DNA of 64,000 bases from Shigella phage vB_SboM_Phaginator. The position numbers were made by a program, and so were the translations under genes. Within the stretch, counting starts at the first letter, position 1. The number at the start of each line of letters is the position of its first letter. The DNA lies in the sequence record OL615012. One strand, given 5' to 3'. This document shows, in pieces, positions 1 through 64,000 of the stretch. The notes beneath the pieces are model-generated. The model was not told the DNA's origin and did no database searches. It saw nothing but the letters and a program-made list of their open reading frames with translations.

Positions 1-1417
1 CTTGACTGAATGAAGCATAACTAAAATCTTCACGACCACGGGATTTAATTGTCTCATTAAATTCTTCATCTAATGTAAACACATAATCCGCTTCCATTAT
101 TTTAAGATAATGGTTAATCTGCTTATTAAATAATGGAATGTACTTTTTAATAATAGCACCTTTAATACCAGAATCTTTGAGCATATCAGTCAAAATTCCT
201 CGGTGGTATTTTTCCATTACTAAATTAGTTTTTGTCTTAACAATTTTATCAAGTTCTTCTTGAAGCAGTGCTATTTCATCAGCATGGTCAATAAACTCAG
301 AAGATGCTTTTTCTATAGCTGCTTTAACTTTTTTAGCTTTATCTACCGTCGTGATTAGAGATTGCTTTTTATTGCGAATATCATTTGCCAACGACTGCTG
401 AGTTTTAATATTATCTCGGTATTCATCAACAAGAACTTTTAAATTATCACGGTGCGTTGAAAGCTGTTCAAACGAATGCGTACATTCAGAAACTTTATCT
501 TTAATTTTAGAAACAACTTTATCACCGGAACTTAATTGTGACAAGCAGGTTGGACATAATCCACCTTCGTGATACATATTAATGACTTTATTATACGAGT
601 CAATTTTTGATTTAATTAAAACTGCTTCTTGACCGATTTTATTAAATGCATCAGTCGGGTCTTCATCCAAAACAATATTAACTAATCTTTCATTAGCTTC
701 TTCTATTTCCGATTTTAGCGTTCTAGCTTCTTTTGCCAAATCATCATACATATTTTGTAGACGAGTAAGGTTGTCACCCGTTAATTTTTTCTGGCGTTCA
801 ACGTTATCATTATATATTTTAATTTGTTGGATAATACTATCTTTTTTAACATCAAGCACTTGGTTTTGTGAATTTAATTCACGTATTAGTGCTTTATTAA
901 GCTTATCCATTTCAGCTAATGTTCCTACCTCAAGCAGGTCTTCCACAAGCTTTCTTCGTGCAGGGGTCGACAAACCCATGAAAGGGGTATACCCTGCTGT
1001 ACCAAGGACAACAATCTGCTTGAAACTGGCATATGACATTCCGATAAGCTGTTCAAATTCTGCTTGGAAATCTTTACTGCTGGCAGATTCATTAAGACGT
1101 GTACCGTTAACGGTGATTTCGAAAACGTTTGGTTTTTGTCCTCTTTTGATATAGTACTTTTTCTCATCATATTCCATCCACAGTTCAACTAAAAGTTCTT
1201 TCTTATTTGTGCTGTTTATTAATTGACCTTTCTTTACATCACGAAATGGCTTGCCAAAAAGCCCAAATGTGATGGCTTCTAACATAGTAGACTTACCACC
1301 GCCATTTCGTCCAGTAATAAGAGTTTTTTGAACCTTATCTAATTGAATGTCAATAGGATTTCCACCTACTGACATTATATTTTGATACCTAACTCGGTTT
1401 AGTTTAAAATTCTTCAC
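1..1417 (-). CDS. 46: Recombination endonuclease subunit gp46 (Rad50/SbcC-like ATPase); C-terminal part runs off the window
   Basis: Minus-strand frame open from pos 1 to a GTG start at 1415-1417; N-terminus MKNFKLNRV...GRNGGGKST (Walker A); missing from ORF track only because no stop lies in window; gp47 immediately upstream as in T4. Confidence 0.85.
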   Translation of the reverse strand, partial: MKNFKLNRVRYQNIMSVGGNPIDIQLDKVQKTLITGRNGGGKSTMLEAITFGLFGKPFRDVKKGQLINSTNKKELLVELWMEYDEKKYYIKRGQKPNVFEITVNGTRLNESASSKDFQAEFEQLIGMSYASFKQIVVLGTAGYTPFMGLSTPARRKLVEDLLEVGTLAEMDKLNKALIRELNSQNQVLDVKKDSIIQQIKIYNDNVERQKKLTGDNLTRLQNMYDDLAKEARTLKSEIEEANERLVNIVLDEDPTDAFNKIGQEAVLIKSKIDSYNKVINMYHEGGLCPTCLSQLSSGDKVVSKIKDKVSECTHSFEQLSTHRDNLKVLVDEYRDNIKTQQSLANDIRNKKQSLITTVDKAKKVKAAIEKASSEFIDHADEIALLQEELDKIVKTKTNLVMEKYHRGILTDMLKDSGIKGAIIKKYIPLFNKQINHYLKIMEADYVFTLDEEFNETIKSRGREDFSYASFSQ

Positions 1418-1677
1418 AAAAGATTCCTTTTAATGTATCTTTTAGACCATTCTATCATATCATCATAATCTAAAAAGTATTCATCAAATTCAGCCATGCA
1501 AACAACGCCTTGTGCTGCTTTTGATGTGATATAAATTATTCCAACATATCTAGAATCTTCTTCGGTGTAATCAATGTTTGCTATGAATTCATCATTAATG
1601 TCAAATGTCGAAAACTTCACAGTATGCATCCTTAATACAAGATACAGCCATATCTCGTAATGATTTAGGTGTGTCAT
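1414..1677 (-). CDS. Hypothetical small protein (between 47 and 46); true start may be an internal Met
   Basis: ORF track 87 aa; stop overlaps gp46 start; overlaps neighbouring ORF by 77 nt so start uncertain. Confidence 0.35.
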   Translation of the reverse strand: MTHLNHYEIWLYLVLRMHTVKFSTFDINDEFIANIDYTEEDSRYVGIIYITSKAAQGVVCMAEFDEYFLDYDDMIEWSKRYIKRNLL

Positions 1678-1864
1678 TATCTAAAATGTTGAAGTTAAAA
1701 GATACAGCCCAGTCAGTGCAGACCGTGACCTTTTTAATACAATTATCTTCAACTTCTAGTGGTTCAAACCAGTATTCAATAATTTCTTTATGCCCAATAT
1801 CATCTTTTACTTCGCATTCAAAATGCTGACTCATCATAACATTTTTAAATTCATCAAAAGTCAT
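1601..1864 (-). CDS. Hypothetical small protein (46.2-position)
   Basis: ORF track 87 aa; start overlaps gp47 stop (coupled ATGA-type junction). Confidence 0.45.
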   Translation of the reverse strand: MTFDEFKNVMMSQHFECEVKDDIGHKEIIEYWFEPLEVEDNCIKKVTVCTDWAVSFNFNILDNDTPKSLRDMAVSCIKDAYCEVFDI

Positions 1865-2880
1865 TGTGTTGCCTCTACATATAGCTGATTTGCATATTGA
1901 ATAAGTGCTTCACGGTCAGAATCAGTGATGTCTGGAATTGCATTAATATACTCTTCCATTAATGTCTGAAGCGATTGAACTTCAACTTCTTCACTGTCAT
2001 CTGACTCGACAGAGTTATCAATCTTTGACACAACTCGTAATGAATGCACAACTTTTTCTAGTTCAGATTCGAACTTCGTCAGATTTTTGTCTACTTCAGT
2101 TACTATAACACGTACTGATAGATTTGTAAAATCTTTATAGTCAATTTTTCCTTTAAATGGATAATGAATTCTACGATGCCAGGTAGTATTATTTGGAATA
2201 AATTCCATTCGTTCTGTTTCTGTATCAAACACCCAGAACCCACGAGGGTCATTCTCGTCACCTGCAGTTAGTGTCCATGGTGTCCCAATATATCTGACGT
2301 TTGCAGCCTCAGAGATAGTATGGAAGTGACCAGACCACACTTCTTTATAAGTCTTAAGGAAATCAGGTTCAAGACCATGAGATTTCATTCCTTTATAAAA
2401 ATAAAATCCGTTCAGTTCCCAGTGACCAACACAAAAAGAAGCAGATGAAGTTTTGATGTGCTCAAGAATTTCACCAGTATTTTCTTCACACATCCAAGGA
2501 ATTAAATCAATTAAACATCCGTCAAAATCTACCGTAGTAGGCTTATCATATACTTTAACATTAGGATATTTAGCCAAAAGCTCAGTAGAGGCATTTGGAT
2601 GCATTACATTTTTGTAGTGGAGATCGTGATTTCCTACAATAGTATGTAATGTGATTCCAGCGTCATCAAGCATTTGAACTATTTCGCGAGCGAACTCCAT
2701 AGTTTTATGCGTGATTGCTTTTCGCACATCAAAAATATCGCCGTATTGAATCCATGTAGTAATTCCATTTTTCTTAGAATATTCTATTGCTTGTTTAATT
2801 CCATCAATTTGAATACCGCGAATCCACTCATCATCGGCTTTAACACCTAAATGCCAATCACCTAAATTTAAAATTTTCAT
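1861..2880 (-). CDS. 47: Recombination endonuclease subunit gp47 (Mre11/SbcD-like phosphoesterase)
   Basis: 339 aa, N-terminal MKILNLGDWHLG and GNHD metallophosphatase motifs; same length as T4 gp47. Confidence 0.9.
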   Translation of the reverse strand: MKILNLGDWHLGVKADDEWIRGIQIDGIKQAIEYSKKNGITTWIQYGDIFDVRKAITHKTMEFAREIVQMLDDAGITLHTIVGNHDLHYKNVMHPNASTELLAKYPNVKVYDKPTTVDFDGCLIDLIPWMCEENTGEILEHIKTSSASFCVGHWELNGFYFYKGMKSHGLEPDFLKTYKEVWSGHFHTISEAANVRYIGTPWTLTAGDENDPRGFWVFDTETERMEFIPNNTTWHRRIHYPFKGKIDYKDFTNLSVRVIVTEVDKNLTKFESELEKVVHSLRVVSKIDNSVESDDSEEVEVQSLQTLMEEYINAIPDITDSDREALIQYANQLYVEATQ

Positions 2881-3040
2881 ATATCAAGAACCGTCATTGA
2901 AATGCAAAATAAAATTATTGAAATAAACCCATCTGGTGTGCTAAAGAACCCAATCCAACACGCTCTAGTGAATAGATAAAACGCTAGAAAAAGTATCACA
3001 TATCCAAGAAATATCATTATATCAAACTCCGTATAAAGCT

Positions 3041-3058
3041 AAAGGGCCGAAGCCCTTT
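3041..3058 (-). other. Intercistronic RNA hairpin with UUCG tetraloop (a-gt / 47 junction)
   Basis: Plus AAAGGGC-CGAA-GCCCTTT = minus GGGC-UUCG-GCCC stem-loop overlapping a-gt stop. Confidence 0.5.
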
Positions 3059-4259
3059 ATTTTGTAATAATGTCAAACTGTTCTTTAAAGCAGAAGCTTG
3101 AATCTTGGTGCTGATACAAAAATTCATATGCTTTTTCTCGCTCACGGTCATAAAGAGCTCGGTCAGATGACAGTTCTTTAATACGCTCAAATGTTGATTC
3201 CATGTCATTTTCATCAAACCAAATGATACCGCTATCATGAGAAATTAACGGAGTATTATCAACACGGAATTTTAAATTTTCGCCAGTAGATTTCCAAAAT
3301 ACCGGAATTGTTCCGCATGCACCAAGCTCGAGATGAGTATATTCTAAAGAACGTTGTAAATATTTTTTGTCCAACTTACTCAGTTGATAACCAAATCCGG
3401 ATTTACTCATGCGTTCAAGCATTTCGCTATTTACATAACGGTCAAGAATTTGCGTTGGCAAATTAGGAGCAATTTTAATTTGGTCTACTTGATGAAGACG
3501 ATAATACTCGTATGGAATTCCTTTTTCTTTAATGGGAATGAACGCTGGAGAACGTTCCAGACCTTCCATAATAGTACTTAGTCCTGCAGGTTTAAGATGT
3601 TTTTCGTGAAAATCAAACATCTGATAAAAGCCTTTCCATGTAGTAGTACGACCAATCCAACGGTTGATATTCATGTTAATTTCAGAAACATCTTTCCAGT
3701 AGGTTGATCGAACTTTCGCAATATCCATAGGAGGCTGAAAGTTATATACGGTCGGTGCTTCTTCAATATCATCAAACAGAGAAACAGTTTCTGGATACCA
3801 TTCTTTCATCAGAACTTTATTAAAATCACCATTATCAGAATGGCTAAAAATAACATCAGCTCGACGAACAGTTTCTTCTAATCCCAAATTTCGACGCAAA
3901 GAAAGAGAAGAATGGTCATGCTGATAAACTACAACACGAACAGAAGGTTTAATGTTATCAATAATTTTTTTATAGTTATTAATAGTGTCTTCTTCAACAG
4001 AAGTAGCAGGAACTGAATTGATAATTAGAATATCACAATCATTTACCAGCTTAAGTGTTTTATCGTATTCTTTTGCCAATAAAACTGGAATTGAAAATGA
4101 CTTATAATCATGCGCGCAATTACGAGTAAATGATTTATCTTTAGCATAAACCAAAGTTACTTCATGACCATTTTTAATAAACCAATCACGTTGCTCGAGT
4201 GAGAATTTTGTTACACCACAACCTTCAAGACCTCGAGCCATAAAAATACATACTTTCAT
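3057..4259 (-). CDS. a-gt: Alpha-glucosyltransferase (glucosylates hydroxymethylcytosine DNA)
   Basis: 400 aa, same length and position as T4 a-gt; recalled sequence match. Confidence 0.88.
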   Translation of the reverse strand: MKVCIFMARGLEGCGVTKFSLEQRDWFIKNGHEVTLVYAKDKSFTRNCAHDYKSFSIPVLLAKEYDKTLKLVNDCDILIINSVPATSVEEDTINNYKKIIDNIKPSVRVVVYQHDHSSLSLRRNLGLEETVRRADVIFSHSDNGDFNKVLMKEWYPETVSLFDDIEEAPTVYNFQPPMDIAKVRSTYWKDVSEINMNINRWIGRTTTWKGFYQMFDFHEKHLKPAGLSTIMEGLERSPAFIPIKEKGIPYEYYRLHQVDQIKIAPNLPTQILDRYVNSEMLERMSKSGFGYQLSKLDKKYLQRSLEYTHLELGACGTIPVFWKSTGENLKFRVDNTPLISHDSGIIWFDENDMESTFERIKELSSDRALYDREREKAYEFLYQHQDSSFCFKEQFDIITK

Positions 4260-4300
4260 TTAATATCCTCTTTGTTTTGGTTTATTTTACCAAAAATTTA

Positions 4301-4329
4301 TAAAGCAATATAGGAGCCGAAGCTCCTAT
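4301..4329 (-). promoter_or_regulatory. Putative MotA-dependent middle promoter upstream of a-gt, adjacent to UUCG-loop hairpin
   Basis: Minus-strand ATTGCTTTA (MotA-box-like) then about 11 nt then TAAAAT; hairpin GGAGC-UUCG-GCUCC at 4311-4329. Confidence 0.35.
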
Positions 4330-4502
4330 CCGCATAATACGCCATACAGAGGCTCGTTAGAACTTTTAAATTTTATGCGCTTATATTTTATAGTTCCTTC
4401 TGCTTTAGCTTTATCATGAGACTCTTTAAAGCGTCTCATCATTTCCTCTTTAGAGGAACGAATTTTATTATAATCTATTTCAGAAGTCTGGGTGTTCATC
4501 TT

Positions 4503-4709
4503 TCATAGTTGCCACCATTTTTTGACTTGATAGGAATCAACCCACACTTTCATATTAGGGTCTGCTCTTACAATAGGAGGATTAACTTCTTTAATTGAAC
4601 TATCATGGTATTCTTTTTCAGAAATTTTCACACAAAGATGACCATTCAAAGATTCAGTAAATCCTGCATTAATTTTAAGACGCTTGAATTTTACGTGTGT
4701 AAGCATCAA
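4503..4709 (-). CDS. Hypothetical protein
   Basis: ORF track 68 aa; position between 55-side ORFs and a-gt; weak support. Confidence 0.3.
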   Translation of the reverse strand: MMLTHVKFKRLKINAGFTESLNGHLCVKISEKEYHDSSIKEVNPPIVRADPNMKVWVDSYQVKKWWQL

Positions 4710-4992
4710 TCATATCCTCAATTTGCGATCTAGTAGTCTTCCAAAGAATACTGATGAGTTCATCGTTATATGGCTGTTTTAGAATATCCCGACTTTTCTT
4801 GATAGCATATTCGTATTGAGCAAAATTATTGTTTTCAGCTGCAATCTGAGCGTGCTTATAAAGACGATTCAGTTCGCGTTTGTTTTTAGACAATAACTTA
4901 TTTGCTTTTCTTTCTGCTTCAAGACGGTTCTTTTCTTCAATAGAAGAAATAAGCTTTTCCACTTCATCATTAATTTCGGGTTTATCAGTCAT
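4675..4992 (-). CDS. Hypothetical coiled-coil protein
   Basis: ORF track 105 aa; charged helical sequence; operon context. Confidence 0.45.
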   Translation of the reverse strand: MTDKPEINDEVEKLISSIEEKNRLEAERKANKLLSKNKRELNRLYKHAQIAAENNNFAQYEYAIKKSRDILKQPYNDELISILWKTTRSQIEDMIDAYTRKIQAS

Positions 4993-4993
4993 A

Positions 4994-5212
4994 TTATTTC
5001 TCTAATATAAAATAAAAATCATCATCTGTTAAATGATACCGATAGTTTAATTCTACACCATTAGATTTAAAAGCGGTATCATACGGATTTTCTGGATCAA
5101 TATCAATGTCAAGAGCTAAAACTTCCCTGAGATACATTTTAAGTAAATAGGGAATAGCTTCAACTTCAGGTATTTCTTCCAAGAATCCGGAGAGGTTAAT
5201 CGTTAGCCTCAT
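4994..5212 (-). CDS. Hypothetical protein
   Basis: ORF track 72 aa; start overlaps gp55 stop region. Confidence 0.4.
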
Positions 5213-5753
5213 ATAAAAAATCCAAACTAGGAGAATCGTCTACAACACTTTTCTTTTCAGCCCCCGGTGTTCTATAGGTTGATTCTTCGTAATGCGTCAT
5301 TTTATCGTAGATGTCTTGAATAAAAGTTTCATCTACTAACGCAACCATATCGTCGTCACGACTGTCATAGACATTGTGAACGAAGTAACTATATTTCTTT
5401 GCAACTTCCTTACGTTCTTTTTTAATACGCTGGACGAATGCATTAAAACAAGCTTGAGTTATATATGCATGTGGGTTTTTATATTTCGTTTCATCAAAAT
5501 TATGAAGCCCCTTAATAGAAGCTTCTATACCATCTGCAATCATTTCTTGTTTCCAAGACTGGGTGTATCCTGAAAAGTTGAAACGTTTAGATAAGCCTTC
5601 TGCAATAAGCATAATGGCTAATCCGATAGTATCATTCTGACGAACTACTTTATTTGGGTCTTTATTATTTGCTAATTCTGTTTTCCAATCAATAATAGCT
5701 TGTAAAAGCTCTTTATTGTTTACGTAATTATATTTAGGCTTAGTTTCTGACAT
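5196..5753 (-). CDS. 55: Late-transcription sigma factor gp55
   Basis: Track ORF 187 aa; protein from second Met ([17 protein letters not shown]...) is 185 aa as in T4 gp55. Confidence 0.85.
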
Positions 5754-5774
5754 TTTCACCTCTTAGCTCAATTC

Positions 5775-5819
5775 ATAGATCTATTATATCATAATATTTG
5801 AAGATCTATCTTAAAGCAT
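5775..5819 (-). promoter_or_regulatory. Putative MotA-dependent middle promoter upstream of gene 55
   Basis: Minus-strand TATGCTTTA box followed by AT-rich -10 candidates (AATATT / TATAAT). Confidence 0.3.
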
Positions 5820-5831
5820 AGAGGATATCAG

Positions 5832-6101
5832 TTATCTAAGTAAGCAGTATGCTTGGAACACTTTCTCCATCATCTTTTTAAATTCATGAATATCTATATA
5901 ATGACTAGTTAGATCAGCATGATATAAAAAGTCTAAAAACTTTTCATGTGTACTAGCATATTCACTTTCATTTAATTCAGAAACATGGCTTTCCCAATAT
6001 CCAACACCAGTCTTATTTGGGAAAAATGAAATTTTCATGTATTGGTCAACATAGAAAATGCCATAATTTTCAATAGTAATAGAAATATTAATAAATTTCA
6101 T
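5832..6101 (-). CDS. Hypothetical protein (55.x position)
   Basis: ORF track 89 aa; tightly packed minus-strand operon. Confidence 0.5.
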   Translation of the reverse strand: MKFINISITIENYGIFYVDQYMKISFFPNKTGVGYWESHVSELNESEYASTHEKFLDFLYHADLTSHYIDIHEFKKMMEKVFQAYCLLR

Positions 6102-6313
6102 ACATTCATCAACTTAGCCGCTTCAAGAGCTGCATCTAGTGAATCAAATTGGTCAACGTATTCAATCAATTCGCCGTAATTGGCATATAACCACCATTGG
6201 CTAAATTCATACTCAAGGATGAATCCATTTCCCTCAATTTGAGTTAAACCATTGCCGTTTGTATTTACTTCATATCCGGCAAGACGTAAATCGTTAATAA
6301 GAGCTTCGTTCAT
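6098..6313 (-). CDS. Hypothetical protein
   Basis: ORF track 71 aa; stop overlaps next start. Confidence 0.5.
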   Translation of the reverse strand: MNEALINDLRLAGYEVNTNGNGLTQIEGNGFILEYEFSQWWLYANYGELIEYVDQFDSLDAALEAAKLMNV

Positions 6314-6315
6314 AA

Positions 6316-6642
6316 TTATACCTTAGTAATTTTCAGGTCTGCAAATTTTTTCTTGCGTTGATTTTTCATGCGACGAATAGTTTTATCGGAAATTTCATGC
6401 TTTTGATAAGCTTTAGATTCTACACCAAAAGCTTTAACATCAAATTCTGACAAGATATATTGAACCAACAATTCACGGACAGTATTGCGTCCAATCTTCT
6501 GATCATTCTGTTTCATCGTCTGATGAAGCTCTTTTTCCCATTTATCCAAAATTTGAGGAGTTACAATATCGCCTTTTTCTAGCAAAGAAACTACTTTATC
6601 ATATGCGTAAGAATTGATGGCGTTTTTAATTTGAATAGTCAT
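6316..6642 (-). CDS. Hypothetical protein
   Basis: ORF track 108 aa. Confidence 0.5.
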   Translation of the reverse strand: MTIQIKNAINSYAYDKVVSLLEKGDIVTPQILDKWEKELHQTMKQNDQKIGRNTVRELLVQYILSEFDVKAFGVESKAYQKHEISDKTIRRMKNQRKKKFADLKITKV

Positions 6643-6675
6643 ACATTATCCTCAATTACGTTAAAATTTTATTAT

Positions 6676-6696
6676 CCAAAAAGGGCCGAAGCCCTT
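6676..6696 (-). terminator. Rho-independent terminator (UUCG-loop hairpin plus U-run)
   Basis: Minus strand AAGGGC-UUCG-GCCCUU followed by UUUUGG. Confidence 0.6.
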
Positions 6697-6895
6697 AGCT
6701 AAACTTTTTGGCACCCTTCCAGCCTTCATACATCATTGCGGCTGATATTAATATTGCTCCTGAGCAACTTGAATATTTGTGATTCCAAAACCAGTTTAGA
6801 AAAACTTCATCGTCAATACCTTGGGCTATCATATTTTCAAAGAACTGACGACGAGATTCGGCAATTCGTTGTGATAATTTAGATTCAGGATTCAT
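6695..6895 (-). CDS. Hypothetical protein
   Basis: ORF track 66 aa; followed by UUCG-loop terminator. Confidence 0.45.
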   Translation of the reverse strand: MNPESKLSQRIAESRRQFFENMIAQGIDDEVFLNWFWNHKYSSCSGAILISAAMMYEGWKGAKKFS

Positions 6896-7027
6896 TTAAA
6901 TTTTCCAGTTACCGTTTTCATCAATAAATTTAATCCAGTCATTTACTGACCACTTAGTTGTATCACCTTTTGGAGTAACATTTAAAGTGTATAACCCCTG
7001 CTTAAAAAGCATTCGTTTGATATTCAT
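6896..7027 (-). CDS. Hypothetical small protein (start chosen at internal Met to avoid 77-nt overlap)
   Basis: Track ORF 6896..7111; internal Met MNIKRM gives a non-overlapping 43 aa product. Confidence 0.3.
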   Translation of the reverse strand: MNIKRMLFKQGLYTLNVTPKGDTTKWSVNDWIKFIDENGNWKI

Positions 7028-7034
7028 ATTTTCC

Positions 7035-7367
7035 TCAGCTGTAACGATAACACTCGTTTGATTTACGTTTAGCAACTCGTTGAGAAGTATTATAATCAAA
7101 ATCATCGTCAATGTAAACTGATTTTTTCAACTTTCTTACTTCACCACGTAATTGGCGATTTAGCTCATCTTTAACTTCTGAATCAATGCCTTTCATTCTA
7201 CGCCATTTATCTGAGCGAAAAATGTTTTCAACCATATCTTTATGACTTACCCCATCAGGAGCTTTACGCTTTCCGAAATAGTCATAATCACGAACTTTCA
7301 AGTCTTTACGACGATACGTTTTACCCATGGAGTTTAATTTCCTTAGCAACTGAACTAAATACAGCAC
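7035..7367 (-). CDS. Hypothetical basic protein
   Basis: ORF track 110 aa, Lys/Arg-rich. Confidence 0.45.
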   Translation of the reverse strand: MLYLVQLLRKLNSMGKTYRRKDLKVRDYDYFGKRKAPDGVSHKDMVENIFRSDKWRRMKGIDSEVKDELNRQLRGEVRKLKKSVYIDDDFDYNTSQRVAKRKSNECYRYS

Positions 7368-7503
7368 GATCGCAAATCATGCGTTTATGTAACTTGAGTA
7401 TAATATAGCAAACTTCAAAACTATTTACATGAATAACACGAACAGCATTACCATTAATGAGATAATACTGTCCCTTTTTAATTTCTTTATCAACCATAAC
7501 CAT
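7321..7503 (-). CDS. Hypothetical small protein
   Basis: ORF track 60 aa; early promoter with 17-bp spacer directly upstream (7534-7563). Confidence 0.4.
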   Translation of the reverse strand: MVMVDKEIKKGQYYLINGNAVRVIHVNSFEVCYIILKLHKRMICDRAVFSSVAKEIKLHG

Positions 7504-7533
7504 ATCAATTCCTCAAAGGTAATTCATATGTTA

Positions 7534-7563
7534 ATAATACCACGGTTTGAACTTGTTGTAAAC
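7534..7563 (-). promoter_or_regulatory. Early (sigma70-type) promoter
   Basis: Minus strand GTTTACA - 17 bp - TGgTATTAT. Confidence 0.6.
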
Positions 7564-7624
7564 AACTTTGTGAAAAATATTTTAGGGAATGACAAGAAGG
7601 GAACGATAGCTTAGAATGGTAATA

Positions 7625-7657
7625 TACAGAATGTAAGAAAGAAAGGCCCAGAGGGCC
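7625..7657 (-). terminator. Rho-independent terminator after nrdH
   Basis: GGCCC-N3-GGGCC hairpin followed by U-rich tract on minus strand. Confidence 0.5.
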
Positions 7658-7661
7658 CGTC

Positions 7662-7970
7662 TTAGTCTTCTATGATATCTCTATTATATCCAAGTGAAAT
7701 GAGAGTTTCTTTGAAGTGTTTAATGTTCTTTTGTCTAGAATCATTAATGAAAATGACTGGATAACGAATGTTAAGAGATGTGAATCCAGCGCGTTTAGCA
7801 AGAGATACAATCAGCGGACGATCATACTCAATCTTACCATTATTTGTAAGAACTTTATAGAAAGTAAAAGGAGCATTAAGCTCCTTTAGAAGTTTTGTAA
7901 CTGATTGACATCCAGGACAACGACCTACTTCATCTGGAATTCCATAGACTTCAATCTTATTTTGTTTCAC
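7662..7970 (-). CDS. nrdH: Glutaredoxin-like protein NrdH
   Basis: 102 aa, CPGC redox motif, adjacent to nrdG-nrdD. Confidence 0.8.
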   Translation of the reverse strand: MKQNKIEVYGIPDEVGRCPGCQSVTKLLKELNAPFTFYKVLTNNGKIEYDRPLIVSLAKRAGFTSLNIRYPVIFINDSRQKNIKHFKETLISLGYNRDIIED

Positions 7971-7972
7971 AA

Positions 7973-8185
7973 CTATTCCTTACTAAGAGCAGCATTCAGC
8001 TTGTTAGTAATTTTATCCAGACGCTTATTGAACTCACTAGAAGATAAGCCCTTTTCTGGAGAAATTAAACTAATCACGAAAAATATAGCAATAAAAGGAA
8101 TAAGGAAAATAGCTCCAACTGCCATAAACAGAAAGAATGTTACGGTTGTAAGAAAATCAGCTAAACCTTTACGAAATTTATACAT
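7973..8185 (-). CDS. Hypothetical small membrane protein
   Basis: ORF track 70 aa with long hydrophobic segment FLTTVTFFLFMAVGAIFLIPFIAIFFVISLI. Confidence 0.5.
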   Translation of the reverse strand: MYKFRKGLADFLTTVTFFLFMAVGAIFLIPFIAIFFVISLISPEKGLSSSEFNKRLDKITNKLNAALSKE

Positions 8186-8299
8186 ATTTACCCTTAATTA
8201 ATTAACCAAGCATTGATAAGCACTAAACTATATTGTGAATAAAATTCTGGACCAAAATGAAAAATCATATCATTTATAGTATCCATAATGTAATTCAAT

Positions 8300-8770
8300 T
8301 TAATCATGTGTCCACACCCCATCGGTATTTGACCAAAGTCGCTGATTATCTGATCCTCGCCACAGCTTTTTAGTCGGAAGATTTTTCTCATACTTCCCAT
8401 CAATAATAACATCAACATATTTAAGCATTTCTAGTTGTTTAATATCTTCAAACTTATATCCTGTCCACAACCAAATGCTTTTATTGGGATAAAGATTTTT
8501 TACTGTTTGAACAATGCAATGAATAACATCTCGGTTATCAGGATAGAGAGGGTCACCTCCGGTTATAGTCAATCCTTCTATATAATCATTATTCAAACAT
8601 TCAATTAATTGTTCTAGTGTTTCACTAGTGAATGGAATACCATTTCTAGCATTCCATGTTGATTTATTATAACACCCTTCGCATTTATGCAAACAACCTG
8701 TAACGAAAAGAACGACCCTGCAACCAGGGCCATTCACAAAATCGCAAGGATAAAATCTATCATAATTCAT
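8300..8770 (-). CDS. nrdG: Anaerobic ribonucleotide reductase activating enzyme NrdG (radical SAM)
   Basis: 156 aa; Cys-rich N-terminus with CxxxCxxC-type cluster (CLHKCEGC); overlaps nrdD stop. Confidence 0.88.
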   Translation of the reverse strand: MNYDRFYPCDFVNGPGCRVVLFVTGCLHKCEGCYNKSTWNARNGIPFTSETLEQLIECLNNDYIEGLTITGGDPLYPDNRDVIHCIVQTVKNLYPNKSIWLWTGYKFEDIKQLEMLKYVDVIIDGKYEKNLPTKKLWRGSDNQRLWSNTDGVWTHD

Positions 8771-10584
8771 TGGTGTTTAACCCTATGCATGATTTCTTTA
8801 TTTTTACCGAGATTAAATCCGCGCTCGTTCGGATTTCCCAAATAACCGCATGTTCTTCTTATGGTATTCATCTTTTTAGGATCAGTTTCTCCACAAATAG
8901 AACAAACAAATCCGTTTTCAGTAGGAGTCATTTCATGGGTACTTCCACACGTAAAACATTTATCTACTGGCATGTTAACACCAAAATAATCTAAATGCTG
9001 TGCAGCATAATCCCATACGGCCTCAAGACCTTTTAGATTATTTTTCATATCAGGAAGTTCAACATAAGAAATGTGACCACCTGTCGCAATGAAATGATAT
9101 GGCGCTTCACGAGAAATCTTTTCAAACGGAGTAATATTTTCTTCTACTGAAACATGGAAACTATTAGTGTACCAGCCTTTATCAGTAACATCTTTTACGC
9201 TTCCATATTTTTCTGTATCAAGTTTACAGAAGCGATAACAAAGGTTTTCAGCAGGAGTAGAATACAAGCTAAAAGCAAATCCGGTTCTTTCAGTCCACTG
9301 TTTAAGACGAGCATTCATTTTAGTTAAAATTTCTTGTCCAATATCACGACCGACAAGAATATTCAATTCGTGAATACCAATGTATCCTAGAGACACTGAA
9401 CTTCTGCCATTTTTAAATAACTCAATTATATCGTCATCAGGTTTAAGACGAACCCCGAATGCACCTTCTTGGTAAAGAATAGGAGCAACAGTCGCTTTAA
9501 CTCCTTTTAAGGAACTAATTCTACACATCAAAGCTTCAAAACATAAATCCATTCGTTCATTGAATAATTCAACAAATTTCTGTTCATTGAATTGTGTTCC
9601 AATATAAGAATCTAATGCGATACGAGGAAGATTCAGTGTTACAACACCGAGATTATTACGTCCATCAAGAATTTCATTGCCAGTCGAATCTTTCCATACA
9701 CTCAAGAAACTGCGGCAACCCATTGGAGAAACAGGAATAGATGAACCAGTGATAGCTTTATTGTTCTTAGCTGAAATAATATCAGGATACATCCTTTTGC
9801 TTGCACACTCTAGAGCAAGCTGTTTAATATCATAGTTCGGATCGTCTTTGTAAAGATTAACACCTTCTTCAACGAACATAACAAGCTTAGGGAAAATAGG
9901 AGTTATCCCATCACGACCAAGACCTTTAATGCGATTTTTCAGAATTGCTTTCTGAATCATTCGTTCAGTCCAGTCAGTTCCCGTACCAAATGTAATTGTT
10001 ACAAAAGGCGTTTGTCCGTTTGAACTAAAGAGAGTATTTACTTCATATTCATAAGCTTGGAATGCATCGTATACGTCTTTTTCTGTTTTAGATTGAGCAT
10101 AATTCAACGCATCAGCGATTTGCCATTTTTCTGCATCCTCAATATGTTTTGCATAGGTGCGTTTAACATAAGGAGAAAGTACTTTATCTACATTCGCAAA
10201 AGTCGTTCCGCCATATTGATGGGAAGCAACTTGCGCAGTAATTTGTGCCATAATTGCAGTAGCAACGCCAATTGATTTAGGAGTTTCAATCTGCGCATTA
10301 CCAAGCTTAAATCCGTTCTCAAGCATTCCTTTTAAATCTACTAAACAGCAATTAGTAAATGGAAGAGCAGGGGAATAATCAATATCATGGAAATGAATAA
10401 TTCCGCTTTCATGCGCTTTCATAATAAAAGACGGGACCATATTTTTGGCAATGTGTTTAGACACAATACCAGCCATAAGGTCCCGTTGAGTTGGAAAAAC
10501 ACGAGAATCTTTATTAGCATTCTCGTTTAAAAGGTCTTTATTAGTTTTATGAATCAATCCTTCAATTTCTTTTTCAATTGTCAT
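8767..10584 (-). CDS. nrdD: Anaerobic (class III) ribonucleotide reductase NrdD, uninterrupted
   Basis: 605 aa; C-terminal zinc ribbon CFTCGSTH...CSICG and glycyl-radical motif RRTCGYLG; single continuous ORF. Confidence 0.92.
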   Translation of the reverse strand: MTIEKEIEGLIHKTNKDLLNENANKDSRVFPTQRDLMAGIVSKHIAKNMVPSFIMKAHESGIIHFHDIDYSPALPFTNCCLVDLKGMLENGFKLGNAQIETPKSIGVATAIMAQITAQVASHQYGGTTFANVDKVLSPYVKRTYAKHIEDAEKWQIADALNYAQSKTEKDVYDAFQAYEYEVNTLFSSNGQTPFVTITFGTGTDWTERMIQKAILKNRIKGLGRDGITPIFPKLVMFVEEGVNLYKDDPNYDIKQLALECASKRMYPDIISAKNNKAITGSSIPVSPMGCRSFLSVWKDSTGNEILDGRNNLGVVTLNLPRIALDSYIGTQFNEQKFVELFNERMDLCFEALMCRISSLKGVKATVAPILYQEGAFGVRLKPDDDIIELFKNGRSSVSLGYIGIHELNILVGRDIGQEILTKMNARLKQWTERTGFAFSLYSTPAENLCYRFCKLDTEKYGSVKDVTDKGWYTNSFHVSVEENITPFEKISREAPYHFIATGGHISYVELPDMKNNLKGLEAVWDYAAQHLDYFGVNMPVDKCFTCGSTHEMTPTENGFVCSICGETDPKKMNTIRRTCGYLGNPNERGFNLGKNKEIMHRVKHQ

Positions 10585-11054
10585 TTTAAACTCTTTCTAA
10601 GCTGCTTCTTAAATGAAGCTATTAACTGTGTTTTAGTGTCAGATTCATTATATTCAAATCCTCTTTGAAGCATCTCAGCCATCATTTCCTCTTTTCCTAA
10701 ACGAGAAAATTCCTTTGATTTATCTCCAACAAAGTTAGGGTGAATATTATTTTGGGTGTAATCGGATTTTAAATAAGTAAGTAAATTTTCTAACCATTCA
10801 AGATAATCAACACCTTGTCCCTTTAAGCCAGAACGATTAAATTTGTGCTTCATTTGACCTTCCGTAGCATTGCAGAGATTACAAAGCAATCCACGCACCT
10901 TTCCTGCTTTTGGTCCATTTAATTCATGGTCATGGTCGAGGTGATTAGCTTGAACATCAGGATTTAGTTCTCGTTGGCAAATTAAGCATTTACCGTTTTG
11001 TGCATCATAAAATTTCTGTTTTTCTTCTTTATATAATTTGCCAGTCAATAACAT
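10581..11054 (-). CDS. 49: Endonuclease VII (Holliday junction resolvase) gp49
   Basis: 157 aa, zinc-binding CLIC...CNLC, same length as T4 endo VII. Confidence 0.88.
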   Translation of the reverse strand: MLLTGKLYKEEKQKFYDAQNGKCLICQRELNPDVQANHLDHDHELNGPKAGKVRGLLCNLCNATEGQMKHKFNRSGLKGQGVDYLEWLENLLTYLKSDYTQNNIHPNFVGDKSKEFSRLGKEEMMAEMLQRGFEYNESDTKTQLIASFKKQLRKSLK

Positions 11055-11095
11055 AATAAACCCTTACCTTAAATAGATAAGGGTATTTATTATTT

Positions 11096-11581
11096 TCAAG
11101 TATTGTAAAACATTTGATTCAATCGCTTATATTGCCGAATCTTTTGGTCAGAAAAAGAAATTTGGGTTTCAAGCCATTCAATATATTCTGCCGCAGCTTG
11201 CATCAAATTTCCTTCATAGCCATCGTTATTTTCTTGTGCAGCTAATTTAGCTAATGCATATGAAATACGTTCACCTTGAAAATCAGCTTTAGGCTTCTGA
11301 ACAACTTGATTAGTTCGCTCTACAACTTCTTCAATTTCGCCATTTTCGACTGATTCAGTATTCCACAAGCACCAATACGTAATTGGCTTATCGTAGATGT
11401 TAATAATCTTTCCATCATAAAGTTCAATTTCAATAATTCCAGTGTCAGGCTCTATATCATCTTCACATTCTTTTGCAAGTTCACGAACTTTAAAGACAGT
11501 ACCTGCACTAAGTTCCGGCCAGTAATTACACAGCCCTGTATCAGCACGATTAATTCTAAACCACTTATCTACTGTAATCAT
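11096..11581 (-). CDS. pin: Hypothetical protein at the T4 pin (protease inhibitor) position
   Basis: Track ORF 167 aa; from internal Met MITVDKWF the product is 161 aa, the T4 Pin length; assignment by position and size only. Confidence 0.5.
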   Translation of the reverse strand: MITVDKWFRINRADTGLCNYWPELSAGTVFKVRELAKECEDDIEPDTGIIEIELYDGKIINIYDKPITYWCLWNTESVENGEIEEVVERTNQVVQKPKADFQGERISYALAKLAAQENNDGYEGNLMQAAAEYIEWLETQISFSDQKIRQYKRLNQMFYNT

Positions 11582-11720
11582 GTCCCATCTCCATATCAAT
11601 TAAGTCATTTATCGTTGGTTCATTATATACTGTTTCTTCATCAGTGTAAACCGGTTCTTCCGGCTCTGGCTCTACAGTTTCCCATCTAGCCGCCCACCAA
11701 GGTTTTATAGCGTAATCCAT
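11565..11720 (-). CDS. Hypothetical small acidic protein (51 aa)
   Basis: Manually read ORF MDYAIKPWWAARWETVEPEPEE...; stop overlaps pin-position start; below track length cut-off. Confidence 0.25.
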   Translation of the reverse strand: MDYAIKPWWAARWETVEPEPEEPVYTDEETVYNEPTINDLIDMEMGHDYSR

Positions 11721-12025
11721 TCTCGTACTGTCTGAGTTACTACACGTTCACGGGGCTCGACTAGTTCAACAGTCGGAACTGCATAATACCAGTCAGAATG
11801 ATAAGAACCTGACCGAGATTCATTTACAGCCACATGTACATTATGTTTTGGACTAAAGTAAACACACTGACGATATTGACATTTACCATCTTGCACCCAG
11901 TCTTCTATTTCGACAGGTTTAAGATAATCGGAAAAATCGAAATCATAGTTTTCCGAAAATGCATCATGGTCTTCAATGATTTCGCTCAGAACTGCATCAA
12001 CATCTAATTTATTTTCAATAGTCAT
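11705..12025 (-). CDS. Hypothetical protein
   Basis: ORF track 106 aa. Confidence 0.5.
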   Translation of the reverse strand: MTIENKLDVDAVLSEIIEDHDAFSENYDFDFSDYLKPVEIEDWVQDGKCQYRQCVYFSPKHNVHVAVNESRSGSYHSDWYYAVPTVELVEPRERVVTQTVREWITL

Positions 12026-12035
12026 TTTTCACCAA

Positions 12036-12206
12036 TTAATTTCGCAATTTATTAAGTTCTTCATCATCAATCCAGGATTCTAGTCCTGATGGCAGGGCAC
12101 ATTCAATTTCCCAAAGAAGTTCTTCAATTTTATGAAGACGATCTAGTTCTTCAGCAGGAATAGTAACCATTGACGGAGCTCGTGATACATTAATATCGTA
12201 AATCAT
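12036..12206 (-). CDS. Hypothetical small protein (56 aa)
   Basis: Manually read ORF MIYDINVSRAPSMVTIPAEELDRLHKIEELLWE...; fills gap between flanking ORFs. Confidence 0.3.
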   Translation of the reverse strand: MIYDINVSRAPSMVTIPAEELDRLHKIEELLWEIECALPSGLESWIDDEELNKLRN

Positions 12207-12208
12207 AT

Positions 12209-12424
12209 TTACCCCAATTTAACCATACAATCGCCGTATTTCCACTTAGAAATAGACTTTTCACCATTAGAATAATAAACTTCGAGTTTAGCACGATTAT
12301 TTTTAATTTGAATAACCTTGGCTGTCATCAAAGTTCCATACCCATAATAAACTGCAACTTCATCACCTACATATACCGCGCTTCCGCGATAATCATGAAT
12401 ATAATCAGTTCCTTCGAGCATCAT
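12209..12424 (-). CDS. Hypothetical protein
   Basis: ORF track 71 aa; stop overlaps nrdC-side gene. Confidence 0.5.
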   Translation of the reverse strand: MMLEGTDYIHDYRGSAVYVGDEVAVYYGYGTLMTAKVIQIKNNRAKLEVYYSNGEKSISKWKYGDCMVKLG

Positions 12425-12684
12425 TTAAAATATTCTCGCAGTTGGTCAAATCCACCAATATGACTTCCATCAGGAGCAAATATCTGGGGCATTGTTAAGC
12501 CGATTTGAGTATCACGACCTAGTTTAGTCAGAAGCTCAGCGATTTTCTCATCATCAAAAACACCTTTTTCCGGCATAATGTTGATAAATTCAAACGGCTG
12601 TTTCTTCACAGTCAAAAGACGTTTTGCATTATCGCAATACACGCATTTATGAATGTTGCTATCATAACCATATACTTTAAACAT
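12421..12684 (-). CDS. nrdC: Thioredoxin/glutaredoxin NrdC
   Basis: 87 aa, CVYC active site, same length as T4 thioredoxin. Confidence 0.85.
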   Translation of the reverse strand: MFKVYGYDSNIHKCVYCDNAKRLLTVKKQPFEFINIMPEKGVFDDEKIAELLTKLGRDTQIGLTMPQIFAPDGSHIGGFDQLREYFK

Positions 12685-12685
12685 A

Positions 12686-12943
12686 TTATTCCTTAATTCC
12701 TAGTACTTGTTTAAAAGTCTCATCGTAATCAAGACTTTGGCCTGTTTGTTCTTTATGTTTGTATATAATATCACTTACTTCTAATAGCATATTTTTGTAT
12801 GAACGAGTTAAAGCAGATTTAAGCACGCTGTATCTATCAGGAAATTTACCATGTTCATTATAATAAGCTATTGCTAATTCACGGACTGCCTTTTCAGCAG
12901 CCTCCATATATTCTTTACGCTTGGTCATTTTCTTCTCGGTCAA
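12686..12943 (-). CDS. Hypothetical protein
   Basis: ORF track 85 aa. Confidence 0.5.
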
Positions 12944-13211
12944 ATCGGTGTTTACAATGGCGACATTTATAACGAAGATTACTAGTCTGCCAATGAACTA
13001 ATTGTACCTGTTCAGTACCGCATTCAGGGCAATTAGGAACGTTTTTAGAAGCCCTTTCGCGACGCTTAACCATAGCCATAATGGCATCCCATGCTGGAGG
13101 TTTAAAATCTAAATCGTCAGTAACTAGCAGTCCTTTATCAAACCCAGCGCATGGAGTCCATTCAGGAAAATCTGAAGCTTCGGCAATATCTTCTAATAAA
13201 CGCTTTTTCAT
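12915..13211 (-). CDS. Hypothetical zinc-ribbon protein
   Basis: 98 aa with CPECG...CRHCKH paired Cys motifs. Confidence 0.5.
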
Positions 13212-14134
13212 TTCAGTACCTCAATAGCATCACGTAAACCATTTGCTTTGGCGGTTAAAGCCTTAAGAACTTTAGTATGCTCTTCAATCTGTTTTTCAAC
13301 TTCAATCAAACGAGCACTGAGATATTCGCGTTCTTCTTTCATAGTATCATTCCCACGATTGGGCTTTGGCGTAGGTTTAAATTTACTAGGGTCCTTTAAC
13401 TTAATAACAACTTTAGTTTCAAACAGTGAAAGACCATAATTCGTATTATCATCAAAGGATTCAACTACGTCCATTTTAGACAATAACGTACGAAGATTAT
13501 AAGTCAAAGAACGAATCGTTTTATTATGTTTATTAGCTTCACATGGTTTCATATATGGAAGATTTTTATATATTTCATGTGGAGCACAAACAATAATTGA
13601 CAATTCAAATAGTCCATTCTGTGATGATGGAATGAATTTAGCCGTAACCCAATCTTTTACATTTACATTAATAGTACGGTCATCGCCATGACAAAACAGT
13701 CTACGAGAATGCTTAAAAAGCATATTCACATTATTATTAAATTCGTGTGAAAACTCACTAGCAAATTTTTCTTTACTATTTTTAGAAAACCATTCTTCTA
13801 AATAAGTTCTTTTCACGTCATTAATAATATTAAATGTAACAACATTAGCATTTGATACATTAGTCTCAATATAGCTTGGATACATAAATTTTTTAACATT
13901 ATTAACAGCTATCACAGAAGATAGTAATCGGGAACGTTTAAACCATTCAAGCAAATTACCTAACGAATGAGAATAAGCGTTTTGAGTATCTTTACAAATA
14001 TGGTTTTCCCATCCAATATAGTCTAAAAAATCACGAAGAATATTATTGATTACTGCTCTGTGTCCGATTTGATAATTACGGTGTTTAGTAATAAGACTGT
14101 CAAAATAATCAATATAATGCTTACGAGTTTTCAT
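13208..14134 (-). CDS. Hypothetical protein, variable N-domain plus C-terminal coiled coil (array member 1)
   Basis: 308 aa; Pro/Lys linker (KFKPTPKPNRG) then heptad-repeat tail. Confidence 0.6.
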   Translation of the reverse strand: MKTRKHYIDYFDSLITKHRNYQIGHRAVINNILRDFLDYIGWENHICKDTQNAYSHSLGNLLEWFKRSRLLSSVIAVNNVKKFMYPSYIETNVSNANVVTFNIINDVKRTYLEEWFSKNSKEKFASEFSHEFNNNVNMLFKHSRRLFCHGDDRTINVNVKDWVTAKFIPSSQNGLFELSIIVCAPHEIYKNLPYMKPCEANKHNKTIRSLTYNLRTLLSKMDVVESFDDNTNYGLSLFETKVVIKLKDPSKFKPTPKPNRGNDTMKEEREYLSARLIEVEKQIEEHTKVLKALTAKANGLRDAIEVLK

Positions 14135-14186
14135 GTTCTTCTCACTTGGTTAATGATTTATACTCCGAGCCATCCTTGGCTTTAAA

Positions 14187-15188
14187 TTACTTAATTAACT
14201 GTAAAGCTTGTTCAAGACGATCCAAGCGATTGACAGATTCTTCCCAAATCTTTTTAGCCTGCTCATATTCTTTCTGCGCTTTATTAGAAATTTCTAGAAC
14301 TTCTTTATAAGCTTTTTCTAGTGCAATAACTTCTGGACGAATTTCTGCCGGTTCAGGCGAATCATCAAGATTATCCATTAGTTCCTCAAGGGTAGTTTCT
14401 TCTTTAGGAGTATTCACAATTTCATCACATTTTTGTTGGTAAATTTCTTTACTAGTAGGTGAATAAGTACATTTCACTTCACGAAGACTAATTACAATTT
14501 TATATCCTTCCCAGCCGCATATATTCTTAAAAGGATATGTATGAATATTTTCTACTGTTTCCATACAAAGTAATGCGGTCTCTAATTGACGAGTTATAGT
14601 GCTAGCAATTGAGAAAAATTTATTAATGTTCTTTTGGTTAGTTTCTGGTGTAAAAAATCCATAATTCACAAAAATAGATACTTTATTTTTATCAAGTTCA
14701 TATTCTTTTATGATAATCATATCAGAAGCCAAAGGATGAATTTGACGATAATCGCCATAACATAATTTAGAAGCTGATTTTAGAATCTGTCCTTTGAAAA
14801 GTCTGAAATTACTAATCCAACGACGAGTAAAAATATTCTCAGGGTCTTCTTTATTATTAAGATGATAAGAATTAACATCACCGAACCAATTATATCCTAC
14901 TACATCTTTGGTTCGTTTAATTTCTTTCCCAAAATTACCAAGAATATCCCGATTAACCAAATATGAAAGAAGACGAGACTCTTTAAAGGTTTTCTTGATA
15001 ACATCTTTATCTACACGGCTAGAAATTTTACGAATTTCATGAATAAATTTAGTAGAAGAAACAATACTTGCATCAACACTATTGAGCCATTGATTGATAA
15101 TAGAAAGAACGATATTTTGACCAAACATCGGTATAGCTTTATCATCAATAACGCTATTGAATGATTTGATATATTCGTTACGAGTCAT
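14187..15188 (-). CDS. Hypothetical protein, variable N-domain plus C-terminal coiled coil (array member 2)
   Basis: Track ORF 14187..15239; start moved to MTRNEY (GAGGAG RBS upstream, and early promoter at 15217-15245 would otherwise lie inside the ORF). Confidence 0.6.
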   Translation of the reverse strand: MTRNEYIKSFNSVIDDKAIPMFGQNIVLSIINQWLNSVDASIVSSTKFIHEIRKISSRVDKDVIKKTFKESRLLSYLVNRDILGNFGKEIKRTKDVVGYNWFGDVNSYHLNNKEDPENIFTRRWISNFRLFKGQILKSASKLCYGDYRQIHPLASDMIIIKEYELDKNKVSIFVNYGFFTPETNQKNINKFFSIASTITRQLETALLCMETVENIHTYPFKNICGWEGYKIVISLREVKCTYSPTSKEIYQQKCDEIVNTPKEETTLEELMDNLDDSPEPAEIRPEVIALEKAYKEVLEISNKAQKEYEQAKKIWEESVNRLDRLEQALQLIK

Positions 15189-15216
15189 AATAATCTCCTC
15201 AGTAGAAAGTAAGAAC

Positions 15217-15245
15217 ATTATACCACATCCTTGTGGCAATGTAAA
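15217..15245 (-). promoter_or_regulatory. Early promoter
   Basis: Minus strand TTTACA - 17 bp - TGgTATAAT. Confidence 0.6.
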
Positions 15246-16265
15246 CTAGTTCAGTGCATTTAGTGCATTGTTCAGTTTAGAACGTTGCTTCGTAAGATTT
15301 TTGACTTTTTCTTGAGCTTTTTCCAACATCTTTTCAGCTTCTAGCACTTCATTGGTCGCTTTAACGAGTTCATCATCTACTGCCTTAAGAGACTTCTCAA
15401 TCGCGTCAGCGTGCCATTTTTCTACAGGTTTAAAATTTGAATTTTCAGTAGGAAGAAAATTCACTTTATTAAGTTTACATGCATCTATATTGCTTGAGCT
15501 ATACATCCAAAATTTAGGATCGTTTGATAAGTAATTGGATAAATTTAAGTTATCTTGCACTTCCTGCTTTTTCTCTTGCGGGACTTCGTCCTTTCTCAAA
15601 AAATCGTATTTAAATGAAACGATCATATCAAGTTCATATGATGTTGTATCTAACTTAAATCGTTCAAAACGAGGTAAAATCTTAGATTGAACAGCAGCAA
15701 CAACATCCATATACTTAAATGCTTCTGTCAACTGTGATTTAAGACATTCACAAATTGAAAGAGAATTTTTTGTATTAGGTTTAAAGCTAATTCGTGCAGT
15801 TCTATTATTTTCTTTTAACGGTCTTACTTCCATCTGAAGAGTATAACCATCAAATTTCAGGTTCTTTAAGTTAATATCAGAGCCTTTTAATCGACTAGCA
15901 GTAGACAAAATTTGCTTTAATTGTCTACGGAACAGAGCAATAAATCTCCATTCAATACGATAATGATTCGGATTGAAAAATCCAGATGATAAATCGACCT
16001 TACTTTGACCAACGCCTTGAACAAATAGAGGATTTTTATAATCAATAGTTTTACAGAAATCGGTGAGCTGCTCACGAGCAGTCATTTGTGTAATATATCC
16101 CGCTTTACTAAAATGACGTAACCATTCACTGCTATTCATATACTTAAAGTGAATATCACGATTAACTTTATCAGGGTCTAAATTATTTTGGCACAAAAAT
16201 GTCATAACATCACGAGTATAGCTGGCATTACGAACCATATCTTCAATTTGAGAACGAGTTTTCAT
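15246..16265 (-). CDS. Hypothetical protein, variable N-domain plus C-terminal coiled coil (array member 3)
   Basis: 339 aa; C-terminal heptad-rich tail. Confidence 0.6.
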   Translation of the reverse strand: MKTRSQIEDMVRNASYTRDVMTFLCQNNLDPDKVNRDIHFKYMNSSEWLRHFSKAGYITQMTAREQLTDFCKTIDYKNPLFVQGVGQSKVDLSSGFFNPNHYRIEWRFIALFRRQLKQILSTASRLKGSDINLKNLKFDGYTLQMEVRPLKENNRTARISFKPNTKNSLSICECLKSQLTEAFKYMDVVAAVQSKILPRFERFKLDTTSYELDMIVSFKYDFLRKDEVPQEKKQEVQDNLNLSNYLSNDPKFWMYSSSNIDACKLNKVNFLPTENSNFKPVEKWHADAIEKSLKAVDDELVKATNEVLEAEKMLEKAQEKVKNLTKQRSKLNNALNALN

Positions 16266-16273
16266 GGTGTTCC

Positions 16274-17161
16274 TTAAGATTTAAGTAAATCAATAATTTT
16301 AATTAACTTTTCACGCTCAGATTTAGCTTTACTACTCAATCCAGATAGTCTGAAAATTTCATCATCATATTGTTGAATAGAAATATTCAGCTCTTCAATT
16401 TGCTTATTAAAATAATCAATTTGTTCAGAATGTTTTTCGTTACTACGAACTGGTACAGGTTTTGTAGGCAATTTAGTTGAACTGGATTCATCCGGGCGAT
16501 AAATTAAAATACAACTTGAACCAATTGGACATTTTGCACCAGATGAATATTCTAATGTTCCAGCTTCTTTTAAAACTTCAAAAGCTAAACAGAGATGATG
16601 CCCCATATTAACATAATCTGTAGAGCGAGCTCTGATGTAATAATCATCTCCGCGAATACTAAATTTAAAGCATTTAAGGTCTTCTGTATTATTGGTCTTA
16701 AAAATCATTTGTTTATCTAGACCTTTAGCTAATCGAGCGCCTAATGCTAATAATCGTCGTTGATTTTCCCACAAATCCGCAATCATTTGGTCAAATGATA
16801 ATTTCGGCATTAGTCGACCATAAAGGTCGTATCCTTTATTATAATTGCGAAGGATTTCACTCGCGTTAATACGAGACAATGCTCCAATTTTATTAAGGGC
16901 TTTCATGATGCGATTAGATAAACCCATTCCAGACCCGTTTGTTCGCTGTAAATGTTTTTCTAATCCAAATCCAATATCAACTTTAAACTTATCTAAAATT
17001 TCTGCATGAACATCTCTGTCAATAACATTCAAATCCAAAGTTGGGTTAAATCTATGAAAAAATTTATCTGGCTCTCCACGACGAAGTACAGTCCATTCAT
17101 TCAATTTTTTATTAACTAAAGATTTAATTACTGCATTGACATTATTAATTACTACTGACAT
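16274..17161 (-). CDS. Hypothetical protein, variable N-domain plus C-terminal coiled coil (array member 4)
   Basis: Track ORF 16274..17182; ATG with GAGG RBS at 17161 (MSVVINN...). Confidence 0.6.
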   Translation of the reverse strand: MSVVINNVNAVIKSLVNKKLNEWTVLRRGEPDKFFHRFNPTLDLNVIDRDVHAEILDKFKVDIGFGLEKHLQRTNGSGMGLSNRIMKALNKIGALSRINASEILRNYNKGYDLYGRLMPKLSFDQMIADLWENQRRLLALGARLAKGLDKQMIFKTNNTEDLKCFKFSIRGDDYYIRARSTDYVNMGHHLCLAFEVLKEAGTLEYSSGAKCPIGSSCILIYRPDESSSTKLPTKPVPVRSNEKHSEQIDYFNKQIEELNISIQQYDDEIFRLSGLSSKAKSEREKLIKIIDLLKS

Positions 17162-17168
17162 ATTTTCC

Positions 17169-17576
17169 TCACTCAATTTCAATTTTACTAAATACGCAGA
17201 ATATGATGGAAAAGACTATATAAGCACCGCATACAGATTGAACTAATACCATTCCAAAGAACCAAACAATATTATCAAACAATGTCTGTTTTACGTCGAA
17301 AGGACGTAAACTTACAGTAATATTATCGTCTTTTTCTATTGATGAATACATCTCTGGGGAAATATATTCGCTAAATCTATAACCGTCTTTGAGTTCATAT
17401 ACGGCAATAAACGATAAACTAGACCCCTTTCCTTGAGTTCCTGTAAGGGTATTAACTACAGTAACATCATAATCTTTATAATGCATATAATCATTAATTG
17501 CGTAATAACCATATGCAATTACTATACATAAACAACATATCAATAAATTCAATCTTTTAATTATCAACTGTTTCAT
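17169..17576 (-). CDS. Hypothetical membrane protein (two predicted TM helices)
   Basis: 135 aa; hydrophobic N- and C-terminal segments. Confidence 0.55.
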   Translation of the reverse strand: MKQLIIKRLNLLICCLCIVIAYGYYAINDYMHYKDYDVTVVNTLTGTQGKGSSLSFIAVYELKDGYRFSEYISPEMYSSIEKDDNITVSLRPFDVKQTLFDNIVWFFGMVLVQSVCGAYIVFSIIFCVFSKIEIE

Positions 17577-17604
17577 AATAATCTCAATTAAAAGGGCTTA
17601 GAAC

Positions 17605-17633
17605 CATTATACCATCCTTGGTATAAAGCGGTT
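17605..17633 (-). promoter_or_regulatory. Possible extended -10 promoter (weak -35)
   Basis: Minus strand TGgTATAAT with no good -35; overlaps palindrome ATACCATCCTTGGTAT. Confidence 0.3.
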
Positions 17634-18159
17634 ATGCGAGTACCGTCTTTAACCGTTCTTCAAACTTCCGAAGAGTATTTTGGCGTTCAGCTCTTTGCTT
17701 TTTGTAAGTTTCAATACGCTCTGAAATGAGAGTGTATCGTTCATTTACTGATTCTTTCATAAAATCAGGAATTTCACGAGAAGCTTTAATCTCGTCAAAT
17801 TTATCAATAACAGCTTGCTCTTCAGCAATTAAGTTATCATACATCAAAATATCTTTCTTGATGAACTCAATATCTTCTTGAGTTACACGAGATAATTTAG
17901 ATGCTTTATCCTTTTTGTACTGTTCGTTAGTATCACGAGACCAGTGTAATGTACGATTTTTATTCGTATTTTTGTAAATTTCTACAATACCAATCTCATC
18001 GATAATAACGATCCAATTCCAACGGGATTTGTAAATTTGTCCTCCATCAACCGTGATTTCACCTCCGATTGAGATGTCATTAAAGAACTTGCTTTGTGCT
18101 TCTGATTTAAATTTACCATCGTTGTAATTTACCAGGTTGAAAATATCTTTAGCGTTCAT
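17632..18159 (-). CDS. Hypothetical protein
   Basis: Track ORF 17632..18219; start moved to MNAKDIF (GGAGGA RBS); upstream part of track ORF is promoter read-through. Confidence 0.55.
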   Translation of the reverse strand: MNAKDIFNLVNYNDGKFKSEAQSKFFNDISIGGEITVDGGQIYKSRWNWIVIIDEIGIVEIYKNTNKNRTLHWSRDTNEQYKKDKASKLSRVTQEDIEFIKKDILMYDNLIAEEQAVIDKFDEIKASREIPDFMKESVNERYTLISERIETYKKQRAERQNTLRKFEERLKTVLA

Positions 18160-18187
18160 TTTGTGTTCCTCCGTAGTTGATAGTTGT

Positions 18188-18216
18188 ATAGTACCACAGA
18201 GGAACAGTCTTGTAAA
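18188..18216 (-). promoter_or_regulatory. Early promoter (PeSL-type consensus)
   Basis: Minus strand GTTTACA - 17 bp - TGgTACTAT - ACAACTATCAACT. Confidence 0.65.
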
Positions 18217-18219
18217 CAA

Positions 18220-18534
18220 CTAAAAGAAACTTCTTTCACAATTTTTTCCACTGAACCATGCACTGACCGCTTTCTTAGTCTCAGGAGCAGTGTTATCCAT
18301 AAACCATTCAAAGGCAGCCTTTTTATGATTCTGGAGGGCTTCTCGGGCTTTAATCTGCTCACGGTCTATTAACACTAATACGTGAGCCTTTCTTGTCACC
18401 ATGGGCTTCTTATGATTTTTTGAATACTCCCAATCATTTGTCCATCGCATCGTTGTTGCGAACTGATGAACCGCGTCTTTAATTTTAGTTTCATAAATTT
18501 CACGAGCCTTTGAGTATAACATCATTACCTCCAT
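18220..18534 (-). CDS. Hypothetical protein
   Basis: ORF track 104 aa. Confidence 0.5.
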   Translation of the reverse strand: MEVMMLYSKAREIYETKIKDAVHQFATTMRWTNDWEYSKNHKKPMVTRKAHVLVLIDREQIKAREALQNHKKAAFEWFMDNTAPETKKAVSAWFSGKNCERSFF

Positions 18535-18623
18535 TTACCAGTTTAATTCTAGTCATCTTTTTAATGGCAGTCCATATAATCTATTTCTGAACTGCCTTTT
18601 TGTCATAGAAGTCCTCTTATGAA

Positions 18624-19592
18624 TTATTTCAGAAGAGTAACCTCAGCAATTTCTTCCCAACCGTTTTTGTCGGTCATAATAAAGTCAGCAAGATAAAGTG
18701 CAGTACGCAGTGAAACATTGCGTAAACGATTAACATTAACTTTCATCCATGATAATGCTTTATAAGTTTCTTCATCAGAAAGACCGCGCTTTTGCATCAT
18801 GTCAGTTGAAAGAATAACATCTTCAACCCTGACCATAATTTCTTCATTAGTGTGAACACCCAAATCTAAATAAACTGAGCGGGACACTAATGCTTGTAAA
18901 TGTGGAGCAAGTTTAGTACCACGGTCTAATTCGCGGTCAATGTCAACGTTTGTGATAAAAACAATCGTTCCTTTAAATTCAAACTCACGCTCAATGCCTT
19001 TTTCTTCTAAGTAAGAAGATGCAGTGCTCCAGCAGACTTTACGGGTCTCTCCAGTGTCCAGAGCAGCTTTCAGAAGATTAAGAATGTCCATATCAGAGAA
19101 AACATCCACATCATCAATCAAAAGGACAGAATTCTCTTCACGATTATTCCAAAGTTGTTCATAAAGACCGATACCGGAGATTTTACCGTTAATGCTTTTA
19201 TATTCAATGTATCCAATATCATTTGCTTTATTTAAAGCTTTATCTAAAGAATACGTTTTACCAATACCCGCCGCACCAGAGATAATTAATGAACGAATGT
19301 TTCCGTTAATAATACCATTCGTCATCATTCCCATAACATTAAATCTTTTATTAATGCGGGTTTTCATATCTTCATATGATTCTTTAACTTCTTCAACTTT
19401 TACACCATCATATGAAATGTCTGATTTGTAAACCCAAACACCGCGACGCTTACCGTCAATTTCAACAAAAACTTTACCATCTCCTTGTGCATCCACCGGA
19501 GCATTATCTGGGAACCATTCGCCTAAGAGCTCAAAAGTTCCAGAGATTTCTTTACCGAAGTAGATACCCTTATTGATAGTTACAGTTTTCAT
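18624..19592 (-). CDS. P-loop NTPase (AAA-like ATPase), function unknown
   Basis: Walker A GAAGIGKT and Walker B VLLIDDVD; track ORF 18624..19760 trimmed to MKTVTINKG (GGAGAA RBS) because promoter and terminator lie in the upstream part. Confidence 0.65.
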   Translation of the reverse strand: MKTVTINKGIYFGKEISGTFELLGEWFPDNAPVDAQGDGKVFVEIDGKRRGVWVYKSDISYDGVKVEEVKESYEDMKTRINKRFNVMGMMTNGIINGNIRSLIISGAAGIGKTYSLDKALNKANDIGYIEYKSINGKISGIGLYEQLWNNREENSVLLIDDVDVFSDMDILNLLKAALDTGETRKVCWSTASSYLEEKGIEREFEFKGTIVFITNVDIDRELDRGTKLAPHLQALVSRSVYLDLGVHTNEEIMVRVEDVILSTDMMQKRGLSDEETYKALSWMKVNVNRLRNVSLRTALYLADFIMTDKNGWEEIAEVTLLK

Positions 19593-19626
19593 TTTATTCT
19601 CCAAATCCGTATCAGTTGATAGTTGT

Positions 19627-19655
19627 ATAGTACCATAAAGCTTTATGCTTGTAAA
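19627..19655 (-). promoter_or_regulatory. Early promoter (PeSL-type consensus)
   Basis: Minus strand GTTTACA - 17 bp - TGgTACTAT - ACAACTATCAACT; terminator hairpin immediately upstream. Confidence 0.65.
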
Positions 19656-19677
19656 CTGTTTTGTGAAAAATTTTTGA

Positions 19678-19705
19678 AATAAAAAAAGGGAGCCCGAAGG
19701 CTCCC
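19678..19705 (-). terminator. Rho-independent terminator after NTase gene
   Basis: Minus strand GGGAGCC-UUCG-GGCUCCC followed by UUUUUUU. Confidence 0.75.
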
Positions 19706-19707
19706 TA

Positions 19708-20721
19708 TCATTTATAATAACTTCGGTGGTTTTCAAGATAGACCTTCTCAAGGAAGTCATCCCAGAAACTCATGTCTACTTTTTGCTGCATACCGTTCTT
19801 AGAAGCTTCAGTAGATGCTGCTTCTACTTGATCGACCACATCTTCCAAAAACTCTTGAACCGTTTTAAATGGATGCTTACCCAACTTCACGTCAAGAATA
19901 AATGGAGCATCTTTGAGTGGATAAACCAAGTCACCAGTTTTGTAAATTTCCAATAGTTGGAGTCCACCACGGCAAGCATGACTCAGAGCTTTCCAGTCAA
20001 TACCTTCATTGGCTTCGGCCTTACGAGCACGTTCACCATATTCAGCATCTAATTTGTTCAGTGACTGCTTAAGCTCAATAAGAGAAAGCGTTGTCTGATA
20101 TTTACGACCCAACACAGTGTAGAACGTTTGTGGGCCTGTTTTCTCATGATTATGGAACACCCATTCACAGAATTCGTTTTCTGGAAGACGATGCTTAATA
20201 TCTTCAACTTTAGTGCGACGCTGCTTAATGGAACCGTCTTCTTGGTAATCAACCCATTGCTCGGGGATTTGATTAACTACTTTCAATACATCACGTAATG
20301 CAGCCAAACGAGAACCCTTGACACCGTATTTAGAAGCTTGCTTGCGGACATATCCTAAATAGGATTTCATGTTAGTCGTATAAAAACGAGAACGGTTGTC
20401 TTGAATAAACTTCCACACATCAGGCAAATCAGATTTAACCACTAGTTCAGGTGGAGTGTGAAGCATATCCAATGCTACAGTTTCACCATCTGCTGCTAAT
20501 TTAAAGAAATATTTAAGACTGTATAGTTCATGGTCAATATCATCTTTAGTGTTTTTAGATGATGTGTTGTTAGTGTTTTTACTCATGTGCTCTTTAACGT
20601 TTCCGATAAGAATATCACGAGCAGGAGGAACAAAGATTTCTTTAAAATCTACATCAGATTCTGGAGTAGAAGTTCCATAAAGATGACTACCAAAATAGCT
20701 TTTCATTACTGTTTTCATCAT
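19708..20721 (-). CDS. Pol-beta superfamily nucleotidyltransferase-fold protein, function unknown
   Basis: 337 aa; N-terminal GS-x9-DVD motif (FGSHLYGTSTPESDVDF) with a downstream acidic residue (DMLH). Confidence 0.65.
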   Translation of the reverse strand: MMKTVMKSYFGSHLYGTSTPESDVDFKEIFVPPARDILIGNVKEHMSKNTNNTSSKNTKDDIDHELYSLKYFFKLAADGETVALDMLHTPPELVVKSDLPDVWKFIQDNRSRFYTTNMKSYLGYVRKQASKYGVKGSRLAALRDVLKVVNQIPEQWVDYQEDGSIKQRRTKVEDIKHRLPENEFCEWVFHNHEKTGPQTFYTVLGRKYQTTLSLIELKQSLNKLDAEYGERARKAEANEGIDWKALSHACRGGLQLLEIYKTGDLVYPLKDAPFILDVKLGKHPFKTVQEFLEDVVDQVEAASTEASKNGMQQKVDMSFWDDFLEKVYLENHRSYYK

Positions 20722-21179
20722 TCAGCCTTATATTCAATAACAGGACATACTTTAGCTTTACGAGCTTTTAAAAATTCAACGATAATCGATTTCTTGGGTT
20801 GAATAGGAGGTAAACCTTTATACGCTCTATCAATATTTTCTACGTGTAAAGCATAGTCCTTTTTCCATTTATAATCTTTATATTTTTCACGCAGTTGTGC
20901 AGGAATAACAAATGAACCGATAATAAGTAAAACAACCAAAAGCGCAAGTATAAATGCTGATGGAAGAAGAGTCCATAAACTACCGAAAATAAGCCAACGT
21001 TGTAGGCTTTCTGCACAAATAATTGTTAGCCCTACGAGTATAGTACACCCAAAAATAGAAACGAAAAATGTAGGAATGGCAATAGACCAAAAATATGCGC
21101 ATAGTGTCTTAGGTCGTTGCCATTCATCGTTAAACAATTTGAATAATTTATAGTGCCAAGAGTTTTCATTAATAATCAT
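20718..21179 (-). CDS. Hypothetical multi-pass membrane protein
   Basis: 153 aa with several hydrophobic helices; stop overlaps NTase start. Confidence 0.55.
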   Translation of the reverse strand: MIINENSWHYKLFKLFNDEWQRPKTLCAYFWSIAIPTFFVSIFGCTILVGLTIICAESLQRWLIFGSLWTLLPSAFILALLVVLLIIGSFVIPAQLREKYKDYKWKKDYALHVENIDRAYKGLPPIQPKKSIIVEFLKARKAKVCPVIEYKAE

Positions 21180-21181
21180 AA

Positions 21182-21703
21182 TTATCCTTTCATTGAAGGC
21201 GTAACGGTTGTTAAATACTTAATCATCGCTTCAGCTTCTGATTTTGATAATGAAATTTCTCCATTGTTTTGACGAATAGAAATAAAATCCGGATGACGGT
21301 CACCACCAGCTTTTAAAACACACATATAAGTATCAGTTTCATCTTCAATATTTGAAATGATTGAAGCAGTTCCACATGAATGCGGTTTTTGATAAATCAA
21401 TACAGCTTTTCTTCCGCCATTTGACTGTTCATAAACTTTTAATACATCAAACAAATCACTTCTTTTATCAATAGCTAAAATGTTATTTTCATCTTCAATG
21501 TTAAATCCTTCGGATACTTCATAAAGTGTTACCCATAAATCACCGATGTCAATAACAGCATTTACTTTTCCACGGCTTTCAAGAGTATGACAAATTTTCT
21601 TGATTTCGTCATAACTCATTTTAATAATATCATCTCCTTGACTAAGAAAGATGTCATTTTTAAATTCAACACGAATTAAACCGCTTTCACTTGAAATAAA
21701 CAT
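21182..21703 (-). CDS. Hypothetical protein (tandem paralog A)
   Basis: 173 aa; shares ...GFNIE(D/S)E...(I/L)... and C-terminal ...YL(T/D)(T/S)V(T/I)P(S/T)M motifs with neighbour. Confidence 0.55.
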   Translation of the reverse strand: MFISSESGLIRVEFKNDIFLSQGDDIIKMSYDEIKKICHTLESRGKVNAVIDIGDLWVTLYEVSEGFNIEDENNILAIDKRSDLFDVLKVYEQSNGGRKAVLIYQKPHSCGTASIISNIEDETDTYMCVLKAGGDRHPDFISIRQNNGEISLSKSEAEAMIKYLTTVTPSMKG

Positions 21704-21709
21704 ATTTCC

Positions 21710-22255
21710 TCACTTTGAAATCATAGTTGGAATAACAGAATCAAGATAAGTCTTTAGTGCAATAGCTTCGTCTTTGGTAAATGTGACAATATGCGATCGA
21801 AAATCATCAATTTGACGAATAGTTAAGACATCTCCATCTTCATAACATTTTGATACGTTTAAAACAGTTTCATCATTCTGATTGCAAGCGTTAGTAATAA
21901 TAGCATTGCAATTTTTAAACCATTTTAAACTATGTTTTCTTTCATTAGAATAATAAAAATATTTAATCTTAGTTATAAAATTATCCCAATTATTAATTGA
22001 TAAGCATATTGACTCGCTTTCAATATTAAATCCTGGGCATAAAGAATAGAAATGAATTTTATGCTCATCATTAATGCTTACAATTTTATCAGTATAAGAA
22101 TTTTCAATTTGGGTTAAACGAACAATTTCGTTAGGCGTAAAATATAGCATATCGTCTTCTTGTGTCAAACGATACATATTATTTACTTTTTCTATAGCCA
22201 ATTCACCAAAAAGTGAACTAACTTCTAATACTAATCGTTTCGCCTCACTCATCAC
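21710..22255 (-). CDS. Hypothetical protein (tandem paralog B)
   Basis: 181 aa; paralogous to 21182..21703. Confidence 0.55.
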   Translation of the reverse strand: MMSEAKRLVLEVSSLFGELAIEKVNNMYRLTQEDDMLYFTPNEIVRLTQIENSYTDKIVSINDEHKIHFYSLCPGFNIESESICLSINNWDNFITKIKYFYYSNERKHSLKWFKNCNAIITNACNQNDETVLNVSKCYEDGDVLTIRQIDDFRSHIVTFTKDEAIALKTYLDSVIPTMISK

Positions 22256-22387
22256 TGTATACTCCTCTGAATCATATCAATAATGTTGTTCACCAGATTA
22301 TAAGTAAACATTGGGTAATTATATTGAATCATCACATACACAACAAACAAAATTTTCATTCTCTTCTCCTTGACAGTTGACAAGATT

Positions 22388-22416
22388 ACTATACCATAAC
22401 CTTGCCAACTTGTAAA
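22388..22416 (-). promoter_or_regulatory. Early promoter
   Basis: Minus strand GTTTACA - 17 bp - TGgTATAGT. Confidence 0.6.
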
Positions 22417-22419
22417 CCA

Positions 22420-22593
22420 TTAAATGACGTTTTCAATAAAATTCTGAAGCTTTGTGTGAGCATCAACCATGATTTTCATTTCTTCCTTTGCGAAAGCTGT
22501 ACCTCTTTCCCGAGCAGAATACTCATAGTCAGAAACTGCATTAGCATATTCTTCAATTAGTTTCATTAAAAACATCTGCTTTTCAGTTTTCAT
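22420..22593 (-). CDS. Hypothetical small protein (57 aa)
   Basis: Manually read ORF MKTEKQMFLMKLIEEYANAVSDYEY...; below track cut-off. Confidence 0.3.
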   Translation of the reverse strand: MKTEKQMFLMKLIEEYANAVSDYEYSARERGTAFAKEEMKIMVDAHTKLQNFIENVI

Positions 22594-22777
22594 TATTCCA
22601 CCTAATCATTTCAAGATATTGAACTAACTTAGCTTTAGATTTATCCAAATCCTTTTTAGCTGCTTCTATACCGTCGTATGAATATCCTTCACAATGCTCA
22701 ACTGCTAATTGATATGAATCTATTTCAATATCACGTGCTAATTTAATGATTTTTTCAAACTGTTCGCGTGTTAGCAT
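22583..22777 (-). CDS. Hypothetical small protein
   Basis: ORF track 64 aa. Confidence 0.45.
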   Translation of the reverse strand: MLTREQFEKIIKLARDIEIDSYQLAVEHCEGYSYDGIEAAKKDLDKSKAKLVQYLEMIRWNNEN

Positions 22778-22779
22778 AC

Positions 22780-23019
22780 TTAAACTCTCGTATTATGATC
22801 GATAATTTCATCAAGAAACATATCTAACGCTTCTAAAGCATTATCAACTTTAGCTTCAAGTTCATCAATACCTTTATTTGCAATGCCTGACGAAAACCAA
22901 GCAAAGTCACTAAGTTCCTCATCTGCTTTACGAATTGAAGCCACTAATTCCTTGATTTTATCTGCTTGCTCTATACTAATCATTATTCCACCACATATGA
23001 AAGAGAGAATATTGCACAC
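22780..23019 (-). CDS. Hypothetical small protein
   Basis: ORF track 79 aa. Confidence 0.45.
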
Positions 23020-23171
23020 GCCATGTGAGTTGCAACTTCATCACACATATTATAACGTTTCTTAAGAAGTTCTACAAGTTCTTCACTAGTAACTTCATCC
23101 ATGTTGACGAAAAAATCACCATTAATGATGACGTAGATATTTCCTTCTTGATTGAGTGCTTCAATTTTCAT
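22983..23171 (-). CDS. Hypothetical small protein
   Basis: Track ORF 22983..23216; start moved to MKIEALNQ (GGAG RBS), upstream part is promoter sequence. Confidence 0.45.
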
Positions 23172-23199
23172 GATGTTCTCCTCTTTATCCGATGGTTGT

Positions 23200-23228
23200 A
23201 TAGTACCACGGCTCAAACAGAAAGTAAA
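23200..23228 (-). promoter_or_regulatory. Early promoter (PeSL-type consensus)
   Basis: Minus strand GTTTACT - 17 bp - TGgTACTAT - ACAACCATC; terminator hairpin upstream. Confidence 0.6.
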
Positions 23229-23238
23229 CCGGTAAAAT

Positions 23239-23262
23239 GAAAAAAGTCTCCCGAAGGAGACT
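23239..23262 (-). terminator. Rho-independent terminator
   Basis: Minus strand AGUCUCC-UUCG-GGAGACU followed by UUUUUU. Confidence 0.7.
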
Positions 23263-23266
23263 AATG

Positions 23267-23653
23267 TTATTCGAGGGAAAGAAGATACTTACTCTGGTAA
23301 AACATCCCAGTAATATCATCTATCGTGCTTTGAATGGCTGGAGGCATTTCTTTATAAATGCTGTTAGATTGGTCTAGTATGCGATCAATCATTTTAATTG
23401 TGTCGGTAGGAAGTTTACTGGCATCTGGAATTGAAGGTGTGTATTTTCTACCAGAATACCCCAAATATTGCTCACCAAATTTATCAATCAAATCTGGCAA
23501 CTCGGAGAAAATAAAATCGTATGCTTTGTGTCTAGCATAACTTTTAGTTTCAAAATGTGCAGAATGAAAATAAGCTTGTGCAGCCATTAATAAACCTAAG
23601 TATTCATCTGCCTTTGAAGGTTTTCCACTTTGTGAAAAGTCGCTGAATTTCAT
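23267..23653 (-). CDS. Hypothetical protein
   Basis: ORF track 128 aa; followed by UUCG-loop terminator. Confidence 0.5.
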
Positions 23654-23943
23654 TCAGTCTCCAATTTAATGTTCATAATTCTAGCGTATGATTGTGCCAT
23701 CTCCGCGCCTCGTTCTATACATTCAAAATCAGAAGAGCACGGGTCATTTTTATAGGTCGTTCTCATAAAACTATAGAACTGTTCAGATGATTCTACGCTT
23801 TTATTTTCAAAAAGCATATAAACATGTCTAATACCAGATTCCATAAATTTATCAAAATGAGGATCGACATTCGCTTCAATCGATGGAGATAAAACAAATG
23901 ACAATCCTAGCATGGCAAATAGTGCCGTTGCTTTTAAGGCCAT
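23650..23943 (-). CDS. rI: Lysis inhibition regulator RI (antiholin)
   Basis: 97 aa; N-terminal signal-anchor MALKATALFAMLGLSFVLSPS; position upstream of tk as in T4. Confidence 0.75.
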   Translation of the reverse strand: MALKATALFAMLGLSFVLSPSIEANVDPHFDKFMESGIRHVYMLFENKSVESSEQFYSFMRTTYKNDPCSSDFECIERGAEMAQSYARIMNIKLETE

Positions 23944-23955
23944 AAAGGCCTCCTA

Positions 23956-24168
23956 TCATTTTTGTCCTGTATTTACTTTATGCCGATGCACGGCCTTAAC
24001 TTTATCAAGGTATTTTTCAAAATTTCGCAATCTAGTATAGTCTGCCGGAGATTGGTTGAGTGATACTTCTCGACGCAAAGCTGAAATGATATTTCCAACT
24101 TCCCTACGAATTTCATCTAATTGAAGCACAGTAAGATTGCGAAGTTGCTTTTCAGTTAATTGTAGCAT
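23956..24168 (-). CDS. Hypothetical protein (rI.1 position)
   Basis: ORF track 70 aa. Confidence 0.45.
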
Positions 24169-24210
24169 ATATACCCCTTTAGTTAGATAAACCTATTTAT
24201 AACTTTTGCA

Positions 24211-24792
24211 CTAACCGAGCTTTTTAGTTAATTCATTCCAATGTTTTCTGCACAAAGAAACATAAATTTCATCACCAATACAGATTTGATTACCTTCTTT
24301 AACTGGTGTTCCATCTTCCATTAATCGAGCTGTCATAATCGCTTTTTTGCCGCAATGACAGACTGCTTTCAGTTCAATAAGTTTATCTGCAATCGCTAAA
24401 AGTTCTTTAGAACCTTCAAACAATTTTCCAGCGAAATCAGTCCTTAATCCATAAGCCATAACAGGAACATTATATGTATCAACAATTCGGCTCAATTGAT
24501 GCACTTGTTCAGTTTTTAAAAACTGAGCTTCATCTACAAATACGCAATGAATATCTTTTTGTGCTTCGGCCCATTTATAGAATTCGAAAATGTCCATATC
24601 ATCTGTAATAATATTCGCTTCCTGCTTAATTCCAATGCGAGAAACGACTTCACAGACAGAATCGCGAGTATCAATAGCAGGCTTAAGAACTAATACACCC
24701 ATTCCACGTTCTTTATAATTATGTGCAGCAGTCAAAAGAGAAGCAGATTTTCCAGCATTCATTGCTGCATAAGTAAAAATTAAACTCGCCAT
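24211..24792 (-). CDS. tk: Thymidine kinase
   Basis: 193 aa; P-loop AAMNAGKS and C-terminal zinc-binding Cys pairs; T4 Tk length. Confidence 0.9.
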   Translation of the reverse strand: MASLIFTYAAMNAGKSASLLTAAHNYKERGMGVLVLKPAIDTRDSVCEVVSRIGIKQEANIITDDMDIFEFYKWAEAQKDIHCVFVDEAQFLKTEQVHQLSRIVDTYNVPVMAYGLRTDFAGKLFEGSKELLAIADKLIELKAVCHCGKKAIMTARLMEDGTPVKEGNQICIGDEIYVSLCRKHWNELTKKLG

Positions 24793-24801
24793 ATCACCTT
24801 C

Positions 24802-24987
24802 TTAAAGCGTATTCACATAAGCTATTAATTCGTTTTCTTTCTTATCAAACCGATCAGCAAATTCTTCCTGCTGTTCGGGAGATAGCGGGCCATATTCATC
24901 ATAAAAGGTGTTTGCTTCTGTATGCTCATCTAGAAGTTCATGGATAAGCTCAAACAATTTATCTTTTTGTTCTTTACTCAGACTCAT
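24802..24987 (-). CDS. Hypothetical small acidic protein
   Basis: ORF track 61 aa. Confidence 0.45.
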   Translation of the reverse strand: MSLSKEQKDKLFELIHELLDEHTEANTFYDEYGPLSPEQQEEFADRFDKKENELIAYVNTL

Positions 24988-25157
24988 ATATTAATTTCCA
25001 GGAGTTTTAAAATAATTCGCTTTTGCTTAAATATTTCCATAGTTAAATGACCAGTATCTTTTTGACCGATTCCAATGGCAAAACCTTTATTAACAGCGAG
25101 TTCAATTAAATTATCAAGCTCACGTAACACTTCGTATTGTAACTCAAAACTATTCAT
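24984..25157 (-). CDS. Hypothetical small protein (57 aa)
   Basis: Manually read ORF MNSFELQYEVLRELDNLIELAVNKGF...; ATGA overlaps at both ends. Confidence 0.35.
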   Translation of the reverse strand: MNSFELQYEVLRELDNLIELAVNKGFAIGIGQKDTGHLTMEIFKQKRIILKLLEINI

Positions 25158-25381
25158 TTTGGTTTACCTTCTTTAACGAAATCAGGATAAGGATAAAATC
25201 CCGAATAAAATCCTTCACCTTTATGATTGATGCATCCTTTATTAGAACAATAGCACCAATAATCGAAATCACAAGCCATTTCATCATTACATAAAGCAAA
25301 AACAACAGGCCATTTACACTTTTCGCAATGGGCATTTTTAAGAATACTAGTTTGGCTCATAACCATGTAACCTTTAAGCAA
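25154..25381 (-). CDS. Hypothetical Cys-rich (putative zinc-binding) protein
   Basis: 75 aa with nine Cys incl. CEKC and CYC pairs. Confidence 0.45.
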   Translation of the reverse strand: MLKGYMVMSQTSILKNAHCEKCKWPVVFALCNDEMACDFDYWCYCSNKGCINHKGEGFYSGFYPYPDFVKEGKPK

Positions 25382-25569
25382 TATTCTTCTACATGTTGTT
25401 TACGACCTTTCTTATCAATAAAGGTATATTCAACGAATGTTCCAATGTAGTCTTTATCTACATCATGTGGACTATTAATTGGACATTTAGTACGGCAAAT
25501 GCGTTCCCATTGACGAATAATTTCCACTTTGTTTTTAGGATCAAACGGATGTGGGTAATGTACTTTCAT
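25357..25569 (-). CDS. Hypothetical protein
   Basis: ORF track 70 aa. Confidence 0.45.
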   Translation of the reverse strand: MKVHYPHPFDPKNKVEIIRQWERICRTKCPINSPHDVDKDYIGTFVEYTFIDKKGRKQHVEEYCLKVTWL

Positions 25570-26020
25570 AATCCACCACTATTAAATCAATATCAGGAGT
25601 AAACATGTCGATTAATTTAGAAACTTTATCCCAATCGCCGCCAGCAATACCACAACCTATGCGTGGAATGTAAATTATCGGTTTAAACAAAAGGGTTTCT
25701 GCCTGTAGATTTAATTCTATCATGCAGTTTACTAAAGCACCATAATCAAGATTAGGACCTGGTTCGTATTGCGTATACAAGTTATAACATATGCCAAAAC
25801 CATTAGGTTTATGTTTAAAAACAATAGACATATCACCGAGTTTTTCACGCGAACCATATTCAGTTGTGGTCTTATCTATTTCTAAAATTTTGGGATAGGC
25901 TCTTGCTAATTGACCAGCTACACCACTGCCCATTGTATGAAAACAATTGCACCCGTGCGCAATAATATTACCTTGAAGAAATAGGGCGACAATATCGCCC
26001 TTGATATATTTTACAATCAT
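25541..26020 (-). CDS. Macro-domain protein (DarG/TARG1-like ADP-ribose processing fold)
   Basis: 159 aa; motif HGCNCFHTMGSGVAGQL resembles the N-x-C...MG-x-G-x-A signature of TARG1/DarG-type macrodomains (recalled, not searched). Confidence 0.6.
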   Translation of the reverse strand: MIVKYIKGDIVALFLQGNIIAHGCNCFHTMGSGVAGQLARAYPKILEIDKTTTEYGSREKLGDMSIVFKHKPNGFGICYNLYTQYEPGPNLDYGALVNCMIELNLQAETLLFKPIIYIPRIGCGIAGGDWDKVSKLIDMFTPDIDLIVVDYESTLPTSV

Positions 26021-26364
26021 CTAGTACTCAATCCTCGATTATAAGAATCTACCAAACGGTCAACCATTGAATGACAAGCGGCTTTATCTTTCTCCTCCGC
26101 AACTGAACATTCTAAGGTATTCCACTTTTTAGCATATCGTTTTAATAATGTATCGTTTTTGTATCTGCTTGATTTATCTCTTTCTCCGTCTTTATATGCA
26201 TATATTAATTTCTGTGCAAATTCAGCTTGGCATGCTTTATTTTTCCCACAATAATCTGCCGCAGTGCGGTTTACATATTCTCTAATTTCAGTATATGATG
26301 TATCTGCTGACGCAGAAGCAGAAAATGAAATTAATCCTATACATAAAACCAAAATTTTAGTCAT
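26017..26364 (-). CDS. Hypothetical secreted protein
   Basis: 115 aa with N-terminal signal peptide MTKILVLCIGLISFSASASA. Confidence 0.5.
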   Translation of the reverse strand: MTKILVLCIGLISFSASASADTSYTEIREYVNRTAADYCGKNKACQAEFAQKLIYAYKDGERDKSSRYKNDTLLKRYAKKWNTLECSVAEEKDKAACHSMVDRLVDSYNRGLSTR

Positions 26365-26902
26365 TTACTATTTCCAAAAGTTTATTATTTTTAAGGTAAT
26401 TAGCCTTTTCTAGGACTTCAGAAGCATATTTAGAACCAGCTTTAACATTCCATCCCGAATTATAAGAGGATATTGCTTTTCTTATATCGCCCTTATGTAT
26501 ATTTAACCAATAAGAAAGTTCAATGTACGCCCAGGAAGCTGAATTGGATCGTTTATTCAACATTCTTTTTATTTCAGCATCGGTCATATTATAACCAAGT
26601 TCCTTAACTCTTGCTCGCATAGTAGGCAAATAATTTTGGAACATTCCGTAGGCGTGATGCTTTGGTTTAGATTTTAAATTAACTCCGCCAGAGCTTTCTT
26701 GCCATAAAATAGCAGCCATTATATGACCTAATCCGCTCTTGTGGATATTTTTGTGTGTTTTATATTTTCCATCCTTAGAAAATTGTTCCCCGAATTGATA
26801 CGCGTAACGCATGTTATCGAGTTGGACATTACTGAAAGTATGCTCGGAGCTATGTGCCATCATTGAAATGGCCAATAGACCAGCGAGTAGTGCTTTTCTC
26901 AT
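26357..26902 (-). CDS. Putative lytic transglycosylase-like periplasmic protein (vs.1-like)
   Basis: 181 aa; signal peptide plus ...LWQESSGG... motif typical of SLT-domain catalytic Glu region. Confidence 0.55.
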   Translation of the reverse strand: MRKALLAGLLAISMMAHSSEHTFSNVQLDNMRYAYQFGEQFSKDGKYKTHKNIHKSGLGHIMAAILWQESSGGVNLKSKPKHHAYGMFQNYLPTMRARVKELGYNMTDAEIKRMLNKRSNSASWAYIELSYWLNIHKGDIRKAISSYNSGWNVKAGSKYASEVLEKANYLKNNKLLEIVND

Positions 26903-26909
26903 GCTTACC

Positions 26910-27371
26910 TCATTGAGTTTTAATTACTGCTTTAGAAGCCTTTCCTGGTAAACGACGACTGTTGATAATTGCCATCCTACATTGAAGTGACGGGTCTTTG
27001 AACTTCTCATTAGGCTTACAAACTGTAAATCCAAGCCAAAGATTTCCATCTGTGATTTCTAAACGTCCAGGACGATATTCAACCCCATCAATAAAATCCT
27101 CGTCAATGTCAGGACGCGGAGGCATACTCAGGAATTCATTAACTTCTAAAACATGGTCTTTTATTTTATGGAATAATTCAAAAACATATGTCTCATCAAT
27201 CTCCCGTTGAATTGCACGATCAAGAAGATGTTGAGAATATTTTAGATGAAACGATGAGACCCCTGCTGCTTTTGATGCCTCACGAATCTCATTGTTAATT
27301 TGACGAAACTCCGACTCAAAGTGACGACGAAGCTTATTTCGACGGATAAAAACTTCTGTGTTGATAGTCAT
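26910..27371 (-). CDS. regB: Endoribonuclease RegB
   Basis: 153 aa, same length as T4 RegB; recalled sequence match; early promoter directly upstream. Confidence 0.75.
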   Translation of the reverse strand: MTINTEVFIRRNKLRRHFESEFRQINNEIREASKAAGVSSFHLKYSQHLLDRAIQREIDETYVFELFHKIKDHVLEVNEFLSMPPRPDIDEDFIDGVEYRPGRLEITDGNLWLGFTVCKPNEKFKDPSLQCRMAIINSRRLPGKASKAVIKTQ

Positions 27372-27398
27372 GTTATTCTCCTCTTAACTGATAGAAAA

Positions 27399-27427
27399 AT
27401 TATACCACAGTCAAGAGGAAAAGTAAA
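27399..27427 (-). promoter_or_regulatory. Early promoter upstream of regB
   Basis: Minus strand GTTTACT - 17 bp - TGgTATAAT. Confidence 0.6.
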
Positions 27428-27430
27428 CAA

Positions 27431-27751
27431 TTATTCTTTAAATCTAATCAATTTATTCATAGACTTTGAAACTTCTGCACGAACCTCATGTAGGTTTTTA
27501 AGCTGTTCAAGACGCTGCTCATAGTAAGCAATTTCATCTTCTTCGAGACAGTCCTGCGAATCTTCTTTAAGATAACGTGCATAGTCCTGGAAAGCTTTAC
27601 GGACTACTTCCTGGAAGTCATCAAGACTTTGAATTTTCTTAGGAGCAACAGATACACGACGAGGGGCAGTATAATACTCATAACCAAACCCTGCGCTTAA
27701 TTGAGCCATTAATATTTTTCCTCTGGTTGGAACACAGCACGACAAGCCCAC
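27431..27751 (-). CDS. Hypothetical protein (vs.3-vs.5 region)
   Basis: Track ORF 106 aa; probable start at internal [10 protein letters not shown] giving 92 aa. Confidence 0.45.
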
Positions 27752-28011
27752 ATACTGGCTTCTTTGAGTTTCGTTTTAGCAATAGTTAACTGATCGAGGC
27801 TTTCAGCATAATTCTTCGCGAATTCACAGTCTTCACAATTATCTAGTGCTTCCCAGAATTCATCATATAAAGCGTCAAAGATAAGTCCTAAACGAACTTC
27901 AGCGTCTTTGATAGCATTCACTTTACCGATTTTCTCTTCAGTATGTGGCTTATAACCCTTAATATCTTCAATCATATTTGACTTCCTCACCAGTACATAA
28001 ATCATATTCAA
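27709..28011 (-). CDS. Hypothetical protein at the vs.4 position (possible Acb2-like cyclic-nucleotide sponge)
   Basis: Track ORF 100 aa; second small ORF after regB, where T4 vs.4 lies; assignment by position only. Confidence 0.4.
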
Positions 28012-28189
28012 CTAAACGAATAGGTTCATGAATGCCATATCCTTGAACAGAAATTTCTGTCGTAGGATAAATTCCATCAATATCACCCATATTCCATGCT
28101 TCATTAAATTGTTGTTCGCCTGAATTACTAAACCATTCGGCGAAAGCATTTAGCACATCTTTAGAACCTTCAATAATTATCTTTGCCAT
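27968..28189 (-). CDS. Hypothetical protein
   Basis: ORF track 73 aa. Confidence 0.4.
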   Translation of the reverse strand: MAKIIIEGSKDVLNAFAEWFSNSGEQQFNEAWNMGDIDGIYPTTEISVQGYGIHEPIRLVEYDLCTGEEVKYD

Positions 28190-28551
28190 TACAAACTCTC
28201 AGTAAAGGTACGAGCGATAACGTCGCGCTGCTGTTCCGGAGTCAGAGAGTTAAAGCGAACTGCATAACCGGATACACGGATGGTCAGCTGCGGATATTTT
28301 TCCGGATGCTTAACTGCATCTTCCAGAGTTTCGCGACGCAGAACGTTAACGTTCAGGTGTTGACCACCTTCAATTTTAACTGTAGGCTGTGGTTCAATTT
28401 CAATTTCACGGGCATGCAAACCGTAGAAAATTTCTGGGTCTACAAAAGAGTCCTCTTTAAAGGTTTTAGAGACAATAATTCGTGCTTGAATACCATCTTC
28501 AAAATAAATAGTACCTTTGTGTGTGCCTTCAAGAATTTGATATGCTTTCAT
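28189..28551 (-). CDS. Autonomous glycyl-radical cofactor (GrcA/YfiD-like)
   Basis: 120 aa; C-terminal half ...[63 protein letters not shown] matches the E. coli GrcA glycyl-radical domain incl. RVSGY. Confidence 0.85.
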
Positions 28552-28558
28552 ATAAACC

Positions 28559-28939
28559 TCAATTAGAAAATAAATTTATCCAAGATTGTTCTTTAATTAA
28601 AAATGGCTCAGAATCATATGCCATTAAACTCTGTGTGATTAGTCCTTTAAAAGGCCCATCAATAAATTCCATGGTAAAATATGGAATTTTATTCATTAAC
28701 CGTGCATTAGGAGCCGTACACAAAACTCTGCATCCTTTGAATACGCCTTTTTGTAATTTGTATTGCTTGGGATAAAATTCGCTCAAAATGTTATTATTTG
28801 CTAAAATTTCAAAATGATTCACCAATTTATTTTTAATAGTTTTTGGCGAAAAATAAAGATATTCGAAAAGCTGAGTGTCTGTCATCATTGCATTCCGATT
28901 ATGAAAAACTGTGGACGAGTAATACCACCAATGCAGCAT
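28559..28939 (-). CDS. Hypothetical protein
   Basis: ORF track 126 aa. Confidence 0.45.
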
Positions 28940-29475
28940 TTACTATTGCAACAGTGGTGCACAGTTTCAATATGAATATCGTAAATTTTATCCATATCAG
29001 GAGATTTAACAGGCTCATCGATTATATACAAAATCCGCGAAAGCGATAAACCTCTGAACTTGCTACCTCTATTACCAACAAAACTACGGACAGAAACAGT
29101 AAATAAACGGAATCGAATATCATCATTAGAATAGCGTGAAAATTCTTTTTTAATGTGGCCCGCAGAAATTTTAGCGTAAGCTGAAGTATTAGAAAGAACA
29201 ATAACTGTTCCACCGTCATACAACCAATTAGCGGCAAAATTAGTTACTGCAGTTGATTTACCGGATTGACGTCCACCATCTAGTCGAAGTGTGCAGTATT
29301 CTTTAAATAAATGTGGCGAATCAGGTACATAAAATCCACTATTACAAATTTCTTCTACTCTAGCATCAGAATGGTGTGTAAAAGCATTCATCAGGGATAG
29401 ATAAGGACCAGTTAAAAATGTTCTCATTTTATTCTCTCTAAATTTGGGCCATTCCATGGCGCGTGAATTGTCCAT
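28885..29475 (-). CDS. Small P-loop NTPase, function unknown
   Basis: 196 aa; Walker A GGRQSGKST and Walker B-like ILYIIDEP; Cys cluster CCNSKCC. Confidence 0.55.
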   Translation of the reverse strand: MDNSRAMEWPKFRENKMRTFLTGPYLSLMNAFTHHSDARVEEICNSGFYVPDSPHLFKEYCTLRLDGGRQSGKSTAVTNFAANWLYDGGTVIVLSNTSAYAKISAGHIKKEFSRYSNDDIRFRLFTVSVRSFVGNRGSKFRGLSLSRILYIIDEPVKSPDMDKIYDIHIETVHHCCNSKCCIGGITRPQFFIIGMQ

Positions 29476-29593
29476 TTCTGTATTTACCCATTACCGCACT
29501 TGGGCTCGACCTTATTACAGGTTGGCTGGAATCCCTCACAGAATCATGAGGTCCAGCTTGTTCCCATTTTATTTGAATGTAAATAGATCTGAG

Positions 29594-30172
29594 TTAGGAA
29601 TTACGGGCTGCATTAGCAACGGCGTAAGCGTACTGGACATTAGCGTCTTTAAACGTACCTTTAGAGGTATCTATTTCTGCCTTAAAGCCGCCTTTAGCCA
29701 TAACATCGGCAAATTCTTTACGGAAAGCCATTGCATCAAGACCTTTCCATGATGATTTATGCTTGGCAAATTCAAGACCAGCGTAGTTGACAGCCTTAGC
29801 TAATTTATTATCAATAACCCATTTACCGGCTTTAGGCACAAACTTCGGGCCTTTTTGTTTAGAGAACAGTTTTAAATTCCAGCGACGAAGGTCACTGTCG
29901 GCTTTAACAAAAGCTGCGTCTAAGTTACTAGCAACAACATCTTCAATATGAGCAAATTTAAGTCCGTCAACTTCAATATTTAGATCGTTACGCCAGCGAA
30001 GTCCTTCCCAAGCGAAGGCTTTAAAGTCGGAAGCCTTTGTAGCTAAGTACCGTTCAATAGGAGCTGTTTTAGGGTCAAAGCCGTTTCCCGATCGGTAGGT
30101 CCACTCATCTTTATTAATGCCTTTGGCCTTTACTATAGAAGCTTCGGCAATAAATTCTTGATAGGTTTTCAT
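29594..30172 (-). CDS. ipIII: Internal head protein with capsid targeting sequence (IPIII-like)
   Basis: 192 aa; N-terminus MKTYQEFIAEA, the T4 internal-protein capsid targeting sequence with LxE-type protease site; early promoter upstream. Confidence 0.65.
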   Translation of the reverse strand: MKTYQEFIAEASIVKAKGINKDEWTYRSGNGFDPKTAPIERYLATKASDFKAFAWEGLRWRNDLNIEVDGLKFAHIEDVVASNLDAAFVKADSDLRRWNLKLFSKQKGPKFVPKAGKWVIDNKLAKAVNYAGLEFAKHKSSWKGLDAMAFRKEFADVMAKGGFKAEIDTSKGTFKDANVQYAYAVANAARNS

Positions 30173-30200
30173 GTGTTTCCTTGTTTGTTTTGATAGAGTA

Positions 30201-30229
30201 ATTATACCATATTAATACTTAAGCGTAAA
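30201..30229 (-). promoter_or_regulatory. Early promoter upstream of ipIII-like gene
   Basis: Minus strand GTTTACG - 17 bp - TGgTATAAT. Confidence 0.6.
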
Positions 30230-30233
30230 CCGT

Positions 30234-30494
30234 TTAAGCTTTACCGCCAGAAATAATTCCGAAGTTGTTAAAATCATATCCAATATCGTCAACATCTACT
30301 TTAGGACTTGCTACAGCATAAGCAATTTCACTACGTTTTGCACAGGTGTTGATTTCTTTACCATCGCCACCTAAGAAAGAATACCCATTACGTTTTAATG
30401 AGCCAAAGTCTTCCGCATCACCAATGAAAGCTTTAACTTTAAATTTAGAACCTTTGGCATCTGCTTCAACGATAAATTCTTGATACATTTTCAT
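30234..30494 (-). CDS. Internal head protein with capsid targeting sequence (IPII-position)
   Basis: 86 aa; N-terminus MKMYQEFIVEA. Confidence 0.6.
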   Translation of the reverse strand: MKMYQEFIVEADAKGSKFKVKAFIGDAEDFGSLKRNGYSFLGGDGKEINTCAKRSEIAYAVASPKVDVDDIGYDFNNFGIISGGKA

Positions 30495-30631
30495 TTTTCC
30501 TTAGTAAATTGATTTACCAAAGTATTTGTACCAAGTCGGACGTTGATCAATTTTTTCATCTAAGCGTGCTTGATTTATCGCAATGGACGCTTCGGACGGG
30601 TCATAATTTCCTCCAAGTAGTTGATGAATGT

Positions 30632-30660
30632 ATAGTATCAAAACCCTTGGAGGAAGTAAA
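30632..30660 (-). promoter_or_regulatory. Early promoter upstream of ipII-position gene
   Basis: Minus strand GTTTACT - 17 bp - TGaTACTAT. Confidence 0.55.
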
Positions 30661-30662
30661 CA

Positions 30663-31465
<803 letters not shown>

Positions 31466-31921
31466 TTAAAAGAGGCTGTTCATTATTCGGTAAAGTGAAG
31501 GACCCATCACATATTGCCACTGAGTACGAGGAATAAGAGCAAAAGCATCCATCTCTGGAATCATAACACCATCTTTATTTTCAAAATAAGACTCGCAATG
31601 GCAATTTCTAAACATCTCATGCTCTACTGGAATCGTATAATAAAACAGCTGTAAGTCTTTATTACTAGAATATTTAAATACACCTAGGTCTTCTAGAAGG
31701 TCTGGATTATAATTGCTAAAACCGGTCTCTTCTAAGCATTCTCTTCGTGCTGCATCTAGTGCGCTCAAATCAGAATTTTCTACACGGCCTTTTGGAATAT
31801 CCCAGCGATGTGCCATCATTCCAGGCTTACGAGAACCAGTAACCCGTCCCATGAATAAATCTTTATCTTCTGTCATAAAGATAATACCAGCTGATAATGT
31901 TTTCATTTTAATTTCCTGCAT
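31466..31921 (-). CDS. nudE: Nudix hydrolase NudE
   Basis: Nudix box GRVENSDLSALDAARRECLEETGF; alternative start at 31906 (MKTLSAG) with in-codon AGGAAA RBS. Confidence 0.8.
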   Translation of the reverse strand: MQEIKMKTLSAGIIFMTEDKDLFMGRVTGSRKPGMMAHRWDIPKGRVENSDLSALDAARRECLEETGFSNYNPDLLEDLGVFKYSSNKDLQLFYYTIPVEHEMFRNCHCESYFENKDGVMIPEMDAFALIPRTQWQYVMGPSLYRIMNSLF

Positions 31922-32391
31922 TCGGTGATAAAATTATTTAAATTTTGAGTATATTTCTTTTCATCAAAAATCTTTTGCTGCCTACGTAAACGCCATGGCA
32001 TTTCAATGAACGTGTACCATATCCCAGATAATATTGCTGCTGTAAAAATATTAACAAGTATGGTTAAAATAATCCAATCTCCCGTTCTGTCTACTGGACT
32101 TTCTCCAAAGAAGCAAAATACAAATGATGTCACAGGAAAACTAATAATATACCACAGAATCATAATCTTATCTGTGAACCAATCAGTGTTCGTTAATTTA
32201 GCGCGACCATTATGAATACACACGAATTTATCATCTGTTGCAGTAGATGGCTTAACTGGTTGATATCCCATTCTAAACTCCCTAATCAGCAAATTTTTCA
32301 TATCTTCGGAACAGCCATTCCAGTCAACTCTATCAACTGGAATGCCATCATCCCCATCATCTAAATCATACCAGCGAGTTTTTAAAATCAT
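31903..32391 (-). CDS. Hypothetical membrane protein (paralog family, C-terminal ...ECRKLK)
   Basis: 162 aa; two hydrophobic helices. Confidence 0.5.
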   Translation of the reverse strand: MILKTRWYDLDDGDDGIPVDRVDWNGCSEDMKNLLIREFRMGYQPVKPSTATDDKFVCIHNGRAKLTNTDWFTDKIMILWYIISFPVTSFVFCFFGESPVDRTGDWIILTILVNIFTAAILSGIWYTFIEMPWRLRRQQKIFDEKKYTQNLNNFITECRKLK

Positions 32392-32750
32392 TTAATTTTC
32401 CTACAATCACTCACAAACTCTTCCATTGATTCTTTTTCAATATAAGACATGTAGCTATTATATTCTTTTAATTGTATTTTGTAATCTTTTTTTCTTTGCC
32501 AATTTATTTTAAAATTATCATAATGAAAATATAACATGATACCAAAGAATGAAAATAATGAAATAATTTTAGTATAGTGAAGTTCACTCCAAACTTCTAT
32601 TATATTTACTGTGCCGTCAATGTTTAAAATAAGACAGTCAATTAACAATCCAAAAAGACTACCCGCAAGAGCTGCAGCCAACGCCACAGCAAAAATTAAA
32701 AATGACTCAGAAAGCGAATATTTGACTTTATTTAGTTTTGGCTTTTGCAT
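32388..32750 (-). CDS. Hypothetical membrane protein (paralog family, C-terminal ...DCRKIK)
   Basis: 120 aa; hydrophobic helices. Confidence 0.5.
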   Translation of the reverse strand: MQKPKLNKVKYSLSESFLIFAVALAAALAGSLFGLLIDCLILNIDGTVNIIEVWSELHYTKIISLFSFFGIMLYFHYDNFKINWQRKKDYKIQLKEYNSYMSYIEKESMEEFVSDCRKIK

Positions 32751-33124
32751 CGTGATTCCTTAACAAATTTCATAATTTCATCAAATTCATACGCAGCAAG
32801 TTTAAGCTGGTGTTCCTTTTTAATCTTTTCACACTGTGCTTTCCAATCACGTACGCGTTTACGATAATGTCTTCCTTGATACCAGTATCCTACCCAATTT
32901 ACAGGTACTAATAAAAGTGGAACTATTAATGGAAGAATTAGCATTAATACCAGTATTTCGCCAGAATCAATATCAGTCATAACATCTAAAACACCTCCAA
33001 TAATCAATAGAATTACAAATGATATGAGTATAACAGGACCTATTAATACATCAGTAGAAATTATCTGACGCTTTAATTCATACTTTAAGGGTTTACTTGG
33101 AAGATACATTGATGGCTTTGACAT
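32732..33124 (-). CDS. Hypothetical membrane protein (paralog family, C-terminal ...KFVKESRCK)
   Basis: 130 aa; hydrophobic helices. Confidence 0.5.
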   Translation of the reverse strand: MSKPSMYLPSKPLKYELKRQIISTDVLIGPVILISFVILLIIGGVLDVMTDIDSGEILVLMLILPLIVPLLLVPVNWVGYWYQGRHYRKRVRDWKAQCEKIKKEHQLKLAAYEFDEIMKFVKESRCKSQN

Positions 33125-33701
33125 ATTCTCTGCATTCCTTCACAAATTTTTCTAGTAATAAATCGCTTTCAAAATTGGGATTTTCTACGAATTTATCAAA
33201 AAGATCATCAACAATAGTTAAGATATTCTTTTTACTAAGAATACGCTTATTTTCATGCTTAGTTTCAGAATCAACTATAAGAGTAAAGAAATATTTCTTG
33301 TCCCGAAATTTTACAGTAGTATCAATATAGAATAAATTTGACTTTTGTAAATTACGTTTAAACCATGCATCACTTAAACTATAAACGCCGAGATAATCAT
33401 AATCGTCGTTTAAATAACAAACCGTCCATTCAGGAGAAACAAAATCAGTAAATTCAACGTCAAAATCGCATGTTAATAAATGAATTGATTCAATGCTGTT
33501 AATAAGTATTCCAGGACGTATTAAAGACTTTTTACCTCTAGAAAATCTTCCAGAAAGACTTTCATCAGTTTCATATGAAGAACCCCAATAATAATTACGC
33601 CCTTCTGCCATACGTTTAAGAGCATTTAATAATTGGTCTGGAACATCAACTTGTCTTTGGAACTCTTCAAACATTGAATTGAAATCACTTTGCATTTTCA
33701 T
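33093..33701 (-). CDS. Hypothetical protein (shares ...KFVKECRE... motif with downstream paralogs)
   Basis: 202 aa. Confidence 0.5.
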   Translation of the reverse strand: MKMQSDFNSMFEEFQRQVDVPDQLLNALKRMAEGRNYYWGSSYETDESLSGRFSRGKKSLIRPGILINSIESIHLLTCDFDVEFTDFVSPEWTVCYLNDDYDYLGVYSLSDAWFKRNLQKSNLFYIDTTVKFRDKKYFFTLIVDSETKHENKRILSKKNILTIVDDLFDKFVENPNFESDLLLEKFVKECREYVKAINVSSK

Positions 33702-33721
33702 TCCTACTTACTCCAAGTAAT

Positions 33722-33737
33722 AGGGGCCGAAGCCCCT
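33722..33737 (-). other. Intercistronic RNA hairpin with UUCG tetraloop
   Basis: Minus strand AGGGGC-UUCG-GCCCCU just after stop of 33743..34336; no clear U-run. Confidence 0.4.
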
Positions 33738-33742
33738 TATCA

Positions 33743-34336
33743 TTATTTCAGAGAATTAATATATTCCTGAACATCGGCAGAGGTAGTTTCAACCCCAGAA
33801 ATATTGCCATTAAAGGTTTCAACTCGGGCAAGAGTATCTTCAATATCAACCTTAGTCAGTGCTGCAATTTCAACTACATCATCGGCAGTACTAATTCCAA
33901 GGGCATTTGCCGCACGAGTTTCACGAATATATTCCAATTTAACTGCAAGTTCTTGGCGAGCATCATCTAACTCAACTACTTTCTTGGCGATTTCAATTCG
34001 CATTTCAGCATAACCGTCAGCTTTAGTAGTCAACTGCTCAGCTGTTCGGCGATATAGTAAACCGAGTTTAGCATGCATTGTTACATCTTGACCTTCGGAA
34101 AGAAGTTTTCGAATTTCACGCTCTTTTGATTCGGCCTGTCGATTCTTTTCGATAACAAGTTCACGAATACGTTTTTCTTCATTAATAGATTTAATAGAAG
34201 CAGTTTTTAGATCTTTAATTTTATCAAGTAGTTTTGCTGCTGCAGCAGTATACTGTTCTTCAACAGATAGATTTTTAGCCATAGCAGAACCAAGTTTAGT
34301 GCGAATAAACTCAACAATTTTCTTCAGTGTGTTCAT
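33743..34336 (-). CDS. Hypothetical coiled-coil protein (weak PspA/IM30-like character)
   Basis: 197 aa, long helical heptad regions; resemblance to PspA family is by eye only. Confidence 0.5.
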
Positions 34337-34393
34337 AGTATTTCCTTAGATTGATACAATTAGATAATATCACGTTTTTAATAGATTGTAAAC

Positions 34394-34729
34394 TTATTCT
34401 TCGTCTATCTCATCGATAAAGACGTCAATGGCCTCGATAACGGCATCATTGATAGCCAATAAAGTAAAATCATCGTCAGTACCTTTATAAGATTCTGAAG
34501 CATTGATATATGCTTGATTGACGAGTTCCCAAGCCTTTTTAAAATAAGGAGTTTCATCATCAGGACAAATATCCCGCACACCTTCAAAGATACGATTGGC
34601 ATAATCTAACACCCATTGTACAGGCATGTTTTGAGAACGTTCGTTAAACTCTTTAAATTCCTTAGATTCAAAAAGCTCTTCAGGATAATAATTTCGATTA
34701 CAAAAAGCTTTACTAAAGTTACGTTTCAT
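34394..34729 (-). CDS. Hypothetical acidic protein
   Basis: ORF track 111 aa; early promoter upstream (34755-34783). Confidence 0.5.
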   Translation of the reverse strand: MKRNFSKAFCNRNYYPEELFESKEFKEFNERSQNMPVQWVLDYANRIFEGVRDICPDDETPYFKKAWELVNQAYINASESYKGTDDDFTLLAINDAVIEAIDVFIDEIDEE

Positions 34730-34754
34730 AATGTTCTCCTCAAGCTACAGGCTC

Positions 34755-34783
34755 ATAATATCTCAATCATGAGCCTGTGTAAA
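34755..34783 (-). promoter_or_regulatory. Early promoter overlapping a 9-bp inverted repeat
   Basis: Minus strand GTTTACA - 17 bp - TATTAT; spacer contains CAGGCTCAT...ATGAGCCTG hairpin. Confidence 0.55.
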
Positions 34784-34784
34784 C

Positions 34785-35060
34785 TTATTTCATATTATTG
34801 AAATATTCTTCTGCGATTTCGTCGTTATCATGGTAAACTTTAGAAGACAGTTTAACATAACCTTCAGCAGTGAACATGTTAATCACAACTTTTACAGTAT
34901 ACCACTGACCGTCTTCATTACCCATTACTGCGTAAGTTTCAAACATCGGATGGTCAGGACCGATAACTTTAATATCATTCACTGTACGACCGAAATCTTC
35001 TGAAACGCATTTCATAAAGAAGTTGAACAGTTCGCCGTAATTATCCATTTCATTCTCCAA
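34785..35060 (-). CDS. Hypothetical protein
   Basis: ORF track 91 aa; early promoter upstream (35092-35120). Confidence 0.5.
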   Translation of the reverse strand: MENEMDNYGELFNFFMKCVSEDFGRTVNDIKVIGPDHPMFETYAVMGNEDGQWYTVKVVINMFTAEGYVKLSSKVYHDNDEIAEEYFNNMK

Positions 35061-35091
35061 GTTGTTTTCTGTATCAGTAGTTGATAGTTGT

Positions 35092-35120
35092 ATAGTACCA
35101 TGGAAGAACAGGGATGTAAA
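35092..35120 (-). promoter_or_regulatory. Early promoter (PeSL-type consensus)
   Basis: Minus strand GTTTACA - 17 bp - TGgTACTAT - ACAACTATCAACT. Confidence 0.65.
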
Positions 35121-35251
35121 CAGTTTTGTGAAAAAATTTTTAAAAAGTTTTGGGGAATTCTAGGGCGGGAGGGGCAATTAAAAGATAGGATAATATATTA
35201 TAAAGGGTAGAAACTAAATGATGTCTAGAGAGGCCTGGAAAGGCCTAGATA

Positions 35252-35278
35252 CCAAAAAGCCCTATCATTTAGATAGGG
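35252..35278 (-). terminator. Rho-independent terminator after IP-like gene 35289..35855
   Basis: Minus strand CCCTATC-N5-GATAGGG hairpin followed by CUUUUUGG; second palindromic hairpin AGGCC...GGCCT at 35231-35246. Confidence 0.55.
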
Positions 35279-35288
35279 ATTTAAAATT

Positions 35289-35855
35289 TTATTTACCCAG
35301 TTTAGTTATTATAGCTTCGGCAGCAGCTTTTAGCTTAGATGCAGTGTTAATACGATTTTTAATTTCAGTATACGCATCGCCAAGAACATCAAGGCTATCT
35401 GAATAAACACTTACACTATTGCGTTCGCTATTTGAAATAGAACCTTTAGTTTTACGATCAAAATCGGTATACACGTCTTGAAGATCGCGTGCTGCCTTCT
35501 TTGCATCATCCAATGCATCAAGAGCTTTATTCAAAGCATTAACATATTTTTTAGTGTCAAACATATTCTTAGAAATTTTGACGGGTGCGCGTTCAGGAGT
35601 AGCTAAGGCAGATTTAGGAAGAACCTGTTTGCCAGATGCCAGTTTCTTAGAAATTTTAAAAAACGCTTTATTGAAATTATTTTCTTGACTCATCGTAAAA
35701 GAACTATTATCAATGTTATACATTTCAATAGCTTTAGCTTTCCACTTAAGAAAATCGCCACGGTCTTTTGGATCCAAGTGGAAGAATACTTTAGTAAGAT
35801 CTGCTTCAGATGGTAATTTTGCTGCTTCGGTTAAAAATTCGGCGTAGGTTTTCAT
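35289..35855 (-). CDS. Internal-protein-like protein with capsid targeting sequence
   Basis: 188 aa; N-terminus MKTYAEFLTEA; terminator hairpins downstream. Confidence 0.6.
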   Translation of the reverse strand: MKTYAEFLTEAAKLPSEADLTKVFFHLDPKDRGDFLKWKAKAIEMYNIDNSSFTMSQENNFNKAFFKISKKLASGKQVLPKSALATPERAPVKISKNMFDTKKYVNALNKALDALDDAKKAARDLQDVYTDFDRKTKGSISNSERNSVSVYSDSLDVLGDAYTEIKNRINTASKLKAAAEAIITKLGK

Positions 35856-35936
35856 TTAAAATCCTTGAAATAATTTATTGGTTATTAATTATTTATCACG
35901 TTGTTATATGTAACAGCATTCTCCGAGCGATTCAAA

Positions 35937-35966
35937 CTAAAAAGCCCCAACCTTTCTGTCGGGGCT
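35937..35966 (-). terminator. Rho-independent terminator (repeat copy A)
   Basis: Minus strand AGCCCCGAC-AGAAAGG-UUGGGGCU followed by UUUUUAG. Confidence 0.65.
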
Positions 35967-35971
35967 AAAAT
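35937..35971 (-). repeat. 31-bp direct repeat copy A (terminator-containing)
   Basis: ctaaaaagccccaacctttcTgtcggggctaa; matches copy B except one base. Confidence 0.8.
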
Positions 35972-35972
35972 G

Positions 35973-36446
35973 TTATTTAATTTGCTTAGCAGACCAAATG
36001 CGGTCTTTGATAATTTTTTGGATGTCTTCAACATATTCAAGAGAGTGAACATGTGGGTTATCTTTGAAACTATAAGCACGAGCTAGCTTTTGGCCTTCGG
36101 TTTTGATTACTAAAAGCTCTTTAAGGATAGCTTCATATTTGGAGATAATTCCTTTAACAATATTTTTCTCTTGTGCGACTTTAGGATCTGCTTTAGGAGC
36201 AGGTTTACCTGAAGCCTTTGCAAAAGCAGCTCCAGTAGCAACTAAACTTTTCCAGGCCATACTAACTGCATTCCCTGTAAATCCTTCCGCTTTCATATCG
36301 CGAGCAAATTGGAATCGTGATTCATCGGAAGCATCTTTATAGGAATATTTACCCGCGGCAATGGCAGCTTTTGCAACAGCTTGAATTTCGGTGCTAGATG
36401 CTTCATTTAACACCGCTTCATTTAAAAATTGAGCATATGATTTCAT
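35973..36446 (-). CDS. Internal-protein-like protein with capsid targeting sequence
   Basis: 157 aa; N-terminus MKSYAQFLNEAVLNEA; TATAAATA late promoter upstream; flanked by a 31-bp direct repeat. Confidence 0.6.
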   Translation of the reverse strand: MKSYAQFLNEAVLNEASSTEIQAVAKAAIAAGKYSYKDASDESRFQFARDMKAEGFTGNAVSMAWKSLVATGAAFAKASGKPAPKADPKVAQEKNIVKGIISKYEAILKELLVIKTEGQKLARAYSFKDNPHVHSLEYVEDIQKIIKDRIWSAKQIK

Positions 36447-36482
36447 CTTATTTCCTGTTTTAATTCGTGGTTTTAATATACT

Positions 36483-36490
36483 TATTTATA
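36483..36490 (-). promoter_or_regulatory. Late promoter (TATAAATA) upstream of IP-like gene 35973..36446
   Basis: Minus-strand TATAAATA immediately after terminator hairpin; RBS AGGAAA and ATG follow. Confidence 0.6.
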
Positions 36491-36520
36491 CTAAAAAGCC
36501 CCAACCTTTCGGTCGGGGCT
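36491..36520 (-). terminator. Rho-independent terminator at end of tRNA/stable RNA cluster (repeat copy B)
   Basis: Minus strand AGCCCCGAC-CGAAAGG-UUGGGGCU followed by UUUUUAG, then TATAAATA. Confidence 0.65.
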
Positions 36521-36525
36521 AAGCC
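36491..36525 (-). repeat. 31-bp direct repeat copy B (terminator-containing)
   Basis: ctaaaaagccccaacctttcGgtcggggctaa; 554 bp from copy A, bracketing IP-like gene 35973..36446. Confidence 0.8.
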
Positions 36526-36526
36526 T

Positions 36527-36836
36527 TGCGGCAACCTTGTCGGGGTTCCACCTGCTAAGGCAAGTGTTTGTACGAAACGCCGGGATTCGAACCCGGTTAT
36601 TAAGCAGTTGACGCTACTCAATATTTTTAAAAGGCCATATCTCGACCATATCCGAACGTTCCGTCAAAAACGCTACTCGGTTTACGGCAAAGATATTTCC
36701 TCGAATCGATAATTCGATGCGCCGTTTCTGCTGTGATGTAAGGGGGCATTAACCGATCGTAAAGATTTGTTAATGCCAGTCCTTACCCAGGGAACATCAG
36801 TCCGACGACTTGCCGGTAGCGACCCGGCTTCTTGTC
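36527..36836 (-). ncRNA. Small stable RNA region (T4 rnaC/rnaD-like), incl. a tRNA-like acceptor/T-arm module at about 36572-36663 without an anticodon arm
   Basis: T-arm CCGGG-TTCGAAT-CCCGG and pairing acceptor strands but no canonical D/anticodon arms; lies between tRNA-Arg and a terminator, as the species 1/2 RNAs do in T4. Confidence 0.4.
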
Positions 36837-36912
36837 TGGTCGAGGCAGTAGGGATCGAACCTACGACCTAGGACTTAGAAGGTCCTTGCTCTTCCTTCTG
36901 AGCTATGCCTCG
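36837..36912 (-). tRNA. tRNA-Arg (anticodon TCT)
   Basis: Manual cloverleaf: acceptor CGAGGCA/TGCCTCG, anticodon loop CTTCTAA, T-arm GTAGG-TTCGATC-CCTAC, encoded CCA. Confidence 0.8.
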
Positions 36913-36916
36913 TATT

Positions 36917-36991
36917 TGGCGGACGTGATAGGATTCGAACCTATAACCAATCGCTTAACAGGCGATCGCTCTGCCATTGAGCTACACATCC
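36917..36991 (-). tRNA. tRNA-Asn (anticodon GTT)
   Basis: Manual cloverleaf: acceptor GGATGTG/CACGTCC (one G-U), anticodon stem ATCGC/GCGAT, loop CTGTTAA, T-arm ATAGG-TTCGAAT-CCTAT, encoded CCA. Confidence 0.7.
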
Positions 36992-36995
36992 AAAT

Positions 36996-37082
36996 TGGTG
37001 GGGAGTGATGGAGTCGAACCACCCGAGTCGCAATGACAATGGATTTACAGTCCACACCGCTACCTCTACGGGATAACTCCCC
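36996..37082 (-). tRNA. tRNA-Tyr (anticodon GTA), long variable arm
   Basis: Manual cloverleaf: acceptor GGGGAGT/ACTCCCC, anticodon loop CTGTAAA, variable stem-loop, T-arm GGTGG-TTCGACT-CCATC, encoded CCA. Confidence 0.7.
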
Positions 37083-37094
37083 TAATTCATAATT

Positions 37095-37169
37095 TGGTGG
37101 CCCTGGGTGGAATTGAACCACCATCTGGCGATTATGAGTCGCTTGCTTGAACCTTCCAGCTACAGGGCC
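37095..37169 (-). tRNA. tRNA with CAT anticodon (Ile2-type or elongator Met)
   Basis: Manual cloverleaf: acceptor GGCCCTG/CAGGGCC, anticodon loop CTCATAA, T-arm GGTGG-TTCAATT-CCACC, encoded CCA. Confidence 0.7.
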
Positions 37170-37170
37170 T

Positions 37171-37246
37171 TGGTGCTGATTGACGGAATCGAACCGCCGA
37201 CCTTCTCATTACAAGTGAGTTGCTCTACCTACTGAGCTAAATCAGC
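37171..37246 (-). tRNA. tRNA-Thr (anticodon TGT)
   Basis: Manual cloverleaf: acceptor GCTGATT/AATCAGC, D-arm GCTC...GAGC, anticodon loop CTTGTAA, T-arm GGCGG-TTCGATT-CCGTC, encoded CCA. Confidence 0.8.
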
Positions 37247-37251
37247 AAAAC

Positions 37252-37341
37252 TGGCGGAGGCGATAGGATTTGAACCTATGAGTCGCCGGAGCGACTGCCG
37301 GTTTTCAAGACCGGTGCATTAAACCACTCTGCCACGCCTCC
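37252..37341 (-). tRNA. tRNA-Ser (anticodon TGA), long variable arm
   Basis: Manual cloverleaf: acceptor GGAGGCG/CGCCTCC, anticodon stem CCGGT/ACCGG, loop CTTGAAA, T-arm ATAGG-TTCAAAT-CCTAT, encoded CCA. Confidence 0.8.
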
Positions 37342-37345
37342 AAAT

Positions 37346-37353
37346 ATTTATAT
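37346..37353 (-). promoter_or_regulatory. Late promoter (TATAAATA) abutting tRNA-Ser
   Basis: Minus-strand TATAAATA; predicted start falls at or next to the tRNA-Ser 5-prime end (37341); overlaps segB stop. Confidence 0.5.
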
Positions 37354-37998
37354 ATTGTTAATTTGATTTAGAATTCTTTTTGCTTGAGTATGACTTACGC
37401 CAATATGCTTAGCATATTTAGACAATTCGCCACGTTTAGAAAAATCATATAATTTAGAAATTTCTATTCTTCTTTTTCTTTCATCCGCAGAAACTTTTGC
37501 TTCGTTTGCTTTTGCTATTTTACGTTTAGCTTCTTGAGAATGAGTTTTACCAGCAAAGCCATTCTTCATTAATCCATTTGAAGACCATCCTTTTAATTTT
37601 CCGTTAGAATGTGCCTTTTTAACACCCAATGAAATTAATTCGCGTTGCTGATCTGTCATAGGATAATTATTTATATGATCCCATCCACCTTCACCTCCAA
37701 GTTTTAAATTATACACATCTGGTCTATTTAAAAACTCTTCTGTGACAATATTTTTCTCGGCTTCAAGCATAGATTCTTTATCGTCAAAATACTCTAATAT
37801 TTCTTTAGAAAAATTTTCTATACCATATTTATCTTGGGCTCTTTTTAATAATTTACCAGAACCCATATATCCATCATCTAAATTTTCGGTAGAATGCACA
37901 CCAATATAAATTTTATTATTAATTTTATTTGTTATTTTATAAAGATAAAAATGCATATCAGTCCCTAATAAAGAACTGAGCGTCTCACGACGAGTCAT
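37348..37998 (-). CDS. segB: GIY-YIG homing endonuclease (SegB-like) embedded in the tRNA cluster
   Basis: 216 aa; N-terminal FYLYKITNKINNKIYIGVHS (GIY-YIG-type motif); sits between two tRNA subclusters as segB does in T4. Confidence 0.8.
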   Translation of the reverse strand: MTRRETLSSLLGTDMHFYLYKITNKINNKIYIGVHSTENLDDGYMGSGKLLKRAQDKYGIENFSKEILEYFDDKESMLEAEKNIVTEEFLNRPDVYNLKLGGEGGWDHINNYPMTDQQRELISLGVKKAHSNGKLKGWSSNGLMKNGFAGKTHSQEAKRKIAKANEAKVSADERKRRIEISKLYDFSKRGELSKYAKHIGVSHTQAKRILNQINNI

Positions 37999-38002
37999 AA
38001 AT

Positions 38003-38076
<74 letters not shown>

Positions 38077-38081
38077 AAATT

Positions 38082-38168
38082 TGGTGCGAGAAGTGGGACT
38101 CGAACCCACAAGGAAATCATTCCGCAGCATTTTAAGTGCTGTGCCTTTACCAATTTGACCATTCTCGC
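38082..38168 (-). tRNA. tRNA-Leu (anticodon TAA), long variable arm
   Basis: Manual cloverleaf: acceptor GCGAGAA/TTCTCGC, anticodon stem CAGCA/TGCTG, loop CTTAAAA, T-arm GTGGG-TTCGAGT-CCCAC, encoded CCA. Confidence 0.8.
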
Positions 38169-38169
38169 G

Positions 38170-38242
38170 CTGGGAATAAAGGACTCGAACCTTTGCATCC
38201 TGGAATCAAAATCCAGTGCCTTACCAACTTGGCTAATTCCCA
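38170..38242 (-). tRNA. tRNA-Gln (anticodon TTG), CCA not encoded
   Basis: Manual cloverleaf: acceptor TGGGAAT/ATTCCCA, anticodon stem CTGGA/TCCAG, loop TTTTGAT, T-arm AAAGG-TTCGAGT-CCTTT; 1-nt spacer to tRNA-Leu (dimeric precursor as in T4 Gln-Leu). Confidence 0.8.
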
Positions 38243-38311
38243 ATTATTAACAAAGGCTCTCAAGCAAGAACCCTTGATGATAGAGGGTATTAATCAGTGC
38301 GGTATGAGTTA

Positions 38312-38338
38312 ATAATAACAAATAATTCTTAAAGCAAA
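38312..38338 (-). promoter_or_regulatory. Putative MotA-dependent middle promoter upstream of the tRNA cluster
   Basis: Minus strand TTTGCTTTA box - 12 nt - TATTAT, about 70 nt upstream of tRNA-Gln. Confidence 0.3.
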
Positions 38339-38844
38339 TTAAACATTTTAACAGTCGGCAAAACAATTTCTTTTTCTATATAAGAGTATTTAACACTCTC
38401 AACTACACGCAAAAAATCATAATCATAATACTCAGAAGCACTGCCTAAAATATTAATAAGTCCTTCAAGCACTTTATTACCATTCACAAAGAATAAGTCA
38501 AATACACGTTCTTCGTCTTCTTCGGATTTATTACCAAGGTCAACTTCTATGTCAAAGACCTTTTTAATGAATTCTGGATAAAGTTGTTCTGAGAACAGTC
38601 CTTCAACCAAGTATTCATAAATAAAAAGCGATTGCTCGCTGAACAAGCCATTACCACAATAACGTTCAGCTTTAGTACTAGAATGTCTGCTTTTAAACTT
38701 CTTTAAAAGATATTGGAATTGTAAGATTTCATGCTCTTCTACGCCAAACAGTGTTTTAGTTTTATAGTTGTCACCATCATTTTCCCAGGTAGTGACATCA
38801 ATTACGTAACCCTGTGGAATTGTAGTACCTAAACAAATATTCAT
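38329..38844 (-). CDS. Hypothetical protein
   Basis: ORF track 171 aa. Confidence 0.5.
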   Translation of the reverse strand: MNICLGTTIPQGYVIDVTTWENDGDNYKTKTLFGVEEHEILQFQYLLKKFKSRHSSTKAERYCGNGLFSEQSLFIYEYLVEGLFSEQLYPEFIKKVFDIEVDLGNKSEEDEERVFDLFFVNGNKVLEGLINILGSASEYYDYDFLRVVESVKYSYIEKEIVLPTVKMFNLL

Positions 38845-38847
38845 TTT

Positions 38848-39138
38848 TCACCACGCTGCATTAATATACGTTTTCTGAATACATTCAAGACCCAAAGGAT
38901 TCTTGAAAATATCATATTCAAGAGGACCTTTTTCTGTTTCAATAAAGAAATCAAAATTTACTGTATTAAATTTATGGTCTTCCTTCACTAATTTAACTTG
39001 AGAAGATGAACGGTCAACATAAACCTTTTCAACTTCAAAACATGTTAAAACACCATAATCATCAATCAAGGCTTTAGCCGCGTCTTGATCATATTTATAT
39101 CCATTTTCAATTGATGATACTTTAGCATAAAGAATCAT
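38848..39138 (-). CDS. Hypothetical protein
   Basis: ORF track 96 aa. Confidence 0.5.
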   Translation of the reverse strand: MILYAKVSSIENGYKYDQDAAKALIDDYGVLTCFEVEKVYVDRSSSQVKLVKEDHKFNTVNFDFFIETEKGPLEYDIFKNPLGLECIQKTYINAAW

Positions 39139-39141
39139 TAT

Positions 39142-39531
39142 TTACCCTTCATCAACAATAGTATGAGTGTGGGCATTTACAATTTGCCACCAATCAAAGC
39201 GATTAGAACCATACATTGGTTTGTTCTCATTTTCTTTGATAAGGTCACGGAGTTCATCTTCGGTAGCGGCTTTCGCGATTAAATCAGCATATCCACCGCG
39301 AGGATAATAATTATCACCTGCAAAAAGTAAAAAGTTTGCTTTAATATTATTAAACTTTTCAAGAGTAATAACTGTTCCACCAGGTTGAACAATCTCTACA
39401 TATTTATATCCTAATTTTTGAGCAGCATCTACTGCTTCAAGCAGGGTATCATGAGCCCATCCAACTTGGCAATCTGGCTTTTCAGATGGATTAGCCTGAT
39501 AATCCGCGTACACTTTATACATTCTATTCAC
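39142..39531 (-). CDS. Hypothetical protein
   Basis: ORF track 129 aa. Confidence 0.5.
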   Translation of the reverse strand: MNRMYKVYADYQANPSEKPDCQVGWAHDTLLEAVDAAQKLGYKYVEIVQPGGTVITLEKFNNIKANFLLFAGDNYYPRGGYADLIAKAATEDELRDLIKENENKPMYGSNRFDWWQIVNAHTHTIVDEG

Positions 39532-39766
39532 CTTTAGAAATTTTATCCATAACGATAGCGATTAAACCAATTAAAAATGCTACTACAAGCGAAAACACAT
39601 TTTCTGCTGTAGTTAATAATCCGCATATAAATCCAACAAACATTGAAAAACTAAAAGCGGAAGCAGAAATTGCAATAGCAACATTTCGAATTAATTCACA
39701 GCGTTTCATTTTATTCTCCAATTTCACATTTGCTTTGATAGAACTACTATAACATAGTTCTATCAA
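39524..39766 (-). CDS. Hypothetical small membrane protein
   Basis: 80 aa with hydrophobic core segments. Confidence 0.45.
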   Translation of the reverse strand: MIELCYSSSIKANVKLENKMKRCELIRNVAIAISASAFSFSMFVGFICGLLTTAENVFSLVVAFLIGLIAIVMDKISKGE

Positions 39767-39777
39767 GTTGTAAACTA

Positions 39778-40065
39778 TTATAGAAGATTTTTTGCAATAA
39801 TTTTAAGCTGAGCTACTGAAATATGCTTGGCTTTAAACAAAGCAGTTTCTTCAGCAGGAGAGATAACGATTGTAGCACCATCCTTTTTAGCAGACCACCC
39901 ATCACCTAGGTAAACAGTACCTTTGATTTCTTCGCCATCAACCAGACTAATCATTGGTTTACCTTCTCGTCCTTTATTTGCTTTAATAACTTCAGAAGTA
40001 AGAGTAGCTTCGGTAATAGTAGAAACCGGGGTAGTTGTAGAAGTAAATTCTTTGAAAGTTTTCAT
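39778..40065 (-). CDS. ipI: Internal head protein at the ipI locus (capsid-targeted; IPI-type proteins inhibit GmrSD-like restriction)
   Basis: 95 aa; N-terminus MKTFKEFTS... with ITE/TSE sites; located just upstream of 57B as ipI is in T4; early promoter at 40096-40124. Confidence 0.6.
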   Translation of the reverse strand: MKTFKEFTSTTTPVSTITEATLTSEVIKANKGREGKPMISLVDGEEIKGTVYLGDGWSAKKDGATIVISPAEETALFKAKHISVAQLKIIAKNLL

Positions 40066-40095
40066 TTTATTTTCCTAATTAATTTTGATGAGATA

Positions 40096-40124
40096 ATAGT
40101 ATCACTACCTCATCAACGTGTAAA
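40096..40124 (-). promoter_or_regulatory. Early promoter upstream of ipI
   Basis: Minus strand GTTTACA - 17 bp - TGaTACTAT. Confidence 0.6.
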
Positions 40125-40137
40125 CAACTTTGTGAAA

Positions 40138-40834
<697 letters not shown>

Positions 40835-40835
<1 letters not shown>

Positions 40836-41548
40836 TATAGTACCTTTAGTGTATTTTTAATTTTAGAAAAAAGTTCTTCAAGAGAACCATCGTTTGTAAT
40901 TACTAAATCGCCATCACGAATTGGCAATCCAGCTTCTGTAATATGAGTATCATTGGATTTTTGACCAGGACGAACTACATGAATTACTGTAGCACCCATC
41001 GCCCTAGCCGCATCCATTTCATGATCTTGACGAGTATCAGGAACGATATAATAATCATAACCTGAGTTAAATTTATCAAGATAATCTAAAGCAAATAATT
41101 TTACCCAATACATGCGGTCGAAGTTATTAACAATCAAATCCGTACCTAGGGCTTGCATCAGACGACGGACTGACCATTGATCTTCAATATTATTTATAAC
41201 GTCAGCAATCTTGTTAAATGCTACGAAATTAACTGCGTCATCAAAAACAAACACACCTTTAATTGGGCTTTTACTATTAAGATAGCAAAATGCTTGTTCC
41301 ATAATCGTAATTACTTCTAATTTAGTCAGATTTAAATTAGTTTCACGATCATAGTCAATTCCTTCAAACTCTTTACGAGTTAAACAAGGATAGTCAGTGT
41401 TTGCTGCAAATACACCCCATGCATAAGCCAATGCATCCTTAATAGGACCAGCAAGTTGATATTTAACTGCAGAATAATTATTCATAATAAAATCTGCAGT
41501 AGTATCTTTTCCACTACGCTTTACACCACTTAAAAAGATTAGTTTCAT
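40835..41548 (-). CDS. 1: Deoxynucleoside monophosphate kinase gp1
   Basis: 237 aa; P-loop GVKRSGKDT; T4 gene 1 position. Confidence 0.9.
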
Positions 41549-41597
41549 ATGTTTCTCCTCAAATTTAGTTAAGATTATAACACATGAAACTGAAGCA

Positions 41598-42128
41598 TTA
41601 AACTTCTGCTATAATTTTTCCATCTTTTTCTACTTGAAAATACGTATAAGGAATCGTTGCTGTGCATACTAAGGCTGGGTCTGAATCTTCTGTGTAGCTA
41701 AATTCTACTTCAGACAGGTCAGAAACCCAGGGCTTATAAAAATTTATTGACATCACGATTTCAGTTTTGCTATTATCTAAGATGTAAAGCGTAATGTACT
41801 CAGGACCTGTTTTTTGGGCAGTATTTTCACCTGTAAGATAGTTACTAGTTCCTAGCATCCATTCATACATTCCTATCCATGACTTAAGTTCTTCATCAAC
41901 TATAAATCTCACGATGAGTGGGTCGTACTCAAATGTAACACCTGGACGTTGTGCTCGGCCTAGTCCAAACGGCCCAGTCACGGTATCAGTAACAGGTATC
42001 CTAATTCCCGGAATAGGAACTGACTGAGCATTTAAAGTAAAAGCAGATGTAGTATTACTATGCGGTATTGATACTACAAAGTTAGTTGTATTTGCTTGGT
42101 TAAAAATTTGTTGTAGTGCTTGCGACAT
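41598..42128 (-). CDS. 3: Tail sheath stabiliser / tail completion protein gp3
   Basis: Track ORF 203 aa; from internal Met MSQALQQIFNQ the product is 176 aa, the T4 gp3 length. Confidence 0.85.
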   Translation of the reverse strand: MSQALQQIFNQANTTNFVVSIPHSNTTSAFTLNAQSVPIPGIRIPVTDTVTGPFGLGRAQRPGVTFEYDPLIVRFIVDEELKSWIGMYEWMLGTSNYLTGENTAQKTGPEYITLYILDNSKTEIVMSINFYKPWVSDLSEVEFSYTEDSDPALVCTATIPYTYFQVEKDGKIIAEV

Positions 42129-42234
42129 ATATTCCTCATAATGCTTCATAAATGTTGGTGGTATAATGGGTCTAAGTCCCTTCCATTCAATTCCAATTAG
42201 AACAAACAATAGAAAAGAATGGAAGATAATAGAA

Positions 42235-43059
42235 TTAGATATTTGACCAGACTTTGTTTGCAGAGAAACGTTTTCCTTTTGAAACGAACTGCTGAAGTGG
42301 CATTAACACAACGTTCGCCCAGTCTTTCGGGGCGATTTCAACAAGGCTACCCATAATATTACCGGGTATATATGCCTTAATCATTTGGTCTGCACCCCTA
42401 AATCCTTTCACTTGACTCCAATCAATTTTTAATTTCGTTTTATTAGTAATAGTAGGTGTATTTGAATATTGCTTTAAAAGCTCTTCTAGAAATTGCTGAC
42501 GAGCTTTAGGTGGAATATAGTGCAAGTTCAATCCGTACATTAAATTATGTTTACCTAAACCGAGGTAAATTATCAAAGGAAATTTATCCCAATAAGGAAG
42601 AGTTTCTTTGTGTTTAGCATCGTAAGCAAAAGCATATATTCGTCCCGGCTGCGGGCGAACAACTTTATGTCCTTTTACCTGCTTAATAGTTTCAGCAAAC
42701 CACTTTCTGGTTTTATTATTAATTGCTGCACCTTCATTACGAATTTTATCACGCAATGTTTGCCTGAATGAATTTATCATAAGCAGTTGTCTTTCTTGCT
42801 TATTGAGTTTATTCATTGGTTTTGATTCAAGCTTTTGAATCTTTTCAGCCGTTTTAATTCCTGAAGCATATTTTGACATTGCCGAAGTAAACGTAGAGTA
42901 TTTGATTCCTCTTTCTTCAGCAAATTGCTTTCCTGTCATTCCTTTTGCTTTGGCCTTTCTGTATTCAAGACCTATCTGAATCCATTTCTTTTCGTTTAAT
43001 GATTGCTTAACCTTTGGAACTTGGGGAGTGCTTTCATTAATTATTTGAAAAATAGCCAT
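42235..43059 (-). CDS. 2: DNA end-protector protein gp2
   Basis: 274 aa, T4 gp2 length; start overlaps gp4 stop. Confidence 0.88.
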
Positions 43060-43511
43060 TATGCCCCCTTAAAGCCAAGAGCTCTTAATCCATCTTCTGT
43101 TAGAATTCTAAATTTTATTCCACGCTTTTCAGCTAAAGCTTGCGCTGCTTTCCATTTGTCAGTATTAACGGAATATGTATAAATTTCATTCATAAATCTT
43201 TTCTTCGCTGCAGTTGTTAGATGTGCCGGTTTAACTGGTGGTTGTGTTTCTTTTTTAGGTTTTATTTCAATAAAAAATTCTTGTCCAGAAGAATCTTTCA
43301 TCCAAATATCCATGAAGTATCTACGTTTTTTCCCTTCTGCATTACAAAAATAAGGAATTACTGCTGTTTCACTACCCCATGCAATAATTTCTGGATTTTT
43401 ATCTAACCATTCAAAAAAGAATTTTTCCCAATTTGATCTATACGTAATTTTTTTAGGGTCACCTCTATATTTTGATATATTTTTAGGAACCCATTTTCCA
43501 GAATATGCCAT
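43059..43511 (-). CDS. 4: Head completion protein gp4
   Basis: 150 aa, T4 gp4 length; minus-strand late promoter upstream. Confidence 0.88.
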
Positions 43512-43522
43512 TGGATTCTCCT

Positions 43523-43530
43523 TATAAATA
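43523..43530 (+). promoter_or_regulatory. Late promoter (TATAAATA) for gene 53 and the downstream baseplate genes
   Basis: Plus-strand TATAAATA about 30 nt upstream of gene 53 start. Confidence 0.7.
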
Positions 43531-43537
43531 GATAATA

Positions 43538-43545
43538 TATTTATA
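43538..43545 (-). promoter_or_regulatory. Late promoter (TATAAATA) for gene 4 (divergent from P-53)
   Basis: Minus-strand TATAAATA upstream of gene 4 start (43511). Confidence 0.65.
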
Positions 43546-43558
43546 AACAGGAGGGCCC

Positions 43559-44149
43559 ATGCTCTTTACATTTTTTGATCCGATTGAATATGCGGCCAAA
43601 ACGGTGAATAAAAACGCGCCGACTATTCCTATGACAGATATTTTTAGAAACTATAAAGACTATTTCAAACGTGCTCTTGCGGGATACCGCTTACGTACTT
43701 ATTATATTAAAGGTTCACCACGCCCGGAAGAATTAGCAAATGCTATATATGGAAATCCGCAGTTGTATTGGGTTTTATTGATGTGTAATGATAATTATGA
43801 TCCGTATTATGGATGGATTACTTCGCAAGAAGCTGCTTATCAAGCATCTATACAAAAATACAAAAACGTAGGTGGAGACCAAATAGTATATCATGTGAAT
43901 GAGAACGGTGAAAAATTTTATAATTTAATATCATATGATGATAATCCATATGTTTGGTATGACAAAGGCGATAAAGCTAGAAAATATCCTCAATATGAAG
44001 GAGCACTTGCTGCGGTAGATACGTATGAAGCTGCTGTTCTTGAAAATGAAAAACTTCGTCAAATAAAAATAATAGCAAAATCAGACATCAATTCATTTAT
44101 GAACGACCTTATACGTATAATGGAGAAATCTTATGGAAATGATAAGTAA
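43559..44149 (+). CDS. 53: Baseplate wedge protein gp53
   Basis: 196 aa; TATAAATA late promoter and GGAGGG RBS upstream; first gene of plus-strand late module. Confidence 0.9.
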   Translation: MLFTFFDPIEYAAKTVNKNAPTIPMTDIFRNYKDYFKRALAGYRLRTYYIKGSPRPEELANAIYGNPQLYWVLLMCNDNYDPYYGWITSQEAAYQASIQKYKNVGGDQIVYHVNENGEKFYNLISYDDNPYVWYDKGDKARKYPQYEGALAAVDTYEAAVLENEKLRQIKIIAKSDINSFMNDLIRIMEKSYGNDK

Positions 44150-45860
44150 TAACCTTAATTGGTTTGTTGGTGTTGTTGAAGATAGAATGGACCCATTAAA
44201 ATTAGGTCGTGTTCGTGTTCGTGTAGTTGGTCTGCATCCACCTCAAAGAGCCCAAGGCGATGTAATGGGTATTCCAACTGATAAATTACCATGGATGTCA
44301 GTTATTCAACCTATAACTTCTGCAGCAATGTCAGGAATTGGAGGTTCTGTTACTGGACCGGTAGAAGGAACTAGAGTTTATGGTCATTTTTTGGACAAAT
44401 GGAAAACTAACGGAATTGTCCTTGGCACGTATGGTGGAATAGTTCGCGAAAAACCGAATAGACTTGAAGGATTTTCTGACCCAACTGGGCAGTATCCTAG
44501 ACGTTTAGGAAATGATACGAACGTATTAAACCAAGGCGGAGAAGTAGGATATGATTCGTCTTCTAACGTTATCCAAGATAGTAACTTAGACACCGCAATA
44601 AATCCCGATGATAGACCGTTATCAGAAATTCCAACTGATGATAATCCAAATATGTCAATGGCTGAAATGCTTCGCCGTGATGAAGGATTAAGACTAAAAG
44701 TTTATTGGGATACTGAAGGATATCCAACAATTGGTATTGGTCATCTTATCATGAAGCAGCCAGTTCGTGATATGACCCAAATTAATAAAGTTTTATCAAA
44801 ACAAGTTGGTCGTGAAATTACCGGAAATCCAGGTTCTATTACAATGGAAGAAGCGGTAGCTTTATTTGAACGTGATTTGGCTGATATGCAACGTGACATT
44901 AAATCACATTCTAAAGTTGGCCCAGTCTGGCAAGCTGTCAACCGTTCTCGTCAAATGGCATTAGAAAATATGGCATTTCAGATGGGTGTTGGCGGTGTAG
45001 CTAAATTTAACACAATGTTAACTGCTATGTTAGCAGGAGATTGGGAAAAAGCATATAAAGCCGGTCGTGATTCATTGTGGTATCAACAAACAAAAGGCCG
45101 TGCATCCCGTGTTACCATGATTATTCTTACGGGGAATTTGGAATCATATGGTGTTGAAGTGAAAACTCCAGCTAGGTCTTTATCGGCAATGGCTGCGACT
45201 GTAGCTAAATCTTCTGACCCTGCTGACCCTCCTATTCCAAATGACTCGAGAATTTTATTCAAAGAACCAGTTTCTTCATATAAAGGCGAATATCCTTATG
45301 TTCACACAATGGAAACTGAAAGCGGTCATATTCAGGAATTTGATGATACCCCTGGGCAAGAACGATACAGATTAGTTCATCCAACTGGAACTTATGAAGA
45401 AGTATCACCGTCAGGAAGAAGAACAAGAAAAACTGTTGATAATTTATATGATATAACCAACGCTGATGGTAATTTTTTGGTAGCCGGCGATAAAAAGACT
45501 AACGTCGGTGGATCAGAAATTTATTACAACATGGATAATCGTCTTCACCAAATAGATGGAAGCAATACAATATTTGTACGTGGCGATGAAACTAAGACGG
45601 TTGAAGGTAATGGAACTATCCTAGTTAAAGGTAATGTTACTATTATAGTTGAAGGTAATGCTGACATTACAGTTAAAGGAGATGCTACCACTTTAGTTGA
45701 AGGAAATCAGACTAATACAGTAAATGGAAATCTTTCTTGGAAAGTTGCTGGGACAGTTGATTGGGATGTTGGTGGTGATTGGACAGAAAAAATGGCATCT
45801 ATGAGTTCTATTTCATCTGGTCAATACACAATTGATGGATCGAGGATTGACATTGGCTAA
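44133..45860 (+). CDS. 5: Baseplate hub / cell-puncturing protein gp5 with lysozyme domain
   Basis: 575 aa; internal lysozyme domain MAEMLRRDEGLRLKVYWDTEGYPTIGIGHL; C-terminal VEGN repeat beta-helix; near-identical to recalled T4 gp5. Confidence 0.95.
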   Translation: MEMISNNLNWFVGVVEDRMDPLKLGRVRVRVVGLHPPQRAQGDVMGIPTDKLPWMSVIQPITSAAMSGIGGSVTGPVEGTRVYGHFLDKWKTNGIVLGTYGGIVREKPNRLEGFSDPTGQYPRRLGNDTNVLNQGGEVGYDSSSNVIQDSNLDTAINPDDRPLSEIPTDDNPNMSMAEMLRRDEGLRLKVYWDTEGYPTIGIGHLIMKQPVRDMTQINKVLSKQVGREITGNPGSITMEEAVALFERDLADMQRDIKSHSKVGPVWQAVNRSRQMALENMAFQMGVGGVAKFNTMLTAMLAGDWEKAYKAGRDSLWYQQTKGRASRVTMIILTGNLESYGVEVKTPARSLSAMAATVAKSSDPADPPIPNDSRILFKEPVSSYKGEYPYVHTMETESGHIQEFDDTPGQERYRLVHPTGTYEEVSPSGRRTRKTVDNLYDITNADGNFLVAGDKKTNVGGSEIYYNMDNRLHQIDGSNTIFVRGDETKTVEGNGTILVKGNVTIIVEGNADITVKGDATTLVEGNQTNTVNGNLSWKVAGTVDWDVGGDWTEKMASMSSISSGQYTIDGSRIDIG

Positions 45861-46389
45861 TATACTTCCAATGAGCGCTGATTTAGGAGAATCCATGGAA
45901 GGTTCTTCTATCGACGTCACCTTTACCGCTCAATTAGAAACAGGTGAAACGTTAGTATCTATAAATATAACTAGTTACGAAGAAACTCCTGGGGTTTTAG
46001 TAGAAGAAAATCGTTTATATGGAACGTATGAATCTGTATTTGGATTTGGAAATGATGCGTTGAAATATCGTTTAGATAATGAATTTAAAACTGCTGCTTC
46101 ATGGGAAGACCTTCCAACTGATTCTAATACTCAGTTATATTTATGGAAAGCTCCTCAAAACCTCCAGAAGACATTCACTTACGAAGTAACATTAATATAT
46201 GACTACCAAGAACAAGGTGAATCTGGAGGTTCTGGCAGTAATTCTAGGTCATCTTCTGATACTACTGAACCGACGAATCCTCCAGCTCCAATAAGAAAAA
46301 CTCTTGTTAAAAATTATACAAAAACTATAGTTGGAAATTGGAGTCGTTGGGCTAATAAACTGAGAAGCTACGTGTATGAGAGGCCATAA
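45832..46389 (+). CDS. 5.1: Hypothetical protein gp5.1
   Basis: ORF track 185 aa between 5 and 5.4; start uncertain. Confidence 0.6.
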
Positions 46390-46683
46390 ATGTCAGGATT
46401 AAGTTATGATAAGTGTGTTACTGCTGGCCATGAAGCGTGGCCTCCAACAGTTGTGAATGCTACACAAAGTAAAGTATTCACTGGAGGAATTGCTGTTCTA
46501 GTAGCAGGCGATCCAATTACAGAACATACAGAAATTAAAAAGCCATATGAAACACATGGCGGAGTGACACAACCTAGAACTTCTAAGGTATATGTCACAG
46601 GAAAGAAAGCTGTTCAAATGGCTGATCCAATATCATGCGGTGATACTGTGGCTCAGGCATCATCTAAAGTATTCATTAAATAG
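46390..46683 (+). CDS. 5.4: PAAR-repeat spike tip protein gp5.4
   Basis: 97 aa, same size and position as T4 gp5.4. Confidence 0.85.
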
Positions 46684-46691
46684 GATTTAAA

Positions 46692-48674
46692 ATGGCAAAT
46701 ACCCCTGTAAATTATCAATTAACAAGAACAGCAAATGCTATTCCCGAGATATTCGTCGGGGGTACGTTTGCTGAAATAAAACAAAACCTCATTGAATGGC
46801 TTAATGGCCAAAATGAATTTTTGGATTATGATTTTGAAGGCTCAAGATTAAACGTTCTGTGTGACCTTTTGGCTTATAATACGTTGTACATTCAGCAGTT
46901 TGGTAATGCTGCTGTGTATGAAAGCTTTATGCGTACTGCTAACTTACGAAGTTCAGTTGTTCAAGCTGCACAAGATAACGGATATTTACCTACTTCAAAA
47001 TCCGCTGCGCAGACCGAAATTATGTTAACTTGTACAGACGCATTGAATAGGAATTACATTACTATTCCTCGCGGAACTCGCTTTTTAGCATATGCAAAAG
47101 ATACTTCTGTTAATCCATATAACTTCGTTTCTACCGAAGACGTTATTGCTATTCGTGATAAAAATAACCAATATTTTCCACGTTTAAAATTAGCTCAGGG
47201 ACGTATAGTAAGAACTGAAATCATTTATGATAAATTAACACCTATTATCATTTATGATAAAAATATTGATAGAAACCAGGTTAAATTATATGTTGATGGA
47301 GCGGAATGGATTAACTGGACGAGAAAGTCAATGGTTCATGCTGGTTCAACATCAACGATTTACTATATGCGTGAAACTATTGATGGAAACACTGAATTCT
47401 ATTTTGGCGAAGGTGAAATTTCTGTTAATGCTTCTGAAGGAGCTTTGACCGCTAATTATATCGGAGGTCTTAAACCTACCCAGAACTCTACAATTGTTAT
47501 TGAGTACATCAGTACTAACGGTGCAGATGCGAATGGTGCAGTCGGATTTTCATATGCAGATACATTAACAAATATAACTGTCATCAATATTAATGAAAAT
47601 CCAAACGACGACCCAGATTTTGTCGGAGCAGATGGCGGCGGTGATCCAGAAGATATTGAGCGTATTCGCGAATTGGGTACTATTAAACGCGAAACCCAGC
47701 AACGCTGCGTAACTGCGACTGATTATGATACATTCGTTTCAGAGAGATTTGGTTCTATTATTCAAGCTGTTCAGACTTTCACTGATTCTACTAAACCTGG
47801 TTATGCATTTATTGCTGCTAAACCTAAATCAGGATTGTATTTAACTACTGTGCAGCGTGAAGATATTAAAAATTATCTCAAAGATTATAATTTAGCTCCT
47901 ATTACGCCATCAATTATTTCTCCTAATTATCTTTTTATTAAGACTAATTTAAAAGTCACATACGCTTTAAATAAGCTGCAAGAATCCGAACAGTGGCTCG
48001 AAGGTCAAATAATTGATAAAATTGATCGTTATTATACTGAAGATGTAGAAATTTTTAACTCATCTTTCGCTAAGTCTAAGATGTTGACATATGTAGATGA
48101 TGCAGATCATTCTATCATTGGTTCATCAGCGACAATTCAAATTGTTCGTGAAGTACAAAACTTCTATAAAACGCCTGAAGCAGGTATTAAATACAATAAT
48201 CAAATAAAAGACCGTTCTATGGAATCTAATACGTTTTCATTTAATTCTGGACGAAAAGTTGTAAATCCTGATACTGGTTTAGAAGAAGATGTATTATATG
48301 ACGTTCGTATAGTATCAACAGACCGAGATTCTAAAGGAATTGGTAAAGTTATTATCGGTCCATTTGCTTCTGGCGATGTTACAGAAAATGAAAATATTCA
48401 GCCATACACAGGAAATGATTTTAACAAATTAGCAAACTCCACAGGACGTGACAAATACTATGTTATCGGTGAAATAAATTATCCAGCTGACATGATTTAT
48501 TGGAATATCGCTAAAATTAATTTAACATCTGAAAAATTTGAAGTTCAGACTATTGAATTATATTCTGACCCAACCGATGATGTTATCTTTACTCGCGATG
48601 GTTCACTGATTGTATTTGAAAATGACTTACGTCCACAATACTTAACTATCGATTTGGAGCCTATATCACAATGA
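46692..48674 (+). CDS. 6: Baseplate wedge protein gp6
   Basis: 660 aa, T4 gp6 length and order. Confidence 0.9.
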   Translation: MANTPVNYQLTRTANAIPEIFVGGTFAEIKQNLIEWLNGQNEFLDYDFEGSRLNVLCDLLAYNTLYIQQFGNAAVYESFMRTANLRSSVVQAAQDNGYLPTSKSAAQTEIMLTCTDALNRNYITIPRGTRFLAYAKDTSVNPYNFVSTEDVIAIRDKNNQYFPRLKLAQGRIVRTEIIYDKLTPIIIYDKNIDRNQVKLYVDGAEWINWTRKSMVHAGSTSTIYYMRETIDGNTEFYFGEGEISVNASEGALTANYIGGLKPTQNSTIVIEYISTNGADANGAVGFSYADTLTNITVININENPNDDPDFVGADGGGDPEDIERIRELGTIKRETQQRCVTATDYDTFVSERFGSIIQAVQTFTDSTKPGYAFIAAKPKSGLYLTTVQREDIKNYLKDYNLAPITPSIISPNYLFIKTNLKVTYALNKLQESEQWLEGQIIDKIDRYYTEDVEIFNSSFAKSKMLTYVDDADHSIIGSSATIQIVREVQNFYKTPEAGIKYNNQIKDRSMESNTFSFNSGRKVVNPDTGLEEDVLYDVRIVSTDRDSKGIGKVIIGPFASGDVTENENIQPYTGNDFNKLANSTGRDKYYVIGEINYPADMIYWNIAKINLTSEKFEVQTIELYSDPTDDVIFTRDGSLIVFENDLRPQYLTIDLEPISQ

Positions 48675-51600
48675 CAGTAAAAGCACCTTCAGTCACTAGT
48701 CTCAGAATTTCCAAGTTATCCGCAAATCAGGTGCAAGTACGCTGGGATGACGTTGGTGCTAATTTCTACTATTTTGTAGAAATCGCTGAGACAAAAACAA
48801 ACTCGGGGGAAAATCTCCCGAGTAATCAATACAGATGGATTAATTTAGGGTATACAGCAAATAATAGTTTCTTTTTTGATGATGCTGATCCACTGACATC
48901 ATATGTTATTAGAGTAGCTACGGCGGCTCAAGATTTTGAGCAGTCTGACTGGATTTATACCGAAGAGTTTGAAACTTTTGCTACGAATGCTTACACATTT
49001 CAAAATATGATTGAAATGCAATTAGCTAATAAATTCATTCAGGAAAAGTTCACTCTTAATAATTCTGATTATGTTAATTTTAATAATGACACCATAATGG
49101 CTGCATTGATGAATGAATCGTTTCAATTCAGCCCATCATATGTTGATGTTTCATCAATCAGTAATTTTATTATTGGTGAAAATGAGTATCATGAAATACA
49201 AGGTTCTATTCAGCAAGTATGTAAGGATATTAACCGAGTTTATTTGATGGAATCAGAAGGGATTCTATATCTTTTTGAGCGCTATCAACCCGTAGTTAAA
49301 GTATCCAATGATAAAGGACAAACCTGGAAAGCTGTAAAGCTCTTCAATGACCGCGTAGGATATCCTTTATCTAAGACTGTATATTACCAATCTGCGAACA
49401 CAACATACGTTCTAGGATACGACAAGATTTTCTATGGCCGCAAATCTACTGATGTTAGATGGTCAGCCGATGATGTCAGATTTAGTTCTCAGGATATAAC
49501 ATTTGCTAAACTTGGCGACCAGTTACATTTAGGATTTGATGTAGAAATTTTTGCCACTTACGCAACTTTACCAGCGAATGTATACCGTATAGCTGAGGCT
49601 ATTACTTGCACGGATGATTATATCTATGTTGTTGCCAGAGATAAAGTTAGATACATAAAAACGAGTAATGCACCTATAGATTCTGATCCATTATCTCCAA
49701 CATATTCGGAAAGACTTTTTGAACCTGATACCATGACTATAACCGGAAATCCTAAAGCAGTATGCTATAAAATGGATTCTATCGGTGATAAAGTTTTTGC
49801 TCTCATTATTGGTGAAGTTGAAACATTAAATGCTAATCCTAGAACATCAAAAATAATTGATTCCGCTGATAAAGGAATATATGTTTTAAATCATGACGAA
49901 AAAACATGGAAAAGAGTTTTTGGTAATACCGAAGAAGAAAGAAGACGTATTCAACCCGGATATGCGAATATGTCAACTGACGGTAAATTAGTTTCTCTGT
50001 CTTCGAGTAATTTTAAATTTTTAAGTGATAATGTTGTTAATGACCCTGAAACTGCAGCAAAATATCAGTTAATTGGTGCTGTCAAATATGAATTTCCTCG
50101 TGAATGGTTAGCTGATAAGCATTATCATATGATGGCATTTATAGCGGATGAAAAATCTGATTGGGAGACTTTTACTCCTCAACCAATGAAATACTACGCA
50201 GAACCGTTCTTTAACTGGTCTAAAAAATCTAACACACGTTGTTGGATAAACAACTCCGATAGGGTTGTAGTAGTTTATGCTGATTTAAAATACACTAAAG
50301 TTATAGAAAATATTCCGGAAACATCACCAGATAGATTAGTTCATGAATACTGGGATGATGGCGATTGCACTATAGTAATGCCAAATGTCAAATTCACTGG
50401 ATTTAAAAAATACGCATCAGGAATGCTTTTTTATAAAGCCTCTGGTGAAATAATTTCTTACTATGATTTTAACTATCGTGTGAGAGATACAGTAGAAATT
50501 ATTTGGAAGCCAACTGAAGTATTTTTAAAAGCATTTTTACAAAACCAAGAGCATGAAACCCCTTGGTCGCCTGAAGAAGAGCGTGGATTGGCTGACCCTG
50601 ATTTAAGACCATTGATTGGCACAATGATGCCTGATTCTTATTTGTTACAGGATTCGAATTTTGAGGCATTTTGCGAAGCATATATTCAATATCTTTCTGA
50701 TGGATATGGAACTCAGTATAACAATTTACGAAATTTAATTCGTAACAAATATCCACGAGAAGAGCATGCATGGGAATATTTGTGGTCAGAGATATATAAA
50801 AGAAACATTTATTTAAATGCTGACAAACGTGATGCTGTTGCAAGATTTTTCGAATCACGTAGCTATGATTTTTATTCTACTAAAGGAATTGAAGCATCAT
50901 ACAAATTTCTTTTTAAAGTTCTTTATAATGAAGAGGTTGAAATTGAAATTGAATCTGGGGCTGGTACTGAATATGATATAATCGTTCAATCTGATTCTTT
51001 GACTGAAGACTTAGTAGGACAAACGATTTATACGGCAACAGGAAGATGTAATGTTACTTATATAGAAAGAAGCTATTCTAATGGTAAATTGCAATGGACC
51101 GTAACTATTCATAATCTTTTAGGACGATTAATTGCTGGTCAAGAAGTTAAAGCAGAAAGACTCCCTAGTTTTGAAGGCGAAATTATTCGTGGGGTTAAAG
51201 GAAAGGATTTGCTTCAAAATAATATAGACTATATTAATAGAAGTCGATCATATTATGTAATGAAAATTAAATCCAATTTACCTTCTTCTCGTTGGAAATC
51301 TGACGTTATTCGTTTTGTTCATCCAGTAGGATTTGGATTTATAGCAATTACACTTTTAACGATGTTTATTAATGTTGGTTTAACTCTTAAACACACAGAG
51401 ACTATAATTAATAAATACAAAAACTATAAATGGGATTCTGGATTGCCTACTGAATATGCTGATAGAGTAGCTAAATTGACTCCAACTGGTGAAATTGAGC
51501 ATGATTCGGTAACAGGCGAAGCAATTTATGAGCCTGGCCCAATGGCTGGTGTAAAATATCCTCTTCCTGATGACTATAATGCTGAAAATAATAATTCAAT

Positions 51601-51769
51601 ATTTCAAGGTCAATTGCCGTCTGAACGACGTAAATTAATGAGTCCTTTATTTGATGCATCTGGAACAACATTTGCGCAATTTAGAGATTTAGTTAATAAA
51701 CGTCTAAAAGATAATATAGGAAATCCAAGAGACCCTGAAAATCCAACACAGGTTAAAATAGATGAATGA
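48671..51769 (+). CDS. 7: Baseplate wedge protein gp7
   Basis: 1032 aa, T4 gp7 length and order. Confidence 0.9.
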   Translation: MTVKAPSVTSLRISKLSANQVQVRWDDVGANFYYFVEIAETKTNSGENLPSNQYRWINLGYTANNSFFFDDADPLTSYVIRVATAAQDFEQSDWIYTEEFETFATNAYTFQNMIEMQLANKFIQEKFTLNNSDYVNFNNDTIMAALMNESFQFSPSYVDVSSISNFIIGENEYHEIQGSIQQVCKDINRVYLMESEGILYLFERYQPVVKVSNDKGQTWKAVKLFNDRVGYPLSKTVYYQSANTTYVLGYDKIFYGRKSTDVRWSADDVRFSSQDITFAKLGDQLHLGFDVEIFATYATLPANVYRIAEAITCTDDYIYVVARDKVRYIKTSNAPIDSDPLSPTYSERLFEPDTMTITGNPKAVCYKMDSIGDKVFALIIGEVETLNANPRTSKIIDSADKGIYVLNHDEKTWKRVFGNTEEERRRIQPGYANMSTDGKLVSLSSSNFKFLSDNVVNDPETAAKYQLIGAVKYEFPREWLADKHYHMMAFIADEKSDWETFTPQPMKYYAEPFFNWSKKSNTRCWINNSDRVVVVYADLKYTKVIENIPETSPDRLVHEYWDDGDCTIVMPNVKFTGFKKYASGMLFYKASGEIISYYDFNYRVRDTVEIIWKPTEVFLKAFLQNQEHETPWSPEEERGLADPDLRPLIGTMMPDSYLLQDSNFEAFCEAYIQYLSDGYGTQYNNLRNLIRNKYPREEHAWEYLWSEIYKRNIYLNADKRDAVARFFESRSYDFYSTKGIEASYKFLFKVLYNEEVEIEIESGAGTEYDIIVQSDSLTEDLVGQTIYTATGRCNVTYIERSYSNGKLQWTVTIHNLLGRLIAGQEVKAERLPSFEGEIIRGVKGKDLLQNNIDYINRSRSYYVMKIKSNLPSSRWKSDVIRFVHPVGFGFIAITLLTMFINVGLTLKHTETIINKYKNYKWDSGLPTEYADRVAKLTPTGEIEHDSVTGEAIYEPGPMAGVKYPLPDDYNAENNNSIFQGQLPSERRKLMSPLFDASGTTFAQFRDLVNKRLKDNIGNPRDPENPTQVKIDE

Positions 51770-52766
51770 TTCAAGTGTTATCTATCGTGCGATAGTTACT
51801 TCAAAATTTAGAACAGAAAAAATGTTGAATTTTTATAATTCAATTGGAAGTGGTCCGGATAAAAACACTATCTTTATCACATTTGGAAGATCAGAACCGT
51901 GGTCATCAAATGAAAATGAGGTGGGCTTTGCCCCACCTTATCCAACAGATTCTGTATTAGGCGTAACTGACATGTGGACGCATATGATGGGAACAGTAAA
52001 AGTTCTTCCATCAATGCTTGATGCAGTTATTCCTCGCAGAGATTGGGGAGATACTAGATATCCGGATCCATACACATTTAGAATTAATGATATTGTAGTG
52101 TGTAACTCAGCTCCTTACAACGCTACTGAATCAGGTGCAGGCTGGTTAGTATATCGTTGTTTAGATGTTCCTGATACCGGAATGTGTTCAATCGCATCTT
52201 TAACTGATAAGGATGAATGCCTTAAGTTAGGTGGAAAATGGACTCCTTCTGCTAGGTCAATGACTCCTCCTGAAGGTCGAGGAGATGCTGAAGGAACAAT
52301 TGAACCTGGGGACGGATATGTTTGGGAATATCTATTTGAGATTCCGCCTGATGTATCTATAAATAGATGCACGAATGAATATATCGTGGTTCCTTGGCCT
52401 GAGGAATTAAAAGAAAATCCGACTAGATGGGGATATGAAGATAATCTCACTTGGCAACAAGATGATTTTGGATTAATTTACCGTGTTAAGGCAAATACTA
52501 TCCGTTTTAAAGCATATTTAGATTCAGTTTATTTTCCTGAAGCTGCATTGCCGGGAAATAAAGGATTTAGACAAATATCAATAATCACGAATCCTCTTGA
52601 AGCTAAAGTTCATCCAAATGACCCAAATGTTAAAGCTGAAAAGGATTATTATGATCCGGAAGATTTAATGAGGCATTCGGGCGAAATGATTTATATGGAA
52701 AATAGGCCACCTATTATTATGGCAATGGATCAGACAGAAGAAATCAATATTCTGTTTACATTTTAA
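51762..52766 (+). CDS. 8: Baseplate wedge protein gp8
   Basis: 334 aa, T4 gp8 length; followed by terminator hairpin. Confidence 0.9.
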   Translation: MNDSSVIYRAIVTSKFRTEKMLNFYNSIGSGPDKNTIFITFGRSEPWSSNENEVGFAPPYPTDSVLGVTDMWTHMMGTVKVLPSMLDAVIPRRDWGDTRYPDPYTFRINDIVVCNSAPYNATESGAGWLVYRCLDVPDTGMCSIASLTDKDECLKLGGKWTPSARSMTPPEGRGDAEGTIEPGDGYVWEYLFEIPPDVSINRCTNEYIVVPWPEELKENPTRWGYEDNLTWQQDDFGLIYRVKANTIRFKAYLDSVYFPEAALPGNKGFRQISIITNPLEAKVHPNDPNVKAEKDYYDPEDLMRHSGEMIYMENRPPIIMAMDQTEEINILFTF

Positions 52767-52770
52767 ATTA

Positions 52771-52798
52771 AGGGAGCCCATGGGCTCCCTTTTTCTTT
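52771..52798 (+). terminator. Rho-independent terminator after gene 8
   Basis: AGGGAGCCC-ATG-GGCTCCCT hairpin followed by TTTTTCTTT. Confidence 0.75.
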
Positions 52799-52805
52799 AT
52801 AAATA
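52798..52805 (+). promoter_or_regulatory. Late promoter (TATAAATA) for gene 9
   Basis: Plus-strand TATAAATA between gene 8 terminator and gene 9 start. Confidence 0.7.
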
Positions 52806-52829
52806 CTATAAACTCATAAGGAAACCGCT

Positions 52830-53696
52830 ATGTTCATTCAAGAACCAAAGAAATTGATTGATACCGGCGAAATTGGTAACGCTTCTACTGGTGATATCTT
52901 ATTCGACGGTGGTAATAAAATTAATAGTGATTTTAACGCAATTTATAATGCGTTTGGCGATCAACGTAAAATGGCAGTAGCAAATGGCACCGGAGCAGAT
53001 GGTCAAATTATCCATGCTACTGGATATTATCAAAAACACTCTATTGCAGAGTATGCAACTCCAGTGAAAGTTGGCACTAGACATGATATTGATACCTCTA
53101 CTGTAGGTGTTAAAGTTATCATTGAAAGAGGCGAACTCGGCGATTGTGTTGAATTCATTAACTCTAATGGATCAATATCAGTTACTAATCCTTTGACAAT
53201 CCAAGCTATTGATTCAATTAAAGGCGTTTCAGGTAATTTAGTAGTAACTAGTCCATATAGTAAAGTTACTTTACGTTGTATTTCATCTGATAATTCAACT
53301 TCAGTTTGGAATTATTCTATTGAAAGCATGTTTGGACAAAAGGAATCACCAGCTGAAGGTACATGGAATATTTCTACATCTGGATCAGTTGATATTCCAC
53401 TATTTCATCGTACTGAATACAATATGGCTAAATTGCTAGTTACGTGCCAATCGGTAGATGGAAGAAAAATTAAAACAGCAGAAATAAATATTCTTGTGGA
53501 TACTGTTAATTCAGAAGTTATTTCTTCTGAGTATGCTGTCATGCGAGTTGGGAATGAAACCGAAGAAGACGAAATCGCTAATATTGCATTTAGTATTAAA
53601 GAAAATTATGTAACGGCGACTATAAGTTCTTCAACTGTCGGTATGAGAGCAGCAGTTAAAGTTATCGCTACGCAGAAAATCGGGGTGGCTCAATAA
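52830..53696 (+). CDS. 9: Baseplate protein gp9 (long tail fibre attachment)
   Basis: 288 aa, T4 gp9 length; late promoter at 52798-52805. Confidence 0.9.
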   Translation: MFIQEPKKLIDTGEIGNASTGDILFDGGNKINSDFNAIYNAFGDQRKMAVANGTGADGQIIHATGYYQKHSIAEYATPVKVGTRHDIDTSTVGVKVIIERGELGDCVEFINSNGSISVTNPLTIQAIDSIKGVSGNLVVTSPYSKVTLRCISSDNSTSVWNYSIESMFGQKESPAEGTWNISTSGSVDIPLFHRTEYNMAKLLVTCQSVDGRKIKTAEINILVDTVNSEVISSEYAVMRVGNETEEDEIANIAFSIKENYVTATISSSTVGMRAAVKVIATQKIGVAQ

Positions 53697-55504
53697 TGAA
53701 ACAAAATATTAATATCGGTAATGTTGTAGATGATGGTACCGGTGACTACCTGCGTAAAGGTGGTATAAAAATAAATGAAAACTTTGATGAGCTTTATTAC
53801 GAGCTCGGTGATGGAGACGTTCCATATTCAGCCGGTGCCTGGAAAACTTATGATTCTTCATCTGGGCAAACACTAAAAGCTGAATGGGGAAAATCATACG
53901 CTATTAATACCTCTTCTGGAAGAGTGACTATAAATCTTCCAAAAGGAACAGTTAATGATTACAACAAGGTAATTAGAGCTAGAGACGTATTTGCTACATG
54001 GAACGTTAATCCAGTTACACTAGTAGCTGCTTCCGGCGATACGATTAAAGGGTCTGCAGTACCAGTTGAAATTAATGTTCAATTCAGCGATTTAGAACTA
54101 GTGTATTGTGCCCCAGGACGTTGGGAATATGTCAAAAATAAACAAATTGACAAAATTACCAGTTCAGACATTAGTAATGTAGCTCGTAAAGAATTTTTAG
54201 TCGAAGTCCAAGGACAAACAGACTTTTTAGATGTTTTCCGTGGAACTAGTTATAATGTAAATAACATCAGAGTAAAACATCGTGGTAACGAATTATATTA
54301 TGGCGATGTATTTAGCGAAAACAGCGATTTTGGCTCTCCGGGCGAAAATGAAGGAGAACTAGTTCCTCTTGATGGATTTAATATTCGATTAAGACAGCCT
54401 TGTAATATTGGTGACACTGTTCAAATTGAAACATTTATGGATGGTGTATCGCAGTGGAGAAGTTCATATACAAGACGTCAAATTAGATTGTTAGATTCAA
54501 AATTAACGTCAAAAACTTCTTTAGAAGGAAGCATTTACGTTACTGATTTATCAACAATGAAATCAATTCCATTTTCTGCTTTTGGATTAATTCCAGGAGA
54601 ACCTATTAATCCTAACTCTCTTGAGGTTCGTTTTAATGGAATTTTGCAGGAATTGGCTGGAACAGTTGGAATGCCGTTATTTCATTGTGTTGGTGCCGAT
54701 TCAGATGATGAAGTAGAATGCTCTGTTTTAGGTGGAACTTGGGAACAATCTCATACCGATTATTCAATTGAAACTGATGAAAACGGCATACCGGAAATTT
54801 TACATTTTGATAGAGTATTTGAGCATGGTGACATTATCAATATCACCTGGTTTAATAATGATTTGGGTACATTATTAACAAAAGATGAGATTATTGATGA
54901 AACTGATAATCTCTATGTATCGCAAGGACCAGGAGTAGATATTTCTGGTGATGTAAATTTAACGGACTTCGATAAAATTGGTTGGCCAAATGTAGAAGCA
55001 GTTCAATCTTATCAACGTGAATTTAATGCTGTTTCAAATATTTTCGATACGATTTATCCTATCGGAACTATATATGAAAATGCTGTTAATCCAAATAACC
55101 CTGTTACATATATGGGATTCGGCTCGTGGAAATTATTTGGGCAAGGAAAAGTTTTAGTTGGATGGAATGAAGATATTTCGGACCCTAACTTTGCTTTAAA
55201 TAACAATGATTTAGATTCGGGTGGAAATCCTTCACATACTGCAGGTGGAACAGGCGGTTCTACTTCTGTTACATTGGAAAATGCTAATCTTCCTGCAACT
55301 GAGACAGATGAAGAAGTTCTAATAGTTGATGAAAATGGATCAGTCATTGTTGGTGGATGTCAATACGATCCAGATGAGTCTGGTCCGGTTTACACGAAAT
55401 ACCGTGAAGCTAAAGCATCTACTAACTCTACTCACACTCCGCCAACATCAATAACTAACATTCAACCATATATTACAGTTTATCGTTGGATAAGGATTGC
55501 ATAA
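53696..55504 (+). CDS. 10: Baseplate wedge protein gp10
   Basis: 602 aa, T4 gp10 length. Confidence 0.9.
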
Positions 55505-56163
55505 TGAGTTTACTTAATAATAAAGCGGGAGTTATTTCCCGCTTAGCCGATTTTCTTGGTTTTAGACCTAAAGCTGGTAATATAGATGTAATGAATCGTC
55601 AATCAGTTGGGTCAGTGACAATTTCTCAATTAGCGAAAGGATTCTATGAACCAAACGTAGAATCAGCTATTAATGATGTTCATAATTTTTCTATAAAAGA
55701 TGTTGGTACAATTATTACTAATAAAACCGGTGTTTCTCCTGAGGGTGTTTCTCAAACTGATTATTGGGCATTTTCGGGAACGGTAACAGACGATTCGCTT
55801 CCTCCAGGTTCTCCTGTTACTGTATTAGTATTTGGACTTCCAGTTTCAGCTACAACCGGAATGACAGCAATTGAGTTTGTTGCAAAAGTTCGTGTTGCAT
55901 TACAAGAAGCTATTGCGTCATTTACTGCTATCAATTCATATAAAGACCATCCAACAGATGGTAGTAAATTAGAAGTTACTTATTTAGATAATCAAAAACA
56001 TGTATTAAGCACATATTCTACATATGGAATAACTATTTCGCAGGAAATTATTTCTGAGTCTAAACCTGGCTACGGTACATGGAATTTATTAGGCGCACAA
56101 ACTGTAACTTTAGATAATCAGCAGACTCCTACAGTATTTTATCATTTTGAGAGAACAGCATGA
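55504..56163 (+). CDS. 11: Baseplate wedge protein gp11 (short tail fibre attachment)
   Basis: Track ORF starts 55486; ATG at 55504 overlapping gp10 stop (TAATG) gives [17 protein letters not shown]..., 219 aa as in T4. Confidence 0.9.
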
Positions 56164-57743
56164 GTAATAATACATATCAACACGTTTCTAATGAATCTCG
56201 TTATGTAAAATTTGATCCTACCGATACGAATTTTCCACCAGAGATTACTGATGTTCAGGCTGCTATAGCAGCCATTTCTCCTGCTGGCGTAAATGGAGTT
56301 CCTGATGCATCGTCAACAACAAAGGGAATTTTATTTCTTGCCACTGAACAGGAAGTTATAGATGGAACTAATAATACTAAAGCAGTTACACCAGCAACGT
56401 TGGCAACAAGATTATCTTATCCAAATGCAACTGAAACTGTTTACGGATTAACAAGATATTCAACCAATGATGAAGCCATTGCCGGAGTTAATAATGAATC
56501 TTCTATAACTCCAGCTAAATTTACTGTTGCTCTTAATAATGCGTTTGAAACTCGTGTTTCAACTGAATCCTCGAATGGTGTTATTAAAATTTCATCTCTA
56601 CCGCAAGCATTAGCTGGTGCAGATGATACTACTGCAATGACTCCGTTAAAAACTCAACAGTTAGCTATTAAACTAATTGCGCAAATTGCTCCTTCTGAAA
56701 CTGCAGCTACCGAATCGGCCCAAGGCGTTGTTCAATTAGCAACAGTAGCGCAAGTTCGTCAAGGAACTTTAAGAGAAGGCTATGCGATTTCTCCTTATAC
56801 GTTTATGAATTCTACTGCTACTGAAGAGTATAAAGGTGTAATTAAATTAGGAACACAGTCAGAAGTTAACTCGAATAATGCTTCAGTTGCAGTTACTGGC
56901 GCAACTCTTAATGGCCGTGGTTCTACAACGTCAATGAGAGGCGTAGTTAGATTAACAACAACAGCTGGGTCACAAAGCGGAGGTGATGCTTCATCAGCAT
57001 TAGCTTGGAATGCTGACGTTATCCACCAAAGAGGTGGTCAAACGATTAATGGAACACTCCGCATTAATAATACGCTCACAATAGCTTCAGGTGGAGCAAA
57101 TATTACCGGCACAGTTAATATGACTGGTGGTTATATTCAAGGTAAGCGTGTCGTAACACAAAATGAAATTGATAGAACTATTCCTGTCGGAGCTATTATG
57201 ATGTGGGCCGCTGATAGTCTTCCTAGTGATGCTTGGCGATTCTGTCATGGCGGAACTGTTTCAGCTTCAGATTGTCCATTATATGCTTCTAGAATTGGAA
57301 CAAGATACGGCGGAAGTTCATCAAATCCTGGATTGCCTGACATGCGCGGTCTTTTTGTTCGTGGCTCTGGTCGTGGCTCTCACTTAACTAATCCAAATGT
57401 TAATGGTAATGACCAATTTGGTAAGCCTAGATTAGGTGTAGGTTGTACCGGTGGATATGTTGGTGAAGTACAGAAACAACAGATGTCTTATCATAAACAT
57501 GCTGGCGGATTTGGTGAGCATGATGATTCTGGAGCATTCGGTAATACCCGTAGATCAAATTTTGTTGGTACACGTAAAGGACTTGACTGGGATAACCGTT
57601 CATACTTCACCAATGATGGATATGAAATTGACCCAGCATCACAACGAAATTCCAAATATACATTAAATCGTCCTGAATTAATTGGAAATGAAACACGTCC
57701 ATGGAACATTTCTTTAAACTACATTATTAAGGTAAAAGAATGA
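56160..57743 (+). CDS. 12: Short tail fibre protein gp12
   Basis: 527 aa, T4 gp12 length and order. Confidence 0.9.
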
Positions 57744-59203
57744 CAGATATTGTACTGAATGACTTACCATTCGTTGACGGCCCTCCTGCAGAGGGCCAGA
57801 GCCGCATTTCCTGGATTAAAAACGGCGAAGAAATATTAGGAGCTGACACACAGTATGGAAGTGAAGGTTCAATGAATAGACCTACAGTTTCCGTACTAAG
57901 AAATGTTGAAGTTCTTGATAAAAACATTGGAATACTTAAAACATCTTTAGAAACCGCAAATAGTGATATTAAAACCATCCAGGGCATCTTAGATGTATCT
58001 GGTGATATTGAAGCTTTGGCCCAAATAGGTATCAATAAAAAGGATATTTCTGACCTCAAAACGCTAACCAGTGAACACACAGAAATATTAAATGGAACTA
58101 ATAGTACTGTTGACAGCATTCTTGCTGATATTGGTCCATTTAACTCTGAGGCCAACTCTGTATACAGAACAATCAGAAATGATTTACTGTGGATAAAGCG
58201 TGAACTTGGACAATACACTGGTCAAGATATTAATGGTCTTCCTGTTGTAGGAAATCCTAGTAGCGGAATGAAGCATCGCATTATTAATAATACTGATGTC
58301 ATTACTTCACAGGGAATACGTTTAAGCGAATTAGAAACAAAATTTATTGAATCTGATGTAGGTTCTTTGACTATTGAAGTTGGTAATCTTCGCGAAGAGC
58401 TTGGACCGAAACCACCGTCTTTTTCACAGACTGTTTATAGTCGTTTAAATGAAATTGACACTAAACAGACAACAGTTGAGTCTGATATTAGTGCTATTAA
58501 GACCTCAATAGGATATCCGGGAAATAATTCGATTATTACGAGTGTTAATACAAACACTGATAATATTGCATCTATTAATTTAGAGCTAAATCAAAGTGGA
58601 GGTATTAAACAGCGTTTAACCGTTATTGAAACTTCTATTGGTTCAGATGATATTCCTTCGAGTATTAAAGGACAAATTAAAGATAATACAACTTCAATCG
58701 AAGCTCTAAACGGAATTGTAGGTGAAAACACTTCATCTGGTTTAAGAGCGAATGTTTCATGGTTAAACCAAATTGTTGGAACTGATTCTAGCGGTGGACA
58801 ACCGTCTCCTCCTGGGTCTCTTTTAAACCGAGTTTCTACAATTGAAACTTCTGTTTCAGGCTTGAATAACGATGTTCAAAACCTACAAGTAGAGATTGGT
58901 AATAACAGCACAGGAATTAAAGGGCAAGTTGTAGCGTTAAATACTTTAGTAAATGGAACTAACCCAAATGGTTCAACTGTCGAAGAACGCGGATTAACCA
59001 ATTCAATAAAAGCTAACGAAACCAACATTGCATCAGTTACACAAGAAGTGAATACCGCTAAAGGTAGTATATCTTCTCTACAAGGTGATGTTCAAGCTCT
59101 CCAAGAAGCAGGTTATATTCCTGAAGCTCCAAAAGATGGCCAAGCTTACGTTCGTAAAGACGGCGAATGGGTATTACTTTCTACCTTTTTATCACCAGCA
59201 TAA
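57740..59203 (+). CDS. wac: Fibritin (whisker antigen control) Wac
   Basis: 487 aa; repetitive coiled-coil segments; C-terminal [27 protein letters not shown] foldon-type tail. Confidence 0.9.
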
Positions 59204-59206
59204 CAT

Positions 59207-59233
59207 GGGGCCGCAAGGCCCCAAAGGATTTTT
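59207..59233 (+). terminator. Stem-loop (GNRA tetraloop) after wac; possible terminator or RNA-stability element
   Basis: GGGGCC-GCAA-GGCCCC followed by AAAGGATTTTTA. Confidence 0.45.
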
Positions 59234-59235
59234 AA

Positions 59236-60937
<1,702 letters not shown>

Positions 60938-60978
60938 TAAATATTATAAACTAATTAAAGCCCAGATTAGGAGAAATC

Positions 60979-64000
<3,022 letters not shown>

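Follow-up and report, generated by a model that had tools for sequence, protein, structure and literature searches.

Introduction

Why do four consecutive genes of a T4-like phage, coding for membrane proteins and for a soluble protein alike, end in related short peptides? T4 is the best-studied virulent phage, and about half of its genes are still without a function, those named e.2 to e.6 included. The genes considered here lie in a window of 64,000 nucleotides from Shigella phage vB_SboM_Phaginator (sequence record OL615012), and all positions refer to this whole window. A reading of the letters alone, hereafter the sequence-only reading, had singled out these genes as a tandem, translationally coupled family beside the endolysin gene, with three of the four coding for membrane proteins. 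The products of e.2 to e.5 have been known as open reading frames (ORFs), annotated in T4 as conserved hypothetical or predicted membrane proteins, and the shared tail is absent from the annotations examined. As far as could be told, the tail superfamily defined here is unpublished: we found in the literature no description of such a superfamily or of a link between it and PspA, and searches on the e.2-e.5 gene names and on T4 in connection with PspA returned nothing relevant.

Gene identities and layout of the locus

The window phage is a Tequatrovirus. The four minus-strand genes were found as described by the sequence-only reading, each ending in a related tail (Table 1), and they are the orthologues of T4 e.2, e.3, e.4 and e.5, whose older names are msp7, msp6, msp5 and msp4, respectively (UniProt P32273, P32274, P39222, P39223). 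The products of e.3 to e.5 share 90-93% amino acid identity with their T4 counterparts, and the order and overlaps of the genes are likewise kept. The e.2 gene is split in the T4 reference by a -1 and then a +1 frameshift and is intact in the window; since it is broken in T4 and missing from many relatives, this member at least is dispensable. A natural in-frame e.4::e.2 fusion was also found (P0098), in which e.3 is deleted and the join lies inside the first transmembrane span (TM1).

Table 1. Positions of the genes, tail codons and putative signals around e.2-e.5 in the window
Feature	Position	Strand	Description
nudE (Nudix hydrolase)	31466..31921	-	Last gene in the overlapping chain; Pfam NUDIX E=1e-13
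e.2 orthologue, intact	31903..32391	-	162 aa, ends ...NNFITECRKLK; PHROG 2203; N-terminal soluble domain of ~75 aa, then 2 TM, then tail FITECRKLK
e.2 tail codons FITECRK	31912..31932	-	AGGAAA (R-K) is also the Shine-Dalgarno sequence (SD) for the ATG at 31906
e.3 orthologue	32388..32750	-	120 aa, ends ...EEFVSDCRKIK; probable 2-TM paralogue of e.4
e.3 tail codons FVSDCRK	32397..32417	-	AGGAAA (R-K) is also the SD for e.2; ATGA overlap
e.4 orthologue	32732..33124	-	130 aa, ends ...MKFVKESRCKSQN; inner-membrane protein with two predicted TM spans and predicted N-in/C-in topology; juxtamembrane stretch basic; helix in the cytoplasm; tail FVKESRCK
e.4 tail codons FVKESRCK	32744..32767	-	AAGGAA (K-E) is the SD; e.3 ATG within the R-C codons
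e.5 orthologue	33093..33701	-	202 aa, soluble, ends ...EKFVKECREYVKAINVSSK; C-terminal helix bears FVKECREY, then an 11-residue extension overlapping the e.4 start
e.5 tail codons FVKECRE	33126..33146	-	e.4 ATG 1 nt past the motif
Hairpin GGGGCUUCGGCCCC, UUCG loop	33722..33737	-	GC-rich, between e.6 and e.5
e.6	33743..34336	-	197 aa, conserved upstream neighbour of e.5
Sigma-70-like promoter match	34364..34392	-	TTTACA-17-TATTAT with TG, upstream of e.6

In the T4 record L13089 a promoter is annotated before e.6 and none between e.6 and nudE. The hairpin between e.6 and e.5, which has no strong U-tract on the coding strand and is listed as a putative stem_loop in the same record, probably serves for partial termination or for stabilisation, and an Rfam scan of 30800-35000 found no RNA families.

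The shared C-terminal tail

What these proteins have in common is their C-terminal end, some 20 residues that close with the pattern hydrophobic(-3)-x-x-F(0)-[I/V](+1)-x-x-C(+4)-[R/K](+5), usually followed by 1-15 further residues, mostly basic. Among 111 non-overlapping ORFs taken from the window (64 kb), a strict version of it ([FW][IVL]xxC[RK] within the last 20 residues) matches only e.2, e.3 and e.5. Residue shuffling leads one to expect 0.044 matches and never gave more than 2 in 2000 trials, against the three observed; the motif is not a product of chance. The e.4 product carries the variant FVKESRC, and its orthologues FVKEIRC, FIKEVR or FVKEVRRK. A looser match, YVSLCRK, in a 193-aa ORF of thymidine-kinase size (24211-24792) is isolated and was judged to be chance.

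The set of tail-bearing proteins is specific to T4-like phages, with one to six members per genome (three to six by one count). Their genes concentrate in a co-directional, mostly overlapping run directly downstream of e.6, and the tail is found on four or more kinds of body without detectable mutual similarity: the soluble domain of the e.5 type, the 2-TM proteins of the e.3/e.4 type, e.2, and small soluble proteins 90-116 aa long. Among 123 distinct tails, position -3 is L, I, F or V in 91 and position +4 is Cys in 100, being V, I or M where Cys is absent, as in many e.4 orthologues. The motif ends 1-5 residues before the C-terminus in 92 of 149 tails, with 11-21 residues beyond it in the e.5 family and 25 in Pseudotevenvirus. 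Within e.4, conservation across 89 homologues is highest in the tail (0.07 bits), variation being greatest in the periplasmic loop (1.09) and TM1 (0.74). Hydrophobic moments calculated for the four window tails lie at 0.40-0.49 and do not differ significantly from those of shuffled tails (P 0.05-0.22), so that amphipathicity is unsupported for any single tail.

Conservation as protein or as ribosome-binding site

The position of the tails over the start of the next gene raises the suspicion, already voiced by the sequence-only reading, that the conserved element is nucleic acid: a cassette of Shine-Dalgarno sequence, spacer and start codon, kept for translational coupling, that reads as ...ECRK by accident and gives a functionless peptide. 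Coupling had been ascribed to ATGA overlaps throughout; all four junctions do overlap, but the ATGA form is certain for e.3 to e.2 only. It would extend to e.2 and nudE if the latter begins, as in older annotations and as is likely, at its second ATG (31906), and the overlaps from e.4 to e.3 and from e.5 to e.4 measure 19 and 32 nt. The further claim of an AGGAAA inside the C-R-K codons stands for e.2 and e.3, where the R-K codons serve the next gene 5 nt ahead of its ATG, but not for e.4 and e.5, in which the SD-like AAGGAA falls in the K-E codons, ahead of the Cys position. Such sites do favour a nucleotide signal, as do the 103 of 142 tails that overlap the next gene and an unrelated WVSSSxEC family whose end, GAATGCTAAGGAAATAAAATG, resembles the e.2 tail GAATGCAGGAAATTAAAATG.

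Against it stands a survey covering over 10 genera and 149 tails that differ in nucleotide sequence, in which the amino acids are kept through all six Arg codons (AGA 49, CGT 36, AGG 20, CGC 15, CGA 11, CGG 5) and both Cys codons (TGT 63, TGC 58), Phe being TTT in 96 and TTC in 44. The SD lands on K-E, R-K or R-S codons depending on the gene, and in TNG87 gene 93 (...WIRSCRK) it lies wholly outside C-R-K. Where genes overlap, the distance between the F codon and the downstream ATG ranges over 11-46 nt, and F, I/V and the hydrophobic residue at -3 are all upstream of any SD. Moreover, 35 tails have no overlapping next gene (gap >15 nt), such as ...MFIAKCRAK in Klebsiella TNG87 and ...FVDYCRRTASKK in Aeromonas 44RR. 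Given the use of all synonymous codons, the shifting SD and the unoverlapped tails, the tail is selected as protein, contrary to the refuting case named by the sequence-only reading, and the purely nucleotide reading, largely refuted already, is very improbable.

Paralogy and membrane topology

The tandem paralogue family proposed by the sequence-only reading shrinks to a pair: e.3 and e.4 arose by duplication, but e.5 has an unrelated body and e.2 is alike through tail and architecture only. Profile comparison of e.3 and e.4 with hhalign gave a probability of 95% and P=3.9e-8 over 88 columns, and still P=3e-5 once the tail (the last 18 columns) was removed, with reversed and column-shuffled controls at P 0.06-0.7. 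Reciprocal, non-circular HMM matches between the two are colinear over the full length, and e.3, which belongs to PHROG 2330 (E 1.3e-59), also weakly matches the e.4 family PHROG 2604 (E=0.004), to which e.4 itself is assigned at E 2.2e-70; homologues of e.4 carry a precomputed Pfam PF26873. For e.2 and e.3, P was 1e-4 with the tail and 0.1 without it, the e.2 profile consisting of two sequences and therefore having low power. The alignment of e.5 with e.3 is confined to about 24 C-terminal columns, those of the tail.

The description of e.2, e.3 and e.4 as two-helix membrane proteins fits e.2 and e.4, which have two clear spans, better than e.3, which has one clear span and a shorter one of 16 uncharged residues. 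From hydropathy and charge, e.2 and e.4 are predicted to follow a positive-inside pattern with both termini in the cytoplasm. Searches with e.4 and e.5 returned close relatives only, and for e.5 this means a shallow alignment and a weak AF2 model (pLDDT 62), in which a free tail helix cannot be distinguished from a packed one. No meaningful match to e.2-e.5 came from Pfam, NCBIfam, PADLOC or PDB sequence searches, and none of the four has a named PHROG function; the GenBank label 'sulfurtransferase' for e.3/e.4 was unsupported by family scans.

A PspA/Vipp1-like neighbour

The gene preceding the tail-bearing run codes for what is, by its predicted fold, a divergent PspA/IM30/Vipp1-like protein of the ESCRT-III superfamily. 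The AF2 model of e.6 (pLDDT 78.9) has helices at 2-21, 24-79 and 85-144, corresponding to an alpha0 helix and a long hairpin, and a Foldseek search of the PDB with it placed Vipp1 or PspA in all top eight positions (probability 1.0, TM 0.46-0.57). At the sequence level, the window e.6 does not match Pfam PF04012 (PspA_IM30); 5 of 31 divergent family members do, at best with E 8.9e-10, and the e.6 family profile aligned residues 1-146 to residues 1-147 of a PDB Vipp1 (E 1.8e-4). The GenBank label 'host specificity protein' for e.6 was unsupported by family scans.

Tails and e.6 travel together. In 40 IMG/VR loci, the tail is present in 143 of 493 ORFs (29%) within 6 kb downstream of e.6 versus 14 of 497 (3%) upstream, and the first ORF after e.6 bears it in 36 of the 40. 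Tail-bearing ORFs adjoin e.6 in Pseudotevenvirus and Bragavirus too, and the large Aeromonas phages L051 and L052 have after e.6 only a variant, F[IV]xYC[IV], from which the basic residue is missing. The idea that the tails mimic the C-terminus of e.6 (...EYINSLK) was dropped, as the tail HMM did not score it above background.

Expression during infection

In T4, e.2 to e.6 are found in early RNA and their proteins are detected in infection, e.4 and e.5 being classed as early, e.2 as middle and e.3 as late (PMC9697503, supplements 4 and 6). The early transcription of e.2-e.5 argues against a holin-like late role in lysis and fits an early function at the membrane.

Proposed role of the tail and alternative explanations

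Our preferred reading, which we put forward tentatively and would not yet call probable, is that the tail forms a helix for docking or assembly in the cytoplasm, tying e.2-e.4 and e.5 to a common partner, plausibly e.6. The predicted N-in/C-in topology would place the tail of the membrane members in the cytoplasm, and the i, i+3, i+4, i+7 spacing would align L, F, I/V and C along the same side of a helix, through which the anchored e.2, e.3 and e.4 and the soluble e.5 may bind a shared partner or each other. The four proteins would be made early and in coupled amounts, assembling at the inner membrane. The adjacent and far more conserved e.6 would be the best candidate partner, a candidacy that comes from synteny. 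On the model of PspA with PspB/C and of LiaH with LiaI, e.6 would be recruited or organised by the 2-TM proteins at the inner membrane shortly after infection begins, serving to seal the membrane or to maintain the proton-motive force and touching lysis timing only indirectly; the whole would be an early inner-membrane unit rather than a late lysis device, and host- or phage-specific membrane components may be what e.4 meets with its variable TM1 and periplasmic loop. A stable hairpin separates e.6 from e.5, a feature that speaks against docking on e.6. The variant tail after e.6 in L051 and L052, the hydrophobic moments of the single tails, the lack of matches of e.2-e.4 to PspB, PspC or LiaI families and the dispensability of e.2 weigh against the docking reading as well, and a plain helix-face role does not account for why Cys is so strongly preferred to other hydrophobic residues. 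Carried further, the docking reading would give T4-like phages a PspA/ESCRT-III-type module of their own, an extension that we consider unlikely. In it, e.2-e.5 and their relatives would be a variable set of adaptors that recruit, nucleate or cap an e.6 polymer at the inner membrane through the F-[IV]-x-x-C-R helix, and the module would reseal or stabilise this membrane after injection and during prolonged infection, thereby setting the time at which the holin fires.

The same facts can be arranged otherwise. The tails might bind each other, making e.2-e.5 a hetero-oligomeric inner-membrane complex held by a C-terminal helix bundle, independent of e.6 and with the Cys residues in its core, perhaps forming a common site for metal or redox chemistry. 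Subunits made in fixed proportion are typically encoded by overlapping, coupled genes, and each chain offers one tail, with Cys preferred on its hydrophobic face, in genomes that hold three to six such proteins; an obligate complex would nonetheless be unusual in a set that varies from one to six members, loses e.2 and dispenses with e.3 in the e.4::e.2 fusion, and many e.4 orthologues have V, I or M for the Cys, so that we find this bundle doubtful. In line with the functions imagined by the sequence-only reading (lysis timing, superinfection exclusion or defence evasion), the 2-TM proteins might instead be stand-alone early effectors, for instance excluding superinfection as Imm or Sp do, modulating lysis timing like a holin or antiholin, or blocking a membrane-based host defence; their tail would be just a structural end and e.5 functionally unrelated. 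Small size, the predicted N-in/C-in topology with a charged cytoplasmic C-terminus, early expression and the nearby endolysin gene would suit such effectors, as would the hypervariability of e.4 TM1 and loop among close relatives, expected under host-phage conflict. This account seems to us of low probability: it leaves the same tail on soluble e.5 and on the small 90-116 aa family unexplained, no similarity to holins, Imm, Sp or defence families was found in Pfam, PHROG and PADLOC, and a holin role is at odds with the early RNA and, save for the late e.3, the early or middle protein classes; T4 already has T as holin and RI and RIII as antiholins.

Two further readings were weighed. As a recognition tag for a protease or chaperone (ClpXP, FtsH, Lon), it would restrict how long a set of early proteins persists, or pass these proteins to a shared quality-control or insertion factor; its extreme C-terminal place, its mix of hydrophobic and basic residues and the early class of all carrier genes agree with this, but a terminal degron would poorly tolerate the long extensions of the e.5 family and Pseudotevenvirus, and no likeness to known degrons was seen as far as it could be tested, which makes such a tag quite improbable. 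The DNA of the tail, together with the ribosome-binding site, might alternatively be a recombination linker for shuffling accessory cassettes with their coupling intact, an idea compatible with a protein function and, on balance, improbable. Unrelated bodies sharing a tail, the great variation in the genes found between e.6 and e, stretches of some 17 nt that are nearly identical within the window (e.5 versus e.4 tails and e.3 versus e.2 tails) and the existence of a natural recombinant all speak for it; that recombinant, however, was joined within TM1 and not at the tails, and across genera the peptide is kept and the nucleotides are not.

With these results, five anonymous ORFs, e.2 to e.6, become one testable unit, in which one short tail, selected as protein in over 10 genera, joins a soluble protein with several membrane proteins beside a phage PspA/Vipp1-like gene. 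Should docking onto e.6 hold, the phage would carry a membrane system of the ESCRT-III type with modular adaptors, bearing on how the envelope is resealed after injection by T-even phages and how the membrane stays energised until lysis. Should it not, the motif, 6-8 residues long, still offers a direct way to find the common partner.

Comparison with known systems

The capsid-targeting sequence of T4 internal proteins (MKTYxEF[IL]xE[AS]) shares with the tail the core F-[IL]-x-E and a place in the same genome region, but it is N-terminal and has no Cys-Arg, unlike the C-terminal tail, and with a tail HMM score of about 4 bits, at noise level, the resemblance was set down to coincidence. T4 Imm and Sp are, like e.2-e.4, small early phage proteins of the inner membrane, acting in superinfection exclusion; no sequence relationship of e.2-e.5 to them was detectable in Pfam and PHROG scans. 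Class II holins resemble e.2-e.4 in their small size, two predicted TM segments, N-in/C-in topology, charged C-terminus and proximity to the endolysin gene; e.2-e.5 matched no holin family in Pfam or PHROGs, and the phage proteins differ in being transcribed early, in appearing as early or middle protein in the case of e.2 and e.4 (e.3 being late), and in being nearly twice as long.

A parallel in layout is offered by the Psp and Lia systems. PspA works with PspB and PspC in E. coli, and LiaH with the 2-TM anchor LiaI in B. subtilis. In the phage, too, a gene of the PspA/IM30 type (e.6) is followed by genes for small inner-membrane proteins with tails predicted to be cytoplasmic. The e.2-e.4 products gave no Pfam or NCBIfam match to the PspB, PspC or LiaI families at E<=0.1, and we know of no partners in the Psp or Lia systems that share a tail motif. 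Contrary to these bacterial systems, the e.6 module is encoded by the phage itself and belongs to the early part of a lytic infection.

Gene content of the e.2-e.6 region

The window is Tequatrovirus DNA. Set against the T4 reference and the old record L13089, its four overlapping minus-strand genes turn out to be e.2, e.3, e.4 and e.5, with nudE (encoding a Nudix hydrolase) and the lysozyme gene e downstream, and e.6 upstream. The proteins e.3, e.4 and e.5 match those of T4 at 109 of 120, 118 of 130 and 188 of 202 positions, and over 31400-34400 identity is 98.5% with Escherichia phage vB_Eco_T-01 and 90-96% with hundreds of T4-like phages. Plus-strand ORFs across the region are short and annotated in no relative, and an Rfam scan of the region matched no RNA family. 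The perfect, GC-rich hairpin between e.6 and e.5 (GGGGC-UUCG-GCCCC) lacks a good U-tract on the coding strand; instead of terminating transcription, it may attenuate it or make the e.6 message more stable. A GC-rich stretch right behind the e.6 stop is also present in SP18, TNG87 and 44RR.

The ORFs e.2-e.5 are T4 hypotheticals of long standing, and for homologues of e.4 and e.5 Pfam has recent entries (PF26873, PF26876). In GenBank/RefSeq, homologues of e.3 and e.4 are often labelled "sulfurtransferase" and those of e.6 "host specificity protein", with single records of these genes reading "DNA primase", "terminase small subunit" or "phosphoserine phosphatase". Pfam, NCBIfam and PHROG scans gave no support for any of these names, which look like propagated errors.

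The window e.2 is intact, whereas that of T4 (NC_000866, 4470-4961 region, 102 aa) is a broken copy, in which a 1-nt deletion, followed about 100 nt later by a 1-nt insertion, puts the loop and second transmembrane span (TM2) out of frame and introduces a stop. The 160-nt "intergenic" stretch before T4 nudE is the remnant of e.2, and still encodes FITECRKLK and a stop in the original frame. Some relatives have a divergent e.2 or lack it, and their matches begin at query position 486.

Five ORFs on both sides of this block carry the capsid-targeting N-terminus MK[TMS]Y[QSA][EQ]F[IL]xE[AS], and the internal-protein gene set of the window is therefore larger than, and different from, that of T4. 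The gene after lysozyme has an ATGA overlap with the lysozyme gene.

Coordinates of the features discussed (window positions, except for loci L006-L012 of relatives)
Feature	Position	Strand	Remarks
e.2	31903-32391	minus	162 aa; old name msp7
e.3	32388-32750	minus	120 aa; old name msp6
e.4	32732-33124	minus	130 aa; old name msp5
e.5	33093-33701	minus	202 aa; old name msp4
Hairpin	33722-33737		between e.6 and e.5
e.6	33743-34336	minus	putative divergent PspA/IM30/Vipp1 (ESCRT-III superfamily) homologue
Capsid-targeting ORF	29594-30172	minus
Capsid-targeting ORF	30234-30494	minus
Capsid-targeting ORF	30663-30959	minus
Capsid-targeting ORF	35289-35855	minus
Capsid-targeting ORF	35973-36446	minus
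Tandem small soluble genes, L006	5290-6084
Tandem small soluble genes, L007	3691-4959
Tandem small soluble genes, L010	6022-7266
Tandem small soluble genes, L011	6210-7276
Tandem small soluble genes, L012	6578-7346

A C-terminal tail conserved as protein

The C-termini of all four genes read as an earlier, sequence-only reading had given them. Of the 111 non-overlapping ORFs in the window, three (e.2, e.3 and e.5) show the strict pattern [FW][IVL]xxC[RK] among their last 20 residues, against 0.044 expected by shuffling, and the e.4 tail is a permuted FVKESRC. That reading had described e.2-e.4 as two-helix membrane proteins, which fits e.2 and e.4, with two clear hydrophobic spans each, while e.3 has one clear and one shorter span, the latter aligning with TM2 of e.4. 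Basic flanks and an acidic loop predict an N-in/C-in topology for e.2 and e.4. All four junctions overlap, as proposed, but the overlap is ATGA only at e.3 to e.2, and at e.2 to nudE if the second ATG (31906) is the start; it measures 19 nt at e.4 to e.3 and 32 nt at e.5 to e.4. Likewise, AGGAAA lies within the Arg-Lys codons of e.2 and e.3 only, and e.4 and e.5 have a Shine-Dalgarno (SD)-like AAGGAA in Lys-Glu codons.

Syntenic regions were compared from Mosigvirus (JK42, JS09), Gaprivervirus (SP18), Dhakavirus (dhabil), Klebsiella phage TNG87, Kanagawavirus, Moonvirus, Kagamiyamavirus, Biquartavirus (Aeromonas 44RR), Pseudotevenvirus, Bragavirus and a Morganella phage, plus 40 IMG/VR loci anchored on e.6. 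Across the other genera the tail is kept where the protein remainder is 20-50% identical or unrelated, as in the internal RFIAECREYAKG and the terminal TFIKECKS, EFIKYCRERVQK, AWIRSCRK, VELFVDYCRRTASKK and MFIAKCRAK. Its codons are diverse among 149 nucleotide-distinct tails: Phe is encoded by TTT (96) or TTC (44), Cys by TGT (63) or TGC (58), and Arg by all six codons (AGA 49, CGT 36, AGG 20, CGC 15, CGA 11, CGG 5). The Phe codon lies 11-46 nt from the next gene's start, the residues on which the SD falls differ between genes, and after 35 tails no gene starts within 15 nt. Conservation is therefore not confined to ribosome-binding-site (RBS) nucleotides; the RBS overlap is real but secondary, and that the tail is purely an RBS artefact is scarcely credible. 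These comparisons show the tail to be a protein-level motif common to unrelated bodies. Counting from the Phe as position 0, its consensus has L/I/F/V at -3 (91 of 123 distinct tails), I/V at +1, frequently Lys at +2 with Glu at +3, Cys at +4 in 100 of 123 (V/I/M in the others) and R/K at +5. The spacing i, i+3, i+4, i+7 corresponds to one helix face; none of the four window tails has, on its own, a significant hydrophobic moment.

Distribution and variability

Tail-bearing genes cluster beside e.6. With a relaxed tail pattern applied to ORFs up to 6 kb on each side of e.6 in the 40 IMG/VR loci, 143 of 493 ORFs downstream carry the tail versus 14 of 497 upstream; each genome has one to six tail proteins, and the first ORF after e.6 bears one in 36 of the 40 loci. 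Variants of this arrangement include Pseudotevenviruses, in which the ORF after e.6 has EKFIHSCKK 25 residues before its end, Bragavirus, with two ORFs just upstream of e.6 whose ends contain YIEQCRE and YIETCRK, and two large Aeromonas phages, with only the variant F[IV]xYC[IV].

Among 89 homologues of e.4, conservation is highest in the tail (0.07 bits per column), and the periplasmic loop (1.09) and TM1 (0.74) vary most. The tail and the cytoplasmic N-terminus hardly change at all, while TM1 and the loop are hypervariable among relatives otherwise more than 85% identical (proteins P0001-P0090), and some homologues, such as P0087, have a wholly different TM1/loop segment. Diversifying selection on the periplasmic side, or cassette exchange there, is compatible with this variation.

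Paralogy and tail-bearing bodies

The proposal of a tandem paralogue family survives for e.3 and e.4. Orthologue-only profiles of both give reciprocal, colinear matches. In hhalign the pair scores a probability of 95% (P=3.9e-8, 88 columns), and the match persists without the last 18 columns (P=3e-5), against P 0.06-0.7 for reversed and column-shuffled controls. PHROGs independently agrees, since e.3 matches the e.4 family there (E=0.004). Judged from these profiles, e.3 and e.4 are evidently paralogues. The e.2 match to e.3 (P=1e-4) appears only with the tail present, in a weak test with an e.2 profile of two sequences. Between e.5 and e.3 only about 24 tail columns are common; the body of e.5 belongs to a soluble family of its own, which comes directly after e.6 in at least nine genera. 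A further family, of small soluble proteins (83-116 aa), has this tail too; two instances end in LESFIQMCRGNQNVS and KLFLEYCRSSIQV.

A natural in-frame fusion in vB_EcoM-UFV05 (P0098, 106 aa) joins e.4 residues 1-31 to the C-terminal half of e.2 inside TM1 (LIGPV/TSFVF), lacks the remainder of e.4, the whole of e.3 and the N-terminal domain of e.2, and has two precomputed Pfam families (PF26873 and PF26896). The e.4 and e.2 bodies are therefore at least topologically interchangeable.

At the e.2 position, Mosig-, Gapriver-, Dhaka-, Kanagawa- and Moonviruses have a tandem array of three to five genes for small soluble proteins (65-101 aa), the second tandem family here whose C-terminus is conserved. 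All end in G-x-W-[VI]-S-S-S-x-x-C and a stop, with Cys as the last residue, and TAAGGAA is usually the stop plus the next gene's SD.

e.6 as a putative PspA/Vipp1 relative

The e.6 gene is far more conserved than e.2-e.5, with matches in 1106 phage records at identities as low as 25%; among 1.84 billion representatives, scanned in full with HMMER, only 45 relatives turned up, all of about 200 aa. The AlphaFold2 model of e.6 (32-sequence alignment, pLDDT 78.9) starts with a helix, continues with a long hairpin of two helices (24-79 and 85-144) and ends in two short helices. The best eight Foldseek matches in the PDB are all Vipp1/PspA, with the archaeal ESCRT-III protein CdvB2 lower. The window protein alone falls below the Pfam threshold, but five of 31 divergent relatives match PspA_IM30 (PF04012; best E 8.9e-10), and the family profile finds Vipp1 in the PDB (E 1.8e-4, residues 1-146 aligned to 1-147). 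Together, the modelled fold and these matches lead us to conclude that e.6 is probably a divergent PspA/IM30/Vipp1 homologue. An hhalign comparison with a hand-entered E. coli PspA sequence aligned residues 1-59 to 1-59 (P 1.8e-4). A literature search found no paper on e.6 as such a homologue.

Expression

The genes e.2-e.6 are expressed early. In time-resolved omics of T4, the RNAs of e.2, e.3, e.4, e.5, e.6 and nudE are all early (PMC9697503, supplements 4 and 6), and the proteins are detected early for e.4 and e.5, in the middle class for e.2, e.6 and nudE, and late for e.3 (PMC9697503 supplements). Record L13089 annotates promoters before e.8, e.7 and e.6; from e.6 to nudE it has none, and e.6 and e.5 are parted by a stem-loop alone. 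A matching promoter-like site precedes e.6 in the window.

Possible roles of the tail

The shared tail is a real finding. What appears undescribed so far is this protein-selected tail on at least four body types, the tight clustering of its genes with e.6, and the PspA/Vipp1 nature of the latter. Its value hinges on the existence of one partner for all the tails.

A direct holin-like role of e.2-e.5 is unlikely, because the RNA of all four is early, the proteins e.2, e.4 and e.5 are early or middle (e.3, classed late, being the exception) and none of the four matches a holin family. That e.2-e.5 form a self-contained hetero-oligomer is rather doubtful, and a similarly low probability is given to their acting independently as early membrane effectors, for example in exclusion or anti-defence. 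The tail as a recombination linker, which would be compatible with a protein function too, seems improbable, and a protease or chaperone tag slightly more so.

The reading that we tentatively favour, as a possibility short of probable, is that the tail, cytoplasmic according to the predicted topology, would be a common docking or assembly helix, with e.6 as its candidate partner. In sequence, e.2-e.4 match no PspB, PspC or LiaI family; the comparison would be an analogy with PspA, which works with PspB and PspC, and with LiaH and its anchor LiaI, a protein with two transmembrane spans.

What the first reader, a model, noticed from the sequence alone, without database searches (positions are those of the whole stretch)
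35937..36525. Internal-protein cassette bracketed by a 31-bp direct repeat that is itself a terminator
The IP-like gene 35973-36446 is flanked by two near-identical 31-bp elements (one mismatch), each a terminator hairpin plus U-run on the minus strand; copy B is followed by a TATAAATA late promoter. Repeat-terminator-promoter units flanking single genes are the structure proposed for modular cassette exchange in T4-type hyperplastic regions, so this looks like a recently duplicated or exchangeable IP cassette with built-in late expression.
Basis: seen in the sequence. Interest (0 to 1): 0.5.

Follow-up and report, generated by a model that had tools for sequence, protein, structure and literature searches.

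The report
Swappable internal-protein gene cassette, T4-like phage
In a T4-like phage, a small late gene for a probable injected "internal protein" is bracketed by two copies of the terminator that ends the neighbouring tRNA operon, and related phages show the gene is gained, lost or swapped exactly at those terminators; this is a clear new example of a known way T4-type phages shuffle accessory genes.

Summary
Two 33-nt direct repeats with one mismatch (35936-35968 and 36490-36522) bracket the 157-aa gene at 35973-36446 on the minus strand. Each repeat is a strong hairpin plus U-run. Copy B runs straight into TATAAATA.

The window is a Tequatrovirus. Copy B is the terminator after the tRNA/rnaD/rnaC cluster; T4 and T2 carry only this copy and no gene here.

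Related phages show four states: empty, IP157 only, IP188 only, or both. Every junction lies in the terminator U-run.

Other genera keep the same slot. Two Mosigviruses have the bracket around a 76%-identical homologue or a very divergent family member. Gaprivervirus-type genomes carry an unrelated membrane-protein gene, present or absent. A Jiaodavirus has the same terminator-TATAAATA-IP layout.

Both window genes carry the T4 capsid-targeting leader, but databases call the family (phrog_2280) function unknown.

The "exchangeable late cassette" reading is supported. "Recently duplicated" is not: the two genes are distant paralogues and the bracket predates the genus split.

This is a late-promoter analogue of the PeSL-like modules already reported at T-even IP loci. 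It is a new member of a known kind. Recombination itself is inferred, not observed.

The parts
36571..36835 (-). Homologues of T4 rnaD (about 36716-36835) and rnaC (36571-36709). These are the last genes of the tRNA cluster, whose transcript copy B terminates.
   Evidence: blastn to T4 rnaC gives 97.8% identity and to rnaD 86%. The tRNA genes lie at 36837-38242.
36490..36522 (-). Repeat copy B (T_B). It is the intrinsic terminator of the tRNA/rnaD/rnaC cluster: hairpin 36497-36520, then the U-run.
   Evidence: It is the only copy in T4 and T2 and sits at the same place after rnaC.
36483..36490 (-). T4-type late promoter TATAAATA. It starts two bases after T_B's U-run, and its first T lies inside the repeat.
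   Evidence: The same terminator-promoter abutment is found in Tequatrovirus, Mosigvirus, Gaprivervirus-type and Jiaodavirus loci.
36451..36456 (-). Ribosome-binding site AGGAAA, 4 nt upstream of the ATG.
   Evidence: Read from the sequence.
35973..36446 (-). IP157: a 157-aa internal-protein-like gene. Leader MKSYAQFLNE|A (codons 36417-36446). Predicted to be all-helical.
   Evidence: ORF. Leader. phrog_2280 at E = 9e-61. No Pfam family. AF2 model pLDDT 74. 511 phage records carry it and none annotates it as an internal protein.
35936..35968 (-). Repeat copy A (T_A). It is the terminator of IP157 and a duplicate of T_B: hairpin 35943-35966, then the U-run.
35890..35897 (-). GATAAATA, a 7-of-8 match to the late-promoter consensus upstream of IP188. 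Relatives have AATAAATA at this position.
   Evidence: Read from the sequence. This is an inference, and a weaker one than for IP157.
35289..35855 (-). IP188: the second cassette gene, 188 aa, with leader MKTYAEFLTE|A. It is a distant paralogue of IP157.
   Evidence: phrog_2280 at E = 1.2e-53. Present in 164 phage records. Absent from T4, T2, PP01 and RB18.
35254..35278 (-). T_C, the terminator of IP188. Its stem is unrelated (CCCTATC/GATAGGG) and it shares only GGGCTTTTT with T_A and T_B.
   Evidence: Junction comparison.
35235..35253 (-). Constant flank GGTATCTAGGCCTTTCCAG (as read on the minus strand). It follows whichever terminator is last in every configuration.
35092..35120 (-). Early-type promoter-like site (TTTACA-17-TACTAT with TG) that restarts transcription into e.8 (34785-35048).
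   Evidence: The same flank precedes e.8 in T4.

Best explanation
The region between rnaC and e.8 is a slot for self-contained late-gene cassettes.

Transcription logic (read on the minus strand):
- Transcription of the tRNA/rnaD/rnaC cluster ends at T_B.
- Two bases after T_B's U-run, an 8-bp T4 late promoter (TATAAATA) restarts transcription late in infection.
- This gives a roughly 30-nt leader with a ribosome-binding site, the IP157 gene, and a stop at T_A, which is a copy of T_B.
- A second unit follows: a near-consensus late promoter, IP188, and an unrelated terminator T_C.
- An early-type promoter then restarts transcription into e.8.
- Each unit carries its own start and stop signals, so adding or removing one should not disturb its neighbours.

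Recombination:
- The terminators are the recombination points.
- Exchange between T_B and T_A (33-39 nt of homology) deletes IP157 or, in reverse, inserts it.
- Unequal exchange between co-infecting phages (for example IP157-only crossed with IP188-only) would give the "both" and "empty" states.
- Cassettes that end in unrelated terminators are gained or lost through the 9-13 nt GGGC-T-run microhomology.

Cargo:
- The cargo proteins carry the T4 capsid-targeting leader.
- They are therefore probably packed into the prohead core, cleaved by the prohead protease after the leader's Glu, and injected with the DNA.
- By analogy with Ip1-Ip3, they probably act as host-defence inhibitors.

What is shown and what is inferred:
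- Shown: the repeat, the hairpins, the promoter motif and its conservation, the leader motif, the four natural configurations and their exact junctions.
- Inferred: that recombination at the terminators produced those configurations, that the gene is transcribed late, that the protein is packaged, and its function.
For: - The repeat is far beyond chance and both copies are terminator-like.
- T4 and T2 have a single T_B followed directly by GGTATCTAG.
- The junctions, written with | for the boundary, are as follows:
  - empty: T|GGTATCTAG
  - IP157 only (PP01, RB18, G28): T|AGTATAAATA..IP157..T|GGTATCTAG
  - IP188 only (RB14, Pu-Krd-SF1, CHD94UKE2): T|AGTTTGAATC..IP188..T_C|GGTATCTAG
  - both (window, UFV13, G9062, JLBYU22): the two units in series
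- All four states are common among several hundred Tequatrovirus-type records. About 278 are IP157-only and 100-127 have both. IP188 occurs in 164 records in total, and IP157 at 90% identity or more in 366. Empty sites make up about 17% of an evenly spread sample.
- Other genera use the same slot:
  - Mosigvirus AV118 has T - AATAAATA - IP154 (76% identical to IP157) - T.
  - Mosigvirus phage 55 has the same bracket with TATAAATA around a 208-aa phrog_2280 member that is only 29% identical over 69 aa.
  - Gaprivervirus CJ20 and IMG/VR locus L012 carry a phrog_2143 membrane-protein gene after T_B and a late-promoter motif. L015 is the matching empty site, with the junction in GGGCTTTTTTATA.
  - Jiaodavirus KEN39 has GGGGCTTTTTAGTATAAATA followed by a phrog_2280-like IP after its tRNAs.
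- The two terminator copies within a genome differ at 0-4 of 22 positions. T_A copies of different genera differ at 5-6, and the GACC versus TTCC stem variant is shared by both copies within a genus.
- T4 readily deletes and amplifies DNA through 6-10 bp microhomologies in the laboratory (PMC9391042).
- Terminator-plus-promoter modules at indel borders are an accepted shuffling mechanism in T4-type phages (PMC2839356 and PMC4122927).
- The leader matches those of the IPIII, IPI and phrog_3499 internal proteins in the same window.
Against: - No recombination product, circle or deletion junction was observed. All evidence is comparative.
- From my own recollection of Singer et al. 1982, 33-39 nt is short for efficient T4 homologous recombination.
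- The IP188 and phrog_2143 cassettes are bounded by unrelated terminators, so a long repeat is not needed for gain or loss.
- TATAAATA is not statistically enriched in the window, and no transcript data were available.
- The internal-protein assignment rests on an 11-aa leader alone. There is no Pfam family, no structural match, and every database entry says hypothetical.
- The census counts are approximate. The search tool joins nearby pieces into one place, and the collection holds duplicate records.
- The within-genome versus between-genus comparison of the terminators rests on seven genomes.
Confidence: 0.75

Rival explanations
1. Moron-style accretion with no role for the repeat. Cassettes were inserted or deleted by illegitimate recombination. 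Selection kept only events that left every terminator and promoter intact, which makes the borders look as if they sit at the U-run. The T_A/T_B duplication is a passive scar of one old insertion.
For: The IP188 and phrog_2143 cassettes end in terminators unrelated to T_B and share only 9-13 nt with it. T4 deletes DNA through 6-10 bp microhomologies. In Mosigvirus the two copies differ in the loop, at 3-4 of 22 positions, so perfect identity is not maintained everywhere.
Against: A passive scar old enough to predate the Tequatrovirus/Mosigvirus split should have drifted. Instead the copies are 0-3 mismatches apart in five Tequatrovirus genomes, and the genus-specific stem variant is shared by both copies. 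The IP157-minus junction in the RB14-type genomes is exactly what exchange between T_B and T_A would leave.
Confidence: 0.17
2. Enzyme-targeted, integron-like cassette capture. The GCCC/GGGC hairpin is recognised by a phage protein that cuts or pairs DNA there, which makes the terminator an active attachment site for late-gene cassettes.
For: All junctions in four genera lie next to a GGGC-T-run, whatever the rest of the stem is. Arbiol et al. cite Mosig 1998 for T4 deletions that end at GGGC/GCCC inverted repeats and for a proposed sequence-specific pathway. A GIY-YIG homing endonuclease gene lies 0.9 kb away.
Against: GGGC-T-run is simply the generic end of a G+C-rich intrinsic terminator and is the longest string these elements share. 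Homology alone therefore predicts the same junctions. No candidate recombinase is linked to the slot across genera. There is no target-site signature other than the repeat itself.
Confidence: 0.05
3. Recent tandem duplication: IP157 and its terminator are a fresh copy of the neighbouring gene unit.
For: Both genes match phrog_2280 over its full length. The ribosome-binding site, start codon and leader region are 74% identical over 42 nt. The sequence after T_A (AGTTTGAAT) resembles that after T_B (AGTATAAAT).
Against: By BLASTP the proteins share only the 11-aa leader. Each gene occurs alone in many genomes. IP157-type genes with the bracket exist in Mosigvirus at 76% identity. Any duplication is therefore ancient.
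Confidence: 0.02
4. Chance or convergent similarity between two independent terminators.
For: None beyond the fact that intrinsic terminators share a general form.
Against: The two copies match at 32 of 33 positions, including the loop and both flanks. No shuffle of the window produced a match.
Confidence: 0.01

Closest known systems
Polymorphic internal-protein loci of T-even phages (Repoila, Tetart, Bouet and Krisch 1994, EMBO J 13:4181). The paper is not held in the library. Its content is taken from citations in PMC2839356, PMC12373910 and PMC3012670, and from my own recollection.
   Same: Non-essential genes with the conserved N-terminal capsid-targeting leader vary in number and identity between close relatives. 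They are flanked by conserved regulatory sequence that Arbiol et al. later called PeSL-like.
   Different: The two loci described there are the T4 ipI locus and the ipII/ipIII locus. This slot, between rnaC and e.8, is empty in T4. According to Arbiol et al., the flanking elements there are based on T4 early promoters and weak AT-rich stem-loops. Here the element is a strong G+C-rich terminator, duplicated from the tRNA operon, and fused to a late promoter.
PeSL and PmSL cassettes (promoter-early or promoter-middle stem-loops; Arbiol et al. 2010, PMC2839356; Comeau et al. 2014, PMC4122927)
   Same: A stem-loop terminator sits directly upstream of a promoter, a ribosome-binding site and a start codon. 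It lies at the borders of insertions, deletions and replacements between close relatives, and keeps each gene transcriptionally isolated. The proposed mechanism is recombination between the repeated modules.
   Different: PeSLs carry sigma-70-like early promoters, are conserved over about 100 bp, and occur many times in the hyperplastic regions. This unit has an 8-bp late promoter, 33-39 nt of repeat, and two copies in 64 kb. The word "late" does not occur in the 2014 paper. Mini-circles were shown for PeSLs but have not been looked for here.
Morons of lambdoid phages (as discussed in PMC2839356)
   Same: A single accessory gene with its own promoter and terminator is inserted between two genes without disturbing them.
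   Different: Moron insertion is thought not to depend on conserved flanking sequence. Here the IP157 unit is bracketed by a duplicated resident terminator, and the same slot is reused across genera.
T4 internal proteins Ip1, Ip2 and Ip3 (inhibitors of GmrSD-type type IV restriction enzymes; PMC12373910)
   Same: The N-terminal leader is M-K-[ST]-[YF]-x-[EQ]-F-[LI]-x-E. The proteins are small and non-essential, and their presence varies between relatives.
   Different: There is no detectable sequence or fold similarity beyond the leader. Packaging and function are untested.

Membership tests
PeSL cassette (Arbiol 2010; Comeau 2014) | A stable stem-loop that can terminate upstream transcription, placed between genes | tested here: met
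   Hairpins of -16.8 and -20.3 kcal/mol followed by U-runs.
PeSL cassette (Arbiol 2010; Comeau 2014) | A sigma-70-like early promoter (-35 and -10 boxes) next to the stem-loop | tested here: not met
   The scan finds no minus-strand sigma-70-like site between T_B and the ATG. TATAAATA is there instead.
PeSL cassette (Arbiol 2010; Comeau 2014) | Many dispersed copies, conserved over about 100 bp, in hyperplastic regions | tested here: not met
   Two copies in the 64-kb window at up to 3 mismatches. The repeat is 33-39 nt long.
PeSL cassette (Arbiol 2010; Comeau 2014) | Located at the borders of indels or replacements between closely related genomes | tested here: met
PeSL cassette (Arbiol 2010; Comeau 2014) | Formation of excised mini-circles, detectable by inverse PCR | not testable with these tools
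   Needs phage lysates.
T4-type internal (injected) proteins | An N-terminal capsid-targeting leader ending in an L/I-x-E cleavage site | tested here: met
   MKSYAQFLNE|A and MKTYAEFLTE|A. The same pattern occurs in only five ORFs of the window, and three of them belong to known internal-protein families.
T4-type internal (injected) proteins | Made late, packaged in the prohead core, cleaved by the prohead protease, and injected | not testable with these tools
   Only the late-promoter motif is available. Needs virion proteomics.
T4-type internal (injected) proteins | Homology to a characterised internal protein (IPI, IPII or IPIII) | tested here: not met
   The family is phrog_2280, function unknown, and differs from phrog_4363, phrog_5341 and phrog_3499. 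No Pfam family. No fold match.
Intrinsic (Rho-independent) terminator | A G+C-rich hairpin followed directly by a U-run, placed downstream of a gene | tested here: met
   The annotators of phage G9062 independently marked both copies as terminators.
T4 late promoter | TATAAATA at about -10, with no -35 element needed | tested here: met
   An 8-of-8 match at 36483-36490. It is conserved next to the U-run in several genera. The word itself is not enriched in the window (14 found, 10 expected).
T4 late promoter | gp55/gp33/gp45-dependent initiation late in infection | not testable with these tools
   Needs transcript mapping.
Moron | Insertion that does not depend on conserved flanking sequence | tested here: inconclusive
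   The IP157 unit has conserved duplicated flanks. The IP188 and phrog_2143 units share only 9-13 nt with T_B.

The most novel reading that the evidence does not exclude
The tRNA-operon terminator could be an active, hairpin-directed capture site: a phage counterpart of an integron attachment site. A phage-encoded nuclease or recombination protein would recognise the GCCC/GGGC stem and integrate or excise promoter-bearing late-gene cassettes. That would explain why four genera reuse the same slot for three unrelated cargo families.
Probability: 0.06. Interest if true: 0.7.

Novelty: new member of a known kind. Interest (0 to 1): 0.35.

Why it matters
This locus gives an unusually clean natural record of how T4-type phages gain and lose single accessory genes. 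All four combinations of two cassettes occur, and their junctions are resolved to the base at terminator U-runs.

It also shows that an 8-bp late promoter fused to a terminator is enough to make a portable, insulated late-gene unit.

Practically, it flags phrog_2280 as a probable family of injected proteins. The family is present in more than 500 sequenced T4-like phages, and none of the records seen here annotates it as an internal protein. Ip1-Ip3 were recently shown each to block a different GmrSD restriction enzyme. The presence/absence pattern of IP157 and IP188 therefore gives ready-made natural knock-outs for host-range and anti-defence tests.

The concept itself is not new.

Tried and rejected
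- Rfam at a permissive E-value over 34000-40000 found only the tRNAs plus sub-threshold matches at tRNA positions. Nothing matched the hairpins or rnaC/rnaD.
- Pfam found no family for IP157. For IP188 it gave only weak helical-bundle matches, all below threshold.
- A search of 5.8 billion proteins returned 14 clusters, all unnamed or "hypothetical".
- The AlphaFold2 model of IP157 (pLDDT 74, pTM 0.47, five helices) had no Foldseek match in the PDB. The best hit had E = 0.67 and TM about 0.23, so no functional lead came from the fold.
- A scan of IMG/VR for the rnaC 3' anchor gave only 7 loci. That is too few for a census, though three of them were informative.
- I ran four junction-specific megablast queries as a census. 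The "empty" and "IP188-only" counts (229 and 134) are inflated. The tool joins pieces up to about 575 nt apart, so one-cassette or two-cassette genomes can score as full matches. I therefore used the IP157-only junction and both-cassette junction counts, the two tblastn totals, and the evenly spread sample.
- I considered whether RB69's 97%-identical IP188 shows transfer of the cassette between genera. I rejected this, because the whole rnaC-e.8 region of RB69 resembles the T4 type and not only the cassette.
- I looked for a MotA-box middle promoter upstream of IP188. ATGCTGTTA is not conserved in relatives, so I dropped the idea.
- Literature: Repoila 1994 is not held. The supplement of Comeau 2014 is not held. 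A search for IP names returned only unrelated papers. A search for the ORF names of these genes returned nothing. The Petrov 2010 review does not discuss internal proteins.
Full report
**Where we are**

The window is a T4-like phage of the genus Tequatrovirus. The 1.7 kb around the finding matches 720 phage records, and the best is Escherichia phage vB_EcoM-UFV13 at 97.4%. All features discussed lie on the minus strand.

Read in the direction of transcription, the order is:
- a tRNA cluster at 38242-36837, interrupted by a GIY-YIG homing-endonuclease gene
- homologues of the T4 stable RNAs rnaD and rnaC, at about 36835-36571
- repeat copy B
- a 157-aa gene (IP157, 36446-35973)
- repeat copy A
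- a 188-aa gene (IP188, 35855-35289)
- a third, different terminator
- gene e.8

**The observation**

The repeat is real. ACTAAAAAGCCCCAACCTTTC[T/G]GTCGGGGCTAA occurs at 35936-35968 and 36490-36522. That is 33 nt with one mismatch, in the hairpin loop, and it extends to 39 nt at 92% identity. No other copy exists in the 64 kb at up to three mismatches, and none of 100 shuffles produced a match.

Both copies fold on the minus strand into 9-10 bp G+C-rich hairpins followed by UUUUU. The energies are -16.8 and -20.3 kcal/mol. A consensus scan calls both as terminators, together with a third at 35260-35278 whose stem is unrelated.

TATAAATA lies at 36483-36490, starting two bases after copy B's U-run, and its first T falls inside the repeat. 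AGGAAA lies at 36451-36456 and the ATG at 36446. The word TATAAATA is not enriched in this AT-rich window (14 found, 10 expected). Its status as a promoter therefore rests on position and conservation.

**What copy B is**

T4 itself has exactly one copy of this element, about 50 nt downstream of rnaC. It is followed directly by GGTATCTAAGCC... and then by the e.8 promoter region. T4 has no gene between rnaC and e.8, and T2 is the same.

Copy B is therefore the resident terminator of the tRNA/rnaD/rnaC cluster, and copy A is a duplicate of it. The annotators of phage G9062 independently marked both copies as terminators of equal energy.

I extracted the slot from eleven annotated relatives. Written in the transcribed orientation, with | marking the junction, four configurations appear:
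- Empty (T4, T2): T|GGTATCTAG
- IP157 only (PP01, RB18; G28 with a frameshift): T|AGTATAAATA...IP157...T|GGTATCTAG
- IP188 only (RB14, Pu-Krd-SF1, CHD94UKE2): T|AGTTTGAATC...IP188...T_C|GGTATCTAG
- Both (window, UFV13, G9062, JLBYU22): the two units in series

Every junction lies at the end of a terminator U-run. The RB14 type is exactly the window minus one repeat copy and IP157, a 554-bp difference.

The four states are all common, although the counts below are approximate:
- The IP157-only junction is found in about 278 records.
- The both-cassette junction or full locus is found in 100-127 records.
- IP188 occurs in 164 records in total.
- IP157 at 90% identity or more occurs in 366 records.
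- In an evenly spread sample of about 40 Tequatrovirus-type records, 7 were empty, 21 IP157-only, 3 IP188-only and 9 had both.

Two of my junction queries over-count, because the search tool joins nearby pieces into one place. I did not use those two numbers.

**Other genera**

The slot and its logic extend beyond Tequatrovirus.
- Mosigvirus AV118 has rnaC, then a hairpin (GCCCCTTCCGAAAGGTCGGGGC), AATAAATA, a 154-aa gene 76% identical to IP157, a second hairpin (GCCCCTTCCTTATGGTTGGGGC), GGTATCTAGGGC and an early promoter.
- Mosigvirus phage 55 has the same bracket and a perfect TATAAATA around a 208-aa gene. That gene belongs to the same PHROG but is only 29% identical to IP157 over 69 residues.
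- Gaprivervirus CJ20 and IMG/VR locus L012 have T_B, a late-promoter motif, an unrelated 184-aa membrane-protein gene (phrog_2143) and a different terminator. IMG/VR locus L015 is the matching empty site, with the junction inside GGGCTTTTTTATA.
- A further IMG/VR locus, L017, carries IP154, a remnant of the phrog_2143 gene, and then another T-like hairpin.
- In Klebsiella Jiaodavirus KEN39 the tRNA region ends in a different hairpin. The same GGGGCTTTTTAGTATAAATA fusion follows, and then a 177-aa relative of IP157.

The content between and after the terminators therefore varies, while the terminator and late-promoter frame stays.

**Are the two copies kept alike?**

Within a genome, T_B and T_A differ at 0-4 of 22 hairpin positions. 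T_A copies from different genera differ at 5-6. The stem variant GACC (Tequatrovirus) versus TTCC (Mosigvirus) is shared by both copies within each genus.

This fits repeated exchange or gene conversion between the copies, or repeated re-insertion through the resident terminator. The sample is small, only seven genomes.

**The cargo**

IP157 begins MKSYAQFLNE|A and IP188 begins MKTYAEFLTE|A. A pattern scan of all six frames finds five such ORFs in the window. The other three are the IPIII homologue, IPI (Pfam IPI_T4) and a phrog_3499 "internal head protein".

IP157 and IP188 share only this leader by BLASTP. Both match phrog_2280, annotated as function unknown, over its full length. An alignment shows a shared plan: the leader, a helical N-terminal part, a Pro/Lys-rich linker and a helical C-terminal hairpin. 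They are old paralogues and not a recent duplication.

No function could be assigned:
- Pfam has no family for IP157.
- The 5.8-billion-protein search gives only unnamed or hypothetical relatives.
- All sampled records of the 511 that encode it say "hypothetical" or "phage protein".
- The AF2 model (pLDDT 74) has no PDB match.

By analogy with T4 Ip1-Ip3, which each inhibit a different GmrSD type IV restriction enzyme (PMC12373910), an injected anti-defence role is the best guess. It is only an inference.

**How it most likely works**

Each unit is transcriptionally self-contained. T_B stops the tRNA-cluster transcript and the 8-bp late promoter restarts transcription. From established knowledge, T4 late promoters need no -35 element. 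T_A stops the transcript again.

IP188 follows with a 7-of-8 late-promoter match (35890-35897) and its own terminator. An early-type promoter (35120-35092) then restarts transcription for e.8. Adding or removing a unit should therefore leave its neighbours undisturbed.

The terminators supply the homology for gain, loss and shuffling. There are 33-39 nt between T_B and T_A, and 9-13 nt (GGGC plus the T-run) between unrelated terminators.

T4 is known to delete and amplify DNA through 6-10 bp microhomologies within a few rounds of laboratory evolution (PMC9391042). An unequal crossover between the second terminator of an IP157-only phage and the single terminator of an IP188-only phage would give the "both" and "empty" states in one step.

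No recombination product has been observed. This step is inferred from the junctions.

**Comparison with what is known**

The closest description is that of the polymorphic internal-protein loci of T-even phages (Repoila et al. 1994). That paper is not held in the library. [quoted passage not shown]

The general model is that of PeSL and PmSL cassettes: stem-loop plus promoter modules at indel borders that mediate modular shuffling, with mini-circles shown experimentally (PMC2839356 and PMC4122927).

The present unit works like these but fails two defining features of a PeSL. Its promoter is late and not sigma-70-like, and it is a two-copy 33-39 nt repeat and not a dispersed family conserved over about 100 bp.

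It also lies at a third site, between rnaC and e.8. That site is empty in T4 and is not one of the two T4 IP loci. The 2014 paper names early and middle versions of these modules, and the word "late" does not occur in it.

I found no paper in the held library that mentions these genes by their ORF names.

**Verdict**

"Recently duplicated" is not supported.

The finding is a clear, well-resolved new example of a known mechanism. Its useful by-product is a widespread, unannotated family of probable injected proteins.

Noticed in passing
window 37348-37998 (-): A 216-aa GIY-YIG/NUMOD3 homing-endonuclease gene sits between tRNA-Ser (37252-37341) and tRNA-Gly (38003-38076). Relatives such as G9062 and JLBYU22 have tRNA-Pro at this position, and the window has no tRNA-Pro. 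T4's segB lies at a different place in the cluster, next to tRNA-Arg.
   Followed up: partly
window 30663-30944 (-) and 29594-30172 (-): There are two further genes with the capsid-targeting leader, near the position expected for the lysozyme gene e. One is a 93-aa phrog_3499 "internal head protein" ([11 protein letters not shown]...). The other is the IPIII homologue. T4 has no gene between e and ipIII, so this second internal-protein locus also differs from T4.
   Followed up: partly
L025 (Logan contig ERR11570814_2163), 2394-2720: A natural or assembly-derived deletion fuses the middle of a trna.3-like gene to the last 30 codons of IP157, at a short CAAAGA-AAC-type similarity. It removes trna.2, all tRNA genes, rnaD, rnaC and T_B. 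T_A and the e.8 flank follow intact. The same contig has no ipI-locus gene between 57B and trna.4.
   Followed up: partly
L020 (Escherichia phage vB_Eco_F26), about 1990-2350: A tandem duplication of about 350 bp joins the first codons of e.8 to the 3' end of IP188, followed by a second copy of T_C and the e.8 promoter. It could be a real rearrangement or an assembly artefact.
   Followed up: no
L006 (phage G28) offset about 385 after the rnaC anchor; L019 (RB69) 1801-2363: The cargo genes are sometimes broken. IP157 of G28 is frameshifted in an A-run, giving a 97-aa product. IP188 of RB69 is split into ORF149c and ORF148c, although it is 97% identical at the protein level. This fits dispensable genes, or sequencing errors in homopolymers.
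   Followed up: partly
L001 3129-3479; also L007, L009, L019 1027-1371, L021 2845-3189: A 345-351-bp ORF lies between tRNA-Arg and rnaD in JLBYU22, RB18, T2, RB69 and AV118. It is absent from the window and from T4, so this is a second presence/absence site only 0.3 kb from the finding.
   Followed up: no
window 36532-36552 (-): The trailer between rnaC and T_B contains CCCCGACAAGGTTG. This resembles the T_B hairpin sequence CCCCGACCGAAAGGTTGGGG with the loop shortened, and may be a degenerate third copy of the motif.
   Followed up: no
L017 (IMG/VR UViG_2974735671), offsets 560-710 after the rnaC anchor: This is a three-part array. IP154 has a short terminator of its own. An internally deleted remnant of the phrog_2143 membrane-protein gene follows. 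Then comes another T-like hairpin (GGCCCTTCCGAAAGGTTGGGCC) before the e.8 promoter. The array suggests successive cassette insertions followed by decay.
   Followed up: partly
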